DNA from: Malacoraja senta
Lineage: Eukaryota
Length of the DNA: 64,000 nucleotides
Reading direction: 5' to 3'
NCBI GenBank assembly: GCA_038087875.1
Contig: CM075995.1
Location: 6,512,001 to 6,576,000 of the forward strand
The first letter of the stretch is position 1. Every line of letters begins with the position of its first letter. The translations under genes were made by a program, and so were the position numbers. Positions 1-64,000 of this stretch are shown piece after piece. The notes under the pieces were generated by a model that was not told the origin of the DNA, made no database searches, and worked only from the letters and a program-made list of their open reading frames with translations.

Positions 1-232
1 GAAGAAAGATTCCAAGGGGAGTAACGGGTGACCATGGCTGACAAGGGAAGTCAGGGACAGTGTAAAAAGAAAAGAAAAGAAGTACAACATAGCAAAGATG
101 ATCGGGAAGCCAGAGGATTGGGTAGCGTTATAAAGAGCAACAGAAGATAACTAAAAAGGCAATACAGGGAGAAAAGATGAGGTACGAAGGTACGTTAGTC
201 AAGAATATAAAGGAGGATAGTAAAAGCTTCTT

Positions 233-282
<50 letters not shown>
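233..282 (+). repeat. (GATA)n microsatellite, likely the tail of a short antisense retro-insertion (~236-385)
   Basis: Direct tandem GATA run; the host CR1 resumes at tttag|gtatgtgaagagg near 391. Confidence 0.85.
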
Positions 283-283
<1 letters not shown>

Positions 284-1199
284 ATACTTTATTAATCCCC
301 TTTTCAGGGGAAATTCAGATGTCCTTGCAGCACACTAATAAAAATACAACATAACATTAAAGAAGAAACATTAAAACATAAAAACATTTAGGTATGTGAA
401 GAGGAAAAAATTAGTTAAGACCAAAGTTGGACCCTCGAAGACTGGAAAAGATGAATTTATTATGGGGAACAAGGAAATGGCAGATGAGTTGAACAGGTAC
501 TTTGGATCCGTCTTCACTAAGGAGGACTCAAACAATCTTCCTGATGTACTAGTGGCCGGAGGATCTGGGATGACGGACGAACTGAAGGAAATCCACATTA
601 GGCAGGAAATGGTATTGGGTAAACTGATGGAACTGAAGGCTGATAAATCCCCAGGGCCTGATGGTCTGCATCCCAGGGTACTTAAGGAAGTGGCTCTAGA
701 AATCGTGAATGCATTGGTGATAATTTTCCAATGTTCTCTAGATTCAGGATCAGTTCCTGTGGATTGGAGAGTAGCTAATGTTATCCCAATTTTTAAGAAA
801 GGTGGGAGAGAGAAAACAGGGAATTATAGACCAGTTAGCCTGACATCGGTGGTAGGGAAAATGCTGGGGTCAATCATAAAAGTTGAAATAGTGGCACATT
901 TGGATAGTAGTAACAGGATCAGTCTGAGCCAGCATGGATTTACAAAGGGGAAATCATGCTTGACTAATCTTCTGGAATTTTTTGAGGATGTAACTAGGAA
1001 AATGGACAAGCGAGAAAATGGACAGTGCATCTAGTGGACCTGGACTTTCAGAAAGCATTTGATAAGAAAACATAGGAGATTAGTGGGCATAATGAGGGCA
1101 CATGGTATTGGGGGTAGAGTGCTGACATGGATAGAAAATTGGTTGGCAGACAGGAAACAAAGAGTAGGGATTAACGGGTCTTTTTTAGAATGGCAGGTA

Positions 1200-1841
1200 A
1201 TAATAATAATAATAATAGATTTTATTTATATAGCGCTTTTCAGGATTCAAAGTCGCTTTACATTGAGAGTCAGGAATAAACAAAACAAAATAGAGTAGTA
1301 AGACAGATGCAAATGGGGAGGGGAACATGGGACTAAGGGTATGCAGAGGTGAAGAGATGGGTCTTGAGGCGGGACTGGAAGATGATGAGGGACTCAGAAT
1401 TTCGGACCAGTTGTGGGAGGGAATTCCAGAGCCTGGGAGCTGCCCTGGAGAAGGCTCTGCCTCCAAAAGTGCAGAGGTTTGATTTCGGAGTGGAGAGGAG
1501 ACCAGCTGATGTGGATCTGAGGGACCGTGAGGGTTGGTAGGGGGAGAGGAGGTCAATGAGATAAGGGTGGGCCAAGTTGTTGAGGGCTTTGTAGATGAGG
1601 ACCAGGATTTTGTAGGTGATCCGGTGGGAAATGGGAAGCCAGTGAAGTTCTTTGAGAACTGGGGTGATGTGGTGCCAGGATTTGGTGTGGGTAATGAGTC
1701 GAGCGGCTGCATTCTGGTCCAGTTGGAGTCGGTTGATGCTGCTGGAATTGATTCCAAAGAGAAGAGAGTTACAGTAGTCCAGTCGGGAGGAGATGAAGGC
1801 ATGGATGAGTCTTTCAGCAGCGGGGGGTGTGAGAGAGGATC
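1200..1841 (-). mobile_element. L2-clade LINE 3' fragment
   Basis: Minus-strand ORF SRSLRS...GGRAFSRAAPRLWNSLP...RLKTHLF followed by a (TAT)n tail; inserted in the CR1. Confidence 0.85.
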
Positions 1842-1958
1842 TGACTAGTGGGGTACTGCAAGGCTAGGTGCTGGGACCACAGCTATTTACAATATATATT
1901 AATGATTTAGATGAAGGGATTGCATGGCAGATGCAGTTTAATGTGGATAAATGCGAGG

Positions 1959-2349
1959 TTATTCAACTCCCCCTCCCATTTCGTATCCGACCTTTCTGTC
2001 CTGGGCCCCCTCCATGGCCAGAGTGAGTCCCACCGCAAATTGGAGGAGCAGCACCTCATATTTTGCTTGGGCAGTTTACACCCCAGTGGTATGAACATTG
2101 ACTTTTCCAATTTCAGGTAGTCCTTGCTTTCTCCATCCTTCCCCTGCCCTTCCCAGCTCTCCCACAGCCCATTGTCTCCGCCTCTTCCTTCTTCATATCC
2201 TCCCCCCCCCCACCTCATCAGTCTGAAGAAGGGTCTCGACCCGAAACGTCACCTTTTCCTTCGCTCCATAGATGCTGCCTCACCCGCTGAGTTTCCCCAG
2301 CATTTTTGTCTGCTTTTGGTTATTCCAGCTTCTGCAGTTCTTTCTTAAC
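1959..2349 (+). mobile_element. Penelope-like element 3' end (GIY-YIG C-terminus, hammerhead motif, tail)
   Basis: FNSPSH...LSVLG...RKLEEQHLIFCLGSLHPSGMNIDFSNFR* matches the GIY-YIG ORF at 49502; followed by a pyrimidine tract and CTGAAGA...GAAACGTC. Confidence 0.85.
2223..2250 (+). ncRNA. Minimal type-I hammerhead ribozyme core (Penelope-associated)
   Basis: CUGAAGA-A-GGGUC-UC-GACCC-GAAA-C-GUC: conserved core, 5-bp stem II, palindromic ACGU in place of stem III, GUC cleavage triplet. Confidence 0.75.
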
Positions 2350-3639
2350 CATTATCTAAATGGTGGAAAGTTGGGAAAAGGCAAAGTACAACAGGATCTG
2401 GGGGTCCTTGTTCATCAGTCAATGAAAGTAAGCATGCAGGTACAGCAGGCGGTGAAGAAAGTGAATGGCATGTTGGCCTCAATAACAAGAGGAGTTGAGT
2501 ATAGGAGCAAAGAGGCTCTTCTGCAGTTGTAAGGACCCCAGTGAGACCACACCTGGAGTATTGTGTGCAGTTTTAGTCTCCAAATTTGAGGAAGGACATT
2601 CTTGCTATTGAGGGAGTGCAGAGTAGGTTTACAAGGTTAATTCCCGGGATGGCGGGACTGTCATATGCTGAGAGAATGGAGCGGCTGGGCTTGTACACTC
2701 TGGAGTTTAGAAGGATGAGAGGGAATCTTATTGAAACTTTAAAGATTATTAAGGGTTTGGACACGCTAGAGGCAAGAAACATGTTCCCGATGTTGGGGGA
2801 GTCCAGAACCAGGGGCCACAGTTTAAGAATAAGGAGTAAGCCATTTGGAACGGAGATGAGGAAACAATTTTTCTCACAGAGAGTGGTGAGTCTGTGGAAT
2901 TCTCAGCCTCAGAGGGCGGTGGAGGCCGGTTCTCTGGATACTTTGAAGAGAGAGCTAAATAGGACTCTTAAAGATAGTGGAGTCAGTGGATATGGGGAGA
3001 AGGCAGGAACGGGGTACTGATTGTGGATGATCAGCCATGATCACATTGAATGGCTCGAAGGGCTGAATGGCCTACTCCTGCACCTATTGTCAATTATCAA
3101 ACTCTCAATTAAATTTATTCTGTAACGATTTTTGTTCCCCCAAGTTTTTGCGAAATACCGCTGTGCAAACTTCCCTTTTCCTAGGAGACAGGAAGACAGA
3201 GGATTTACTCCCAACTGTCTCCAACACTGCGTGGAATAAACCACTTGCTGAGCTGTTAGTTGACTCATCCGCCCACTTCCCCTTCAAAAAGTACCTCACA
3301 TCTATGACACCTCCCCCCCCATCCCACGAGACAAGATGGTGAGACAGCAGACACCACAAAACGCAATGGGAACAACACACGGTGCGATGACCCATCGCCT
3401 GATGATGCAAGGCTTACCATGACGTCCCTTTTAATCAGCAATCTTCCACTCCCACGCAAAGCTAACTGTTCAAACTACCTCTTACCATTCATGAGGATGT
3501 TGCCAGGACTCGAGGGCCTGAGCTATAGGGAGAGGTTGAGCAGGCTGTGGGACTCTATTCCTTGGAGCGCAGGAGGATGAGGGGTGATCTTATTGAAGTG
3601 TACAAAATCATGAGAGGAATAAACGCAGTCTCTTAGATA

Positions 3640-4085
3640 CATAGAAACGTAGAAAATAGGTGCAGGAGGAGGCCATTCGGCCCTTCGAGCCAGCACCGCC
3701 ATTCATTGTGATCATGGCTGATCGTCCCCTATCAATAACCCCTGCCTGCCTTCTCCCCATATCCCTTGATTCCACTAGCCCCTAGAGCTCTATCTAACTC
3801 TCTCTTAAATCCATCCAGTGACTTGGCCTCCACTGCCCTCTGTGGCAGGGAATTCCACAAATTCACAACTCTCTTGGTGAAAAAGTTTTTTCTCACTTCA
3901 GTCTTAAATGACCTCCCCTTTATTCTAAGACTGTGGCCCCTGGTTCTGGATTCGCCCAACATTGGGAACATTTTTCCTGCATCTAGCTTGTCCAGTCCTT
4001 TTATAATTTTATAAGTTTCTATAAGATGCCCCCTCATCCTTCTAAACTCCAGTGAATACAAGCCTAGTCTTTTCAATCTTTCAGA
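3640..4085 (-). mobile_element. CR1 LINE 3' fragment
   Basis: ORF 3732-4175 LGLYSLEFRRMRGHLIETYK...VVNLWNSLP and a 3' tail ending in ttctatgt repeats. Confidence 0.85.
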
Positions 4086-4744
4086 GTATGGGAAACAACA
4101 ACAAGAGGGCCTTGGTTTTAGGTGAGGGGAGGGGAAAGATTTAATAGGAATCTGAGGGGTAACATTTTCACACAAAAAGTGGTGGGTTTATGGATCGAGC
4201 TGCCAGAGGAGGTCGTTGAGGCAAGGACTATCGCAACATTTACATGGATAGTATGGGAAGGAAATTCTGATGCTGGTTTAAACCGAAGACAGGCATAAAA
4301 AGCAGGAGTAACTCAGTGGGTCAGGCAGCATCTCCGGAGAAAAGGAATGGGTGACATTTTGGTTTCGAGTCTGAAGAAAGGTCTTGACCTGAAACGTCAC
4401 CCATTCCTTTTCTCTAGAGATGCTGCCTCACCTGCTGAGTTGATGTAGCTTTTTTGTCTATCTTAGGTACATGGATAGGACAGGTTTTGAGTGATATGGG
4501 CCAAACGCAGGCAGGTGGAACTAGTGTAGATGGGACATATTGGCCAGTGTGGGCAGGTTGGGCCGAAGGGCCTGTTTCCACGTTGTATGACTGTGACCGA
4601 AGCTTGGCGTGTGTGTTTGTGTGTGTTCATAAGTGATAGCAGCAGAATTAGGCCTTTCGGTCCATCGCGTCTACTCCACCATTCAATCATGACTGATCTA
4701 TCTTTCCCTCTCAATCCCATTCTCCTGCCTTCTCCCCATAACCC

Positions 4745-5082
4745 TGTGCGTGTGTGTGTGCGTACATGTGTGTGAAAGCATGGGTGTACATGCGTGTGTG
4801 TGAAAGCGCGTGTACGCGCATGTATGTACGTGTTAATGTGCGTGTGTGTACACGTGTTAACATGCCTGTTTGCGTGTACGTGTGTGTGTGTACTTGCATG
4901 TGTATGAAAGTGTGTGCCTGTGTGCGTTCGTGTGCCCGCGTTTAATATGTTTGTGTGCGCGTGCGTTTAATACGTTCGTGTGTGTGTGTGCGTTTTTAAT
5001 GCGTTCGTGTGTGTGCGCGCGTTTAATACGCTTGTGTGTGTGTGTGCTCGCGTTTAATACATTTGTGTGTGTGTGTGCGCAT
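4745..5082 (+). repeat. Degenerate (GT)n-rich simple repeat
   Basis: Interrupted TG/CG dinucleotide runs with a recurring gcgtttaatac unit. Confidence 0.85.
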
Positions 5083-8000
5083 GTGGTGAGGTGGGTGGTT
5101 TCATTTCCGTGTGATTCTGCCGCACATGTGGAGCTAATGATTTGGAAATCTTTTAATGCAGATGCGTCCTGTTGAGATGATGGTTAATTAGACCGCAGTT
5201 GGAGTATTGTGCACAGTATGGGGGACCTCATTTGTACGTTAGACTTTAGAGATACAGCGCGGAAACAGGCACTTCAGCCCACCATCGATCCCCGTACACT
5301 AGCACTATCCTACACACCAGGGACAATTTACAATTTTACTGAAGCCAATTAACCTACAAACCTGTACGTCTTTGGAGTGTGGGAGGAAACCGGAGCACCC
5401 GGAAAACCCCAGACATGTCACGGGGAGAACGTACAAACTGCGTACAGACAGCTCCCATGGTCAGGATCGAACCTGGGTCTCTGGTGCTGTAAGGCAGCAA
5501 CTCTACCACTGCGCCACGATGCCACCCTTGTAGGGAGGGTGTTAGAAGCAGGCAGAAGATGCAGCAGAGATTAACTGGAAAGGCAGACACAAAGTAACTC
5601 AGCGGGTCAGGCGGCTTGGCTTCTCTGGAGAACATGGAGAGGTGATGTTTAAGGTCGGAACTGAAGACGGGTCCTGACCCAAAACGTGCCTCCGCCTGAA
5701 GAATGGCCTTGACCTAAAACATCACCTCTCCATATCCTCTAGAGACGCTGCCTGACCTGCTGATTTACTCCAGCACGTTGTGTCTGTCTTTCCAGTTCAT
5801 CTCTGCTGCATCTTCTGCCTGAGTTACTACAGCACTTTGTATTTTATCTTTTGTAAACCATCATCTGCAGTTCCTGGCATCTCCTTTTAACTGGGAAGAC
5901 ACCAAGTTAGAGTTGTGGAGGAGAACTCCTTTAGAAAGGACAGGCACAAGTGCTTGAGTAACTCAGCGGGTCAGGCAGAATCTCTGGAGAAAAGGAATTG
6001 GTGACGTTTCTGGTCGAGACCCTTCCTCAGACTTTAGAAAGATGAGGAGGAATTTCTTTAGTTAGAGGGTGGTGAATCTGTGGAATTCATTGCCATAGAA
6101 GGCTGTGGAGGTCGGCAATGGATATTTTTAAGGCGGAGATAGACAGATTCTTGATTCATAGGGGTTATGGAAGAAGGCAGGAGAACGGGGTTAGGAGGGA
6201 GAGATAGATCAGCCATGATTGAATGGCGGAGTGGACTTGACGGGCCGAATGCCCTAATTCTCCTGTAACTTATGAACTTGCTGGAACAAGGATGTATAAA
6301 GGGGCAGTGGAGGATGGGAGCAAAACACTTTTCTGATTTACAAAATGTTTTGGCCTTTAAAAAAAATGTTGTTAGTGTTTTTTAGTTTTAGAGCTACAGC
6401 ATTTTGTGCCTATCCATTTTCTTTACATCCCATCGCTCTGCCTGAACCCTTCTCAGGGGACAGATGTGGGCCACGTAATTTCCAGCTGAAAAAAAATACG
6501 ACAGCACGGTGGCACAGAGCAGCTGCCTCACAGCGCCAGAGACCGCGGTTTAATCCTGGCCTCGGGTGCTGTACGCAGTTAGCACGTTCTCCCTGTACTC
6601 TGGTCTCAGTGGTTCAACGGTGTAGATTTTATTGTCTCGTGCGAAGTGCTGACAAGAAGGGTCTCGACCCGAAATGTCACCTATTCCTTCTCTCCAGAGA
6701 TGCTGCCTGTCCCGCTGAGTTACTCCAGCATTTTGTGTCTACCTTTGATTTAAACCAGCATCTGCAGTTCTTTCCTACACTAAACGTCTTTATCGTCCAG
6801 TAGAGCATCGCCACGCCCCCGATCCCCGATTAGCAAGTCTACAGAAATAGTCTACTGAGATTTGTATTCACTGGGCTTGTACTAAGGGCTTGTATTCACT
6901 GGAGTTTAGAAGGATGATGATCACAATGAATGCCGGTGCTGGCTCGAAGGGCCAAATGGCATCCTCCTGCACCTATTTTCTATGTTTCTATGAGCCCGCA
7001 TGCAAGGGGTGCTATGTTTTGACGCCATTTTGAACATCCACGCTCCAGTTGTTATGAGCAGTGCTTGTTCCAGGCGAGCCCCAGGCAGCTGTAGGGCCTC
7101 CAGCCTCTCCTTCCGACTGGACTGTCTGTAAGATAAAGGCTTTCACTGTGTTACCACTTGGCACCAATGAAAATAAAAGCACCATTGAAACCGGAGCACC
7201 CGGAGAAACCCACGCGGTCACAGGGAGAACGTACAAACTCCGTACAGACAGCACCCATAATCAGGATGGAACCCGGGTCTCTGGCGCTGAAAGGCAGCAA
7301 CTCTACCGCTGCGCCTCCGTGCCGCCAGACTTTAGCAGTGTGTGTGTGTGCATTGTGGAGCATTTTGTCACATGTGTCCTGAGAAGGACATTGTAACTAC
7401 GATCTTTAAAGCACAATCTGGACGTGTAGATTGTTCATAACTGCGGATGCTTCAAGACCTACCCACCCATCTGCCCATCAAAGCCGCCTCACCTGTATTC
7501 ACCGATCACTTGCCGGGATTTGTTCAGTCCCCAACTCCTTTCCAGCTTCCTCTCCCACCAGCAATCAATCTGAAAACGGCACATTGGTGGTGCCGCGGTA
7601 GAGCTGCTGCCTTACAGCACCAGAGACCCAAGTTCGATCCTGACTATGAGGTTTGTACGTTCTCCCTGTGATCAAGTTGGTTTTCTCCGAGTGTCCCTAC
7701 ACTCCAAAGATGTACCGGTTTGCAGGTTAATTGTTCTGTAAATTGTAAGTTGTCCTCTTTTAGTTTAATTTTAGAGATACAGCGCGCAAACAGGCCCCTT
7801 CGGCCCACCGCATCCGTGCCGACCAGCGATACCCGCACACTAACACTGTCCTACACACACCAGGGACAATTTACAATTATTCCAAGCTAATTAACCTACA
7901 AACCTGTGCGTCGTTGGAATGTGGGAGGAAGCCAAAGATCTTGGAGAAAACCCACGCAGGTCACGGGGAGAACGTACAAACTCCGTACAGACAGCACCCG

Positions 8001-8479
8001 TTGTCCGGATCGAACCTGGCGCTGTGAGGCAGCAACTCTACCGCTGTGCCCACCGTGCCTCTTTTATCTGCCCGACTTCCTCTGCTGTGGTTGTGAGAAT
8101 TTAACAGCTAATGAATAAACGTATGAGGGGGGAGGGGAGTAAGGTCTTGAAGCATCTGCAGTTATGAACAATCTACATGTCCAGATTGGGCTTTAAAGAT
8201 CGTAGTTACAATCTCCTTCTCATGACCCATGTGACAAAATGCTCCACAATGCACACATTGCTAAAATACTTTTAATTGATTAAGCCCTCCCGTTTCATAC
8301 ATAAAGATTTGTGAATATTTTGTGGAGATTTTGACCTTGATATTCACGAATGGATATGTTTAAAGAACAAGTGTTCTTTCACTGCTGGTATGTGGCACTG
8401 GGCCACTGAAACTTGGGAGGTCCTGGGTTTGAATTTTGGTCTGCGATGTGTATATTGTTGCTACTGATCTAAACATCCC

Positions 8480-8795
8480 GGGCGACACGGTGGCGCAATG
8501 GTAGAGTTGTCGCCTCACACCGCCAGAGACCCGGGTTCCATCCTGATTACGGGTGCAGTCGGTACGGAGTTTGTACATTCTCCCTGTGACCTACGTGGGT
8601 TTTCTCTGGGTGCTCCCGTTTCCTCCCACACTCCAAAGATGTACAGGTTTAGAGGTTAACTGGCTTCGGTAAAGATTGTACATTGTCCCTAGTGTGTAGG
8701 ATAGTGCTAGTGTATAGGGATCACTGGTTGGCGCGGACTCGGTGAGCTGGAGGGCCTGTTTTCACGCTGAATATCTAAACTAAACTAAACTAAAA
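8480..8795 (+). mobile_element. tRNA-derived V-SINE (HE1-like), full length; representative of more than 20 copies
   Basis: A box ggtggcgcaatggtag, B box gggttccatcc, V-domain-like gtgggttttctctgggtgctcccgtttcctcccacactcc, LINE-like tail and (CTAAA)n end. Further copies at about 5240, 7580, 7760, 9845, 21795, 23010, 24350, 25125, 26805, 27330, 28250, 33060, 37265, 38185, 45415, 45605, 48170, 48600, 50395, 63240. Confidence 0.85.
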
Positions 8796-11700
8796 GACGT
8801 AAGGGCCTGTCCCACATAAGGGCCTGTCCCACTTACGCGATTCTTTCGGCAACTGCAGCACCCGGCATAGTCGAAGCAAGTCGGCAAAAATGTTAAAAAT
8901 GTTGAAAATCTTTGGGCGACTACTCACGACCATACAGGCGACATGTTTGGAGGGATGTGGGCCAAACACAGGCAGGTGGGACTAATGTAGATGGGACATG
9001 TTGGTCGGTGTGGGCAAATTGGGCAGACAGGCCTGTTTCCACACTTTATGTCATGTAGTGGAGGGGAGGGATAGGGGTGGGGGCTGGAGTGGTGTGGAGT
9101 GGAGGAATGGGAGAAGTGGGTTGGAGAGGGAGTGTTTTAGTGACGAGTTTCCAGAGCTTGAAGCTCACCCAAATAACAACTTGAAGCTCACCTAAGTAAC
9201 AATAACAACAGCCAGACCCTGAAAATCCAGGTCGTGCTGAATGGTCACAATTAAAGAAACACAGAAATCTTGTCTACTTCACTGATTGTTCGACAAGATT
9301 TTGACTCAAATCAAGATGCAATCACGGGCAAGTGGGACTAGTGTAGATGGACATGTTGGTTGGCGTGGTCAAGGTGGACCGAAGGGGCCTGTTTCTACGC
9401 TGTCTGTCTCCATGTGTGAGGTCTGAAGCAAATTTGGGCCCCATATCTGAGGATGTGCTGGCTCTGGAGAGGGTCCAGAGGAGGTTTACAAGAATGATCC
9501 CAAGAATGAGTGGGTTAGCGTATGATGAGCTGGGCCAGTACTCGCTGGAGTTTAGAGGTTGTATTCCTATAACCTGTGAACTTGTCTACAATTGCTGGGA
9601 CAGGAACTGCCGGATCTTAGTTTAGTTTAGAGATTCAGCGTGGATACAGAAGGTAGACAAAAGTGGTGGAGAAACTCAGTGGGTGCAGCAGCATCTATGG
9701 AGCGAAGGAAATAGGCAACGTTTCGGGTTCGGCCCGAAACGTTGCCTATTTCCTTCGCTCCGTAGATGCTGCTGCACCCGCTGAGTTTCTCCAGCACTTT
9801 TGTCTACCTTCGATTTTCCAGCATCTGCAGTTCCTTCTTAAACAGCGTGCAAACAGGCTCTTCGGGCCACCGAGTCCGCACCGACCAGCAATCCGTGCAC
9901 GTTAGCACTATCCTACACACACCTGGACATGTTATTTATACACTTATACCAAGCCAATTAACCTACAAAACCTGCACGTCTTTGGAATGTGGGAGGAAAC
10001 CGGAGCACCAGAGAAAACCCACGCAGGTCACGGGGAGAACGTACAGACTCCGTACGGACAGCGCCCGAAGTCCGGATGGAGTCGGGTCTCTGGCGCTGTG
10101 AGGCAGTAGCCCCAGCAAGTGGAGCCACATTGGGAAGGAGCCTCGATTGACTTGACAACATTTTACCGCTGACAAAAATGTTCCATGATAAATTGAAGCA
10201 GTCAATTGAAAATGTTCACGTGACTCCGTCTGGGGCTGCACCAAGAGCAGCTGTGTGCTTGACACGCACAGGATGTGAATCTCAAAAGGCTTGCCCGGCT
10301 AGTCCTGTGTACTTTAACCAGCAATAAATATCCCCCCCCCCCCCCTGTCTTTAAACTATTGTTAAATCTGTTGCTTGCGTCTTCGGCTACTTAGGTTGAA
10401 TCGGGAATCCCTTCCGGGGTGCAAGTGTGCGGTTGGGATTTTATTTTTCCCTTCTCCTGAGAATTTTTTTTTTTTAATAAAGGGGAGAAAATACAGCCTC
10501 TTGTTGTGTGGGTCGGGGGAGGCGGTCAGAGCCGATCACCTTGGTCATGTGGTGTAGAAGCCGGAGACCGAGAAGGATCGGAGGCTGATGGAAGAGCTGA
10601 TCAGCGGGGGTTTCGTCTCGCTGGCTCCTCGGGCTGTTCCACGGTCCCGCTGGAAGATGCCATCGTCAGAGGCCGTCACCACGCGGAGCGCTGCCCGTCC
10701 GTCCTCCGCCACAGTCCGAGGTGCACGATTCGGGAGGGAGAACGTACCCCTTGTTTATTAACGATGTCTGTCCGAGGTTTTTGGGGGGGTGGGGGTGTGT
10801 GTGGGTTGGGGGGGAAATGGTGGTCTGGCCGTGTACTGTCGAGACGTCACTGTTTCTGAAGCATCGACGTTAGCTGCTGCTTGAAGCAGGCCCACTACAC
10901 CCAGCCGTGACCCCTGTGATAATTCACTAAATTACTGGCTTGAATGCTTTGTGCAGAGCTCCCTTTGTTGATGTTTTGCGGCTGGAAGCTGCTGCTGCCC
11001 ATTCCGCGCTTTAACTCATTCCGAGCTCGCAGTCGGATCAGCTCGGACTGCCTCCATTGCCTTTCATCGCCGGGGAAACGTTATTATGCCGTGGTTTTAT
11101 TCTTCAGTCTTTCCCCCATGTGCGTGACATGGTGTTGTATTGACTTTGTCTCGCAAGGTTTCTAATCCTTGTGCCATTGCCATTCACGTCCCAGAGAGTC
11201 AAGAGTGTTTTATTGTCATCTGTCCCAGATAGAACAATGAAATTCTTACTCGCAGCAAGGGAACATATGCTCTCTGACAGCGAATAGCATCTAGTCATCT
11301 GTTAATGAAATATTTCAAACGTTGACCATTCTTCCATGTGGACGCTCTCTGTTAACCCTTTAGCGGACAGTTCTAATCACCGTTGAATTTGGCTGAATGG
11401 CGTGCACTGTTGCATATCTTTCATTCATTTGTTCTAGCAGTCGACGTCACCGTCTATATCTCTCGTTTTCCCCCTCCCTGACTCTCAGTCTGAAGAAGGG
11501 TCTCGACCCGAAATGTCACCTATTCATTATCTCAGGGATGCTGCCTGACCCGCTGAGTTACTCCAGCTTTTTGTGTGTATCTTCGGTTTAAAACAGCACT
11601 TGCAGTTCCTTCCGACACGGCATGTACTGTTATCAGGCTTCTGAACGGTCCTTCCATAAGCTAGGATACTGTGATTCATCTCTGCCCCATTGTGGACATT

Positions 11701-11954
11701 GGACTTTGTCTCTGGGACTGATGCTCGACAATACTGAGCATTATACTTTTTATTGTATCTTCCCCTTTAAAAGCTCAGACGTTATAGGGGCAGTCTACAT
11801 GATTTCATCGTCTACCATTCAATCGTGGCTGATCTATCTCTCCCTCTCAACCCCATTCTCCTGCCTTCTCCCATAACTCCTGACACCCGTACTAATCAAT
11901 AATCTGTCTATCGCCTTAAAAATATCCATTGACTCCATCCATAACCTTCTGTGG

Positions 11955-13360
11955 TCAAGTCAAGTCACATTTATTTATATAGCACATTTAAAAAAACAAC
12001 TCTCGTTGGACAAAGTGCTTTACATTTGTTATAAGAATAGTATAAACAACAAACTACCTACATATATACATGTAGCCCTCGCTCAGGGACGTCAAGAAAG
12101 CTTGGGAGTACCAGATAAGTTTTTAGTCTAGACTTAAAGGAGTCGATGGAGGGGCAGTTCTGATGGGAAGGGGGATGCTGTTCCACAGTCTAGGAGCTGC
12201 AACCGCAAAGGCGCGGTCGCCCCTGAGCTTATGCCTAAACCGCGGGATATTCAGCAACCCCAAGTCGGCCGATCTGAGGGACCTGGAGGTGGTGTGGTGG
12301 GTGAGAAGACTTTTAATGTAGGTGGGGGCAAGCCCATTGAGGGCTTTGTAGACATAGAGGAGGATCTTGAAATTTATTCGGAACCGCACAGGGAGCCAGT
12401 GGAGAGAGGCCAGGATCAGGGTGATGTGGTCCCTTTTTCGGGTGCCCGTCAGGAGTCTCGCTGCGGCGTTTTGGACCAGTTGCAAGTGGAACAGGGAAGA
12501 TTGGCTGATGCCAGTGTAAAGGGAGTTGCAGTAATCTAGGCGGGAGGAGATAAATGTGTGGATGCTCTTTTCGAGGTCATCAAACTGGAGGAATTGTTTT
12601 ATTTTAGCTATCGTCCAAAGCTGAAAGAAGCTAGCTTTTACCACGGCATTGACTTGTTTGTCAAATTTCAGTGCTGAGTCAAATATCACGCCAAGGTTTT
12701 TGACATGAGGTTTGAGTAGTGGGGTAAGGCTTCCAAGGCTGCCTGCTATCATTTTGATTGGGGCCGAGAAGGATGACCTCAGACTTACTCTTGTTTAGTT
12801 GGAGGAAGTTCTGGGCCATCCAACACTTTATATCCTTGAGGCAGTTGGTAAGGTTAAGCAGATTTGATTGGTTTTTGGGCTTCAGGGGGAGATAGAGTTG
12901 TGTATCGTCTGCGTAGCAATGGAAGGAAATGCCGTGCCTTTCAATGACTTGGCCTAAGGGGAGCATAAACAGGGAGAAGAGAATGGGGCCAAGGATGGAA
13001 CCTTGTGGAACCCCACAGCAGAGACTAGCTGGCGAGGAGAAAGAGTTGCCTATGTTAGTAGAGAAACTCCTACCTTTGAGGTAGGAGATGAACCAGCTCA
13101 GGGCAGTGCCATCAATACCAACCCCGTACCGGAGACGGTCAATTAGGATGGTGTGGTCGACAGTATCAAATGCTGCGCTGAGGTCAAGAAGGAGCAGGAT
13201 TGCACAGTCGCCGGAGTCAACGGTGAGCAGTAGGTCATTGTGTACCTTCAACAAGGCAGACTCTGTGCTGTGGTGAGCCCTGAAACCTGATTGGAAAGTT
13301 TCCAAGATAGTATTTTGGTGAAGGTAAGGCATAAGTTGACTTAAAATTACCTTTTCAAGG
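11955..13360 (-). mobile_element. L2-clade LINE RT/C-terminal fragment, frameshifted
   Basis: ORFs 12679-13332 (QSGFRAHHSTESAL, LLDLSAAFDTVDH, GVPQGSILGP, YADDTQLY) and 12123-12752 (SRLDYCNSL, LHWLPV, APRLWNS); (TTGAC)n tail near 11955-11970. Confidence 0.9.
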
Positions 13361-14199
13361 TAATGAAGTCCACAGATTCACCACCCTCTGACTAAAGAAA
13401 TTCCTCCTCATCTCCTTCCTAAAGGTACATCCTTTTATTTTGAGGCTACTGCCTCTGGTCCTGGACTCTCCCACTAGTGCAAACATCCTCTCCACGCCCA
13501 CTCTATCCAGGCCATCACTTTATAAGTTTATATTCATGTTCTAGAAGCAGAATTAGGCCATTCAACCCATCAAGACGACTCCGCCATTTAATCATAGCTG
13601 ATCTATCTTTCCCTCTTAACCCCATTCTCCTGCCTTCTCCCCATAACCCCTGACACCCATACTAATTACTTGAGTTTGACCTGATTGTATTCATAAATGG
13701 TATTATTTGATCTGATTCGATAGCAAGCATAACAAAAGCATTCACTGTACCTCAGTACACGTGACAATAATAAATTTAAACCTAAAACTCTCCCTCTCAT
13801 ACTTGGAAGATTTCTAACACTCAAATGGCAGGATCATTTCACACAGAGGGTGGAGGGTGCATGGAACGATCTGCCAGAGGAGGTAGTTGGGGCAGGTACT
13901 ATCCCAACACTTAAAAGACATTTGGACAAGTACATAGATAGGACAGGTTTAGAGGGATATGGGCCAAACGCAGGCAGGTGGGACTAGTGTAGCTGCAGCA
14001 TCTTGGTCAGCATGGGCAAGTTGGGCTGAAGGGTCTGTTTCCACGATCTGACTATGATAGCCTGAATATCGGAATCAATTCCCAGTCTAAAGAGTTATGA
14101 GATGATAGAACATTTTTGTCCTTCTAAGTGAGAAGGTTGAATCTTTAGGATTACCCATACACAGCAGAGTGAATGACTTCTTACAGGAGGATGTTTGGC

Positions 14200-14791
14200 A
14201 AGTAAAGAGGTTCTTCTGCAGTTGTATAGGGCTCTGGTAAGACCACATCTGGAGTATTGTGTACAGTTTTGGTCTCCTAATTTGAGGAAGGACATCCTTG
14301 TGATTGAGGCAGTGTAGCGTAGGTTCACGAGATTGATCCCTGGGATGGTGGGACTGTCATATGAGGAAAGATTGAAAAGACTAGGCTTGTATTCACTGGA
14401 GTTTAGAAGGATGAGGGGGCATCTTATAGAAACATATAAGATTATAAAAGGACTGGACATGCTAGATGCAGGAAAAATGTTCCCAATGTTGGGCGAGTCC
14501 AGAACCAGGGGCCACAGTCTTAAAATAAAGGGGAGGCCATTTAAGACTGAGGTGAGAAAAAACTTTTTCACCCAGGGAGTTGTGAATTTGTGGAATTCCC
14601 TGGCACAGAGGGCATTGGAGGCCAAGTCACTAGATGGATTTAAGAGAGTTAGATGGAGCTCTAGGGGCTAGTGGAATCAAGGGATATGGGGAGAAGGCAG
14701 GCACGGGTTATTGATTGGGGACGATCAGCCATGATCACAATGAATGGCGGTGCTGGCTCGAAGGGCAGAATGGTCTCCTCCTGCACATATT
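14200..14791 (+). mobile_element. CR1 LINE 3' fragment
   Basis: ORF 14333-14671 with CR1 C-terminal motifs; tail runs into the assembly gap. Confidence 0.85.
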
Positions 14792-14991
14792 NNNNNNNNN
14801 NNNNNNNNNNNNNNNNNNNNNNNNNNNNNNNNNNNNNNNNNNNNNNNNNNNNNNNNNNNNNNNNNNNNNNNNNNNNNNNNNNNNNNNNNNNNNNNNNNNN
14901 NNNNNNNNNNNNNNNNNNNNNNNNNNNNNNNNNNNNNNNNNNNNNNNNNNNNNNNNNNNNNNNNNNNNNNNNNNNNNNNNNNNNNNNNNNN
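14792..14991. other. Assembly gap (200 N)
   Basis: Run of N characters. Confidence 0.99.
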
Positions 14992-15681
14992 CCCCATCTA
15001 CACTAGTCCCCACCTGCCCGCGTTTGGTCCATATCCCCTCCAAAACCTGTCCTATCCATGTACTTGTCTACCTGTTTCCTTAAATGTTGGGATAGTCCTA
15101 GCCTCAACTACCTCCTCTGGCAGCTTGTTCCATACACCCACAACCCTTTGTGTGAAAATGTTGCCCCTGAGATTCCTATTAAATCTTTCCCCCCCTCACC
15201 TTAAGCCTATGTCCGCTGGTTCTCGATTCCCCTACTCTGGGTAAGAGACTCTGTGGATCTACCCGATCTATTCATCTCATGATTTTGTACACCTCCATAA
15301 GATCATCCCTCATCCTCCTGCGCTCCATGGAATAGAGTCCCAGCCTGCTCAACCTCTGCCTATCAGACCCTCGAGTCCTGGCAAAACCCTTGTAAATCTT
15401 CTCTGTACCCTCTCCAGCTTGACAACGTCTTTCCTATAACACGGTGCCCAGAACCTGCACATCTTTGGAGTGCGGGAGGAAACCGAAGATCTCGGAGAAA
15501 ACCCGCACAGGGAGAACGTACAAGCTCCGTGCAGAGGGGTCGGGATCGAAGCCGGCCTCACGCGCTGTGAGGCAGCAACTCTACCGCTGCGCCACCGTGC
15601 CGCCCGCGAATCTGTGACTAATGTGTGTGCATTCTTTCCTCCCCACCCCCCCCCCCCCCCCCCCCCCCCCACCCCACTCAG

Positions 15682-15917
15682 TGTTGAATGGCTCGGGCAA
15701 GCTTTTGAGAGATAAGGAGTCTGTCCAGAAACACAAAGGAAAAGAAGCAACGCCAGGCAAGGAGAGGAACGGTGACTACAAGGTGGAGTGCAAGAAGGAG
15801 CCATGTTCGACTGGGGCTGCTGCTAATTCTGCTTCGCAAGTGGGCAGCTCCGCTAAAGGACCTGCTGCTAACAGCTCAGCTATTACAAAACCACCTCAGG
15901 AGCACCAAACACAACAG
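15682..15917 (+). CDS. jarid2: JARID2 internal coding exon (probably equivalent to human exon 6)
   Basis: Acceptor ctcag|TG (phase 1), donor CAG|gtatgt (phase 0). Translation VLNGSGKLLRDKESVQKHKGKEATPGKE...GSSAKG resembles the JARID2 segment VFNGS...EPVQKHKSKEATPAKE...GSSAKG as I recall it. Splices in frame to 34220. Confidence 0.9.
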
Positions 15918-16617
15918 GTATGTCAAGTAAAAATTGGCCGTCCGCGATGGTTGCATCGAAAGGCATTGATATCGACAGCCCAGACCATCAGACAACACAA
16001 ACCAACCTCCCTTCCATTGACTCCATTTATGGGCAGCACGGTGGCGCAGCGCTAGAGTTGCTGCCTCACAGCGCCAGAGACACTGGGTTCAATCCTGACT
16101 ACGGGTGCTGTCTGTATGGAGTGTGTACGTCGGTGTGGAAACAGGGAATTGCAGGTGCTGGAAAGAAAGAACTGCAAGCACTGGCAAATAGACAAACGGA
16201 CACAGAGTGCTGGAGCAACTCAGAAGGTCAGGCAGCATCTCTGGAGGGCATGGATAGTGATGAAGTTAATGAAATTCATGGGCGTTCTATACGAGCGTTT
16301 AGAAACCTGATAACAGAGGGGAAGAATCTGTACTGAATTTAAACAAGAGATGGGCAGGATGTTCTCACATCCTTCATTCGTACGGGTTATGGGAGAAGGC
16401 AGGAGAATGGGGTTAGCAAGGGAGAGATAGATCAGCCATCCTCGTAAAATCTCTGCACTCTTTCCAGCTTAATATTAATTTGATATTCCAGCTTTCTATT
16501 AAATCTTTGCCCCCTCTCATGATCTTAGATCATAAGGTCATAAGTGATAGGAGTAGAATTAGGCTATTTGGCCCATCAAGTCTACTACGCCATTCAATCA
16601 TAAAAACATAGAAAATA

Positions 16618-18220
16618 CAGTGGCTTGCAAAAGTTTTCATACCCCTTGAACTTTTCCACATTTTGCCACGTTACAACCACAAACGTAAATGTATTTTATT
16701 GGGATTTTATGTGATAGACCAACACAAAGTGGTGCATAATTGTGAAGTGGAAGGAAAATGCTACATGGTTTTCAAATGTTTTTACAAATAAAAAACTGAA
16801 AAAGTGTGGCGTGCAAAAGTATTCAGCCCCCCTGAGTCAATACTTTGTAGAACCACCTTTTGCTGCAATTACAGCTGCAAGTCTTTTGGGGTATGTCTCT
16901 ACCAGCTTTGCACATCTAGAGACTTAAATTTTGCCCATTCTTCTTTGCAAAATAGCTCAAGCTCAGTCAGATTGGATGGAGAGCGTCTGTGAACAGCAAT
17001 TTTCAAGTCTTGCCAGAGATTCTCAATTGGATTTAGGTCTGGACTTTGACTGGGCCATTCTAACACATGAATATGCTTTGATCTAAACCATTCCATTGTA
17101 GCTCTGGCTGTATGTTAGGGTCGTTGTCCTGCTGGAAGGTGAACCTCCGCCCCAGTCTCAAGTCTTTTGCAGACTCTAACAGGTTTTCTTCCAAGATTGC
17201 CCTGTATTTGGCTCCATCCATCTTCCCATCAACTCTGACCAGCTTCCCTGTCCCTGCTGAAGAAAAGCATCCCCACAGCATGATGCTGCCACCACCATGT
17301 TTCACAGTGGGGATGGTGTGTTCAGGGTGATGTACAGTGTTAGGTTTCCGCCACACATAGCGTTTTGCATTTAGGCCAAAAACCTCAATTTTGGTCTCAT
17401 CTGACCAGAGCACCTTCCTCCACATGTTTGCTGTGTCCCCCACATGGCTTGTGGCAAACTGCAAATGGGACTTCTTATGGCTTTTTTTCAACAATGGCTT
17501 TCTTCTTACCACTCTTCCATAAAGGCCCGATTTGTGGAGTGCACGACTAGTAGTTGTCCTGTGGACAGATTCTCCCACCTGAGCTGTGGATCTCTGCAGC
17601 TCCTCCAGAGTTACCATGGGCCTCTTGGCTGCTTCTCTGATCAATGCTCTCCTTGCCCGGCCTGTCAGTTTAGGTGGACGGCCATGTCTTGGTAGGTTTG
17701 CAGTTGTGCCATACTCTTTCCATTTTCGGATGATGGATTGAACAGTGCTCCGTGAGATGTTCAAAGCTTGGGATATTTGTTTATAACCTAACCCTGCTTT
17801 AAACTTCTCCACAACCTGTCTGGTGTGTTCCTTGGGCTTCATGATGCTGTTTGTTCACTAATGTTCTCTAACAAACCTCTGAGGCCTTCACAGAACAGCT
17901 GTATTTATACTGAGATTAGATTACACACAAGTGGACTCTATTTACTAATTAGGTGACTTCTGAAGGCAATTGGTTGCACTGGATTTTATTTAGGGGTATC
18001 AGAGTAAAGGGGGCTGAATACTTTTGCACGCGACACTTTTCAGTTTTTTATTTGTAAAAAATTTGAAAACCATGTATCATTTTCCTTCTACTTCACAATT
18101 ACGTGCCACTTTGTGTTGGTCTATCACATAAAATCCCAATAAATTACATTTACGTTTGTGGTTGTAACGTGACAAAATGTGGAAAAGTTCAAGGGGTATG
18201 AATACTTTTGCAGGCCACTG
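16618..18220 (-). mobile_element. Tc1/mariner DNA transposon, Passport-like, near full length with IR/DR termini
   Basis: TA|CAGTGGCTTGCAAAAG...CTTTTGCAGGCCACTG|TA; ~215-bp TIRs with internal direct repeat tgcaaaagtattca; encodes a transposase. Confidence 0.95.
16837..17842 (-). pseudogene. Tc1 DD34E transposase with frameshifts
   Basis: MKPKEHTRQ...GRPPKL...WSDETK...QQDNDP, frameshift near 17115, then [15 protein letters not shown], second frameshift near 16925, ending AAKGGSTKY*. Confidence 0.9.
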
Positions 18221-18419
18221 TAGGTGCAGGAGTAGGCCATTCGGCCCTTCGAGCCTGCACCGCCATTCAATATGATCATGGCTGATCATCCAACTCAGTA
18301 TCCTGTACCTGCCTTCTCTCCATACCCCCTGATCCCTTTAGCCACAAGGGCCACATCTAACTCCCTCTTAAATATAGCCAATGAACTGGCCTCAACTACA
18401 ATAAATCATGGCCTCAATA

Positions 18420-19100
18420 AATCATGGCTGATCTATCTCTCCTTCCTAACCCCATTCTCCTGCCTTCTCCCCATAATCTCTGACACCCGTACTAATCAAG
18501 AATCTATCCATCTCTGCCATAAAAATATCCACTGACAGTCTCCACAGCCTTTTGTGGCAAAGAATTCCGCAGATTCACCACCCTCTGACTAAAGAAATTC
18601 CTCATCACCTCCTTCCTAAAAGAACGTCCTTTAATTCTTAGGCAATGACCTCTAGTCCTGGACTCTCCCACTAGTGGAAAATATCCTCTCCACATCCACT
18701 CTATCCAAGCCTTTCAGTATTCTGTATGTTTCAATGAGGTCTCCCCTCATCCTTCTAAACTCCAGCGAGTACAGGCCCAGTGCCGACAAACGCTCTTCAT
18801 AGGTTAACCTATTCATTCCTGGGATAATTCTTGTAAACCTCCTCTGGACCCTCGCCAAAAGCCAGCACATCATTCCTCGTATATGGTGCCCAAAATTGCT
18901 CATAATATTCCAAATGCGGCCTGACCAGCGGCTTATAGAGTCTCAGCATTACATCCCTGTTTTTGTATACAAGCCCTCTTGAAATGAACGCCAGCATTGC
19001 GTTTACTATCGATTCGACTTGCAGATAAATTTTTGGGAATCCTGCACCAGCATTCGCAAGACGCTTTGCACCTCCGATTTCTGGATTCTCTCCCCAGTTG
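18420..19100 (-). mobile_element. CR1 LINE 3' fragment
   Basis: Frameshifted ORFs with [38 protein letters not shown]. Confidence 0.8.
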
Positions 19101-19904
19101 GATCGCCTCCTGCGCTCCAAGGAATAGAGTCCTATTACTTTTTTTTTTGAGATGCTAAATTAGAATGCAGTTGTTATAAATAAAAGCCACGTGTTTGTAG
19201 ATGGGAAGGTTTTATTGCCAGTAATCTGGCAATCCTGCCACAGTGTGGATTGAGGGTTGTAGGAAGGAACTGCAGATGCTGTTTTACACCAAAGATAGAC
19301 ACAAAATGCTGGAATAACTCAGCGGGTCAAGCAACATCTCTGGAGAGAAGGAATGGGCGACACTTCGGGTCGAGACCCTTCTTCAGACTGAGAGTCGGGG
19401 GAGTGAGGGAGACACAGAGATATAGATGGGTAAGGTGTGAAAACGACAGATCAAAGGGGACGGAGATAAGGAAAATGTAGGCTGGATCATGGTTAGCTGA
19501 GGGGAAGGAGACAACAAGGCTTACAATCAGTCAAATTTAATCAGGAGTACAGTGAAACTAGTTAGAGAGCTCAGATGGGGGAGGGATGGAGTGAGAGGGA
19601 AAGCAAGGGCAACTTGAAGTTAGTGAAATCAATATTCATACTGCAGGTAGACACAAAAAAGCTGGCTCAGCGGGACAGGCAGCATCTCTGGAGAGAAGGA
19701 ATGGGTGGCGTTTCGGATCGATACCCTTCCGGGTCAAGACCTGAAACGCCACCCATTCAATTTCTCCAAAGATCTTTCAGGTTCAGTTTCAGTTTAGTTT
19801 ACTGTCACGTGTACTGAGGTGCAGTGAAAACCTTTTGTTGCGTGCTAACCAGTCAGCTGAAAGACAATACATGATTACAATCGAGCCGTTTACAGTGTAC
19901 AGAT

Positions 19905-21330
19905 ACATAGAAACATAGAAACATAGAAAATAGGTGCAGGAGTAGGCCATTCGGCCCTTCGAGCCTGCACCGCCATTCAATATGATCATGGCTGATCATC
20001 CAACTCAGTATCCTGTACCTGCCTTCTCTCCATACCCCCTGATCCCTTTAGCCACAAGGGCCACATCTAACTCCCTCTTAAATATAGCCAATGAACTGGC
20101 CTCAACTACATTCTGTGGCAGAGAATTCCACAGATTCACCACTCTCTGTGTGAAAAATGATTTCTCATCTCGGTCCTAAAAGACTTCCCCCTTATCCTTA
20201 AACTGTGACCCCTTGTTCTGGACTTCCCCAACATCGGGAACAATCTTCCTGCATTTAGCCTGTCCAACCCCTTAAGAATCTTGTAAGTTTCTATACGATC
20301 CCCCCTCAATCTTCTAAATTCTAGCGAGTACAAGCCGAGTCTATCCAGTCTTTCTTCATATGAAAGTCCTGCCATCCCAGGAATCAGTCAGGTGAACCTT
20401 CTCTGTACTCCCTCTATGGCAAGAATGTCTTTCCTCAGATTTGGTGACCAAAACTGTATGCAATACTCCAGGTGTGGCCTCACCAAGACCTTGTACAACT
20501 GCAGTAGAACCTCCCTGCTCTTATACTCAAATCCTTTTGCTATGAATGCTAACATACCATTCGCTTTCTTCACTGCCTGCTGCACCTGCATGCCTACTTT
20601 CAATGACTCGTAGCATCTCCCCTTTTCCTAATCGACCACCATTCAGATAATAGTCTACTTTCCTGTTTTTGCCACCAAAGTGGATAACCTCACATTTATC
20701 CACATTATACTGCATCTGCTATGCATTTGCCCACTCACCCAACCTATCCAAGTCACCTTGCAGCCTCCTAGCATCCTCCTCACAGCTAACACTGCCCCCC
20801 AGCTTTGTGTCATCCGCAAACTTGGAGATGTTGCATTCAATTCCCTCGTCCAGATCATTAATATATATTGTAAATAGCTGAGGTCCCAGCACTGAGCCTT
20901 GCGGTACCCCACTAGTCACTGCCTGCCATTCTGAAAAGGACCCGTTTACTCCTACTCTTTGCTTCCTGTCTGCCAGCCAGTTCTCTATCCACATCAATAC
21001 TGAACCCCCAATACCGTGTGCTTTAAGTTTGCATACTAATCTCTTATGTAGGACCTTGTCGAAAGCCTTCTGAAAGTCCAGATATAACACATCCACTGGT
21101 TCTCCCTTATCCACTCTACTAGTTACATCCTTGAAAAATTCTAGAAGATTCGTCAGACATGATTTACCTTTCATAAATCCATGCTGACTTTGTCCAATGA
21201 TTTCACCACTTTCCAAATGTGCTGCTATCCCATCTTTAATAACTGACTAGCATTTTCCCCACTACCGATGTTAGACTAACTGGTCTGTAATTCCCCGTTT
21301 TCTCTCTCCCTCCCTTTTTAAAAAGTGGGG
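19905..21330 (-). mobile_element. CR1 LINE RT and 3' end
   Basis: ORF 20719-21216 with [43 protein letters not shown]; (TTCTATGT)n tail at about 19905-19930. Confidence 0.9.
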
Positions 21331-22115
21331 GTTACATGATAAGGAAATAATGTTTAGTGCAAGGTAAAGCCAGTAAAGTCCGATCAAAGATAGTCCGAGG
21401 GTCACCAATGAGGTAGACAGTAATTCAGGACCGCTCTCTGGTTGTTGGAAGATGGTTCTGTTGCCTGATAACAGCTGGGAAGAAACTGTCCCTGAATCTG
21501 GAGGTGTGCGTTTTCACACTTCTGTACCTTTTGGCCGATGGATAAGGGGAGAAGAGGGAATGACCCGGATGCGAGTCGTCCTAGATTATGCTGCTAGCCT
21601 TGCCGAGGCAGCGTAAGGTGTAGATGTAGTCAATGGAAGGGAGGTTGGTTTGTGTGATGGTCTGGGCTGCTGCGTCCACAAATGTCTGCAATTTCTTACA
21701 ATCTTGGATGGAGCAGTTTCCAAACCAAGCTGTGACGCTTGCCGATAAAATTCTTTCTACGGTGCATCTGTAGAAGTTGAGAATTGTTGGGGATGGCACG
21801 GTGGCGCAGCAGTAGTGTTGCTGCCTTACAGCGCTTGCAGCGCCCGAGACCCGGGTTTGATCCCGACTACGGAGTTTGTACGTTCTCCCCGTGACTGCGT
21901 GGGTTTTCTCCGAGATCTTCGGTTTCCTCCCACACTCAAATAGTACAGGTTTGTAGGTTAATGGGCTTGGTGTAAATCTACATTGTCCCGAGTGTGTGTG
22001 TGTGTGTGGGGGGGAGGGTAGTTTTAATGTATGGGGATCGCTGGTCGGCACAGACTCTGGTCTGAAGGGCCTGTTTCTGCCCCTCAGTAGAGGCGCTGCC
22101 TGGCCCGCTGAGTTA

Positions 22116-22705
22116 TGCCCCTGTCTCACTTAGGAAACCTGAACGGAAACCTCTGAAGACTTTGCGCCCCACCCAAGGTTTCAGTGAGGTTCCCGGAGGT
22201 TTTTGTCAGTCTCCCCAATGGTCGAAAGTGGTTTCTGCTTCTTCTATGTTCCGGCGATTATTTAAAAAAATTCAAAACTGGCCGCAGCTAAAAATAGGTT
22301 GCCGTTTTAAAAATCTGTACTTTTTTAGTTGAAGCCGGTTGCGATGCTAGTTGAAGGTGGTTGCCGGAGGTTGCAGGTTGTGGAAGGTAAGACCTCCCTG
22401 GTGGAATAAAACTGGGTGAAAAAAAGGTCTTACCTTCCACCACCTGCAACCTCCGGCAACCACCTTCAACTAGCATCGCAATCGGCTTCAACTAAAAAAT
22501 TACAGATTTTTAAAACGGCAACCTATCTTTAGTCGCGGCCGGTTTTTTAATTTTTTTAAATAATCTCCGGAACATAGAAGAAGCGGAAACCACTTTCGAC
22601 CATTAGGGAGACTGACAAAAACCTCCGGGAACTGCACGGAAACCTTGGGTGGGGCGCAAAGTCTCCAGAGGTTTCCGTTCAGGTTTCCTAAGTGGGACAG
22701 GGGCA
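22116..22705. mobile_element. PIF/Harbinger-like fold-back MITE
   Basis: TTA|TGCCCCTGTCTCACTTAGG...CCTAAGTGGGACAGGGGCA|TAA; arms of about 280 bp around a ~30-bp spacer; inserted in a Penelope tail (gagtta/ctccagc). Confidence 0.8.
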
Positions 22706-24007
22706 TAACTCCAGCATTTTGTGTCTGGCTACAGTGAGGATTGAACCGTCTACCTCGGTGTCCCTGTGTGAGATTGATGTTGCAGGAGTTTCTGGGCAGA
22801 CAGCCCCGGGCTGGGAACAGCGTGTTCTCTATAGCTGGCTATGGCGGTTGACTGAGACAGATTTGACTCAGTTCGTTCCCCACTGCTGGGAACATTGTTT
22901 GTCTCCCTTGGGCGTAGGTCGGCTGATGACAGCAAAATACCGTGGCTGGAAAGCTTGGAGCATCGCTGCTCCTGAACCTGGGCCAATAATATTTCCCTTT
23001 CAAAATCTCCTTTAGTTTTAATTTTTAGTTCTGGAGATACAGCCTGCAAACAGGCCTTCTGGCGCACCGAGTCCGCGCCGACCAGCGATCACCCCGTACT
23101 GTCCCACACACACCAGGGACAATCGAAGGGCCGAATAGTAGCCATTTGTTCCGTGTGTGTTGATTACTAGGTTCATGTTCATAAGTTATAGGAGCAGAAT
23201 TATGCCATTCGGTCTACTCCACCATTCAATCATGGCTGATCTATCTCTCCCTCCTAACCCCATTCTCCTGCCTTCTCCTCGTAACCCCTGACACCCGTAC
23301 TAAGCAAGAATCTATCTACTTCTGCCTTAAAAATATTCACTGTCCTGGCCGTACACTAGCACTATCGTACACACTAGGGACCATTTACAGAAGCCAATTA
23401 ACCTACAAACCTATACGTCTTTGTGGTGCGGGAGGAAACCGGAGCACCCGGAGGAAACACACACGATCACGGGGAGAACGTACAAACTCCGTACAGAAAG
23501 CACCCGTAGTCAGGATGGAACCCGGGTCTCTGGTGCTGTGAGGCAGCAACTCTACCGCTGCGCCACCGTGCCGCACTAGTTAGAATGTGGTGAATCTGTG
23601 GAATTCACCAGTCATTGGGTATTTTCAAAGCGGAGATTGATAGGTTCTTGATTAGTAAGGGTGACAAAGGCAGGAGAATGAGCTTGAGAGGGAAAGTAGA
23701 TCAGCCATGATTGAATGGCAAAGCAGACTCAATGGGCCGAGTGGCGTAATTCTGCTCCAATGCCTTGTGGTTATTTGGACTCTAGATTGCCCTTAGTGTG
23801 CAGGGACTGGATGCAAACATGGGATAACATGGAACTAGGTGATCGATGGTTGGCACGGATTTGGTGGGCCGAAGGGCCTGTTTCCATACTATGTCATTCA
23901 ACCTTTTGGGCCTTACACCTGAGGAAAGGATATGCTGGTGTTGGAGAGGGTCCAGAGGAGGTTTACGAAAATGATTCCATGAATGAGTGAGTTGACATAG
24001 GATGTAC

Positions 24008-24300
24008 GGTGGCACGGTGGCGCAGCAGGAAAGTTGCTGCCTTATAGCGCAAGAGATCCAGGTTTGATCCTGACTACGGGTGCTGTCTGTAAGGAGTTTG
24101 TACGTTCTCCCCGTGACCTGCGTGAGTTTTCTCCTCCCACACTCCAAAGACGTACAGGTTTGTGGGCTTAGCTGTTTTGGTAAACTTGTAAATTGTCCCC
24201 AGTGTGTGTAGGATAGTGCTAGTGTACGGGGTGATCGCTGGTTGGCACGTGGGCTGAAGTGACTGATTCCGCACTGTATCTCTAAACTAAACTAAACTAA
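24008..24300 (+). mobile_element. V-SINE (HE1-like)
   Basis: tRNA-like head, V domain, (CTAAA)n end. Confidence 0.8.
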
Positions 24301-25187
24301 TAACTGGAATTAGTCGGATATGGGCCAAATGTGGGCAGGCGGAACTAGTTTTAGTTACAGTGCAGAAACACGCCCTTCGTCCCACTAAATCCGCGCCGAC
24401 CAGCGATATTAACTATCCTACACACACTAGGGACAATTGTTACATTTACCAAGCCAATTTACCTACATACCTGTACGTCTTTGGAGTGTGGGACGAAACC
24501 GAAGATCTCGGAGAAAACCCACTCAGGTCACGGGGAGAACGTACAAACACCGTACAGACAGTACCCGTAGTCGGGATCGAACCCGGGTCTCTGGCGCTGT
24601 CAGGCAGCAACTCTTCCGCTGCGCCACCGTGCTGCCCATGGTAGGTTTAGAGGGAATGGAGAAACAAGGAACTGCAGAGGCTGGTTTAGACCAAAGATAA
24701 GACACACAATGCTGGAGTAACTCAGCAGGTCAGGCAGCATCTGTGGAGAAAAAGGATGGGTGAAGTTTCGGGTCGGGAGAAGTCTGAAGAAGGAACCCGA
24801 CCCAAAATGTCACCCATCCTTTTTCTCCAGAGATGCTGCCTGACCCGATGAGTTACTCCAGCACTTTGTGTAAATCTTAGTGTTAGAGCGATAAGGGCCA
24901 ACAAACGCAGGCTGGTGGGACTAGTGCAGTTGGGGCATGTTGGTCAGCGTGGGAAGTTGGACCGAAGGGCCTTTTTCCATGCTATATGACTCCTGGACTC
25001 TATATGAATAGAGAGATATCCATCATGAACAGGCAGATGAGATCAGTTTAGCTTCCATCATGTCCGGCACAAACATTGTGGGCTGAATGGCCAATTGCTG
25101 TGCTGTACTGATTTTGTTTTGTTAAGTTTAGAGATACAACGCGGAAACAGGCCCTTCAGCCCACCGAGTTCATGCCAACCAGCGATA

Positions 25188-25583
<396 letters not shown>

Positions 25584-28500
25584 TTACATTAATACCAAGC
25601 CAATTAGCCTACAAACCTGTACATCTTTGGAGCGTGGGAGGAAACAGGAGCACCCAGAGAAAACCCACGCAGGTCACGGGGAAAAAGTACAAGCTCCGTA
25701 CAGACAGCACCCGTACGTAGTCTGGATCAAATCCAGGTCTGTGGCGATGTGAGGCAGCGACTCTACCGCTGCGCCACCGTGCTGCCGTAGAGGTTCTGTG
25801 AAACTTGTGTCCAGGAATATACTCATTTGGACTTGCAACCCCTTAGTGACCCGCTGGATAACAATATGTGAGAGGAAGAAGCCTATTATTAAAAAAAAAA
25901 AAGACCTCATGAGATTAATGTTCGATGAGTTATTTTAATGAAGCACTGTAATTAAAATCACTTCCGGGCACATTTTTCAAGAGTCTTTATTTGGTTCACT
26001 GGTTCATTATATTGATAATCAGTGGGATCTGAGTTTGTGGGAGGCTCTTTGGTTCCCTCTGGTGGCACAGCTTCATAAGAGCTGTGGTGAATGTAATTTT
26101 GGCAAGGGATTTGTGACCATGGCTGATCTATCTTTCCCTCTCAACCCCATTCTCCTGCCTTCTCCCCGTAATCTCTGACACCCGTACTAATCAAGAATCT
26201 GTTCATCTCCACCTTCAAAATTATTATGACTTGGCCTCTGTAGTTTTCTCTGGGTGCTCTGATTTCCTCCAAAGATGTATAGGTTTGTAGGTTAAATGGC
26301 TTCGGTAAAATTGTAATTGTAAATTGTCCCTTGTGTGTGTGTGTGTAGGATAGCTCTAGTGTACAGGGTGATTGCTGGTCGGTGCAGACCCGATGGGCCG
26401 AAGGGCCTGTCATGTATCTATATTGCTGTAAATGCATCAATTATAATCATGTATTGGCTTTCTACTGACTGGATAACATGCATCAAAAGCTTTTAACTGC
26501 CCCTCGGTACACGTGACAATAATCTAAACTGTAAACTGTTACCGCGCTGTATCTCTAAAGTCTAAAAAGTCTAAGCTAAAGAGTAAAGAAAGTAAAGAAA
26601 ATGCAAGGAATGGTTTGATGTGGATCATGTGCGGACAGATGAGATTAGTATAACTAGTCATCATGTACGGCACTCTCGACCGATACGTCATCTATTCCTT
26701 TTCTCTGACTCGCTGAGTTACTCCAGCATTTTGTGTCTAACTTCAGTTTAAACTGGTATCAGCAGTTCCTTCCTACATTAACATAGGTCTGTTTCTTTTA
26801 GATTAGTTTAGTTTAGCGCAGAAACAGGCCCTTTGGCCCACCGAGTCCGCGCCGACCAGCGATCCCTATACACTAACACTATCCTACACACACTAGGGGT
26901 CAATTTACAATTTTACTGAAGCCAATTAACCTAAAAACCTGTGCGTCTTTGGAGTGTTGGAGGAAACCCACGCAGGTCACGGGGAGAACGTACAAACTCC
27001 ATACAGACAGCACCTGTTGTCAGGATCGAACCCGGGTCTCTGGCTGCTGTAAGGCAGCAACTCTACCGCTGCACCACCGTGTACTGTTTAAATATTTTAT
27101 TACTTGTCCAATGTCTCAGCCTTCTCTTTACTTCTCCCCAGCTCAATATCACTGGTGTTAGCAGGAATAAAACATCTTGCTGGTGTCTATTATTTGACAG
27201 CTGGTGTCTTGTCTTAGGCCGAACTAACTTAAAAATAGCTCTTGCTAGTTCCCCCTTTGCTATCTTTCTCCTTTCCGACACCAGGTTCTGCTTCCTGAAA
27301 GGTGTTTCCACCACCAACTGCTGTCTTTAGACTCTGGTGATACAGCATGGAAACAGGCCCTTCGGCCCACCAAGTCTGCGACGACCAGCAATCGCCGCGT
27401 GCGTACACTAGCGCTATCCTACACACACTCGGGACAATTTACAATTTTTACCGAAGCCAGTGAACCTGCGAGTCTTTGGATTGTGGGAGGAAACCGGAGC
27501 ATGGTCATGGGGAGAACGTACAAACTCCGTACAGACAGCACCCGTGGTCAGGATGGAACCCAGGTCTCTGGCGCTGTGAGGCGGCAACTCTACCACTGCA
27601 CCGCCCCCAATAATGAGATTCTGTTACTTGCCTACAGTTGGATAGTATTCAGGCATTTAAATCGCTGAAGCATCCAGAGACTTGGCCTGCACCCACTAAC
27701 CCTCCCACTCCCAGCCACAAAGTCATACAGCACGGTCACAAGCCTTTCGGCTGAACTCATCCAAGGTGTAGAATCCTCATGATCATTGCCTCAACTGAAG
27801 AAGTTATTAGGTTTAGGTGTATTATTGTCACGTGTACCGAGGTACAGTGAAAAGCTTTGTTTTGCATTCTATCCAAACAGCTCAGGTAATACTGTAAATA
27901 AATACAGTCAAGTCCAATTCAAGTACAATAGATAGAGCAATGGGGAAGGTACAGAATGCAGAATCAGGCAACTGAACCATCCTACCAACAACTAGCGAGC
28001 AGTCCTGAGCTACTATCTACCTCATTGGAGACCCTCGGACTATCTCTAATCGGACCTGACTAGACTTTACCTTGCACTAAACGTTATTCCCTTATCATGT
28101 TTCTGTACATTGTGGACAGCTTGATTGTAATCATGTGTTGTCTTTCCGCTGACAGGATAGCACGCAACAAAAAAGCTTCTCACCATATTTGGGTACACAT
28201 GACAAGAAACTAAACTAAACTAAACAAATATAGTTGTAGCAAAAAATGTGGGTGGCACGGTGGTGCAATGGTGGAGTTGTCGCCTCACAGTGCCAGAGAC
28301 CCGGGTTCGATCCTGACTATGTGTACTGTCTGTACGGAGTTTGTACGTTCTCCCTGTGACCGCATGATTTTCCCCGAGCTCCAGTTACCTCCCACACTCC
28401 AAAGACGTACAGGTTTATAGGTTAATAATTGGCTTCGGTAAAAATTGTGAATTGTCCCTAGTGTGTAGGATAGGGCTAGTGCACGGGGTGATGCGGACTC

Positions 28501-28629
28501 GGTGGGCCGAAGGGCCTGTTTCCGCGCTGGATCTCAAAACTAAACTAAACGAAGCATTGTCTATGAAACTGATACGCGGAAATACACTACAAAGTCCAAT
28601 GTCCACAATGGGGTAGAGGTGAATCAGAC

Positions 28630-29425
28630 TGTCAGCAAGACAAAGGAGATAGTGATCGACTTCAGGAAGTGAAGCAGTTCACACACCACAGTTTGCATTG
28701 ATGGCGCTGAAGTAGAGATAGTTGAAAACGTCAGATTCTTAGAAGTCAATATCACCAACAACTTCTCCCGTACCACCCATATTGAAGCAACGACCAAGAA
28801 AGCACACCAACGCCTCTACTTCCTTAGAAGGCTTAGGAAGTTTTGCATGTCCCCTACAACTCTCACCAACTTCTACAGATGCGCCGTAGAATGCATTTTA
28901 TCAGGATGCATCACAGCTTGGTTTGGGAACAGCTCCATCCAAGACCCGCAAGAAATTGCAGCAAATTGTGGACGCAGCCCAGACCATCACACAAACCAAC
29001 CTCCCTTCCATTGACTCAATTTATACCTCACATTGCCTCGGCAAGGCAAGCAGCATAATCAAGGACAGTCACACCCTGGCCACTCCCTCTTCTCCCCTCT
29101 CCCATCAGGCAAAAGGTACAGAAGGGTGAAAATGCACACCTCCAGATTCAGGGACAGTTTCTTCCCAGCTGTTATCAGGCAACTGAACCATCCTACCACA
29201 ACCAGAGAGCGGTCCTGAACTACTATCTACCTCTTTGGTGACCCTCAGACTATCTTTGATCGGACCTTGCTGGCTTTACCTTGTATTAAACGTTATTCCC
29301 TTCATCATGTATCTGTACACTGTAAATGGATCGATTGTAATCATGTGTTGTCTTTCCGCTGACTGGATACCACGCAACAAAAGCTTTTCACTGTACCTCG
29401 GTACACGTGACAATAAACTAAACTA
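28630..29425 (+). mobile_element. Rex1/Babar-clade LINE 3' fragment
   Basis: Reads KTKEIVIDFRK...KAHQRLYFLRRLRKF and HPGHSLFSPLPSGKRYR...RFRDSFFPAVIRQLN; 3' UTR ends gtgacaataaactaaac. This UTR recurs many times (e.g. 19790-19905, 31780-31900, 38645-38770). Confidence 0.8.
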
Positions 29426-30359
29426 TAGTACCCTAGCTCATGGAAGGACCGTTCGGAAATGTAATGGCAGGGGAAGAATGATACGAAACGATATAATTTT
29501 ATTTATTCCAGGAAATTGATCTGCCAAAGGTCATAAAACACAAGATACATGAAACACAAAATTAAATTGACGAGTGGAAAAGATTGGGGATGTGCAAAGA
29601 TTGGGGTGGGGTGGGGTGGGGGGGGGGTGGGGGAGAGGGAGGGGAGTCAGTCTACCCCACGGCAGAAGGGGGAAGATTTCTATAGATTGATAGCGACAGG
29701 GAAAAATTATCTCCTGTGGTGCTCTGTTTTGAGTCTTGGTGGAATCAGTCTGTTGCTGAAGGTGCTCCTCAGCTTGACCAGTGTGTCATGGAGGGGGTGA
29801 GCGGCATTGTCCAGTTTGAGGAGCATCCTCCCCTACAAGACCAACCTCCCATGAATCCAACTCCGCCCCCAGGATGTAGCCAGCCTTCCCGATGACCTTG
29901 CTGTTATACCAGGTCTGTGGTCAATAGACAATAGACAATAGGTGCAGGAGTAGGCCATTCGGCCCTTCGAGCCAGCACCGCCATTCAATGTGATCATGGC
30001 TGATCATCCCCAATCAGTACCCGTTCCTGCCTTCTCCCCATATCCCCTGAGAGCCCTATCTAGCTCTCTCTTGAAAGCATCCAGAGAACCTGCCTCCTGA
30101 GGCAGAGAATTCCACAGACTCACCACTCTCTGTGAGAAAATGTGTTTCCTCGTCTCCGTTCTAAATGGCTTACTCCTTATTCTTAAACTGTGGCCCCTGG
30201 TTCTGGACTCCCCCAACACCGGGAACATGTTTCCTGCCTCTAGCGTGTCCAAAGGTCCTGTTCCTGTTTCCTTCCAGATTTCCTTTTGTTGACTTCACCG
30301 CTCTCAGGTGACAGGAGAGCAACATCAGAATTGATTTTGATGCCTTGAAAATTGGTTAG

Positions 30360-30670
30360 ATTTAGTTTAGTTTAGTTTAGAGATACAGCACGAAAACAGG
30401 CCCTTCGGCCCACCGAGTCCGCATCGACCAGCGATCCCCGCACATTAACACTATCCTGCACACACTAGGGACTATTTTACATTTATACCAAGCCAATTAA
30501 CCTACAAACCTGTACGTCTCTGGAGTGTGGGAGGAAACCGAAGATCTCGGTGAAAACCCACTCAGGTCGCGGGGAGAACGTACAAACTCCTTACAGACGA
30601 GCACCCGTAGTGAAGATCGCACCCGGCTCTCTGGCACTGCGGCAGCAACTCTACCGCTGCGCTACCGTGT
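30360..30670 (-). mobile_element. V-SINE (HE1-like)
   Basis: Reverse complement of the SINE consensus with (TTTAG)n at the left end. Confidence 0.8.
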
Positions 30671-32013
30671 TAGTTCTTGCTTTTGGCTTTTTTCCAATGA
30701 TAAATAGTTGTAGAATAGCTAGATGGTAGCTCTTTACAGGCCACTCTATTTGGAGAACTAGGAGCATGTCACAGAGTTGTTGTCCAACACTGAAAAGAGC
30801 CCTTCGGCCCACAATGTCAATGCAGACCATTTTGCCCACCTCCAATAGGTATTAGGTTTACCTCTCTTTCTTTCCTCCGCCCCATTTCTTGGAAATAAAG
30901 TGTTGAGTATAGAAGTTGGGAGGTCATGTTGTAGTTGTATAGGATGTTGGTGAGGAATGTTATAGGAAAGATGTCAAGCTGGAAAGGGTGCAGAGAAGAT
31001 GTACGAGGATGTTGCCAGGAATCGAGGGTCTGAGCTGTAGGGAGAGGTTAAGCAGGCTAGGACTCTATTCCTTGGAGCGCAGGAGGATGAGGGGTCATTT
31101 TATGGAGATGTACAAAATCATGAGGGGAATAGATTGGGTAAATACACAGAGTCTCTTGCCCACATAAGGGGAATCGAGAACCATTGGACATCGGTTTAAG
31201 GTGAGGGGTGGAATGATTTAATGGAAAACTGAGGGGTAACGTTTATACACAAAGGGTGGTAGGTGTATGGAACGAGCTGCCAGAGGAGGTAGTTGAGGCA
31301 GGGACTATCCCAATATTTAAGAAAAAGTGAGACAGGTACATGGATAGGACAGGTTTGGAGGGATATGGGCCAAATGCAGGCAGGTGGGACAAGTGTAGCT
31401 GGGACTTGTTGGTCGGTGTGGGCAAGTTGGGCCGAAGGGCCTGTTTCCACGCTATATGACTCTATGACTGCTGACAGGAAGGGAAGAGGCTATGTGTTTG
31501 TTTTTTTTAGTTTCGTTTATGGTCACGTGTACCAAGCTACAGTGAAAAGCTTTTTGTTGCGTGCTAACCAGTCAGCAGAAAGACAATTCATGATCAGGTA
31601 ACTGAACCATCCTACCAACAACTGGAGAGTGGTTCTGATCTATCATCTACCTCATTGAAGACCCTCGGACTATCTTTAATTGACCTTTACTGGATCTAAT
31701 CTTACACAAAACATTATTAGATTAGATTAGATTAGATTAGAATAACTATTCATGTTATTCCCTTTGAAATGTAATGGTACACTGCGAATGGCTCGATTGT
31801 AATCATGTATTGTCTTTCTGCTGACTGGTTAGCACGCAACAAAAGCTTTTCACTGTACCTCGATACACGTGACAATAAACCAAACTTAAACTAACTAAAC
31901 TAAGGGATGTAATGCTGAGGCTCTATGAGGCACTGCTCAGACCGCATTTGGAATATTATGAGTAGTTTTGGGCTTCATATCTGAGGAAGGATGTGCTGGC
32001 GTTGGAGAGGGTC

Positions 32014-32149
32014 TTCTTCTTTTGTGTGGCGTGCACAGCCTAAAGTTGTTGGACAACTTGTTCTATTTGATCTTCCGTTTGTCAACATCGAGTTGATTGC
32101 ATTAGTCGAAACAGGGCAGACCACGTGAAGGTTGCAATCTTCCACCCCA
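32014..32149 (-). mobile_element. 136-bp non-autonomous retro-insertion headed by an HDV-like ribozyme
   Basis: Flanked by GGAGAGGGTC (32004-32013) and GGAAAGGGTC (32150-32159) inside a CR1; minus strand ends ...cacacaaaaGAAGAA; no tRNA A/B boxes. Confidence 0.8.
32095..32148 (-). ncRNA. Minimal HDV/CPEB3-like self-cleaving ribozyme
   Basis: GGGGUGG(P1) AA GAUUGCA(P2) ACC(P3) UUCACGU(L3) GGU(P3') CUGCCCU(P1') GU UUCGA CUAA(J4/2) UGCAAUC(P2'). All nested double-pseudoknot pairings can be drawn. Confidence 0.8.
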
Positions 32150-32682
32150 GGAAAGGGTCCAGAGGAGGTTTACGAGAATGATCCCGGGAATGATTGGGTT
32201 AACGTGATGAACATTTGAAGGCACAGAGCCTGTACTCGCTGGAGTTTACAAGGACCTCACTGAGACTTACCAAGTTGTGAAAGGCCTGGAGAGTGTGGAT
32301 GTGGAGAGGATGTTTCCACTCGTGGGACAGTCTAGGAATAGAGGTCATAGCCTCAGAATTGTAAGGACGTGGCTTTAAAAAATAGACGAGGAGGAATTTC
32401 TTTAGTCACCGGGTGGTGAATCTGTGGAACTCATTGGCACCGACAGCTGTGGAGGCCAAGTCAATGGGTATTTACAGTGTAACGCAGAGATTGACAGATT
32501 CTTGATTAGTTGGGGGTTATGGGGAGAAGGCAGGAGAATGGGGTTGAGTGGGAAAGATAGATCAGCCATGACTGAATGGCGGAGTAAACTTGATGGGCCG
32601 AATGGCCGAATTCTGCTCCTACAACCTATGAAATTATGAGTGGTCTTGAGCTACTATCTACCTCATTGGAGACCCTCGGACT

Positions 32683-32908
32683 CGGAATGGTACCATTCGG
32701 TGCCGCCATTTAGGCACCGCCGGTTCGCTTTTTCGGGATGTTAGGGTTAGGGTTTCGGGGTGTTAGGGTTAGGGTTTTGGGGTGTTAGGGTTTCAGGGTT
32801 TTGGGGTGTTAGGGTTAGGGTTTCGGGGTGTTAGGGTTAGGGTTCTAATGAGTACAGATATTATAAACGGAGGCGCCGAAACAGCGGCGCCGAAAAGTAC
32901 CCGACCCC
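32683..32908. mobile_element. Short non-autonomous DNA transposon with 8-bp TSD carrying telomere-like repeats (Zisupton-like, tentative)
   Basis: CTCGGACT duplicated at 32675-32682 and 32909-32916; imperfect terminal inverted motif GGTAC(n)TTCGGYGCCGC. Confidence 0.65.
32740..32844 (+). repeat. Interstitial TTAGGG-containing 22-bp tandem repeat
   Basis: Units of TTAGGGTTAGGGTTT(C/T)GGGGTG repeated about 4.5 times. Confidence 0.9.
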
Positions 32909-33769
32909 CTCGGACTATCTTTGATCAGACTTTACTGGACTTTATCTTGCACTAAACGTTATTCACATTATTCCCTTTACCCTGTGTCTGTACACTGTGG
33001 ACGGCTCGATTGTAACCGTGCATTGTCTTTCCGCTGATTGGTTAGCACGCAACAAATGTGCGGCACAGTGGCGCAGCGGTAGAGTTGCTGCCTTGCAGAA
33101 CCAGAGACCCGGGTTCAATCCCGACTGCGGGTGCTGTCTGTACGGAGTTTTACGTTCTCCCCGTGACCTGCGTGGGTTTTCCCCGGGTGCTCCGGTTTCC
33201 TCCCACACTCCAAAGTCGTACAGGTTTGTGTGTTCGGGTTAGTGTTAGTGTGTGGGGATTGCTGGTCGGCGTGGACTCAGTGGGCTGAAGGCTCTGTTTC
33301 TGCACTGTATCTCTGCACTAAACTAAACTAAACGCTATCCACTGTACCTCGGTACACGTGACAATAAACTAAACTAAACTGTGTATTAAATCATGAGAGG
33401 AATAGATCGGGTAAAAGCACAGAGTCTCTTGCCCAGAGTACGGGAATCGAGGATCAGAAGACATAGGTATCAGATGAGGGGGAAAGAATCAATAAGAATC
33501 TGAGGGGTATCTTTCCCGTGCAAAGGATGGTGGGTGTATGGAACAAGCTGCCAGAGGAGGTAGTTGAAGCAGGAACTATCACAACGTTTAAGAAACATTT
33601 AGGCAGGTACATGGTTAGGACAGGTTTAGAGGGATATGGGCCAAACACAGGCAGGTGGGGCTAGTGTAGATGGGGCATGTTGGTCAGTGTGGGAAAGGGC
33701 CTGTTTCCACGCTGTACGACTATGACTCTCTAACTAACTAAATTAATCTAACTAAATTAATTTAAATCG

Positions 33770-34145
33770 CCTACCACCCAGCGATGTGAATATTGACCTT
33801 TCTAACTGCAAGTCACCCTTGCTTTCCCTCTCTCTCTCCATCCCTCCTCCATCCCAGTGCTCCTACTAGTTTGACTGTCCCCCCCGATTAAATTTTACTG
33901 ATTGTACGCCTCGTTGTCACCTTCCCCTCAGCTGATAATGAACCATTCCTACATATTCCTTGAACAATGTCCCCATTTGATCTCTCGTTTTTACACCTTA
34001 CCCTTCCCCAGCTCTGTGTCCTCCCTCTCCCCTGACTCTCAGTCTGAAGAAGGGTCTCGGCCCAAAAAGTCACCCGTTCCTTCTCCCCCGAGATGCCGCC
34101 TGTCCCCACTGAGTTTACGACTTCAGCATTTTGTGTCTACCTTTG
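33770..34145 (+). mobile_element. Penelope-like 3' end with degenerate hammerhead motif
   Basis: cccagcgatgtgaatattgac (end of the GIY-YIG ORF), then ctgaagaagggtctcggcccaaaaagtc and the tail. Confidence 0.7.
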
Positions 34146-34219
34146 GTGGCGACAATTGATCCATCCACTCTCCTGCGTCGCCGACTTTTAACCGCGTACT
34201 CTCTTTGGTTGTGCCGCAG

Positions 34220-35210
34220 GTTTCGAGAGGAATGAACGGGACCGCTCAGATCGGCACGAGTGCCAAGAAGGGCCGCGAGGTGAGAGCCTCGCCGTCCAAG
34301 ACTGTGAAGTACACTGCAACGGTGACAAAGGGAAACGTTACTTACACCAAAGCCAAGAGAGAACTGGTCAAGGAGACCAGGCCGAACCACGTCAAGCCGA
34401 GTGTAGCCGTTAACCACACAACCTCAGGGAAAACAGAAAGCAACAATGCAAAATCCAGAAAACAGGTGCTATCCAGTGTGACGCCCCATCAAACCGGTGC
34501 TGGCCTCGGCTGCATCAAGCTCAACGGGAAGGTGAACGGGAGGGCATCTGCCAAAGGTGAAGTCAGAGAGATCAAAGAAGGACTACGGACATCCAAGCGG
34601 AGGCACGAGGAGTTCAAGCAGGTAGCGAAGCCGCCGTCGCCCTCGAAGAGGGTGAAAGGGGCGGGGGCCGAGAGTCACAAAGCAAACTCTAAAGAGAAGA
34701 CTCGACAGAACGGACGGATCAAGTGCGAGACTCCGGTGAAGAACAGCGAAAGGCAGAGGCTCAGGAAGGCTTCTCTAGGTAGGAACACTCCAAGCAAACA
34801 AGCACTGGGCAAATTGGAAAGTGCCTCCAGCGAATCTAGTTCTACCTCAGTGACAGAGTCCGCGAACAAGGCGCTCGACTCTCAGGCGAAACAGGAGAAG
34901 GGCGGCAAAACGGGCGCGGCGCCGGTGGGAGATGTCCCCGTGCTCAGGCCCAGCCACAAGGAGTTTCACGACCCGCTGGCCTACATGGAGGTTGTGAGAA
35001 CTCAGGCCGAGGGGTTCGGCATGTGCCGGGTGGTGCCTCCCGCGGACTGGCGGCCCGAGTGCAAGCTGAACGACGAGATGCGCTTCGTCACACAGATCCA
35101 ACACGTGCACAAACTGGGCCGGCGCTGGGGCCCCAACGTACAGCGGCTGGCCTGCATCAAGAAACACCTCAGATCTCAGGGCATTACCATAGAGGAACCC
35201 CCACTCATAG
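34220..35210 (+). CDS. jarid2: JARID2 large internal exon containing JmjN and the start of the ARID region
   Basis: Acceptor ccgcag|GTT, donor ATAG|gtaagc; 991 nt (phase 0 to phase 1). Contains [28 protein letters not shown], the JmjN motif [22 protein letters not shown]...[17 protein letters not shown], and [31 protein letters not shown]. Confidence 0.97.
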
Positions 35211-35516
35211 GTAAGCCATCCTCTGCGACGTGGCCGGCACAGCGCGCGCGTGTGGAACCCTATACCCATCGAGGGGAAGAACAAAGGAAGAGTCGGCGGA
35301 AAGACAAAACATGATTACAATCTAAGATAGGCACAAAATGCTGGAGTAACTCAGCGGGACAGGCAGCATCTCTGGAGAGAAGGAATGGGTGACGTTTCTG
35401 GTTGAGACCCTTCTGCAGACCCGACCCGAAACGTCAACCATTCCTTCTCTCCTACGACGCTGAGTTACTCCGGCATTTTGTGTCTCATCTTCGGTGTTAA
35501 CCAGCATCTGCAATCA

Positions 35517-37128
35517 CAGTGTCCTCCATAATGTTTGGGACAAAGACCCATCGTTTATTTATTTGCCTTTGTACTTCACAATTTGAGATTTGTAACAGAA
35601 AAAAAAATCACACGTGGTTAAAGTGCACATTGTCAGATTTTTATTAAAGGCCATTTTTATACATTTTGGTTTCACCATGTAGAAATTACAGCAGTGTTTA
35701 TACATAGTCCCCCCATTTCAGGGCACCATAATGTTTGGGACACATGGCTTCACAGGCGTTTGTAATTGCTCAGGTGTGTTTAATTGCCTCCTTAATGCAG
35801 GTATAAGAGAGCTCTCAGCACCTAGTCTTTCCTCCAGTCTTTCCATCACCTTTGGAAACTTTTATTGCTGTTTATCAACATGAGGACCAAAGTTGTGCCA
35901 TTGAAAGTTAAAGAAACCATTATGAGACTGAGAAACAAGAATAAAACTGTTAAGAGACATCAGCCAAACCTTAGGCTTACCAAAATCAACTGTTTGGAAT
36001 ATCATTAAGAAGAAAGAGAGCACTGGCGAGCTTATTAATTGCAAAGGGACTGGCAGGCCAAGGAAAACCTCCACAGCTGATGACAGAAGAATTCTCTCTA
36101 TAATAAAGAAAAATCCCCAAACACCTGTCCGACAGATCAGAAACACTCTTCAGGAGTCAGGTGTGGCTTAGTCAATGACCACTGCCCGCAGAAGACTTCA
36201 TAAACAGAAATACAGAGGCCACACTGCAAGATGCAAACCACTGGTTAGCCGCTAAAATAGGATGGCCAGGTTACAGTTTGCCAAGTAGTACTTAAAAGAG
36301 CATCCACAGTTCTGGAAAAAGGTCTGGTGGACAGATGAGACGAAGATTAACTTATATCAGATGGCAAGAGAAGGAACTGCCCAGATCCAAAGCATACCAC
36401 CTCATCTGTGAAACACGGTGGTGGGCGTGTTATGGCCTGGGCATGTTTGGCTGCTGAAGGTACTGGCTCACTTATCGTCATTGATGATACAACTGCTGAT
36501 GGTAGTAGCATAATGAATTCTGAAGTGTATAGACACATCCTATCTGCTCAAGTTCACACAAAAGCCTCAAAACTCATTGGCCGGCGGTTCATTCTACAGC
36601 AAGACAATGATCCCAAACATACTGCTAAAGTAACAAAGGAGTTTTTCAAAGCTAAAAAATGGTAAATTCTTGTGGCCAAGTCAATCACCTGATCTGAACC
36701 CAATTGATCATGCCTTTTATATGCTGAAGAGAAAACTGAAGGGGACTAGCCCCCAAAACAAGCATAAGCTAAAAATGGCTGCAATATAGGCCTGGCAGAG
36801 CATCACCAGAGAAGACACCCAGCAACTGGTGATGTCCATGAATGGCAGACTTTAAGCAGTGATTGCATGCAAAAGATGCAACAAAATACTAAACATGACT
36901 ACTTTAATTTACATGACACTGCTGTGTCCCAAACATTATGGTGCCCTGAAATGGGGGGGGACTATGTATTATAAACACAGCTGTAATTTCTACATGGTGA
37001 AACCAAAATGTTTAAAAATGGTCTTTATTAAAATCTGACAATGTGCACTTTAACCACGTGATTTTTTTCTATTACAAATCTCAAATTGTGGAGTACAGAG
37101 GCAAATATATAAATGATGGAGGGCACTG
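35517..37128 (+). mobile_element. Tc1/mariner transposon (second family) with degenerate transposase
   Basis: CAGTGTCCTCCATAATGTTTGGGAC...GGAGGGCACTG|TA; long TIRs with inner repeat cataatgtttgggaca. Transposase remnants from ATG 35880 to about 36892 (WTDETK, KHGGG, QQDNDPKHTAK) carry stops and frameshifts. Inserted in a Penelope tail. Confidence 0.9.
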
Positions 37129-38505
37129 TACTTCCTACATCTTCATGTTTTCAGCATCTTCTTATATGCTTCAAGTTTCAAATTCTAGTGTAGATGGGGC
37201 ATCTTGGTCAGCATGCGCGTTGGGCCGAAGGGGCTTGTTCCATGCTGTATGACTGACTTTAATTTGGTTTAGTTTATAGATACAGCGCAGTCCCTTTGGC
37301 CCACCGGGTCCGCGCCGACCAGCGATCCCCGCACATTAACACTACCCTATACACGCTAGGGACAATTTTATATTTACACCATGAAAATTAACCTAAAAAC
37401 CTCTACATCTTTGGAGAGTGGGAGGAAACCGATGATCTCGGAGAAAACCCACGCAGGTCACGGGGAGAGAGTACAAACTCCGTACAGACGGCACCCGTAG
37501 TCAGGATCAAACCTGGGTTTCTAGCGCTGTAAGGCGGCAACTCTTCCGCTGCGCCACCCTGGATACAGCGTGGAAACAAGGCCCTTCGACCCACCGTGTC
37601 CACTTGATTAACTGTTCACACTAGCTCTAGTTTATCCCATTTTCTCATCCACTCCCTACATTCAAGGGGACAATTTACAGACGGCCAATTAGCCAACAAA
37701 CCTGTACGCCTTTGGGCCGTGGGAGGAAACCGGAGCACCCGGAGGAATCTCACGCGGTCACAGAGAGAACGTACAAATTCCACACAGACGGCACCCGAGG
37801 TCATGATCGAACCTGGGTCTCTGCCAGCTAATATCTGATCTATTTGTTAGCATGCAAAACCAAACTTGTTCACTGTAGCTCAGTAAAATGTGACGGTGGT
37901 AAACCTAAACCCAATCCTGGGAGACAACATTTAATAAACAAACAAAAAAATCTATAAATTAATAACCCCAATACCTGTCAAGAAGCACAAATTTCTTTAT
38001 ACAACTAATGAACGTTGATATAGTGCAGAAGCATTGAAATGCAGATACTGGTTTATAACCAAACATAGACATAAACTGCTGGAGTAACTCAGCGAGTCAC
38101 GCAGCATCTCTGGAGAAAAAGGATGGAGATGTTTCGGGTCGAGACCCTCCTTCAGACTACAGAAGGTTGGTAGCAGGGTTCATGGGTGGCATGGTGGCGC
38201 AGCGGTAGAATTGCTGCCTCACAGCGCCAGAGACCTGGGTTCGATCCAGACTACGGGTGCTGTCTGTACGGAGTTTGTACGTTCTCCCCGTGACCGCGTG
38301 GGTTTTTCCTAGTGTGTGTCGGGTAGTGTTACAGGGATCGATGATCGGCGCGGACTCGGTGGTCTGCTTTAGGCGCTGTATCTCTAAACTAAACTGAGGG
38401 TTCTCCCCCGAAATGTCACCCATACCTTTTCTCCAGAGATGCTCCCTGACCCGCTGAGTTACTCCAGCACTTTGTGTCTATCTAAAGACCGTTTAGTTAG
38501 TGAGT

Positions 38506-38533
38506 CTGAAGAAGGGTCTCGACCCGAAACGTC
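38506..38533 (+). ncRNA. Minimal hammerhead ribozyme core, intact, sense to JARID2
   Basis: CTGAAGAAGGGTCTCGACCCGAAACGTC, identical to 2223-2250. Confidence 0.7.
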
Positions 38534-39530
38534 ACCCATTCCTTCTGTAGAGAGATGCTGCCTGTCCCGCTGAGTTACTCCAGCATTGTGTGTCTATCTT
38601 CAGTGTAAACCAGCATCTGCAATTCCTTCTTAGTTTGGTTAGTGTTTAGTTTAATTTAGTTTATTGTCACGTGTACTGAGGTACAATGAAAAACTTTTGT
38701 TGCGTGCTAACCAGTCAGCAGAACGACAATACATGATTACAATCGAGCCGTTCACAGTGTACAGATATAAGAGAATAACATTTAGTGCAATGTAAAGCCA
38801 GCAAAGTCCGATCAAAGTCCAGGGTGCTCGGTGAGGTAGAGAGTAGTTCAGGACCGCTCTCTGGTTGTGTTAGGATGGTTCAGTTGCCTAATGTGCAGTG
38901 TTTTACAGTGCTCAAGAGCCTGAAGAGCCAGCAGCATAATCAAGGACGTCACACCCTGGCCACTCCCTCTTCTCCCCTCTCCCATCAGACAAAAGGTACA
39001 GAAGTGTGAAAACGCACACCTCCAGATTCAGGGAAAGTTTCTTCCCAGCTGTTATCAGGCAACTGAATCATCCTAACACAACCAAAGAGCAGTGCTGAAC
39101 TACTATCTACCTCTTTGGTGACCCTCGGACTATCCATGACCGGACTTTGCTGGCTTCACCTTGCACTAAACGTTATTCCCTTATCGTGTATCTGTACACT
39201 GTAAATGGATTGATTGTAATCATGTGTTGTTCTTCTGCTGACTGGTTAGCACGCAACAAAAAAGCTTTTCACTGTACCTCGGTGCATGTAACGATAAATT
39301 AAACTGAACTAATGGTGTTTGGGTGTGATCTCACTCATAGGATCACCTGTTGACACAAGCTCTATTTTATCCCACTTTCTCATCTACTGCTTGCACAATT
39401 TACAGAAGGCCAATTAACATACAAACCTGTGTAAGAAAGAACTGTAGATGCTGGTTGATATCGAAGGTAGACACAAAATGCTGGAGTAACTCAGCGGGTG
39501 AGGCAGCATCTCTGGAGAGAAGGAGTGGGT

Positions 39531-39558
39531 GACGTTTCGGGTCGAGACCCTTCTTCAG
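39531..39558 (-). ncRNA. Minimal hammerhead ribozyme core, intact
   Basis: Reverse complement of the same 28-mer; further intact minus-strand cores at 46475-46502, 52709-52736 and 56990-57017. Confidence 0.7.
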
Positions 39559-39714
39559 ACCTACTAACCTGTACGTCTTTGGGCTGTTGGGGGGGGGGGG
39601 GGGGGCGAACCGGAGCACCCAGAGGAACCTCCACACAGACACCACCCGAGGTCTGCTTCGAACCTGGGTCTCTGGCACTCATGATGTTTCCACTGGTGAG
39701 AGAGTCTAGGACTA

Positions 39715-40480
39715 TCTAAATGACGTCAAGTACTATCTAAATGGCGTCAAGTTGGGAAAAGGGGAAGTACAATGGGATCTGGGAGTCCTTGTACATCAGT
39801 CTATGAAAGTAAGCATGCAGGTACAGCAGGCAGTGAAGAAAGCGAATGGCATGTTGGCCTTTATAACAAGAGGAATCGAATATAGGAGCAAAGAGGTCCT
39901 TCTGCAGTTGTATAGAGCCCAAGTGAGACCACACCTGGAGTTTTGGTCCCCTAATTTGAGGAAGGACATTCTTGCTATTGAGGGAGTGCAGCGTAGGTTT
40001 ACAAGGTTAATTCCCGGGATGGCGGGACTGTCATATGCTGAGAGAATGGAGCGGCTGGGCTTGTACACTCTGGAGTTTAGAAGGATGAGAGGGAATCTCA
40101 TTGAAACATATAAGATTGTTAAGGGCTTGGACACACTAGAGGCAGGAAACATGTTCCCGATGTTGGGTGAGTCCAGAACCAGGGGCCACAGTTTAAGAAT
40201 AAAGAGTACGCCATTTAGAACGGAGACGAGGAAACACTTTTTTCTCACAGAGAGTGGTGAGTCTGTTGAATTCTCTGCCTTAGAGGGCGGTGGAGGCGGG
40301 TTCTCTGGATGCTTTCAAGAGAGAGCTAAATAGGGCTCTTAAAAATAGCGGAGTCAGGGGATATGGGGAGAAGGTAGGAACGGGGTACTGATTGGGGATG
40401 ATCAGCCATGATCACATTGAATGGCGGTGCTGGCTCGAAGGGCCGAATGGCCTACTCCTGCACCTATTGTCTATTGTCTA
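39715..40480 (+). mobile_element. CR1 LINE 3' fragment
   Basis: ORF 39752-40333 with QAVKKANGMLAFI, VRPHLE, LYTLEFRRMRG; (CTATTGT)n tail. Confidence 0.88.
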
Positions 40481-40989
40481 TTGACCAGAGGTCGTAGCCT
40501 CAGAATTAAAGGGCGCTCTTTTAGAAAGGAGGTGAGGAGGAACTTCTTTAGTCAGAGGGTAGTTAATCTGTGGATCTCATTGCCACAGAGGGCTGTGGAG
40601 GCCAAATCAGTGGATATTTTTAAGGCATAGACAAATTCTTGATTAGAACGGGTGTCTAGGGTTATGGAGAGAAGGCAGGAGAATGGGATTAGGAGGCAGA
40701 CATTAGCCATGATTGAATGGGGGAGTAGACTCGATGGGCCGAATGGTCTAATTCTGACTCCTATAACTTGTGAAGGGATGTTGGGTTGAATATTCTGATT
40801 TGTTATACCCCATAAATGGAAACATGTTCTGTGACATCTCGACATTTCAGATATCTGGCTGCGGTTAACCATTATCAATCTCTGGGAGATGAAACAGTGA
40901 ATTGGCGACTTTAGTTTAATTTAGTTAAAAGATATAGCACTGAAACGTGCAAACTCCGTAAAGACAGCACCCTGGACCCGCCACTGGGC

Positions 40990-41310
40990 GATCACGGTGA
41001 CGCAGCAGTAGAGTTGCTGCCTCACAGCGAATGCAGCGCCGGCGACCTGGTTTCGATCCCGACTACGGGTGCTGTCTGTACGGAGTTTGCACGTTCTCCC
41101 CGTGACGTGCGTGGGTTTTCTCGGAGATCTTCGTTTTCCTCCCACACTCCAAAGACGTGCAGGTTTGTAGGTTAATTGGCTTGGTAAAGGTAAAAATTGA
41201 CCCCAGTGGGTGTAGGATAATTTTAATGTGCGGGGATTGCTGGTCGGCGCGGATCCGGTGGGCCGAAGGGCCTGTTTCCGCGCTGTATCTCTAAACTAAA
41301 CTAAACTAAA
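40990..41310 (+). mobile_element. V-SINE (HE1-like), subfamily with an extra gaatgcagc segment in the tRNA-like head
   Basis: cacagcgaatgcagcgcc in place of cacagcgcc; a similar insertion is present at about 21830, 45870 and 59025. Confidence 0.8.
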
Positions 41311-44300
41311 GTCAGGATCGAACCCGGGTCTCTAGTGCTGTAAGGCAGCAACTCTACCGCTGCGCCACCGTGTCGTCCTAGACTCTCCAGTCTTTGAGCT
41401 CCTTTCCATTTCTGAGGCCGTGTCGACTGTTTTCCTCAGCTAACAATGAACCATTCTACATTAACTTATCATCAGATGCTTTGATCTGTGTTCTCACACC
41501 TTACTCTTCTATGTTTCTAGACTCCCACTCCCCTGACTCTCTGTCTGAAGAAGGGTCTCGACCCAAAACGTCACCTATTCCTTCTCTCCAGAGATGCTGC
41601 CTGTGCCGCTGAGTTACTCCAGCATTTTGTGTCTGTCTTTGGTTTAACCTTGTCAGTATATAGTGGGATCTGAGCCATCAACATTCAGTGGCTGTTCCAT
41701 CAGTTTTCCTACATTTACCACTCTGGGTTCTGCACTGGATGTTGTATCGCTGAGGCCACATTTTGTGTTCACTTCTGGGCACCATGTCACAGGAAAGATG
41801 TTGTCAAGCGTGAAAGGTCGCAGAGAAGTTACACGAGGATGTTGCCAGATATCAAGACCCTGAGCTACAGGGAGAGGTTGAGCAGGCTCGGACTCCGTTG
41901 TCTTTCCGCTGACTGGATAGCACACAACAGAAGCTTTTCACTGTACCTCGGTACACGTGACAATAAACTAAACTGAACTTGGAGCGTAGGAGGGTGAGGG
42001 GATGAGGATCTAATAGACCTGTACAAAATCATGAGAGGAATAGATCGGGTAGACGCACAGAGTCTCTTGTCCAAAGTAAGGGAATGAAGAACAATAGACA
42101 ATAGACAATAGGTGCAGGAGTAGGCCATTCGGTCCTTCAAGCCAGCATCGCCATTCAATGTGATCATGGCTGATCATCCCCAATCAGTACCCCGTTCCTA
42201 CCTTCTCCCCATATCCCCATCGGGAACATGTTTCCTGCCTCTAGCATGTCCAAGCCCTTAACAATCTTATATGTTTCATTGAGATGCCCTCTCATCCTAC
42301 TAAACTCCAGAGTACAAGCCCAGCTGCTCCATTCTCTCAGCATGGGTTTAAGGTGAAGGGGAGAAAGATTTAATAGGAATCTGAGGGGTAACATTTTCTC
42401 ACAAAGGGAGGTGGATGTATGGAACGAGCTGCCAGAGGAGGTAGTTGGGACAGACAATATCGCAGCGTTTAAGAAAAATTTAGACAGGTACATGGATAAA
42501 CAGGTTTAGAGGAATATGGGCTAAATGCAGGCAGATGGGACTAGTGTAGATGGGACATGTTGGCCGGTGTGGTCAAGTTGGGCCGAAGGGCCTGTTTACA
42601 CGTATCACTCGATGAGTCGTAGAATATAGAACAGTCAGGAAATAAATTGGGTAAATGCACAGAGTAAGGTTGAGTTTAGTTTATTATCACGTGTACCGAG
42701 GTACAGTGAAAAGCTTTAGTTGCACGCTACCAGTCAGTGGAAAGACAATACATGATACAATTGAGGCTTCCAGTGTACAGATACATGATAAAGGGAATCA
42801 TGTTTAGATTTAGATTTTATTTCTTGTCATTTGAACCTCAAAGAGGCTCAAACGAAACTCCGTTTCCACAGCCATACAAACAAAACAATTCCTACACGAC
42901 ACACAAACAATTCAATTTACAGAAAAACATCCATCACAGTGAATCTCCTCCTCACTGTGATGGAAGGCAAAGTCTTTTCTCTCCCCTGCACCATTTTTCT
43001 CCCGATGTTGAAGCCCCAGGCAGGCAATGTTAAGTCCCACGGCCGTTGAGGCCGCGCCGGGCGGTGTACGGCCTCGCTCCGGACTTGTTTAGTGCAAGGT
43101 AAAGTCCAGTAAGGTCCAATTAGAGAGGGTCTCCAATGAGGTCGATGGGAGGTCAAGTTGTTGATAGGATGGTTCGGTTGCCTTATAACAGCCAGGAAGA
43201 AACTGTGTCTCTGAATCTGGAGGTGTGCGTTTTCACACTTCTGTTCCTCTTGCCTGATGGGAGAGGGGAGAAGAGGGAGTGACTGGGGTGAGTGGTCCTT
43301 GATTATGCTGCTGGCCTTGCGGCGTGAAGTATAAATAGAGTCAATGGGAGTCACTTTAACATTGACTCTCAACCAATAGACAATAGGTGCAGGAGTAGGC
43401 CATTCGGCCCTTCGAGCCAGCACTGCCATTCAATATGATCATGGCCAATCAGTACCCCGTTCCTGCCTTCTCCAGAAAGTTTATTCCTTCTCTGCAGAGA
43501 TGCTGCTTGACCCACTGATTTAGTCCAACTTTTTGTGTCTTATCAATAGAAAGGAGGTTGGTTTGTGTGATGGTCTGGGCTGCGTCCACAAATCTCTGCA
43601 ATTCCTCGTGGTCATGAATGGAGCTGCTCCTAAACCAAGCTGTGGTGCATCCTGATAAAATGCTCTTAATACGGCGCATCTATAGAAGTTGATGAGAATT
43701 GTTTAGTACGTGCCGCTCCTTGCCAGAGTAGGGGGGTAAAGAACCAGAGGATATATGTTTAAGGTAAGGGGGGGGGGGGGAGAGATTTAATAGGAACCTG
43801 AGAGACAACTTTTTCACACAAAGCATCATGGAACCAGAAGAGGTAGTTGAGGCAGGTAGTATAATAACTTATATAAGACATTTGGACAGTTACCCTGGTT
43901 AAAGAAATATGCTCCTCAGACCTCACAGAGTCAAACAGTGTGGAAACAGGCCCTTTGCCCCAACTTGACCACACCGGCCAACATGTCCTTTCCCCTCTCA
44001 CCTTATATCCATGTCCTCTGGTTCTTGATTCCCCTAATCTGGGCGCAAGACTCTGTGCATCTACCTTTATTCTTACACAAAATAACTTCTGTTTTAACTC
44101 CACTCATAGCATCCAAAATGTAAAGTGTTTGGGTCCTTGCAGTATTAATGACCACCTCTGGTCTTATCTCTGCGTCTCTCTGATTATCAGTCTGAAGAAG
44201 AGTCCCAACAAGAAATGTCACCTATTCCTTTTCTCCAGATATGCTGCTGGTCCCATTGAGTTACTCCAGCATTTTGTGTCTATATTCAGTGTAAACCAGC

Positions 44301-44639
44301 ATCTGCAATTCCTTCCTACGCAGTATTAATTCCATCTTTTGGTTAGATGTGTGAAACCTTTTGTTCCACTTTCAGACATCTCCCTTTCACCTTCTAGTGC
44401 ACCTTAAACCTATGTCCACAGGTTTTTGTCTCCCCTACCCTTGGTAAAATACTCTGTGCCCCCTTATCTTCTACACTTGTACAAGATCACCCCTTAGCCT
44501 CTGGTCCTCTGATTCTTGATTCACCTACTCTGGGTAAAATCATTGCAATAGTTACCGTGTAATAATAACGTCTCCTGGTTATTGAGTTTGCCAGCGGAAT
44601 TAGATTGTTCCTATCTCCTTCCAAGAAGTGACCTGTAGT

Positions 44640-45370
44640 CAGGGGCGGAAAAGACACGTCCCCCCTCTATTTTGAGAGGTGGGGGACATCACCCCCAAGT
44701 TTTTGAAATTCGGATTTTAAAACCCGGTGATAAATCTCCGCTTTCCGCGAGACAGTGAGGGTGGGACTGATGATCAAGGGCGCCGATTGGACGAGAGAGA
44801 CGTCGGTCAGCAGGCAATGGGGGCGGGACATGATGATTCAGCGCGATCATTGGAGGAGGGAGGAGTGGGGGGGGGGGGGTGGGCCTGAGGATAGAGTGCG
44901 GTGATTGGAGGAGGGAGACGTGCCAAAACACTTTCGGCACAGACCTGCGCCTCATCCACAGCCAGGATCGATCCCGGCCGGGTCTCCGGCGCTGTCCCGT
45001 TCCCACCCGAGTGCCCCCCCCCCCCCCACGGGTGGCCAGAGAGGTCAGGAGTCAGACGGGAGCGGTGCAACCAGGTCCACAGCCAGCGCAGAGAAGCAGC
45101 ACAAAACCCAGCTCAACTCTGCCTGTCCCGCCAGGTTAACCTGGCTGGGCTTGCGGGAAATATGGGCAGAGCGGAGGAGCAGCGCTGGTGTCCAGGCAGG
45201 GCTGTAGGTTAACCCGGCGAGACAGGCAGTGTTGAGCTACATTTAGCGCTGGATTGAGCCTCCGAAGCCTCGCGCGTGTGAGTGTGCGCATGCGCGCGGG
45301 GCCGCCAAATAATTGTGTCCCCCCCTGTCCCCCGGTCCCCTCCATATTTTGATAGCGACTTCCGTGCCTG
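44640..45370. mobile_element. hAT-like non-autonomous DNA transposon
   Basis: 8-bp TSD CCTGTAGT (44632-44639, 45371-45378); short imperfect TIRs CAGGGGCGGAA / CAGGCACGGAA; GC/CpG-rich interior. Confidence 0.8.
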
Positions 45371-48300
45371 CCTGTAGTGAGCAAAGGTTGAGAAAAATCC
45401 AAGCTACAACAGATACGGCATGGTGGTGCAGCGGTAGAGTTGCTGCCTCACAACGCCAGAGACCCGCCCGGCTTCGATCCTGACTATGGGTGCTGTCTGT
45501 ACGGAGTTTGTATATTGGGTTTCCTCCGGGTGTTCCGGTTTCCACCCACATTCCAAAGACGTGCAGGTTTATAGGCTAATCGGCTTCTGTAAACTGTCTC
45601 CAGTGTTTAGTTTAGAGATATAGCCCGGAAACAGGCCCTTCGGCCCCACCGTGTCCGCACTGACTAGCGATCCCCGCACATTAACACTATCCTACACACA
45701 CTAGGGACAATTTACACACACCAAGCCAATTAACCTACATACCTGTACGTCTTTGGCGTGTGAGAGGAGACTGCAGATCTCGGAGAAAACCCACGTGGTC
45801 ACGGGGAGAATGCACAAACTCCGTATAGACAGCACCCGTAGTCGGGATCGAACCCGGGTCTCCGGCACTGCAAGCGCTGTTAGGCTGCAAATCTACCGCT
45901 GCACCACCGTGGCCGCCTTGTGTGTAGGACAGAACTAGTGTATGGGTGATCGATGGTTGGCGTGGACTCGGTGGGTCAAAGGACCTTTTTCCGCGCTGTA
46001 TCTCTCAACTAAACTCTAAGAACCAATGTGAGGGGGGAGAGGCAGAAGTGTAAAGGATATTAGTTTTGGACAGGAAAAAATTGGTGGAAAACACAAGAAC
46101 GTGCAGAAGGTAGAATCTATGCGATGTCCTCTTGTACGTTACATCTGTAATATGTTCTCTTATTCTTGTACTTTTAGGCTTGGATAGAGTGGATGTGGTG
46201 AGGATGTTTCCACTAGGGGGAGAGTCTAGGACCAGAGGGCACAGCCTCAGAATAAAAGGACATACCTTTAGAACGGAGATGAGGAGGAATTTCTTTAGCC
46301 AGAGGGCGGTGAATCTGTGGAATTCATTGCCACAGACGGCTGTGGTGGCCAAGTCATTGGGTATTCTTAAGACGGTTCTTGCTTAAATAAGTTAATCAAT
46401 AAGCTAAAGATAGGCACAAAACGCTGGAGTATCTCAGCGGGACAGACAGCATCTCTGGAGAGATGGAATGGGGAGACGTTTCGGGTCGAGACCCTTCTTC
46501 AGATAATAAGCTAAGCTAAATAGCTTCTTGATCAGTACGGGTGTCAGTGGTAATGGGAGAGGGCAGGAGAATGGGGTTGAGAGGGAGAGAGAGATCAGCT
46601 ATGATTGAGTGGCGGAACAGACACGGTGGGCCGAATGGCCTAATTCTGCTCCGATGACTCATGGTTATTTGGCCTCTGTAACTTGCCCCTACCGTGCAGG
46701 GACTGGATGCAAATATGGGAACTAGCGTGAACGGGTGATAGATGGTTGGCATGGACTCGGTGGGTCAAAGGTCATAAGTGATAGGAGTAGAATTAGGCCA
46801 TTTGGCCCATCAAGTCTACTTTGCCATTCAATCATGGCTGATCTAATTCTCCCTCCTAACCCCATTCTCTTGCCTTCTCCCCACAACCTCCGACACCCAC
46901 ACTAATCGAGAATTTATCTATGCCTTAAATATATCCGCTGACTTGGCCTCCACAGCCTTCAGTGGCAAAGAATTCCACAGATCGTCCTTTAATTGTGAGG
47001 TTATGACCTCTAGTCCTAGACTCTCCCACTAGTGGAAACATCCTCTCCACATCCACTCTATCCAAGCCTTTCACTATTCTGTACGTTTCAATAAGGTTCC
47101 CCCCTCATTCTTCTAAACTCCAGCGAGTAGAGGCCCAGTGCCGACAAAGGTTCATCATAGGTTAACCTGAGCATTCCTGGGATAAAGAGCTTGTTTCTAG
47201 TCAACATCGCTCAATTCAACTCAAACTCGTCAACCGAGAGGACGGTGAATCTGTGGAATGCATTGCCACAGATGGCTGTGGAGGCCAAGTCATTAGGTAT
47301 TTTTAAAGCGGAGATTGATAGATTGTTGATTATAAAAGCGTCAATGGTTGTGAGGAGAAGGCAGGAAAAAGGGGTTGGGAGGGAGAGATAGATCAGCCAT
47401 GTTTGAATGATGGATTGATGGGCCGAATTACCTAATTCTGCTCCGATCACTAATGATTTCTTGTCAGTTCCACTAATACCTAGAAACGGAAGAAGAAAAG
47501 GAAACCCGTCTTAGATAGTTTCCCCATGTATAAGCATCTAGCCTGGGAGCATCTTTGTAATTTTCCCCATGCATCCTGCCCAGTGAGATGGTATTCTTGC
47601 TGCAGTCTGGTGATCAGAATGGTATAAAACACTCTAGCCAAGGCCAAGTTATGCATCGCACTTTGAGCATTGTCCTTACGAGGTTTCTTAAATATTGGGA
47701 TAGTCCTTGCCTCAACTACCTCCTCTAGTTCGTTCCACAGACCCACCACCCTTTGTGTGAAAAAGTTACCCCTCAGATTCCTATTAAATCTTTTCCCCAT
47801 CAGGGTGGGGTGTCTGTGGAATTCATTGCCACAGATGGCTGTGGAGGCCAAGTCAATGGCTATTTCTAAGGAGGGGATTAACAGATTCGTGATCCGTACG
47901 GGTGTCAGGGATTATGGGGAAAAGGCAGGAGAATGGGGTTGAGAGGGAAAGATAGACCAGCCATGATTGAATGGCGCAGTAGACTTGATGGGCCGAATGG
48001 CCTAATTCTGCACCTAGAACCTAGGAACATTGTCCTTGATTGTCCTTCCTGCTCATAATGTTTACCCCACGACAACTGTGGGTATCACGCCACATTCAGA
48101 GATCTCAGGAGGTGCACACCAAGATCTCTGTTAATGCCCGTGCATCAGTAACCTACCATTCCTTTATTTAGTTTAGTTTAGTTTAGAGATACAGCACGGA
48201 AACAGGCCCTTCGGCCCACCGAGTCCACGCCGACCAGCGAACCCGTAAACTAACACTACCCTACACACACCAGGGACAATTTACAATTTTCTTCACTGAA

Positions 48301-48934
48301 ACCAATTAACCAAAAAATCTTTGTAGTGTGGGAGGAAACCGGAGCACCTGGAGTAAACCCACTCAGGCAACGGGGAGAACGTACAAACTCCTAACAGACA
48401 GCTCCCAGAGTCAAGATCGAACACGGGTCTCTGGCGCTGTGAGGCAGCAACTCTACCACTGCACCACTGAGCCGCCCGAGATGAGATGGGATGAGAGAAG
48501 GCTAGTTAACATTATGCTGTTTAATAACGTTTGGCAGAAGAATGAAGAGCAGCTTGTCCTTTGGGATTATTTCACCTCTAAAAATGTTCCAACGCTGAGT
48601 GGCACGGGGGTGCAGCGGTAGAGTTGCTGCCTCACAGCGCCAGAGACCCGAGTTCAATCCGTCTGTACGGAGTGTGTACGTTCTCCCCATGACCTGCGTG
48701 GGATTTCTCCAAGATCTTCGGTTTCCTCCCACACTCCAAACACATGCAAGTTTGTAGGTTAATTGGCTTGGTATAAATGTAAAATTGTCCCTAGTGTGTG
48801 TCGGGTAGTGGACTCAGCGGGCCGATGGGCCTGTTTCCGCGCTGTATCTCTAAACTAAACTAAACCGAGCTCTATGCTGATGTCAAAAGATTATAGGCAT
48901 TTTTCAGATTCCATCCATGTTTGTAGAGAGAATG

Positions 48935-49185
48935 TAGACAAAAATGCTGGAGAAACTCAGTGGGTGCGGCAGCATCTATGGAGCGAAGGAAATAGGTGAC
49001 TTTTCGGGCCGAAACCCTTCTTCAGATTAATGTGGGGGGGGGGGGGTGGGGGAGAAGAAAGGAAGAGGAGGAGCCAGAGGGTTGAGGGAGAGCTGAGAAG
49101 GGGAGTAGACAATGAGGGCTACCGGAAATTGGAGAAGTCAATGTTCATGCCGCTGGGGTGTAAACTGCCCAATATGAGGTGCATT
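48935..49185 (-). mobile_element. Penelope-like 3' end in inverted orientation
   Basis: Reverse complement of HPSGMNIDFSNFR*, the hammerhead motif (48998-49025) and the tail. Confidence 0.75.
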
Positions 49186-49369
49186 GACAAGACCCATCAA
49201 CTAGTTGTTTGAAGCTGAAATATGTATACGTTTTCAATGAAATGGTGGAGGAAGATATGATAGTGGCATGTAAAAGACGGTTAGACAGCAGCAAGGATAT
49301 GGAGGGATATGGATCACGTGGCGGCAGAGGAGGTCTATGTGACATGGTAATCCCGCACAATATTTCTCC

Positions 49370-50250
49370 GCATCTCCCTGGTCAACTCATCCCTTCCCAC
49401 CCCCTCCCCAGGTACCTTCCCCTGCACCCGCAGGAGATGCAACATCTGTCCCTTTACCTCCCCCCCTCGACTCCATCAAAGGACCCCGACAGTCTTTTCA
49501 GGTGAGACAGAGGTTCACTTGCACCTCCTCCAACCTCATCTACTGTATCCGCAGTTCCAGGTATGGACTCCTGTATATCGGCGAGACTAAACGCAGGCTT
49601 GCCGATCGTTTCGCTGAACACCTCCGCTCAGTCCGCCGAGACCTACCTGATCTCCCAGTTGCTCAACACTTTAACTCCCCCTCCCATTCCCACCTTGTCC
49701 TTTCTGTCCTGGGCCTCCTCCATTGTCAGAGTGAGGCCCAACACAAATTGGAGGAACAGCATCTCGTATTTCGCTTGGACAGTTTACACCCCAGCGGTAT
49801 GAACATTGACTTCTCTAACTTCAGATACCCCTTGCTTTCCCTCTCTCTCCATCCCCTCCCTCCCCCTTCCCAGTTCTCCCACCATTCTTACTGTCGCCGA
49901 CTACATTCTATCTCTGTACCACCCACTCTTGTGGAATTCTCTGCCACAGAAGGTAGTTGAGGCCAGTTCATTGGCTATATTTAAGAGGGAGTTAGATGTG
50001 GCCCTTGTGGCAAAAGGGATCAGGGGGTATGGAGAGAAGGCAGGTACAGGATACTGAGTTGGATGATCAGCCATGATCATATTGAATGGCGGTGCATGCT
50101 CGGGGCCGAATGGCCTCCTGCACCTATTTTCTATGTTTCCGCTGACATCAGTCTGAAGAAGGGTCAAGACCCGAAACGCCACCCATTCCTTCTCTCCAGA
50201 GATGCTGCCTGTCCCGCAGAGTTACTCCAGCATTTTGTATCTACGATATT
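49370..50250 (+). mobile_element. Penelope-like element (Neptune-type) GIY-YIG endonuclease and 3' end, interrupted by a CR1 tail (~49927-50140)
   Basis: PGTFPCTRRRCNICPF Cys-rich linker, one frameshift, then NLIYCIR...LLYIGETKRRLADRFAEH...VAQHFN...KLEEQHL; hammerhead motif at 50153-50180. Confidence 0.88.
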
Positions 50251-51134
50251 TCTCTGCATGTTTTTAATTTTAAATTGAGGTATATATTTTAAATACGGAA
50301 AGAACCTTCCCTGCTCCATTTAATGTGCCGCTTCTGCCCCCAAACAATAACAATGCAAGTTAGAGATTCCTCTGAAAGTTATAATCAGTTAAGGTGGTAG
50401 AGTTGCTACCTCACAGCACCAGAGATCCGGTACGATCCTGACTACGGGTGCTTGTCTGTACGGAGTTTGTACGTTCTCCCCGTGACCGCGTGGGTTTTCT
50501 CTGGGTTCTCCGGTTTCCTCACACACTCCAAAGACGTCCAGATTTGTAGGTTAATTGGCCTCTGTAAATTGCCCCTAGTGTTTCGTGGGTGGATGCGGAA
50601 GTGGGATAAGATAGAACGAGTGTGAACGGACGATTGATGGTTGGCAAGGCTTTGGCCCTGTTTCCATGCTGTATCTCTAAACAACCCTGAATTAAACTAA
50701 AAAGCAGTAAATAATGATGCATATGAAAGCAGGGAATGCAGGGTTATGTGCATGCAGATAAAAGTTGGTTTGGCATCATGTTCAGTACAGATATTCTGGG
50801 CCGAAGGGCTTGTTCCTGTGCTATATTGTTCCATGTTAAAATGTTAGTCCCAGGAGAGTAATATTTCCTAAATTGCGGAGTATGTATATTTTAAAGTTTA
50901 TCATTAAATGTTTAGTTTAAAATACGGCATAGAAACAGGCCCTTCGGCCCACCAAGTCCAGGCCGACCACCCGTACATTTGTTCTATCCAACACACTAGC
51001 GACAATTTACAGAGGCCAGTTAACCTACAAACCTGCTCGGCTTTGTAATGTGGGACAAAACCGGAGAACTCCTTTATCCTTTATCTGTACACTGTGGACT
51101 TGTAATCATGAATAGTCTATCCACTGACTGCTTA

Positions 51135-51940
51135 AGGGGCTGTCCCACTGCGGCGACCTAATCTACGAGATTAGAAGAGTTTGCCCTCGACTCAAACTCG
51201 CAGCATGGTCGACACGTGGTCCTAGGAGGTCACTGGAACTCTCCTTCGTGCTCGAGGGAAGTTCCCGCATACTCGCGGCCTCAGCTAGGTCGCGGAACAT
51301 TTTTCAGCATGGTGAAAATTTTTCTGCGAGTAAAAATTGGCCGGCATGGTTCTTTTGAACTCGTGGTGCAGTGGAGTGGGGTCGCTATGTAGTTATAGGC
51401 AGTCGAGGGCAGCCGTAGGCAATCTCCTTCGCTGACCGGGCATTTTAATTGGCTGATTGGAGTTTTCAGGATCAAGGAAAACCGACCGGTAGGTTAAATG
51501 CCCGCAAAACTTTATTATACTTCTTAAAAGTGTCTCCACTCCTTCTCCCCCCCTTCTCTCCCCTTCTCTCCCCTTCTCTCCCCCTCTCTTCCCTTCTCTC
51601 CCCCCCTTCTCCCCCTTCTCTCCCCCTCTCTCCCCCCACCCCCCTCCCCGCTCTCTAAAGGACTTACCATTACCGTGCAGCCGTCTTTTACCTTCCTCTT
51701 CATCGCGGGTGTGAATTTCAAACAGCGCTCTCCCGCTTTCCCTGGACCCCGTCTTTGCGATGTGTTTGTGTGTGTGTGTGTGGGTTTGTGTGTGCGCGCG
51801 CGGACGGTCGATCCAGCTCGCGGTTTCATCGCTGACGGTCAATCCAGCTCGAGGTTTTTCAGGCGAGTGCCCTCGAGCTTGAAGGTCGAAGACACTCTTC
51901 TGAACTCGCGGATTAGGTCGCCGTAGTGGGACAGGCCCCT
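51135..51940. mobile_element. PIF/Harbinger-like MITE
   Basis: TTA|AGGGGCTGTCCCACTGCGGCGACCTAATC...GATTAGGTCGCCGTAGTGGGACAGGCCCCT|TTA, inserted into a Rex1-type 3' UTR. Confidence 0.82.
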
Positions 51941-52645
51941 TTAGCACGCAACAAAAACGTTTTACTGTACCTCGGTGCACGTGACAATAGTAAACGATAA
52001 GCAAGGCAAAATAACCCGGATTTAAATGATTAGTCTGATGTTTAGTTTAGAAATACAGCGTTGAAATAGACCCATACGCCGACCCCATACGCTAACGCTA
52101 TCCTACACACTAGGGACAATTCCCGGAGAAAACCCACACGGTCACAGGGAGAAGGTACAAACTACGTACAGACAACACTCGTGGTCAGGATCAAGCCGGA
52201 TGTCTGGTGCTGTAAGGCAGCAACTTTACCGTTGCGCCACTGTGCCGACCTTGATTTAATAGTGAGTCATGTGCAGTATTTAATTTGATAGAGGAATAAT
52301 GTCTTCCAAGTGCAGTGCTAAATGTAGTTGCAGTGATATTGGCTGAAGGTTTAGTTTAGTTTATTGTCACGTGTACTGAGGTACAGTGAAAAGCTTTTGT
52401 TGCGTGCTATCCAGTCAGCGGAAAGACAATACATGATTACAATCAAACCATCTATAGCATACAGATACAGATATAGGATAAAGTGTATAACGCTCAGTGC
52501 AAGATAAAGTTCAGAAAAGTCCAATTAAAGTTAGTGCAAGGGTCTCCAATGAGGTAGATGGTAGCTCAGGACTGCTCTCTAGTTGGTGATAGGGTGGCCC
52601 AGTTGCCTGATAACAGCTGGGAAGAAACTGTCCCTGAATCTAGAG

Positions 52646-52858
52646 GTAGACAAAAATGCTGGAGAAACTCAGCGGGTGAGGCAGCATCTACGGAGCGAAG
52701 GAATAGGCGACGTTTCGGGTCGAGACCCTTCTTCAGACCCTTCAGGCCCGAAACGTCATCTATTCCTTCGCTCCGTAGATGCTGCCTCACCCGCTGAGTT
52801 TCTCCAGCATTTTTGTCTACCTTCGATTTTTCCAGCATCTGCAGTTCTTTCTTAAACA
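52646..52858. mobile_element. Fold-back Penelope-tail insertion with 12-bp TSD
   Basis: CTGAATCTAGAG at 52634-52645 and 52859-52870; two inverted tail copies joined at the hammerhead. Confidence 0.8.
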
Positions 52859-54199
52859 CTGAATCTAGAGATGTGCGTTTTCACACTTCTGTCCCTCTTG
52901 CCTGATGGGAGAGGGGAGAAGAGGGAGTGGCCAGGGGTGCGACTGGTCCTTGATTATGCCGCTGGCCTTGTAGATGGAGTCAATAGAAGGGAGGTTGGTT
53001 TGTGTGATGGTCTGGGCCACGTCCACAACACACGTCCACTATGCTGGTGGCTTTGCCAAGGCAGCGTTAAGTGGAGTCAATGAAAGGGAGGCTAGTTCAG
53101 TTCAGTTTACGTAATCATCTTGTGTACCGAGGTACAGTGAAAAGCTTTAGTTGCATGCTAACCAGTCAACGGAAAGACTATACATGATTACAATTGAACC
53201 ATTTACAGTGTACAGATACATGATAAGGAAATAACGTTTAATGCAAGGTAAAGCCAGCAAAGTCTGATCAAGGATAGACCGAGGGTCCAATGAGTAGATT
53301 GAAGTTCAGCACTGCTCTCTGGTTGTGGTGGGATGATTCAGTTGCCTGATAACAGCTGGGAGAAGAGTTTGCGTGATGGTCTGGGCTATGTTCTCAACTC
53401 TCTTTCATTGTGCTGGTGGTCTTGCCGACGCAACGTGAACTGTAGATGGAATCAATGGAAGGGAGACACGAAATGCTGGAGCAACTCAGCGGGACAGGCA
53501 GCATCTCTGGAGAGAAGGAATGGGTGACGTTTCAGGTTGAGACCCTCGGAAGAAGGGTCTCGAACCAAAACGTCACCCATTCCTTCTCTCCGGAGATGCT
53601 GCCTGTCCCGCTGAGTTACTCCATCCAGCGTTTTGTGTCGGTTATCTTCAACGGAAGGGAGGTTGGCTTGCGTGATGATCTGGGCTGCATCCACAGCTGA
53701 TCAGCTCCTCAGCTGATCCACAGTAAGGTTTCTACTAAATGTCTTGTCATCGGTTTTCATTAAACAATATAGTCAAAATGAAACTATAACGCAGACCCAC
53801 TCCAGTTTGGGAAGAAATTGTGCCATATGACTTGGGAACTTTTGACTTTTTGACTTTGACATATGACTTTTCACCCAGAGAGTTGTGAATCGGTGGAATT
53901 CTCTGCCACAGAAGGCAGTGGAGGCCAATTCACTGGATGTTTTCAAGAGAGAGTTAGATTTAGCTCTTGGGGCTAATGGAATCAAGGGATATGGGGAGAA
54001 AGCAGGAATGGGGTACTGAATTTGGATGATCAGCCATGATCATATTGAATGGCGGTGCTGGCTCGAAGGGCCGAATGACCTACTCGGGCACCTATTTTCT
54101 ATGTTCTATGTTTCTATGTAACATTCTGCCATTATGCTGGTGGCCTTCCTGAGGCCGTGTTGTGTGCAGACGGAATATTGACGTCTTTCTCTGCCCTAG

Positions 54200-54687
54200 G
54201 AGGATGCGAGCTGGACCTGGCGCGGTTTTACCAGCTGATCAACGACATGGGCGGCATGCAGCAAGTGACGGACCTCAAGAAGTGGAGCAAGCTGGCGGAC
54301 CTCCTGCGGATCCCCAAGAGTGCACAGGACAGGCTGGCCAAGCTGCAGGAGGCCTACTGCCAGTTCCTCCTCTCCTACGACTCCCTGTCGCAGGAGGAGC
54401 ACCGGCGGCTGGAGCGGGAGGTGCTGAAGGAGAAGGAGAGCCTGGAGAAGAAGAAGGGCCCGCTGGAGGCCCACTCGGACAGCACCAACAAGTCCCAGAC
54501 CCTGCCCAGGTTCGAGCCAAAGAACGGGCTGGTCAACGGCCTGGTGCACAAAAACGGCTTCCGCAAGAGGCTGAAGGAGATCACGGACGCTGAGCTGAAG
54601 ACGGGCAGGCGGCGATTGTTCCCTCAGGAAAAGAAGAGTGAAGAAGACAACGAGGTTCTCAGCGACTTGTACAAGTGTACATACAAG
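54200..54687 (+). CDS. jarid2: JARID2 exon encoding the ARID domain
   Basis: Acceptor ccctag|GA completes [65 protein letters not shown]; donor AAG|gtgcgt; 488 nt (phase 1 to phase 0). Confidence 0.97.
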
Positions 54688-54799
54688 GTGCGTGCTCTCG
54701 AGGACGTTTTAGCACTCGGTTTTGGAGACACGGGGTGGAAACGGGCCCGCCAAGACTGCGCTGACCAGCGAAAACCTTTCGGACCTTTCGGACCTTGGA

Positions 54800-55190
54800 G
54801 CCAGTACCGCCATTCAATATGATCACGGCTGCTCATCCTAAATCTGTATCTTTCTCCCCATATCCCTTGATTCCATTAGCCCTAAGAGCTATATCGAACT
54901 CTCTCTTGAATACATCCAGTGAATTGGCCTCCACTGCCTTCTGAGGCATAGAATTCCACAGATTCACAACTCTCTGGATTAAGAGGTTTTTCCTCATCTC
55001 AGTCCTAAATGGCCTACCCCTTATTCTTAAACTGTAACCCCTGGTTCTGGACTCCCCCAACATCGGGAACATTTTTCCTGCATCTAGCCTGTCCAATCCC
55101 TTAAGAATTTTATATGTTTCTATAAGATCCCCTCGCAACCTTCTAATACTCCAGTGAATACAAGCCCAGTTGATCCATTCTTTCATCCCC
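54800..55190 (-). mobile_element. CR1 LINE 3' fragment
   Basis: ORF 54833-55192 with RGDLIETYKILKGLD...RVVNLWNS. Confidence 0.85.
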
Positions 55191-55394
55191 ATAGACTAGC
55201 ACTATCCTACACACTTTAGAGATACAATGCGGAAACAAGCCCTTCGGGCCAACGAGACTGTGCCGACCAGCGATCACCTCGTCACTTGCACTATCCTACA
55301 CACTTTAGACTTCAGAGATACAACATGGAAATTAGAGTTGATGGGTAGAATTGTTGCCTTACAGCAGAAGAGACCCGGGATAAGGTCCCACATA

Positions 55395-56505
55395 GGAGAT
55401 GCATTTGATAAGATTCCACATGGGAGATTGGGCAAAATTAGAGCACATGGTATTGGGGGTAGAGTGCTGACATGGATAGATAATTGGTTGGCAGACAGGA
55501 AACAAAGAGTAGGGATTAACGGGTCCCTTTCAGAATGGCAGGCAGTGACGAGTGAGGTACCGCAAGGCTCGGTGTTGGGACCGCAGCTATTTACAATATA
55601 CATCAATGATTTAGATAAAGGGATTAAAAATAACATTAGCAAATTTGCAGATGACACAAAGCTGGGTGGGAGTGTGAACTGTGAGGAGGATGCTATGAGA
55701 ATGCAGGGTGACTTGGACAGGTTGGGTGAGTGGGCAGATGCATGGCAGATGCAGTTTAATGTGTATAAGTGTGAGGTTATCCACTTTGGTGGCAAAAACA
55801 GGAAGGCAGATTATTATCTAAATGGTGTCAAGTTGGGAAAAGCAGAAGTACAACGGGATCTGGGGTCCTTGTTCATCAGTCAATGAAAGTAAGCATACAG
55901 GTACAGCAGGCAGTGAAGAAAGTAAATGGCATGTTGGCCTTCATACCAAAAAGGAATTATAGGAGCAAAGAGGTCCTTCTGCAGTTATACAGGGCCCAAT
56001 TGAGACCACACCTGGAGTATTGTGTGCAGTTTTGGTCTCCCAATTTGAGAAAAGACATTCTTGCTATTGAGAAAGAGTGCAGCCTAGGTTCACGAGGTTA
56101 ATCCCCGGGATGGCGGGATTGTCATATTTTGATAGAATGGAGCGGCTGGGCTTGTATACTCTGGAATTTAGGATGAGAGTGGATCTTATTGAAACGTATA
56201 AGATTATTATGGGTTTGGACACACTAGAGGCAGGAAACATGTTCCCAATATTAGGGGAGTCCAGAACAGTTTAAGAATAAGGGGTAAGCCATTTAGAACG
56301 GAGATGAGGAAAAACTTTTTCGCACAGAGAGTTGTGAGTCTGTGGCATTCTCTGTCTCAGAGGGCAGTGAAGGCTGGCTCTCTGGATGCTTTCAAGAGAT
56401 TCAGGGGATATGGGGAGAAGGCAGGAATTGGGTATTGATTGTGGATGATCAGCTATGATCACATTGAATGGCGGTGATGGCCTACTCCTGCACCTATTGT
56501 CTATT
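55395..56505 (+). mobile_element. CR1 LINE RT and 3' end
   Basis: [37 protein letters not shown]; frameshifted; tail present. Confidence 0.88.
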
Positions 56506-57339
56506 GGGTCAGACCCTGAGTACGGGTGCTGTCTGTACAGAGTTTGTACCTTCTCCCTCTGACCTGCGTTGGTTTTGTCAAATGGCTGTCTGGTATCTTG
56601 ACAATTTCTTTGCCATTTACTGACTTGCAAGTAATCCCCAAAGAATACCTCTTGGCTTCTGAAGAAGGGTCCCGCCCCGAAACGTCACCTTATCCATGTT
56701 CTCCACAAATGCTTCCTGATCTGCTGAAATACTCCAGCACGTTGTGTCTTCTTTCATAAACCAGTATCTGCAGATCATTGTTTCCACAATACTCCAACCT
56801 ATTCCGAAGAATGGTCCCCACCCGAAACGTCATCTATACATGTTCTCCGCAGATGCTGCCTGACCCGCTGAGTTGCTCCAGCACTTTGTGTAGGAATGAA
56901 CTGCAGATGCCTGTTCACACCAAAGATAGACACAGAAAGCTGGAGTTACTCAGCGGGTCAGGCAGCATTTCTGGAGAAAAGGCATAGGTGACGTTTCGGG
57001 TCAAGACCCTTCTTCAGACCAACACGTGGCCTTTTGCTGGTAAACAATGTGATGGGAAAGATGTTGTCAAGCTGGATAGTGTACACAGAAGAAAGACACA
57101 CAAAGCTGGAGGAACTCAGCGGAACAGGCAGCTTCTCTGGAGAGACGGAATGGGTGACGTTTCGGGTCAAGGATGTTGCCAGGGCTAGATGGTCTGAGCT
57201 ATAGGGAAAGGTTGAGTAGGCTGGGTAGTTGTGTGATGGTCGGGGCTGCGTCCACAACTCTGCAATTTCTTACGGTCTTGGATGAAGCTGTTCCAAAACC
57301 AAGCTGTGATGCATCCCGACAAAATGCTTTTAAATGCTT

Positions 57340-57700
57340 CACAATAGACAATAGACAATAGGTGCAGGAGTAGGCCATTTGGCCCTTCGAGCCAGCACTG
57401 CCATTCAATGTGATCATGGCTGATCATCCCCAATCAGTACCCCGTTCCCGCCTTCTCCCCATATCCCCTCTCTCCGCTATTTTTAAGAGCCCTATCTAGC
57501 TCTCTCTTGAAAGCATCCAGAGAACCTGCCTCCACCGCCCTCTGAGGCAGAGAATTCCACAGACTCACCACTCTCTGTGAGAAAAAGTGTTTCCTCGTCT
57601 CCGTTCTAAATGGCTTACTCCTTATTCTTAAACTGTGGCCCCTGGTTCTGGACTCCCCCAACGTCGGGAACATGTTTCCTGCCTCTAGCGTGTCCAAGAC
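57340..57700 (-). mobile_element. CR1 LINE 3' fragment
   Basis: ORF 57434-57697 and (CTATTGT)n tail. Confidence 0.85.
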
Positions 57701-58154
57701 GTACAGGTTTAGAAGGTTAATTGGCTCTGGTAAATGTAAATAGTCCTGAGCATGTGTAGGGTAGTGTTAATGTGTGGGGATTGCTGGTCGGTGCGGACTC
57801 GGTGGGCAGAAGGGCCTGTTTCTGTGCTGCATCTCTAAACTAAACTAAACCACAGGACGCACGTTAGTCTAGCTGTCTTCTCATTGATGCTGTCTGCCGT
57901 CATTGGCAGTGTTTCATACTCTAGATGATCCATTTTCAGAATTTATTGATTAATTTGCCAACATTTGATATCTGGAGATTAAACGGCCTTGTACTTTCAC
58001 ATCCTTTTAATTGAGAGAATCAATCATAAAACTAGTTGGCAGTACGTCGGTAGGAAATGAGTCAGACCTGGACTAACCTCATTCTGATCTCATCCAGTCA
58101 TCAATCCCAACAACAAAGAACATGAAATCTAAATCCATCCTGTCATCAGCCTCA

Positions 58155-58470
58155 GGGGCGGTACTGTGGCGCAGCGGTAGAGTCACTGCCTCAATGCGCC
58201 AGAGACCCGGGTTCGATCCTGACTACGGGTGCTGTCTGTACGGTGTTTGTACGTTTTCCCCGTGACCTGCGTGGCTTTTCTCCGAGATCTTCAGTTTCCT
58301 CCCACACTCCAAATTCGTACAGGTTTGTAGGTTAATTAGCTTGGTATCAATGTAAAAATTGTCCCGAATGTAGGATAGAGCTAATGAACGGGGATCGCTG
58401 GTCGGTGTGGACTCGCTGGGCCAAAGGGACTGTTTCTTGTTGTATTTCTAAACTAAATTAAACTAAACTT
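58155..58470 (+). mobile_element. V-SINE (HE1-like)
   Basis: A and B boxes, V domain, tail. Confidence 0.8.
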
Positions 58471-58477
58471 CGATTTA

Positions 58478-59881
58478 CAGTGTCCTCAATAATGTTTGGG
58501 ATATATATTTCTTTGCCTCTGTACTCCACAATTTGAGATTTTGTAATAGAAAAAAATCACATGTGGTTAAAGTGCACATTGTCAGATTTTATTAAAGTGT
58601 ATAAAAATAGCCTTTATTAAAATTATTGAAGGTACTGGCTCACTTATCTTCATGGATGATACAACTGCTGATGGTAGTAGCGTAATGAATTCTGAAGTGT
58701 ATAGACACATCCTATCTGCTCAAGTTCAAACAAATGCCCCAAAACTCATTGGCCGGCGGTTCATTCTACAGCAAGACAATGATCACAAACATACTGCTAA
58801 AGCAACAAAGGAGTTTTTCAAAGCTAGAAAATGGTCAATTCTTGAGTGGCCAAGTCAATCACCCGATCTGAACCCAATTGAGCATGCCTTTTAGATGCTG
58901 AAGAGAAAACTGAAGGGGACTAGCCCCCAAAACAAGCATAAGCTAAAGATGGCTGCAATACAGGCCTGGCAGAGCATCACCAGAGGGGCGGCACGGTGGC
59001 GCAGCGGTAGAGTTGCTGCCTTACAGTGAATGCACTGCCGGAGACCCGGGTTCGATCCTGACTACGGGTGCTGTCTGTACGGAGTTTGTACGTTCTCCCC
59101 GTGACCTGCGTGGGTTTTCTCCGAGATCTTCGGTTTCCTCCCACGCTCCAAAGATGTACAAGTATGTAGGTTAATTGGCTTGGTAAATGTAAAATTTGTC
59201 CCTAATGGGTATAGGATAGTGTTAATGTGCGGGGATCGCTGATCGGCGTGGATCCGGTGGGCCGAAAGGGCCTGTTTCCACGCTGTATCTCTAAAAAACT
59301 AAAAGACACTCAGCAACTGGTGATGTCCATGAATCGCAGACTTCAAGCAGTTATTGCATGCAAAGGATATGCAACAAAATAATAAACAAGACTACTTTCA
59401 TTTACATGACATTGCTGTGTCCCAAACATTATGGTGCCCTGAAATGGGGGGACTATGTATAAACACTGCTGTAATTTCTACATGGTGAAACCAACCTTCC
59501 TCACAATGCTGTGTACGACAGTGATCGCAACTTCTACTGAAGTGTGAATGGCCGTTGGCTCGCTAGAAGCTCATCTGCCCTTTGACAAGTCTTGTTTTTG
59601 GTCCTGCTGGGGGTCCACAGCCCCCTCCTCACCTGGCAAACCAGGTGGGGGAGACGGCTTAGTCACCAACTGTCTGAGCAGGTAGCACGGGATCACATGG
59701 TACCCGTGGCGGGGGGAACTCCCCCGACCAAAATGTATAAAAATAGCCTTTATTAAATTCTGACGATGTGCACTTTAACCACATGTGATTTATTTTTCTA
59801 TTGCAAATCTCAAGTTTTGGAGTACAGAGGTGAATATATATAAATGATGGGTCTTTGTCCCAAACATTATGGAGGGCACTG
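58478..59881 (+). mobile_element. Internally deleted Tc1 copy of the 35517 family with two nested insertions
   Basis: TA|CAGTGTCCTCAATAATGTTTGGG...CCCAAACATTATGGAGGGCACTG|TA. Only the C-terminal transposase part remains ([23 protein letters not shown]). Nested V-SINE at about 58986-59303 and an insert at 59495-59726. Confidence 0.88.
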
Positions 59882-59929
59882 TATCTGCTTTTCCATCCAA
59901 GCTCTCTCTGATTTGTCCCACTACAGGTG

Positions 59930-60420
59930 ATCTCTCCCCCAATCTCTCCCTCAGTCTATCACCCCCAATCTCTCCCCTCCCCCCTCCACCCTTCCCCTCC
60001 CCTTCCTCCTCTCCCCCTCTCTCTCCCCTCCATCTTCCCCCTCTCCCTGTATTCCCCTCTACCTCCCCATCCCCCTCCCTCCCCTTCCTCTCCTGCTTTC
60101 TACCCCCTCTCTCTCCACCTCCCCTTCCCCCGTTCCCGTCCCTTCCCCCACTTCACCCCCTCTCTCCCCCTTTCTCACCCCTCCCCGTCTCTCCCACACT
60201 CACCTTTTCCCTCCCCCTCTCTCCCCCTCCCTCTGTCTCCCCCAGTCTCTCCCCCTTTTCCCTCCCCCACCTAGCCCTCTATCCCCCTCCCTCTGTCTCC
60301 CCCAGTCTCTCCCCCTTTCCCCACTCCCCCCTCTCCTCGCCCTCTCCCACCTCCCCCTCTTCCACCTCCCCTCTCCAACACCTCCTCTCCCTCCTCTTCC
60401 CCCTACCCCCCTTCCTCTTT
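59930..60420 (+). repeat. Polypyrimidine (CT-rich) low-complexity tract
   Basis: About 490 bp of mostly C/T with internal duplicated units. Confidence 0.9.
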
Positions 60421-60872
60421 GGGTCTTTGCACATCCACAATCCTTTCCACTCGTGACTTTAAATTACATTTCATGTTTCATGTATCTTGTGTTTTATGAT
60501 TGTTGGCAGATCAATTTCCCTCCTGGGATAGACAATAGACAATAGGTGCAGGAGTAGGCCATTCAGCCCCTCGAGCCAGCACCACCATTCAATGTGATCA
60601 TGGCTGATCATCCACAATCCTGCCTTCTCCCCATATCCCCTGACTCCGCTATCTTTAAGAGCCCTATCTAGCTCTCTCTTGAAAGCATCCAGAGAACCGG
60701 GCTCCACCGCCCTCTGAGGCAGAGAATTCCACAGACTCACAACTCTCTGTGTGAAAAAGTGTTTCCTCATCTCTGTTCTACATGGCTTATCCCTTATTCT
60801 TAAATAAATAAAGTTGTATTGTATCGTTATCTCTGATCGTTAAACCAATTTCCCTCCTTTATTTGTGCGCAG

Positions 60873-60965
60873 GGGCGATCCGTGTCGCTAACTACGTTCT
60901 ATCGGACTGCTAGAAACACGATGAACATGTGCTTTAGTAAGGAGCCGACGGCAGCTGAAGTGGAG
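60873..60965 (+). CDS. jarid2: JARID2 93-nt exon (absent from the ORF track)
   Basis: Acceptor tttgtgcgcag|GGG, donor GAG|gtagga. Manual translation [31 protein letters not shown] continues ...KCTYK in phase 0 and matches the JARID2 segment preceding JmjC as I recall it. Confidence 0.93.
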
Positions 60966-61389
60966 GTAGGAGCGTGTAGCATTGTATGTCAGTCTGGCGT
61001 TACCTTTCATTGACACATCGCAGGCCGAGCCAGCGGACGGAGCAACAGTTTATAGTCATAGGGCGCGGAAACAGGCCCTTCCACCCAAGTACCCAATGCT
61101 CTTGCCCAGAGTAGGGGAATCGAGGACCAGAGGACATAGGTTTAAGGTGAAGGGGAAAAGATTAATAGGAATCTGAGGGGCAACTTGGCCACAAGTCTTC
61201 ATTCCTATCGTCCAAATCATTAATATACAACGTGAAGAGTAGTGGCCCCAGCACCGACCCCCGCGGAACTCCGCTAGTCACTGGCAGCCAGCCAGAGAAA
61301 GCCCCCTTTATTACCACTCTTAGCCTCCTGCCATCCAGCCAACCTGCTATCCATGCTTTGATACCATGGGCTATCATCTTCCTTAGCAG

Positions 61390-61570
61390 TTTAAGAAGGA
61401 ACTGCAGATGCTGGAAAATCGAAGGTACACAAAAATGCTGGAGAAACTCAGCGGGTGCAGCAGCATCTATGGAACGAAGGAAATAGGCAACGTTTCGGCC
61501 GAAACGTTGCCTATTTCCTTCGATCCATAGATGCTGCTGCACTCGCTGAGTTTCTCCAGCAGTTTTGTGT
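61390..61570. mobile_element. Fold-back Penelope-tail insertion with 14-bp TSD
   Basis: ATCTTCCTTAGCAG at 61376-61389 and 61571-61584; palindrome centre ggcaacgtttcggccgaaacgttgcc. Confidence 0.8.
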
Positions 61571-62434
61571 ATCTTCCTTAGCAGCCTCACTTCTGGCACC
61601 TTATCAAAGGCTTTCTGAAGATCTAAGTGAACAACATCTACTGACTCTCCTTTGTCTGTCCTGCTATTTACTTCTTCAAAGAATTCCAGAAAATTTGTCA
61701 AGCAAGACCTCCGCTTCACAAAGCCATGCTGACTTTGGCCTATTTTATCGTGAACTTCTAAGTACTCCGTAACCTCATCCTTTATAATGGACTCTAAAAT
61801 CTTACCAACCACCAAAGTCAGATGAACTGGCCTATAGTTCCCACTATTCTGCCTTGCTCCCTTCTTTTGCAGCGGGGTAATATTAGCCATTGGCAATCTC
61901 TAGTGATTCTTGAAATATCACTGTCAATGCCTCCATAATCTCTTAAGCCATCTCTTTCAGAACCCTGGGGTGCAGTCCATCTGGTCCAGGTGACTTGTTC
62001 ACCTTTAGCCCTTTCAGTTTCCCAAGCACCTTCTCCCCAGTAATAGCCACTCCACTAACTTCCACCCCCTGACTCTCTTGAATTTTGGGCATTTTGCTGG
62101 TGTCTTCCACTGTGAAGCTGATGCAAAAAAGTTATTCAACTCCACTGCCATTTCTTTATTTCCCCATTACCACTTCTCCTGCATCATTCTCCAGCAGGTC
62201 CAATGTCCACTCTTGCCTCTTTCTTACTCTTTAAATAACTGAAGAAACTCTTGCTATCCTCTTTTACATTTATGGCGAGCTTACCTTCGTAGTTCATCTT
62301 TTCTCCCCGTATTGCTTTTTTAGTTACCTTCTGTTGTTCTTTAAAAGCTTCCCAATCCTCTGGCTTCCCACTAATCTTTGCCACATTGTACGCCTTCTGT
62401 TTTAGTTTTATACTGTCCTTGAATTCCCTTGTTA

Positions 62435-62754
62435 AAGCCCTGTCCCACAGTACGAGTTCATTCCAAGAGATCTCCCGAGTTTAAAAAAAATCAAACTCGT
62501 GGTAAGCACGGAGAATGAACGTAGCGGGTACATCGGAGCTCGGGGACGTCTCTTAGCGCTAACGGCAGGTACTCGGGAAGACTCACTAACGGCAGGTAAG
62601 CACGGGAATACTCATGAGGATTTTTCAACATGATGAAAAATGTCCACAAGAGCCCCGAGTACCGACGAGTGGCCATTACCGTAAATCTCCGAGTTCGAAT
62701 CAGGGCAACCTCGGGAGAACTCTTGGAATGAACTCGTACCGTGGGACAGGGGTT
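62435..62754. mobile_element. PIF/Harbinger-like MITE
   Basis: TTA|AAGCCCTGTCCCACAGTACGAGTTCATTCCAAGAG...CTCTTGGAATGAACTCGTACCGTGGGACAGGGGTT|TTA. Confidence 0.82.
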
Positions 62755-63559
62755 TTAGCCACAGTTGCCTCTTTCTTCCCCTAGAATTATTCTTCCTCTT
62801 TGGAATGAAAAGATCCTGCATCTTCCGGATTATTCCCAGAAATTCCTGCCATTGTTCTTCCACCGGCACCCTTGCCAGGGTATCTTTCCAGTCGACTTTG
62901 GCCGGCTCCTCCCTGATGTCTCTGTGGTCCCCTTTGCTCAGTTGCAATATGGACACATCCGGTATCACCTTCTCCTTCTCCAATTGCAGATTAAAACTTA
63001 TCATGTTGTGGTCGCTACCTCCTAATGGTTCCTATACCTTGAGTTCCCTTTATCAAATCCGGTTCATTACATAACACTAAATTCAGAATTGCCATTTCTC
63101 TGGTAGGCTCCAGTACAAGCTGCTCTAAGAATCCATCTCGGAGGCACTCCACAAATTCCCTTTCTTGGGGTTGAGTACCAACACATTCTATCTTCTTTTA
63201 ACCTAATGCCATGCATAATCATGAATAGTTTTTTTGGTTTAGAGATACAGCACGGAAACAGGCCTTCAGCCCACCAAGTCCGCACCGACCAGCGATCCCA
63301 ACACATTAACACAAGCCTACACACACTAGGGACAATTTACACTTATACCAAGTGTACAAACTCAAGTCAATTCATCTACAAACCTGCACGTCTTTGGAGT
63401 GTGGGAGGAAACCGAAGATCTCGGAGAAAACCCACATCGTCACAGGGAGAACGTACAAACTCCGTACAGACAGCACCTGTAGTTGGGATCGAACCCGGGT
63501 CTCTGGCGCTGCAAAATTTCTTTTCCCCGGAAGTTTTTATTTCTTAGTCGAAATGCAGT

Positions 63560-64000
63560 TAGTGCAGTTTTGGTCTCCCAATTTGAGGAAGGACATTCTT
63601 GCTATTGAGGGAGTGCAGCGTAGGTTCACCAGGTTAATTCCCGGGATGGCGGGAATGTCATATGTTGATAGAATGGAGCGGCTGGGCTTGTGTACTCTGG
63701 AATTTAGAAGGATGAGAGGGAATCTTATTGAAACATATAAGATTATTAAGGTTTTGGACATGCTAGACGCAAGAAACATGTTCCCGATGTTGGGGGAATC
63801 CAGAACCAGGGGCCATAGTTTAAGAATAATAGGTAAGCCATTTAGAACGGAGATGAGGAAAAACATTTTCACACAGAGAGTTGTGAGTCTGTGGAATTCT
63901 CTGCCTCAGAGGGCAGTGGAGGCTGGTTCTCTAGATGCTTTCAAAAGAGAGCTAGACAGAGCTCTTAAAGATAGCGGCGTCAAGGGATATGGGGAGAAGG
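63560..64000 (+). mobile_element. CR1 LINE 3' fragment (runs off the window)
   Basis: Same CR1 C-terminal coding sequence as 2586-3020. Confidence 0.85.

What the first reader, a model, noticed from the sequence alone, without database searches (positions are those of the whole stretch)
32004..32159. 136-nt mini-retroelement whose 5' end is a minimal HDV/CPEB3-like ribozyme
Seen: the insert splits a CR1 and is bounded by a 10-bp duplication with one mismatch. On the - strand it starts (U)GGGGUGG and the first 54 nt fit the HDV fold: P1 GGGGUGG/CUGCCCU opening with G1-U, perfect 7-bp P2 GAUUGCA/UGCAAUC, P3 ACC/GGU, L3 UUCACGU, P4 reduced to a UUCG loop, and J4/2 CUAA with the catalytic C. The predicted cleavage site is within 1 nt of the element boundary. 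About 80 nt of unrelated sequence and a (GAA)n tail follow, with no Pol III boxes. Established: the CPEB3 ribozyme has L3 UUCACGU followed by GU after P1; HDV-like ribozymes process the 5' ends of R2, RTE and L1Tc retrotransposons; short-repeat tails and TSDs are typical of RTE-clade insertion. Inference: this is a promoter-less SINE-like family that cuts itself out of host read-through transcripts and borrows a LINE RT. I do not know of a description in cartilaginous fish but cannot check. This copy is antisense to JARID2.
Basis: partly seen in the sequence, partly recalled or inferred. Interest (0 to 1): 0.92.

Follow-up and report, generated by a model that had tools for sequence, protein, structure and literature searches.

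The report
Ribozyme-headed short retrotransposon family
A 135-base jumping-gene copy in a skate-like fish genome begins exactly at the predicted cut site of a hepatitis-delta-type self-cutting RNA, and it is a shrunken derivative of an RTE-type retrotransposon that carries the same RNA module at its head, a known way for such elements to free themselves from host transcripts.

Summary
Window 32014-32148 (- strand) is a 135-nt insert with a (GAA)n tail. It is flanked by a 10-bp duplication with one mismatch and splits a LINE ORF fragment. Its first 54 nt fit the full HDV-like double-pseudoknot topology.

It is a family. The genome holds 1063 exact matches to a 33-nt core of the module, against 0 for the reversed control. 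In 19 of 25 copies with a clean target-site duplication, the duplication ends at the base just before G1. G1 is the predicted cleavage site.

I found the partner. It is an RTE-type LINE (endonuclease plus reverse transcriptase, ORF running into a ~25-nt 3' UTR plus (GAA)n). It carries the same 54-nt module at its 5' end and shares its last 43 nt with the short element. Older short copies are exactly LINE 5' (~97 nt) joined to LINE 3' (~45 nt).

Four distant RTE relatives in metagenome contigs carry HDV-like ribozymes upstream of their ORFs. Their helices differ but stay complementary.

Weak points: Rfam scores the window module at only 14.2 bits (threshold 44), there is no compensatory covariation inside the family, and cleavage is untested.

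The parts
32150..32159 (-). Upstream copy of the target-site duplication (gaccctttcc)
   Evidence: Read directly. It matches 32004-32013 with one mismatch.
32149..32149 (-). One extra T between the duplication and G1. It is the -1 base, not part of the element or of this copy's duplication.
   Evidence: In other copies the -1 base varies (T, C, A, G) and belongs to the duplication.
32095..32148 (-). 54-nt HDV-like ribozyme module. P1 32142-32148 with 32113-32119. P2 32133-32139 with 32095-32101. P3 32130-32132 with 32120-32122. L3 32123-32129. P1.1 32125-32126 with 32111-32112. Linker replacing P4 32106-32110. J4/2 CUAA 32102-32105, with the putative catalytic C at 32105.
   Evidence: Descriptor parse. 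Rfam RF02682 aligns full-length, model 1-74, at 14.2 bits, exactly over 32095-32148. The same module sits at the 5' end of the RTE-type LINE.
32057..32094 (-). 38-nt middle segment, a diverged remnant of the LINE 5' UTR that follows the ribozyme
   Evidence: Only 22-26 of 38 nt identical to five older-subfamily copies, against 49-52 of 54 for the ribozyme. Older copies match the LINE 5' UTR here.
32014..32056 (-). 3' module shared with the LINE: the end of the LINE ORF (its TAG stop lies in CTTTAGG), the short 3' UTR and the (GAA)n tail
   Evidence: BLAST query positions 94-136 match the LINE 3' ends in L084-L087 at 86-91%. The ORF ends ...STLDLQL*.
32004..32013 (-). Downstream copy of the target-site duplication (gaccctctcc)
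31890..32400 (+). Older LINE fragment (C-terminal part of ORF2) that the element inserted into. The ends given are approximate.
   Evidence: The translated flanks join across the insert. They resemble LINE ORFs seen in L051 and L053.
34160..35311 (+). Host gene exon (open frame containing the exon) with a JmjN domain. The host gene is Jumonji/JARID2 and the element is antisense to it.
   Evidence: Pfam JmjN at 48.3 bits. Hits named protein Jumonji, 90% to a skate record. ARID exon at 54079-54819 on the + strand.

Best explanation
The insert is one copy of a high-copy, non-autonomous non-LTR retrotransposon that arose by internal deletion of an RTE-type LINE in this genome. Both the LINE and its short derivative begin with a 54-nt, P4-less HDV-like self-cleaving ribozyme.

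Inferred mechanism. The element has no promoter of its own. A copy lying in sense orientation inside some host or transposon transcript is read through. The ribozyme folds and cuts immediately 5' of G1, which releases an RNA that starts at G1. The RTE reverse transcriptase recognises the shared 3' end (last ~43 nt plus GAA repeats) in trans and copies the RNA into a nicked target by target-primed reverse transcription. Because the RNA is only ~135 nt, reverse transcription usually reaches the 5' end. New copies therefore start exactly at G1 and are flanked by 8-15-bp duplications.

Shown here: the family, the G1 boundary, the shared 5' and 3' modules, the partner's EN and RT domains, and the fold.
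Inferred: catalysis, read-through transcription and trans-mobilisation.

The window copy itself lies antisense to JARID2 and carries about five private substitutions. It is most likely an inert descendant.
For: 1. Family size. 1889 first-look candidates; all 40 scored are 96-100% identical over positions 1/2-136. 1063 exact matches to a 33-nt ribozyme core, reversed control 0.

2. 5' boundary. Of the 30 best copies, 25 have an exact 7-mer-anchored duplication. In 19 it ends at -1. In 5 it runs 1-2 nt into the G run, which is ambiguous. In 1 it ends at -2. Five, including the window copy, have no exact anchor. L008 and L009 share the same flanks. Older copies L032, L034, L035, L038, L043, L047 and L050 also start at G1, read by eye.

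3. Fold. All elements of the HDV topology are present. In 724,968 strand-bases the descriptor hits 45 family sites, out of the 64 full-length instances listed, and 1 other site.

4. Rfam. RF02682 aligns end to end over exactly these 54 nt, with ACUAA on the model's GCUAA.

5. Partner.
- 285 hits to the 3' anchor with a non-SINE upstream, mostly LINE 3' ends whose ORF ends ...STLDLQL* in CTTTAGG.
- L084 holds ribozyme, then 5' UTR, then ATG, then endonuclease, then RT, then the same 3' end.
- Pfam Exo_endo_phos_2 at 28.2 bits and RVT_1 at 37 bits.
- Homologues are ~1000-aa EN+RT proteins on 3.2-3.4-kb contigs.
- Published RTE features match: a single ORF, an extremely short 3' UTR of repeat units, and (GAA)2GA in HmRTE-e01 (PMC2887409, abstract and passages).
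- 10 LINE 5' ends carry the module. 1 is complete, 1 lacks one G and 8 are 5'-truncated.

6. Selective conservation. Ribozyme 49-52 of 54 nt identical, 3' module 36-38 of 43, middle 22-26 of 38, between one young copy and five old copies.

7. Relatives. Four independent RTE relatives carry HDV-like ribozymes upstream of the ORF: L102 (RF02682, 41.6 bits), L111 (30.9 bits), L120 (descriptor only) and L150 (RF00622, 55.6 bits). Their P1, P2 and P3 sequences differ, while L3 UYCACGY and J4/2 CUAA are conserved.

8. Literature. RTE and baggins elements carry HDV-like ribozymes and lack their own promoters (PMC6765202, passages).
Against: - The Rfam score is far below threshold: 14.2 bits against 44, E 0.67 even on 71 nt. 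The CPEB3 and HDV models gave no match at E <= 10.
- Within this genome's family there is no compensatory change. 0 of 19 pairs changed on both sides, and the shuffles equal the observed values. The only changes are one-sided: U5.G32 versus U5-A32 (16 to 15) and G6-C31 versus G6.U31 (22 to 6).
- The helices of the relatives were found with a descriptor that demands pairing, so that comparison is partly circular. Only three of the four are backed by an Rfam model.
- Nested MFE folding of the element is unremarkable: z +0.47, and 136 of 200 shuffles fold as well. That program cannot see pseudoknots.
- P4 is reduced to 5 nt, and the activity of so short a eukaryotic variant is untested.
- No RNA 5'-end data could be obtained.
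- No intact ORF of the ribozyme-bearing LINE family appeared among the 45 candidates scored.
- No LINE-type copy carries the young subfamily's 3' tail variant: 0 matches, against 83 for the LINE's own tail. The current partner of the young subfamily is therefore unresolved.
Confidence: 0.8

Rival explanations
1. The 5' module is a conserved structured RNA of the RTE family that does not self-cleave. It could be a protein-binding or translation-initiation element, or an internal promoter such as Pr77 of L1Tc. The G1 boundary would then reflect a transcription start or the end of the template.
For: The Rfam score is sub-threshold. There is no compensatory covariation within the family. P4 is missing. 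HDV-like modules in R2 and L1Tc are also reported to act in protein binding, IRES-like translation and, for Pr77, as a promoter (PMC6765202 passages; PMC3383444 abstract).
Against: Every catalytic-core feature is present: the G1.U wobble, P1.1, L3 identical to the Rfam CPEB3 consensus, and the C of CUAA. Relatives of the same LINE clade carry modules that come close to or exceed Rfam ribozyme thresholds at the same place. Extra roles would add to cleavage rather than replace it.
Confidence: 0.12
2. It is an ordinary Pol III-driven SINE with a tRNA-, 7SL- or 5S-derived head. Its 5' end is a Pol III start, and the HDV-like fold is coincidence.
For: Copy number, size, target-site duplications and a LINE-like 3' tail are all SINE-like.
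Against: ARAGORN finds no tRNA. Rfam finds no tRNA, 7SL or 5S match at E <= 10. The head is the 5' UTR of the protein-coding LINE itself. The descriptor's chance rate is about 1 weak hit per 725 kb of strand.
Confidence: 0.03
3. The short copies are not a separate replicating lineage. They are sporadic by-products, for example deletions after insertion or template switches during LINE retrotransposition.
For: Template jumps and deleted forms are known for R2 (PMC3414825 abstract). Variants with extra deletions exist.
Against: More than 1000 copies share the same junctions. There are distinct subfamilies with diagnostic changes. The 40 best young copies are 96-100% identical to the window copy and carry their own duplications. 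They outnumber copies holding the LINE 5' region, of which there were 30 candidates.
Confidence: 0.03

Closest known systems
HDV-like ribozymes at the 5' ends of RTE, baggins, R2 and L1Tc non-LTR retrotransposons. The primary paper, Ruminski et al. 2011, is not held; I know it through review PMC6765202 (passages).
   Same: A 5'-terminal double-pseudoknot ribozyme on a promoter-less APE-type LINE. The element's 5' end coincides with the cleavage site. Co-transcription followed by self-release is the proposed role.
   Different: Here the ribozyme has no P4 (54 nt), the host is a cartilaginous fish, and most copies belong to a 135-nt derivative rather than to the LINE.
SIDEs, the short internally deleted elements of R2 (Eickbush and Eickbush 2012, PMC3414825, abstract)
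   Same: A 5' ribozyme joined to the 3' end of the parent LINE, with no ORF and mobilised in trans. The older subfamily here is exactly LINE 5' (~97 nt) plus LINE 3' (~45 nt).
   Different: R2 SIDEs are rare and specific to rDNA. This family is dispersed, has at least 1000 copies, derives from an RTE, and its young subfamily has a remodelled middle segment.
NARTc / L1Tc Pr77 hallmark of Trypanosoma cruzi (PMC3383444, abstract)
   Same: A non-autonomous derivative shares the autonomous LINE's 5' HDV-like ribozyme.
   Different: Pr77 is also an internal promoter. No promoter function is indicated or tested here. The LINE clade and the host kingdom differ.
Minimal P4-less HDV-like ribozymes, including theta ribozymes (Kienbeck et al. 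2024, PMC10879173, one passage)
   Same: No P4 domain; a core of about 50-60 nt.
   Different: Those come from metagenomes and gut phages, and the passage says their origin and function remain to be determined. This one has a defined eukaryotic retrotransposon context.
Mammalian CPEB3 ribozyme (Rfam RF00622)
   Same: L3 UUCACGU, GU after P1, P1 starting GGGG, and J4/2 of the form C-N-AA, when compared with the Rfam consensus printed.
   Different: The RF00622 model gives no match to the window module at E <= 10. P1, P2 and P3 sequences differ and P4 is absent. CPEB3 is a single-copy intronic ribozyme.

Membership tests
HDV-like (drz) self-cleaving ribozymes | Nested double pseudoknot in the order P1, P2, P3, L3, P3', P1', P1.1, (P4), J4/2, P2' | tested here: met
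   The descriptor parse finds all helices: 7-bp P1, 7-bp P2, 3-bp P3 and 2-bp P1.1. The chance rate is 1 weak non-family hit in 724,968 strand-bases.
HDV-like (drz) self-cleaving ribozymes | G1 at the cleavage site, closing P1 with a G.U wobble, and a C in J4/2 (the feature list is recalled from the field) | tested here: met
   G1.U36 is present. C44 of CUAA aligns with the C of GCUAA in the RF02682 consensus.
HDV-like (drz) self-cleaving ribozymes | Score at or above the gathering threshold of a curated Rfam model (RF00094, RF00622, RF02682 or the drz families) | tested here: not met
   The best match is RF02682 at 14.2 bits against 44. No other ribozyme model matched at E <= 10. Rfam models cannot score P2 or P1.1 and they penalise the missing P4.
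HDV-like (drz) self-cleaving ribozymes | Covariation supporting the helices | tested here: inconclusive
   Within the family, 0 of 19 pairs show compensatory change. Across four RTE relatives, P1 positions 5-7, all of P2 and P3 differ but stay complementary. That parse requires pairing. Three of the four relatives are backed by Rfam hits.
HDV-like (drz) self-cleaving ribozymes | Site-specific, divalent-ion-dependent self-cleavage | not testable with these tools
   This needs in vitro transcription. The only indirect support is that genomic 5' ends fall at G1.
RTE-clade LINE (the partner) | A single ORF with an AP endonuclease and a reverse transcriptase, no separate ORF1, about 1000 aa in about 3.2 kb | tested here: met
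   In L084 a short 5' UTR leads straight into the endonuclease. Pfam finds EN and RT. Homologues are 950-1040 aa on 3.1-3.5-kb contigs. The copies I hold are degenerate.
RTE-clade LINE (the partner) | An extremely short 3' UTR ending in simple-repeat units, with short target-site duplications (PMC2887409) | tested here: met
   The stop TAG is followed by ~25 nt and then (GAA)n. Duplications are 8-15 bp.
RTE-clade LINE (the partner) | Placement inside the RTE clade in an RT phylogeny with reference elements | not tested
   No named reference RTE sequences were available to me, and source names were uninformative.
SIDE-type non-autonomous element | 5' ribozyme plus 3' end of the parent LINE, no coding capacity, insertion hallmarks of the parent | tested here: met
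   Older subfamily copies equal LINE nt 1-~97 joined to the last ~45 nt. The window's subfamily keeps both ends and has a diverged middle.
Classical Pol III SINE | A head derived from tRNA, 7SL or 5S with an internal promoter | tested here: not met
   No tRNA. No such Rfam match at E <= 10. The head is the LINE's own 5' UTR.
CPEB3 ribozyme family (RF00622) | Match to the RF00622 model at or above 35 bits | tested here: not met
   No match at E <= 10. Only L3 and the adjoining bases are shared with the consensus.

The most novel reading that the evidence does not exclude
The 5' ribozymes of RTE-clade retrotransposons may form one old lineage, with core L3 UYCACGY and J4/2 CUAA. That lineage would include both the P4-less skate module and sequences that Rfam scores as 'mammalian CPEB3 ribozyme'. 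One such sequence (55.6 bits against a threshold of 35) sits at the head of a degenerate RTE copy in an invertebrate-like metagenome contig (L150).

If so, two things follow. The mammalian CPEB3 ribozyme would be an exapted 5' end of an RTE insertion, which would supply the outgroup that a 2021 study said was lacking. Eukaryotic retrotransposons would also be one natural home of 'minimal' P4-less HDV-like ribozymes.
Probability: 0.3. Interest if true: 0.8.

Novelty: new member of a known kind. Interest (0 to 1): 0.5.

Why it matters
This is a clean, genome-scale natural experiment. More than a thousand insertions record where the element's RNA began, and they point to the predicted ribozyme cut site.

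It adds three things:
- a vertebrate (cartilaginous fish) example of the ribozyme-plus-RTE strategy;
- evidence that a 54-nt core without P4 has been retained, nearly unchanged, through several waves of amplification;
- a SINE-like family whose head is a ribozyme rather than a Pol III promoter.

For annotation, such families would be misfiled as orphan SINEs unless the LINE's 5' end is checked. Sense-oriented intronic copies could also cut host pre-mRNAs.

The side observation of a CPEB3-model match at the head of an invertebrate-like RTE copy bears on where the CPEB3 ribozyme came from.

Tried and rejected
1. RNA 5' ends from public runs. All 24 runs offered were kept as contigs. I laid four of them. 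The table of molecule starts and ends was empty, and contigs cannot show ends. This is no evidence either way.

2. Nested MFE folding of the element gave z +0.47. It is uninformative for a pseudoknot.

3. Rfam, run on two stretches, returned only the sub-threshold RF02682 match.

4. Covariation within the family: none.

5. Three loci with the ribozyme but a non-SINE downstream sequence. L031/L053 is an old short copy with a 5'-truncated CR1-like LINE nested in it, marked by a 5-bp AATCA duplication and the outer duplication gctagttggcc. It is not a partner. L037/L051 and L045/L052 show no LINE ORF of this family in sense downstream of the ribozyme within 9.9 kb and remain unexplained.

6. A LINE-type copy with the young subfamily's tail variant: 0 matches, against 83 for the positive control.

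7. An intact ORF of the ribozyme-bearing LINE: none among the 45 candidates scored. That search ran with a stricter first look, so absence is not shown.

8. The Ruminski 2011 paper is not held.

9. Earlier notes of this scan on this genome or sequence: none.

10. Literature searches combining HDV-like ribozyme with shark, SINE, skate, elasmobranch or cartilaginous fish found no description of such an element. The only paper holding 'HDV-like', 'ribozyme' and 'shark' was an R2 survey, seen as a listing only. Dfam and Repbase could not be searched.

The 5'-end sample of the LINE is therefore 10 copies, and no further family copies could be cut out.
Full report
**What is there.**
On the - strand the window reads: duplication gaccctttcc (32159-32150), one T (32149), then a 135-nt body from G1 (32148) to ...AAAGAAGAA (32014), then gaccctctcc (32013-32004). 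The flanks on the + strand translate as one continuous LINE ORF2 C-terminal region interrupted by the insert. The window holds only this one copy.

The host gene runs on the + strand. Its JmjN exon is at 34160-35311 and its ARID exon at 54079-54819. The best named relatives are protein Jumonji of a skate (90%), then rays, sharks and a chimaera.

**The fold.**
The first 54 nt parse into the complete HDV-type topology:
- P1 GGGGUGG with CUGCCCU, opening with G1.U36;
- J1/2 AA;
- P2 GAUUGCA with UGCAAUC;
- P3 ACC with GGU;
- L3 UUCACGU;
- a two-pair P1.1 (A23-U38, C24-G37);
- five linker bases where P4 would be;
- J4/2 CUAA.

As a chance control I ran the same descriptor over 724,968 strand-bases (the window and the 95 genome loci then held, both strands). 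It hit 45 family sites, out of the 64 full-length instances listed. It hit only one unrelated site, which had a 5-bp P2.

Rfam aligns its F. prausnitzii HDV model end to end over exactly 32095-32148. The score is only 14.2 bits against a threshold of 44 (E 3.8 on 401 nt, 0.67 on 71 nt). The CPEB3 and HDV models gave nothing at E <= 10. Rfam models cannot score P2 or P1.1, and they penalise the missing P4. Nested MFE folding is unremarkable (z +0.47).

**It is a family, and copies begin at G1.**
The genome (1.94 Gb) gave 1889 first-look candidates. All 40 that were scored are 96-100% identical over positions 1/2-136. A 33-nt core of the ribozyme has 1063 exact matches (534 + 529), and the reversed control has none.

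I examined the 30 best copies; L008 and L009 share the same flanks. Twenty-five have a duplication anchored by an exact 7-mer:
- in 19 it ends at the base just before G1;
- in 5 it runs one or two bases into the G run, as expected when the next genomic base happens to be G;
- in 1 it ends at -2.

Five copies, the window's among them, have no exact anchor. With one mismatch allowed, the window copy's duplication ends at -2. The -1 base varies and belongs to the duplication. Older copies read by eye (L032, L034, L035, L038, L043, L047, L050) show the same boundary.

The sample is biased towards copies resembling the window copy, because only the best matches are scored.

**The partner.**
Searching for the element's 3' anchor preceded by non-SINE sequence gave 285 matches (control 0). 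Most are the 3' ends of a LINE whose ORF ends ...AVLAWMSTLDLQL*. Its TAG stop lies inside CTTTAGG, followed by about 25 nt and (GAA)n. The short element shares its last 43 nt with this LINE.

One long copy (L084) reads, in sense: ribozyme (lacking its first 9 nt), about 40 nt also found in older short copies, about 40 nt more, ATG, an AP-endonuclease start, reverse transcriptase, and the same 3' end. Pfam confirms Exo_endo_phos_2 (28.2 bits) and RVT_1 (37 bits). Homologues are about 1000-aa EN+RT proteins on 3.1-3.5-kb contigs.

These features match published RTE-clade features: a single ORF, an extremely short 3' UTR made of repeat units, (GAA)2GA in HmRTE-e01, and 6-12-bp duplications (PMC2887409, abstract and passages). 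I did not build a phylogeny.

The LINE-specific 5' region has only 30 candidates in the genome. Of the 10 LINE 5' ends I could read, one has the whole module, one lacks a single G and eight are 5'-truncated.

Older short copies are exactly LINE nt 1-~97 joined to the last ~45 nt. That is the build of the R2 'SIDEs' (PMC3414825, abstract). The window's younger subfamily keeps both ends but has a remodelled middle. Against five older copies, the ribozyme is 49-52 of 54 identical, the 3' module 36-38 of 43 and the middle 22-26 of 38.

**Covariation.**
On 31 distinct sequences, 0 of 19 pairs show changes on both sides, and shuffles match the observed values.

The lineage-level changes are one-sided and keep pairing: U5-A32 in the LINE and old copies against U5.G32 in young ones (15 to 16), and G6-C31 against G6.U31 (22 to 6). 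The remaining lineage difference, A8/G8, lies in unpaired J1/2. U31, which the window copy has, is rare. It appears in 4 of the 100 rows listed. In laid contigs of three runs, C is the majority at that place: 38949 of 40596, 90555 of 93835 and 2645 of 2744 depth units.

**Relatives elsewhere.**
I scanned metagenome contigs with an alignment of 12 homologues and kept 80 loci. Four independent RTE relatives carry an HDV-like ribozyme on the sense strand upstream of the ORF:
- L102: RF02682 at 41.6 bits, 43 nt before the ATG.
- L111: 30.9 bits, 143 nt before the ATG of an open 992-aa ORF.
- L120: descriptor only.
- L150: RF00622 at 55.6 bits. L151 and L152 are the same locus, 99.9% identical.

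Their helices differ from the skate's and from each other while staying complementary:
- P1 positions 5-7: UGG, AAG, GCC, UAC.
- P2: GAUUGCA, GGCAUCG, UAGCAGAA, GGUAAUUC, GGUAGAUC.
- P3: ACC, GCG, GCU.

L3 (UYCACGY) and CUAA are kept. Their P4 regions are 15-24 nt against 5 nt here.

Two caveats apply. The parse demands pairing, and other descriptor hits in those loci look like chance: they have a different L3, or lie on the wrong strand or in the wrong place. The 16 loci that reach the N-terminus and were scanned with Rfam (L150 was scanned separately) gave 2 Rfam hits and 1 descriptor hit.

**How it most likely works.**
As summarised in review passages (PMC6765202), RTE and baggins elements carry HDV-like ribozymes, lack promoters and depend on read-through transcription. 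R2's ribozyme also propagates SIDEs. The data here fit that scheme:
- read-through of a sense-oriented copy;
- self-cleavage 5' of G1;
- recognition of the shared 3' end by the RTE protein in trans;
- target-primed reverse transcription to the end of a very short template.

This yields copies that start at G1. Catalysis, transcription and trans-mobilisation are all inferred.

Open points remain. No intact ORF of this LINE family appeared among the 45 candidates scored, whereas other RTE families in the genome have open 1008-1014-aa frames. No LINE-type copy carries the young subfamily's tail variant: 0 matches, against 83 for the control.

**Novelty.**
The kind is known. What is new is the host group and the combination of features: an RTE-derived SIDE-like family of at least 1000 copies headed by a P4-less core. 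I found no description for cartilaginous fish in two library searches, and Dfam and Repbase could not be checked. Minimal P4-less HDV-like ribozymes were described from metagenomes and phages, with origin and function called undetermined (PMC10879173, passage).

**Side observation.**
L150's ribozyme exceeds the Rfam threshold for the 'mammalian CPEB3 ribozyme'. It sits at the head of a degenerate RTE copy whose closest named relatives are echinoderm proteins. A 2021 paper states that the CPEB3 ribozyme had not been found outside mammals (PMC8233481, passage). I did not follow this further.

Noticed in passing
L150 3606-3689 (+); the same locus as L151 and L152: Rfam's 'Mammalian CPEB3 ribozyme' model (RF00622) scores 55.6 bits (threshold 35, E 8.9e-13). 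The hit ends about 310 nt upstream of the first aligned residue (97) of a degenerate RTE-type ORF in a metagenome contig. The closest named relatives of that ORF are echinoderm proteins. A 2021 paper says this ribozyme had not been found outside mammals.
   Followed up: partly
window 32092-32148, seen in contigs of runs X1 and X7: Some contigs show a ribozyme (nt 1-57) followed after 11 other letters by a second start at G1. This is a tandem, two-headed arrangement (read laying joint 'goes back 57'; depth 254 in X1).
   Followed up: no
L084, L088, L091 (LINE 5' ends): Three of ten LINE 5' ends begin at the same place, position 9 of the module, so they lack exactly the 5' strand of P1. This could be a preferred stop of reverse transcription at the folded ribozyme, or it could be chance.
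   Followed up: no
L053 146-3540: An old short copy contains a nested, 5'-truncated CR1-like LINE (ORF1 C-terminus plus an EN-RT ORF of 781 aa). The nested insertion lies just after the ribozyme and has a 5-bp duplication AATCA. The outer duplication gctagttggcc is intact.
   Followed up: yes
G000, several contigs (table): The genome holds other RTE families, 38-49% identical to P0001. Some of them have open frames of 1008-1014 aa with no internal stop, so they may still be coding. Whether they carry 5' ribozymes was not examined.
   Followed up: no
L051 (from L037) and L052 (from L045): In two loci a complete ribozyme is followed by sequence unrelated to the short element. No LINE ORF of this family follows in sense within 9.9 kb. 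They may be other ribozyme-headed elements or rearranged copies.
   Followed up: partly
window 17063-17854 (-), 58571-58891 (+), 12682-13377 (-), 20722-21246 (-), 55200-55883 (+), 61165-61899 (-): The JARID2 introns in the window are packed with other transposon remnants. There are Tc1/mariner-type transposase HTH and DDE_3 pieces and several reverse-transcriptase fragments.
   Followed up: no
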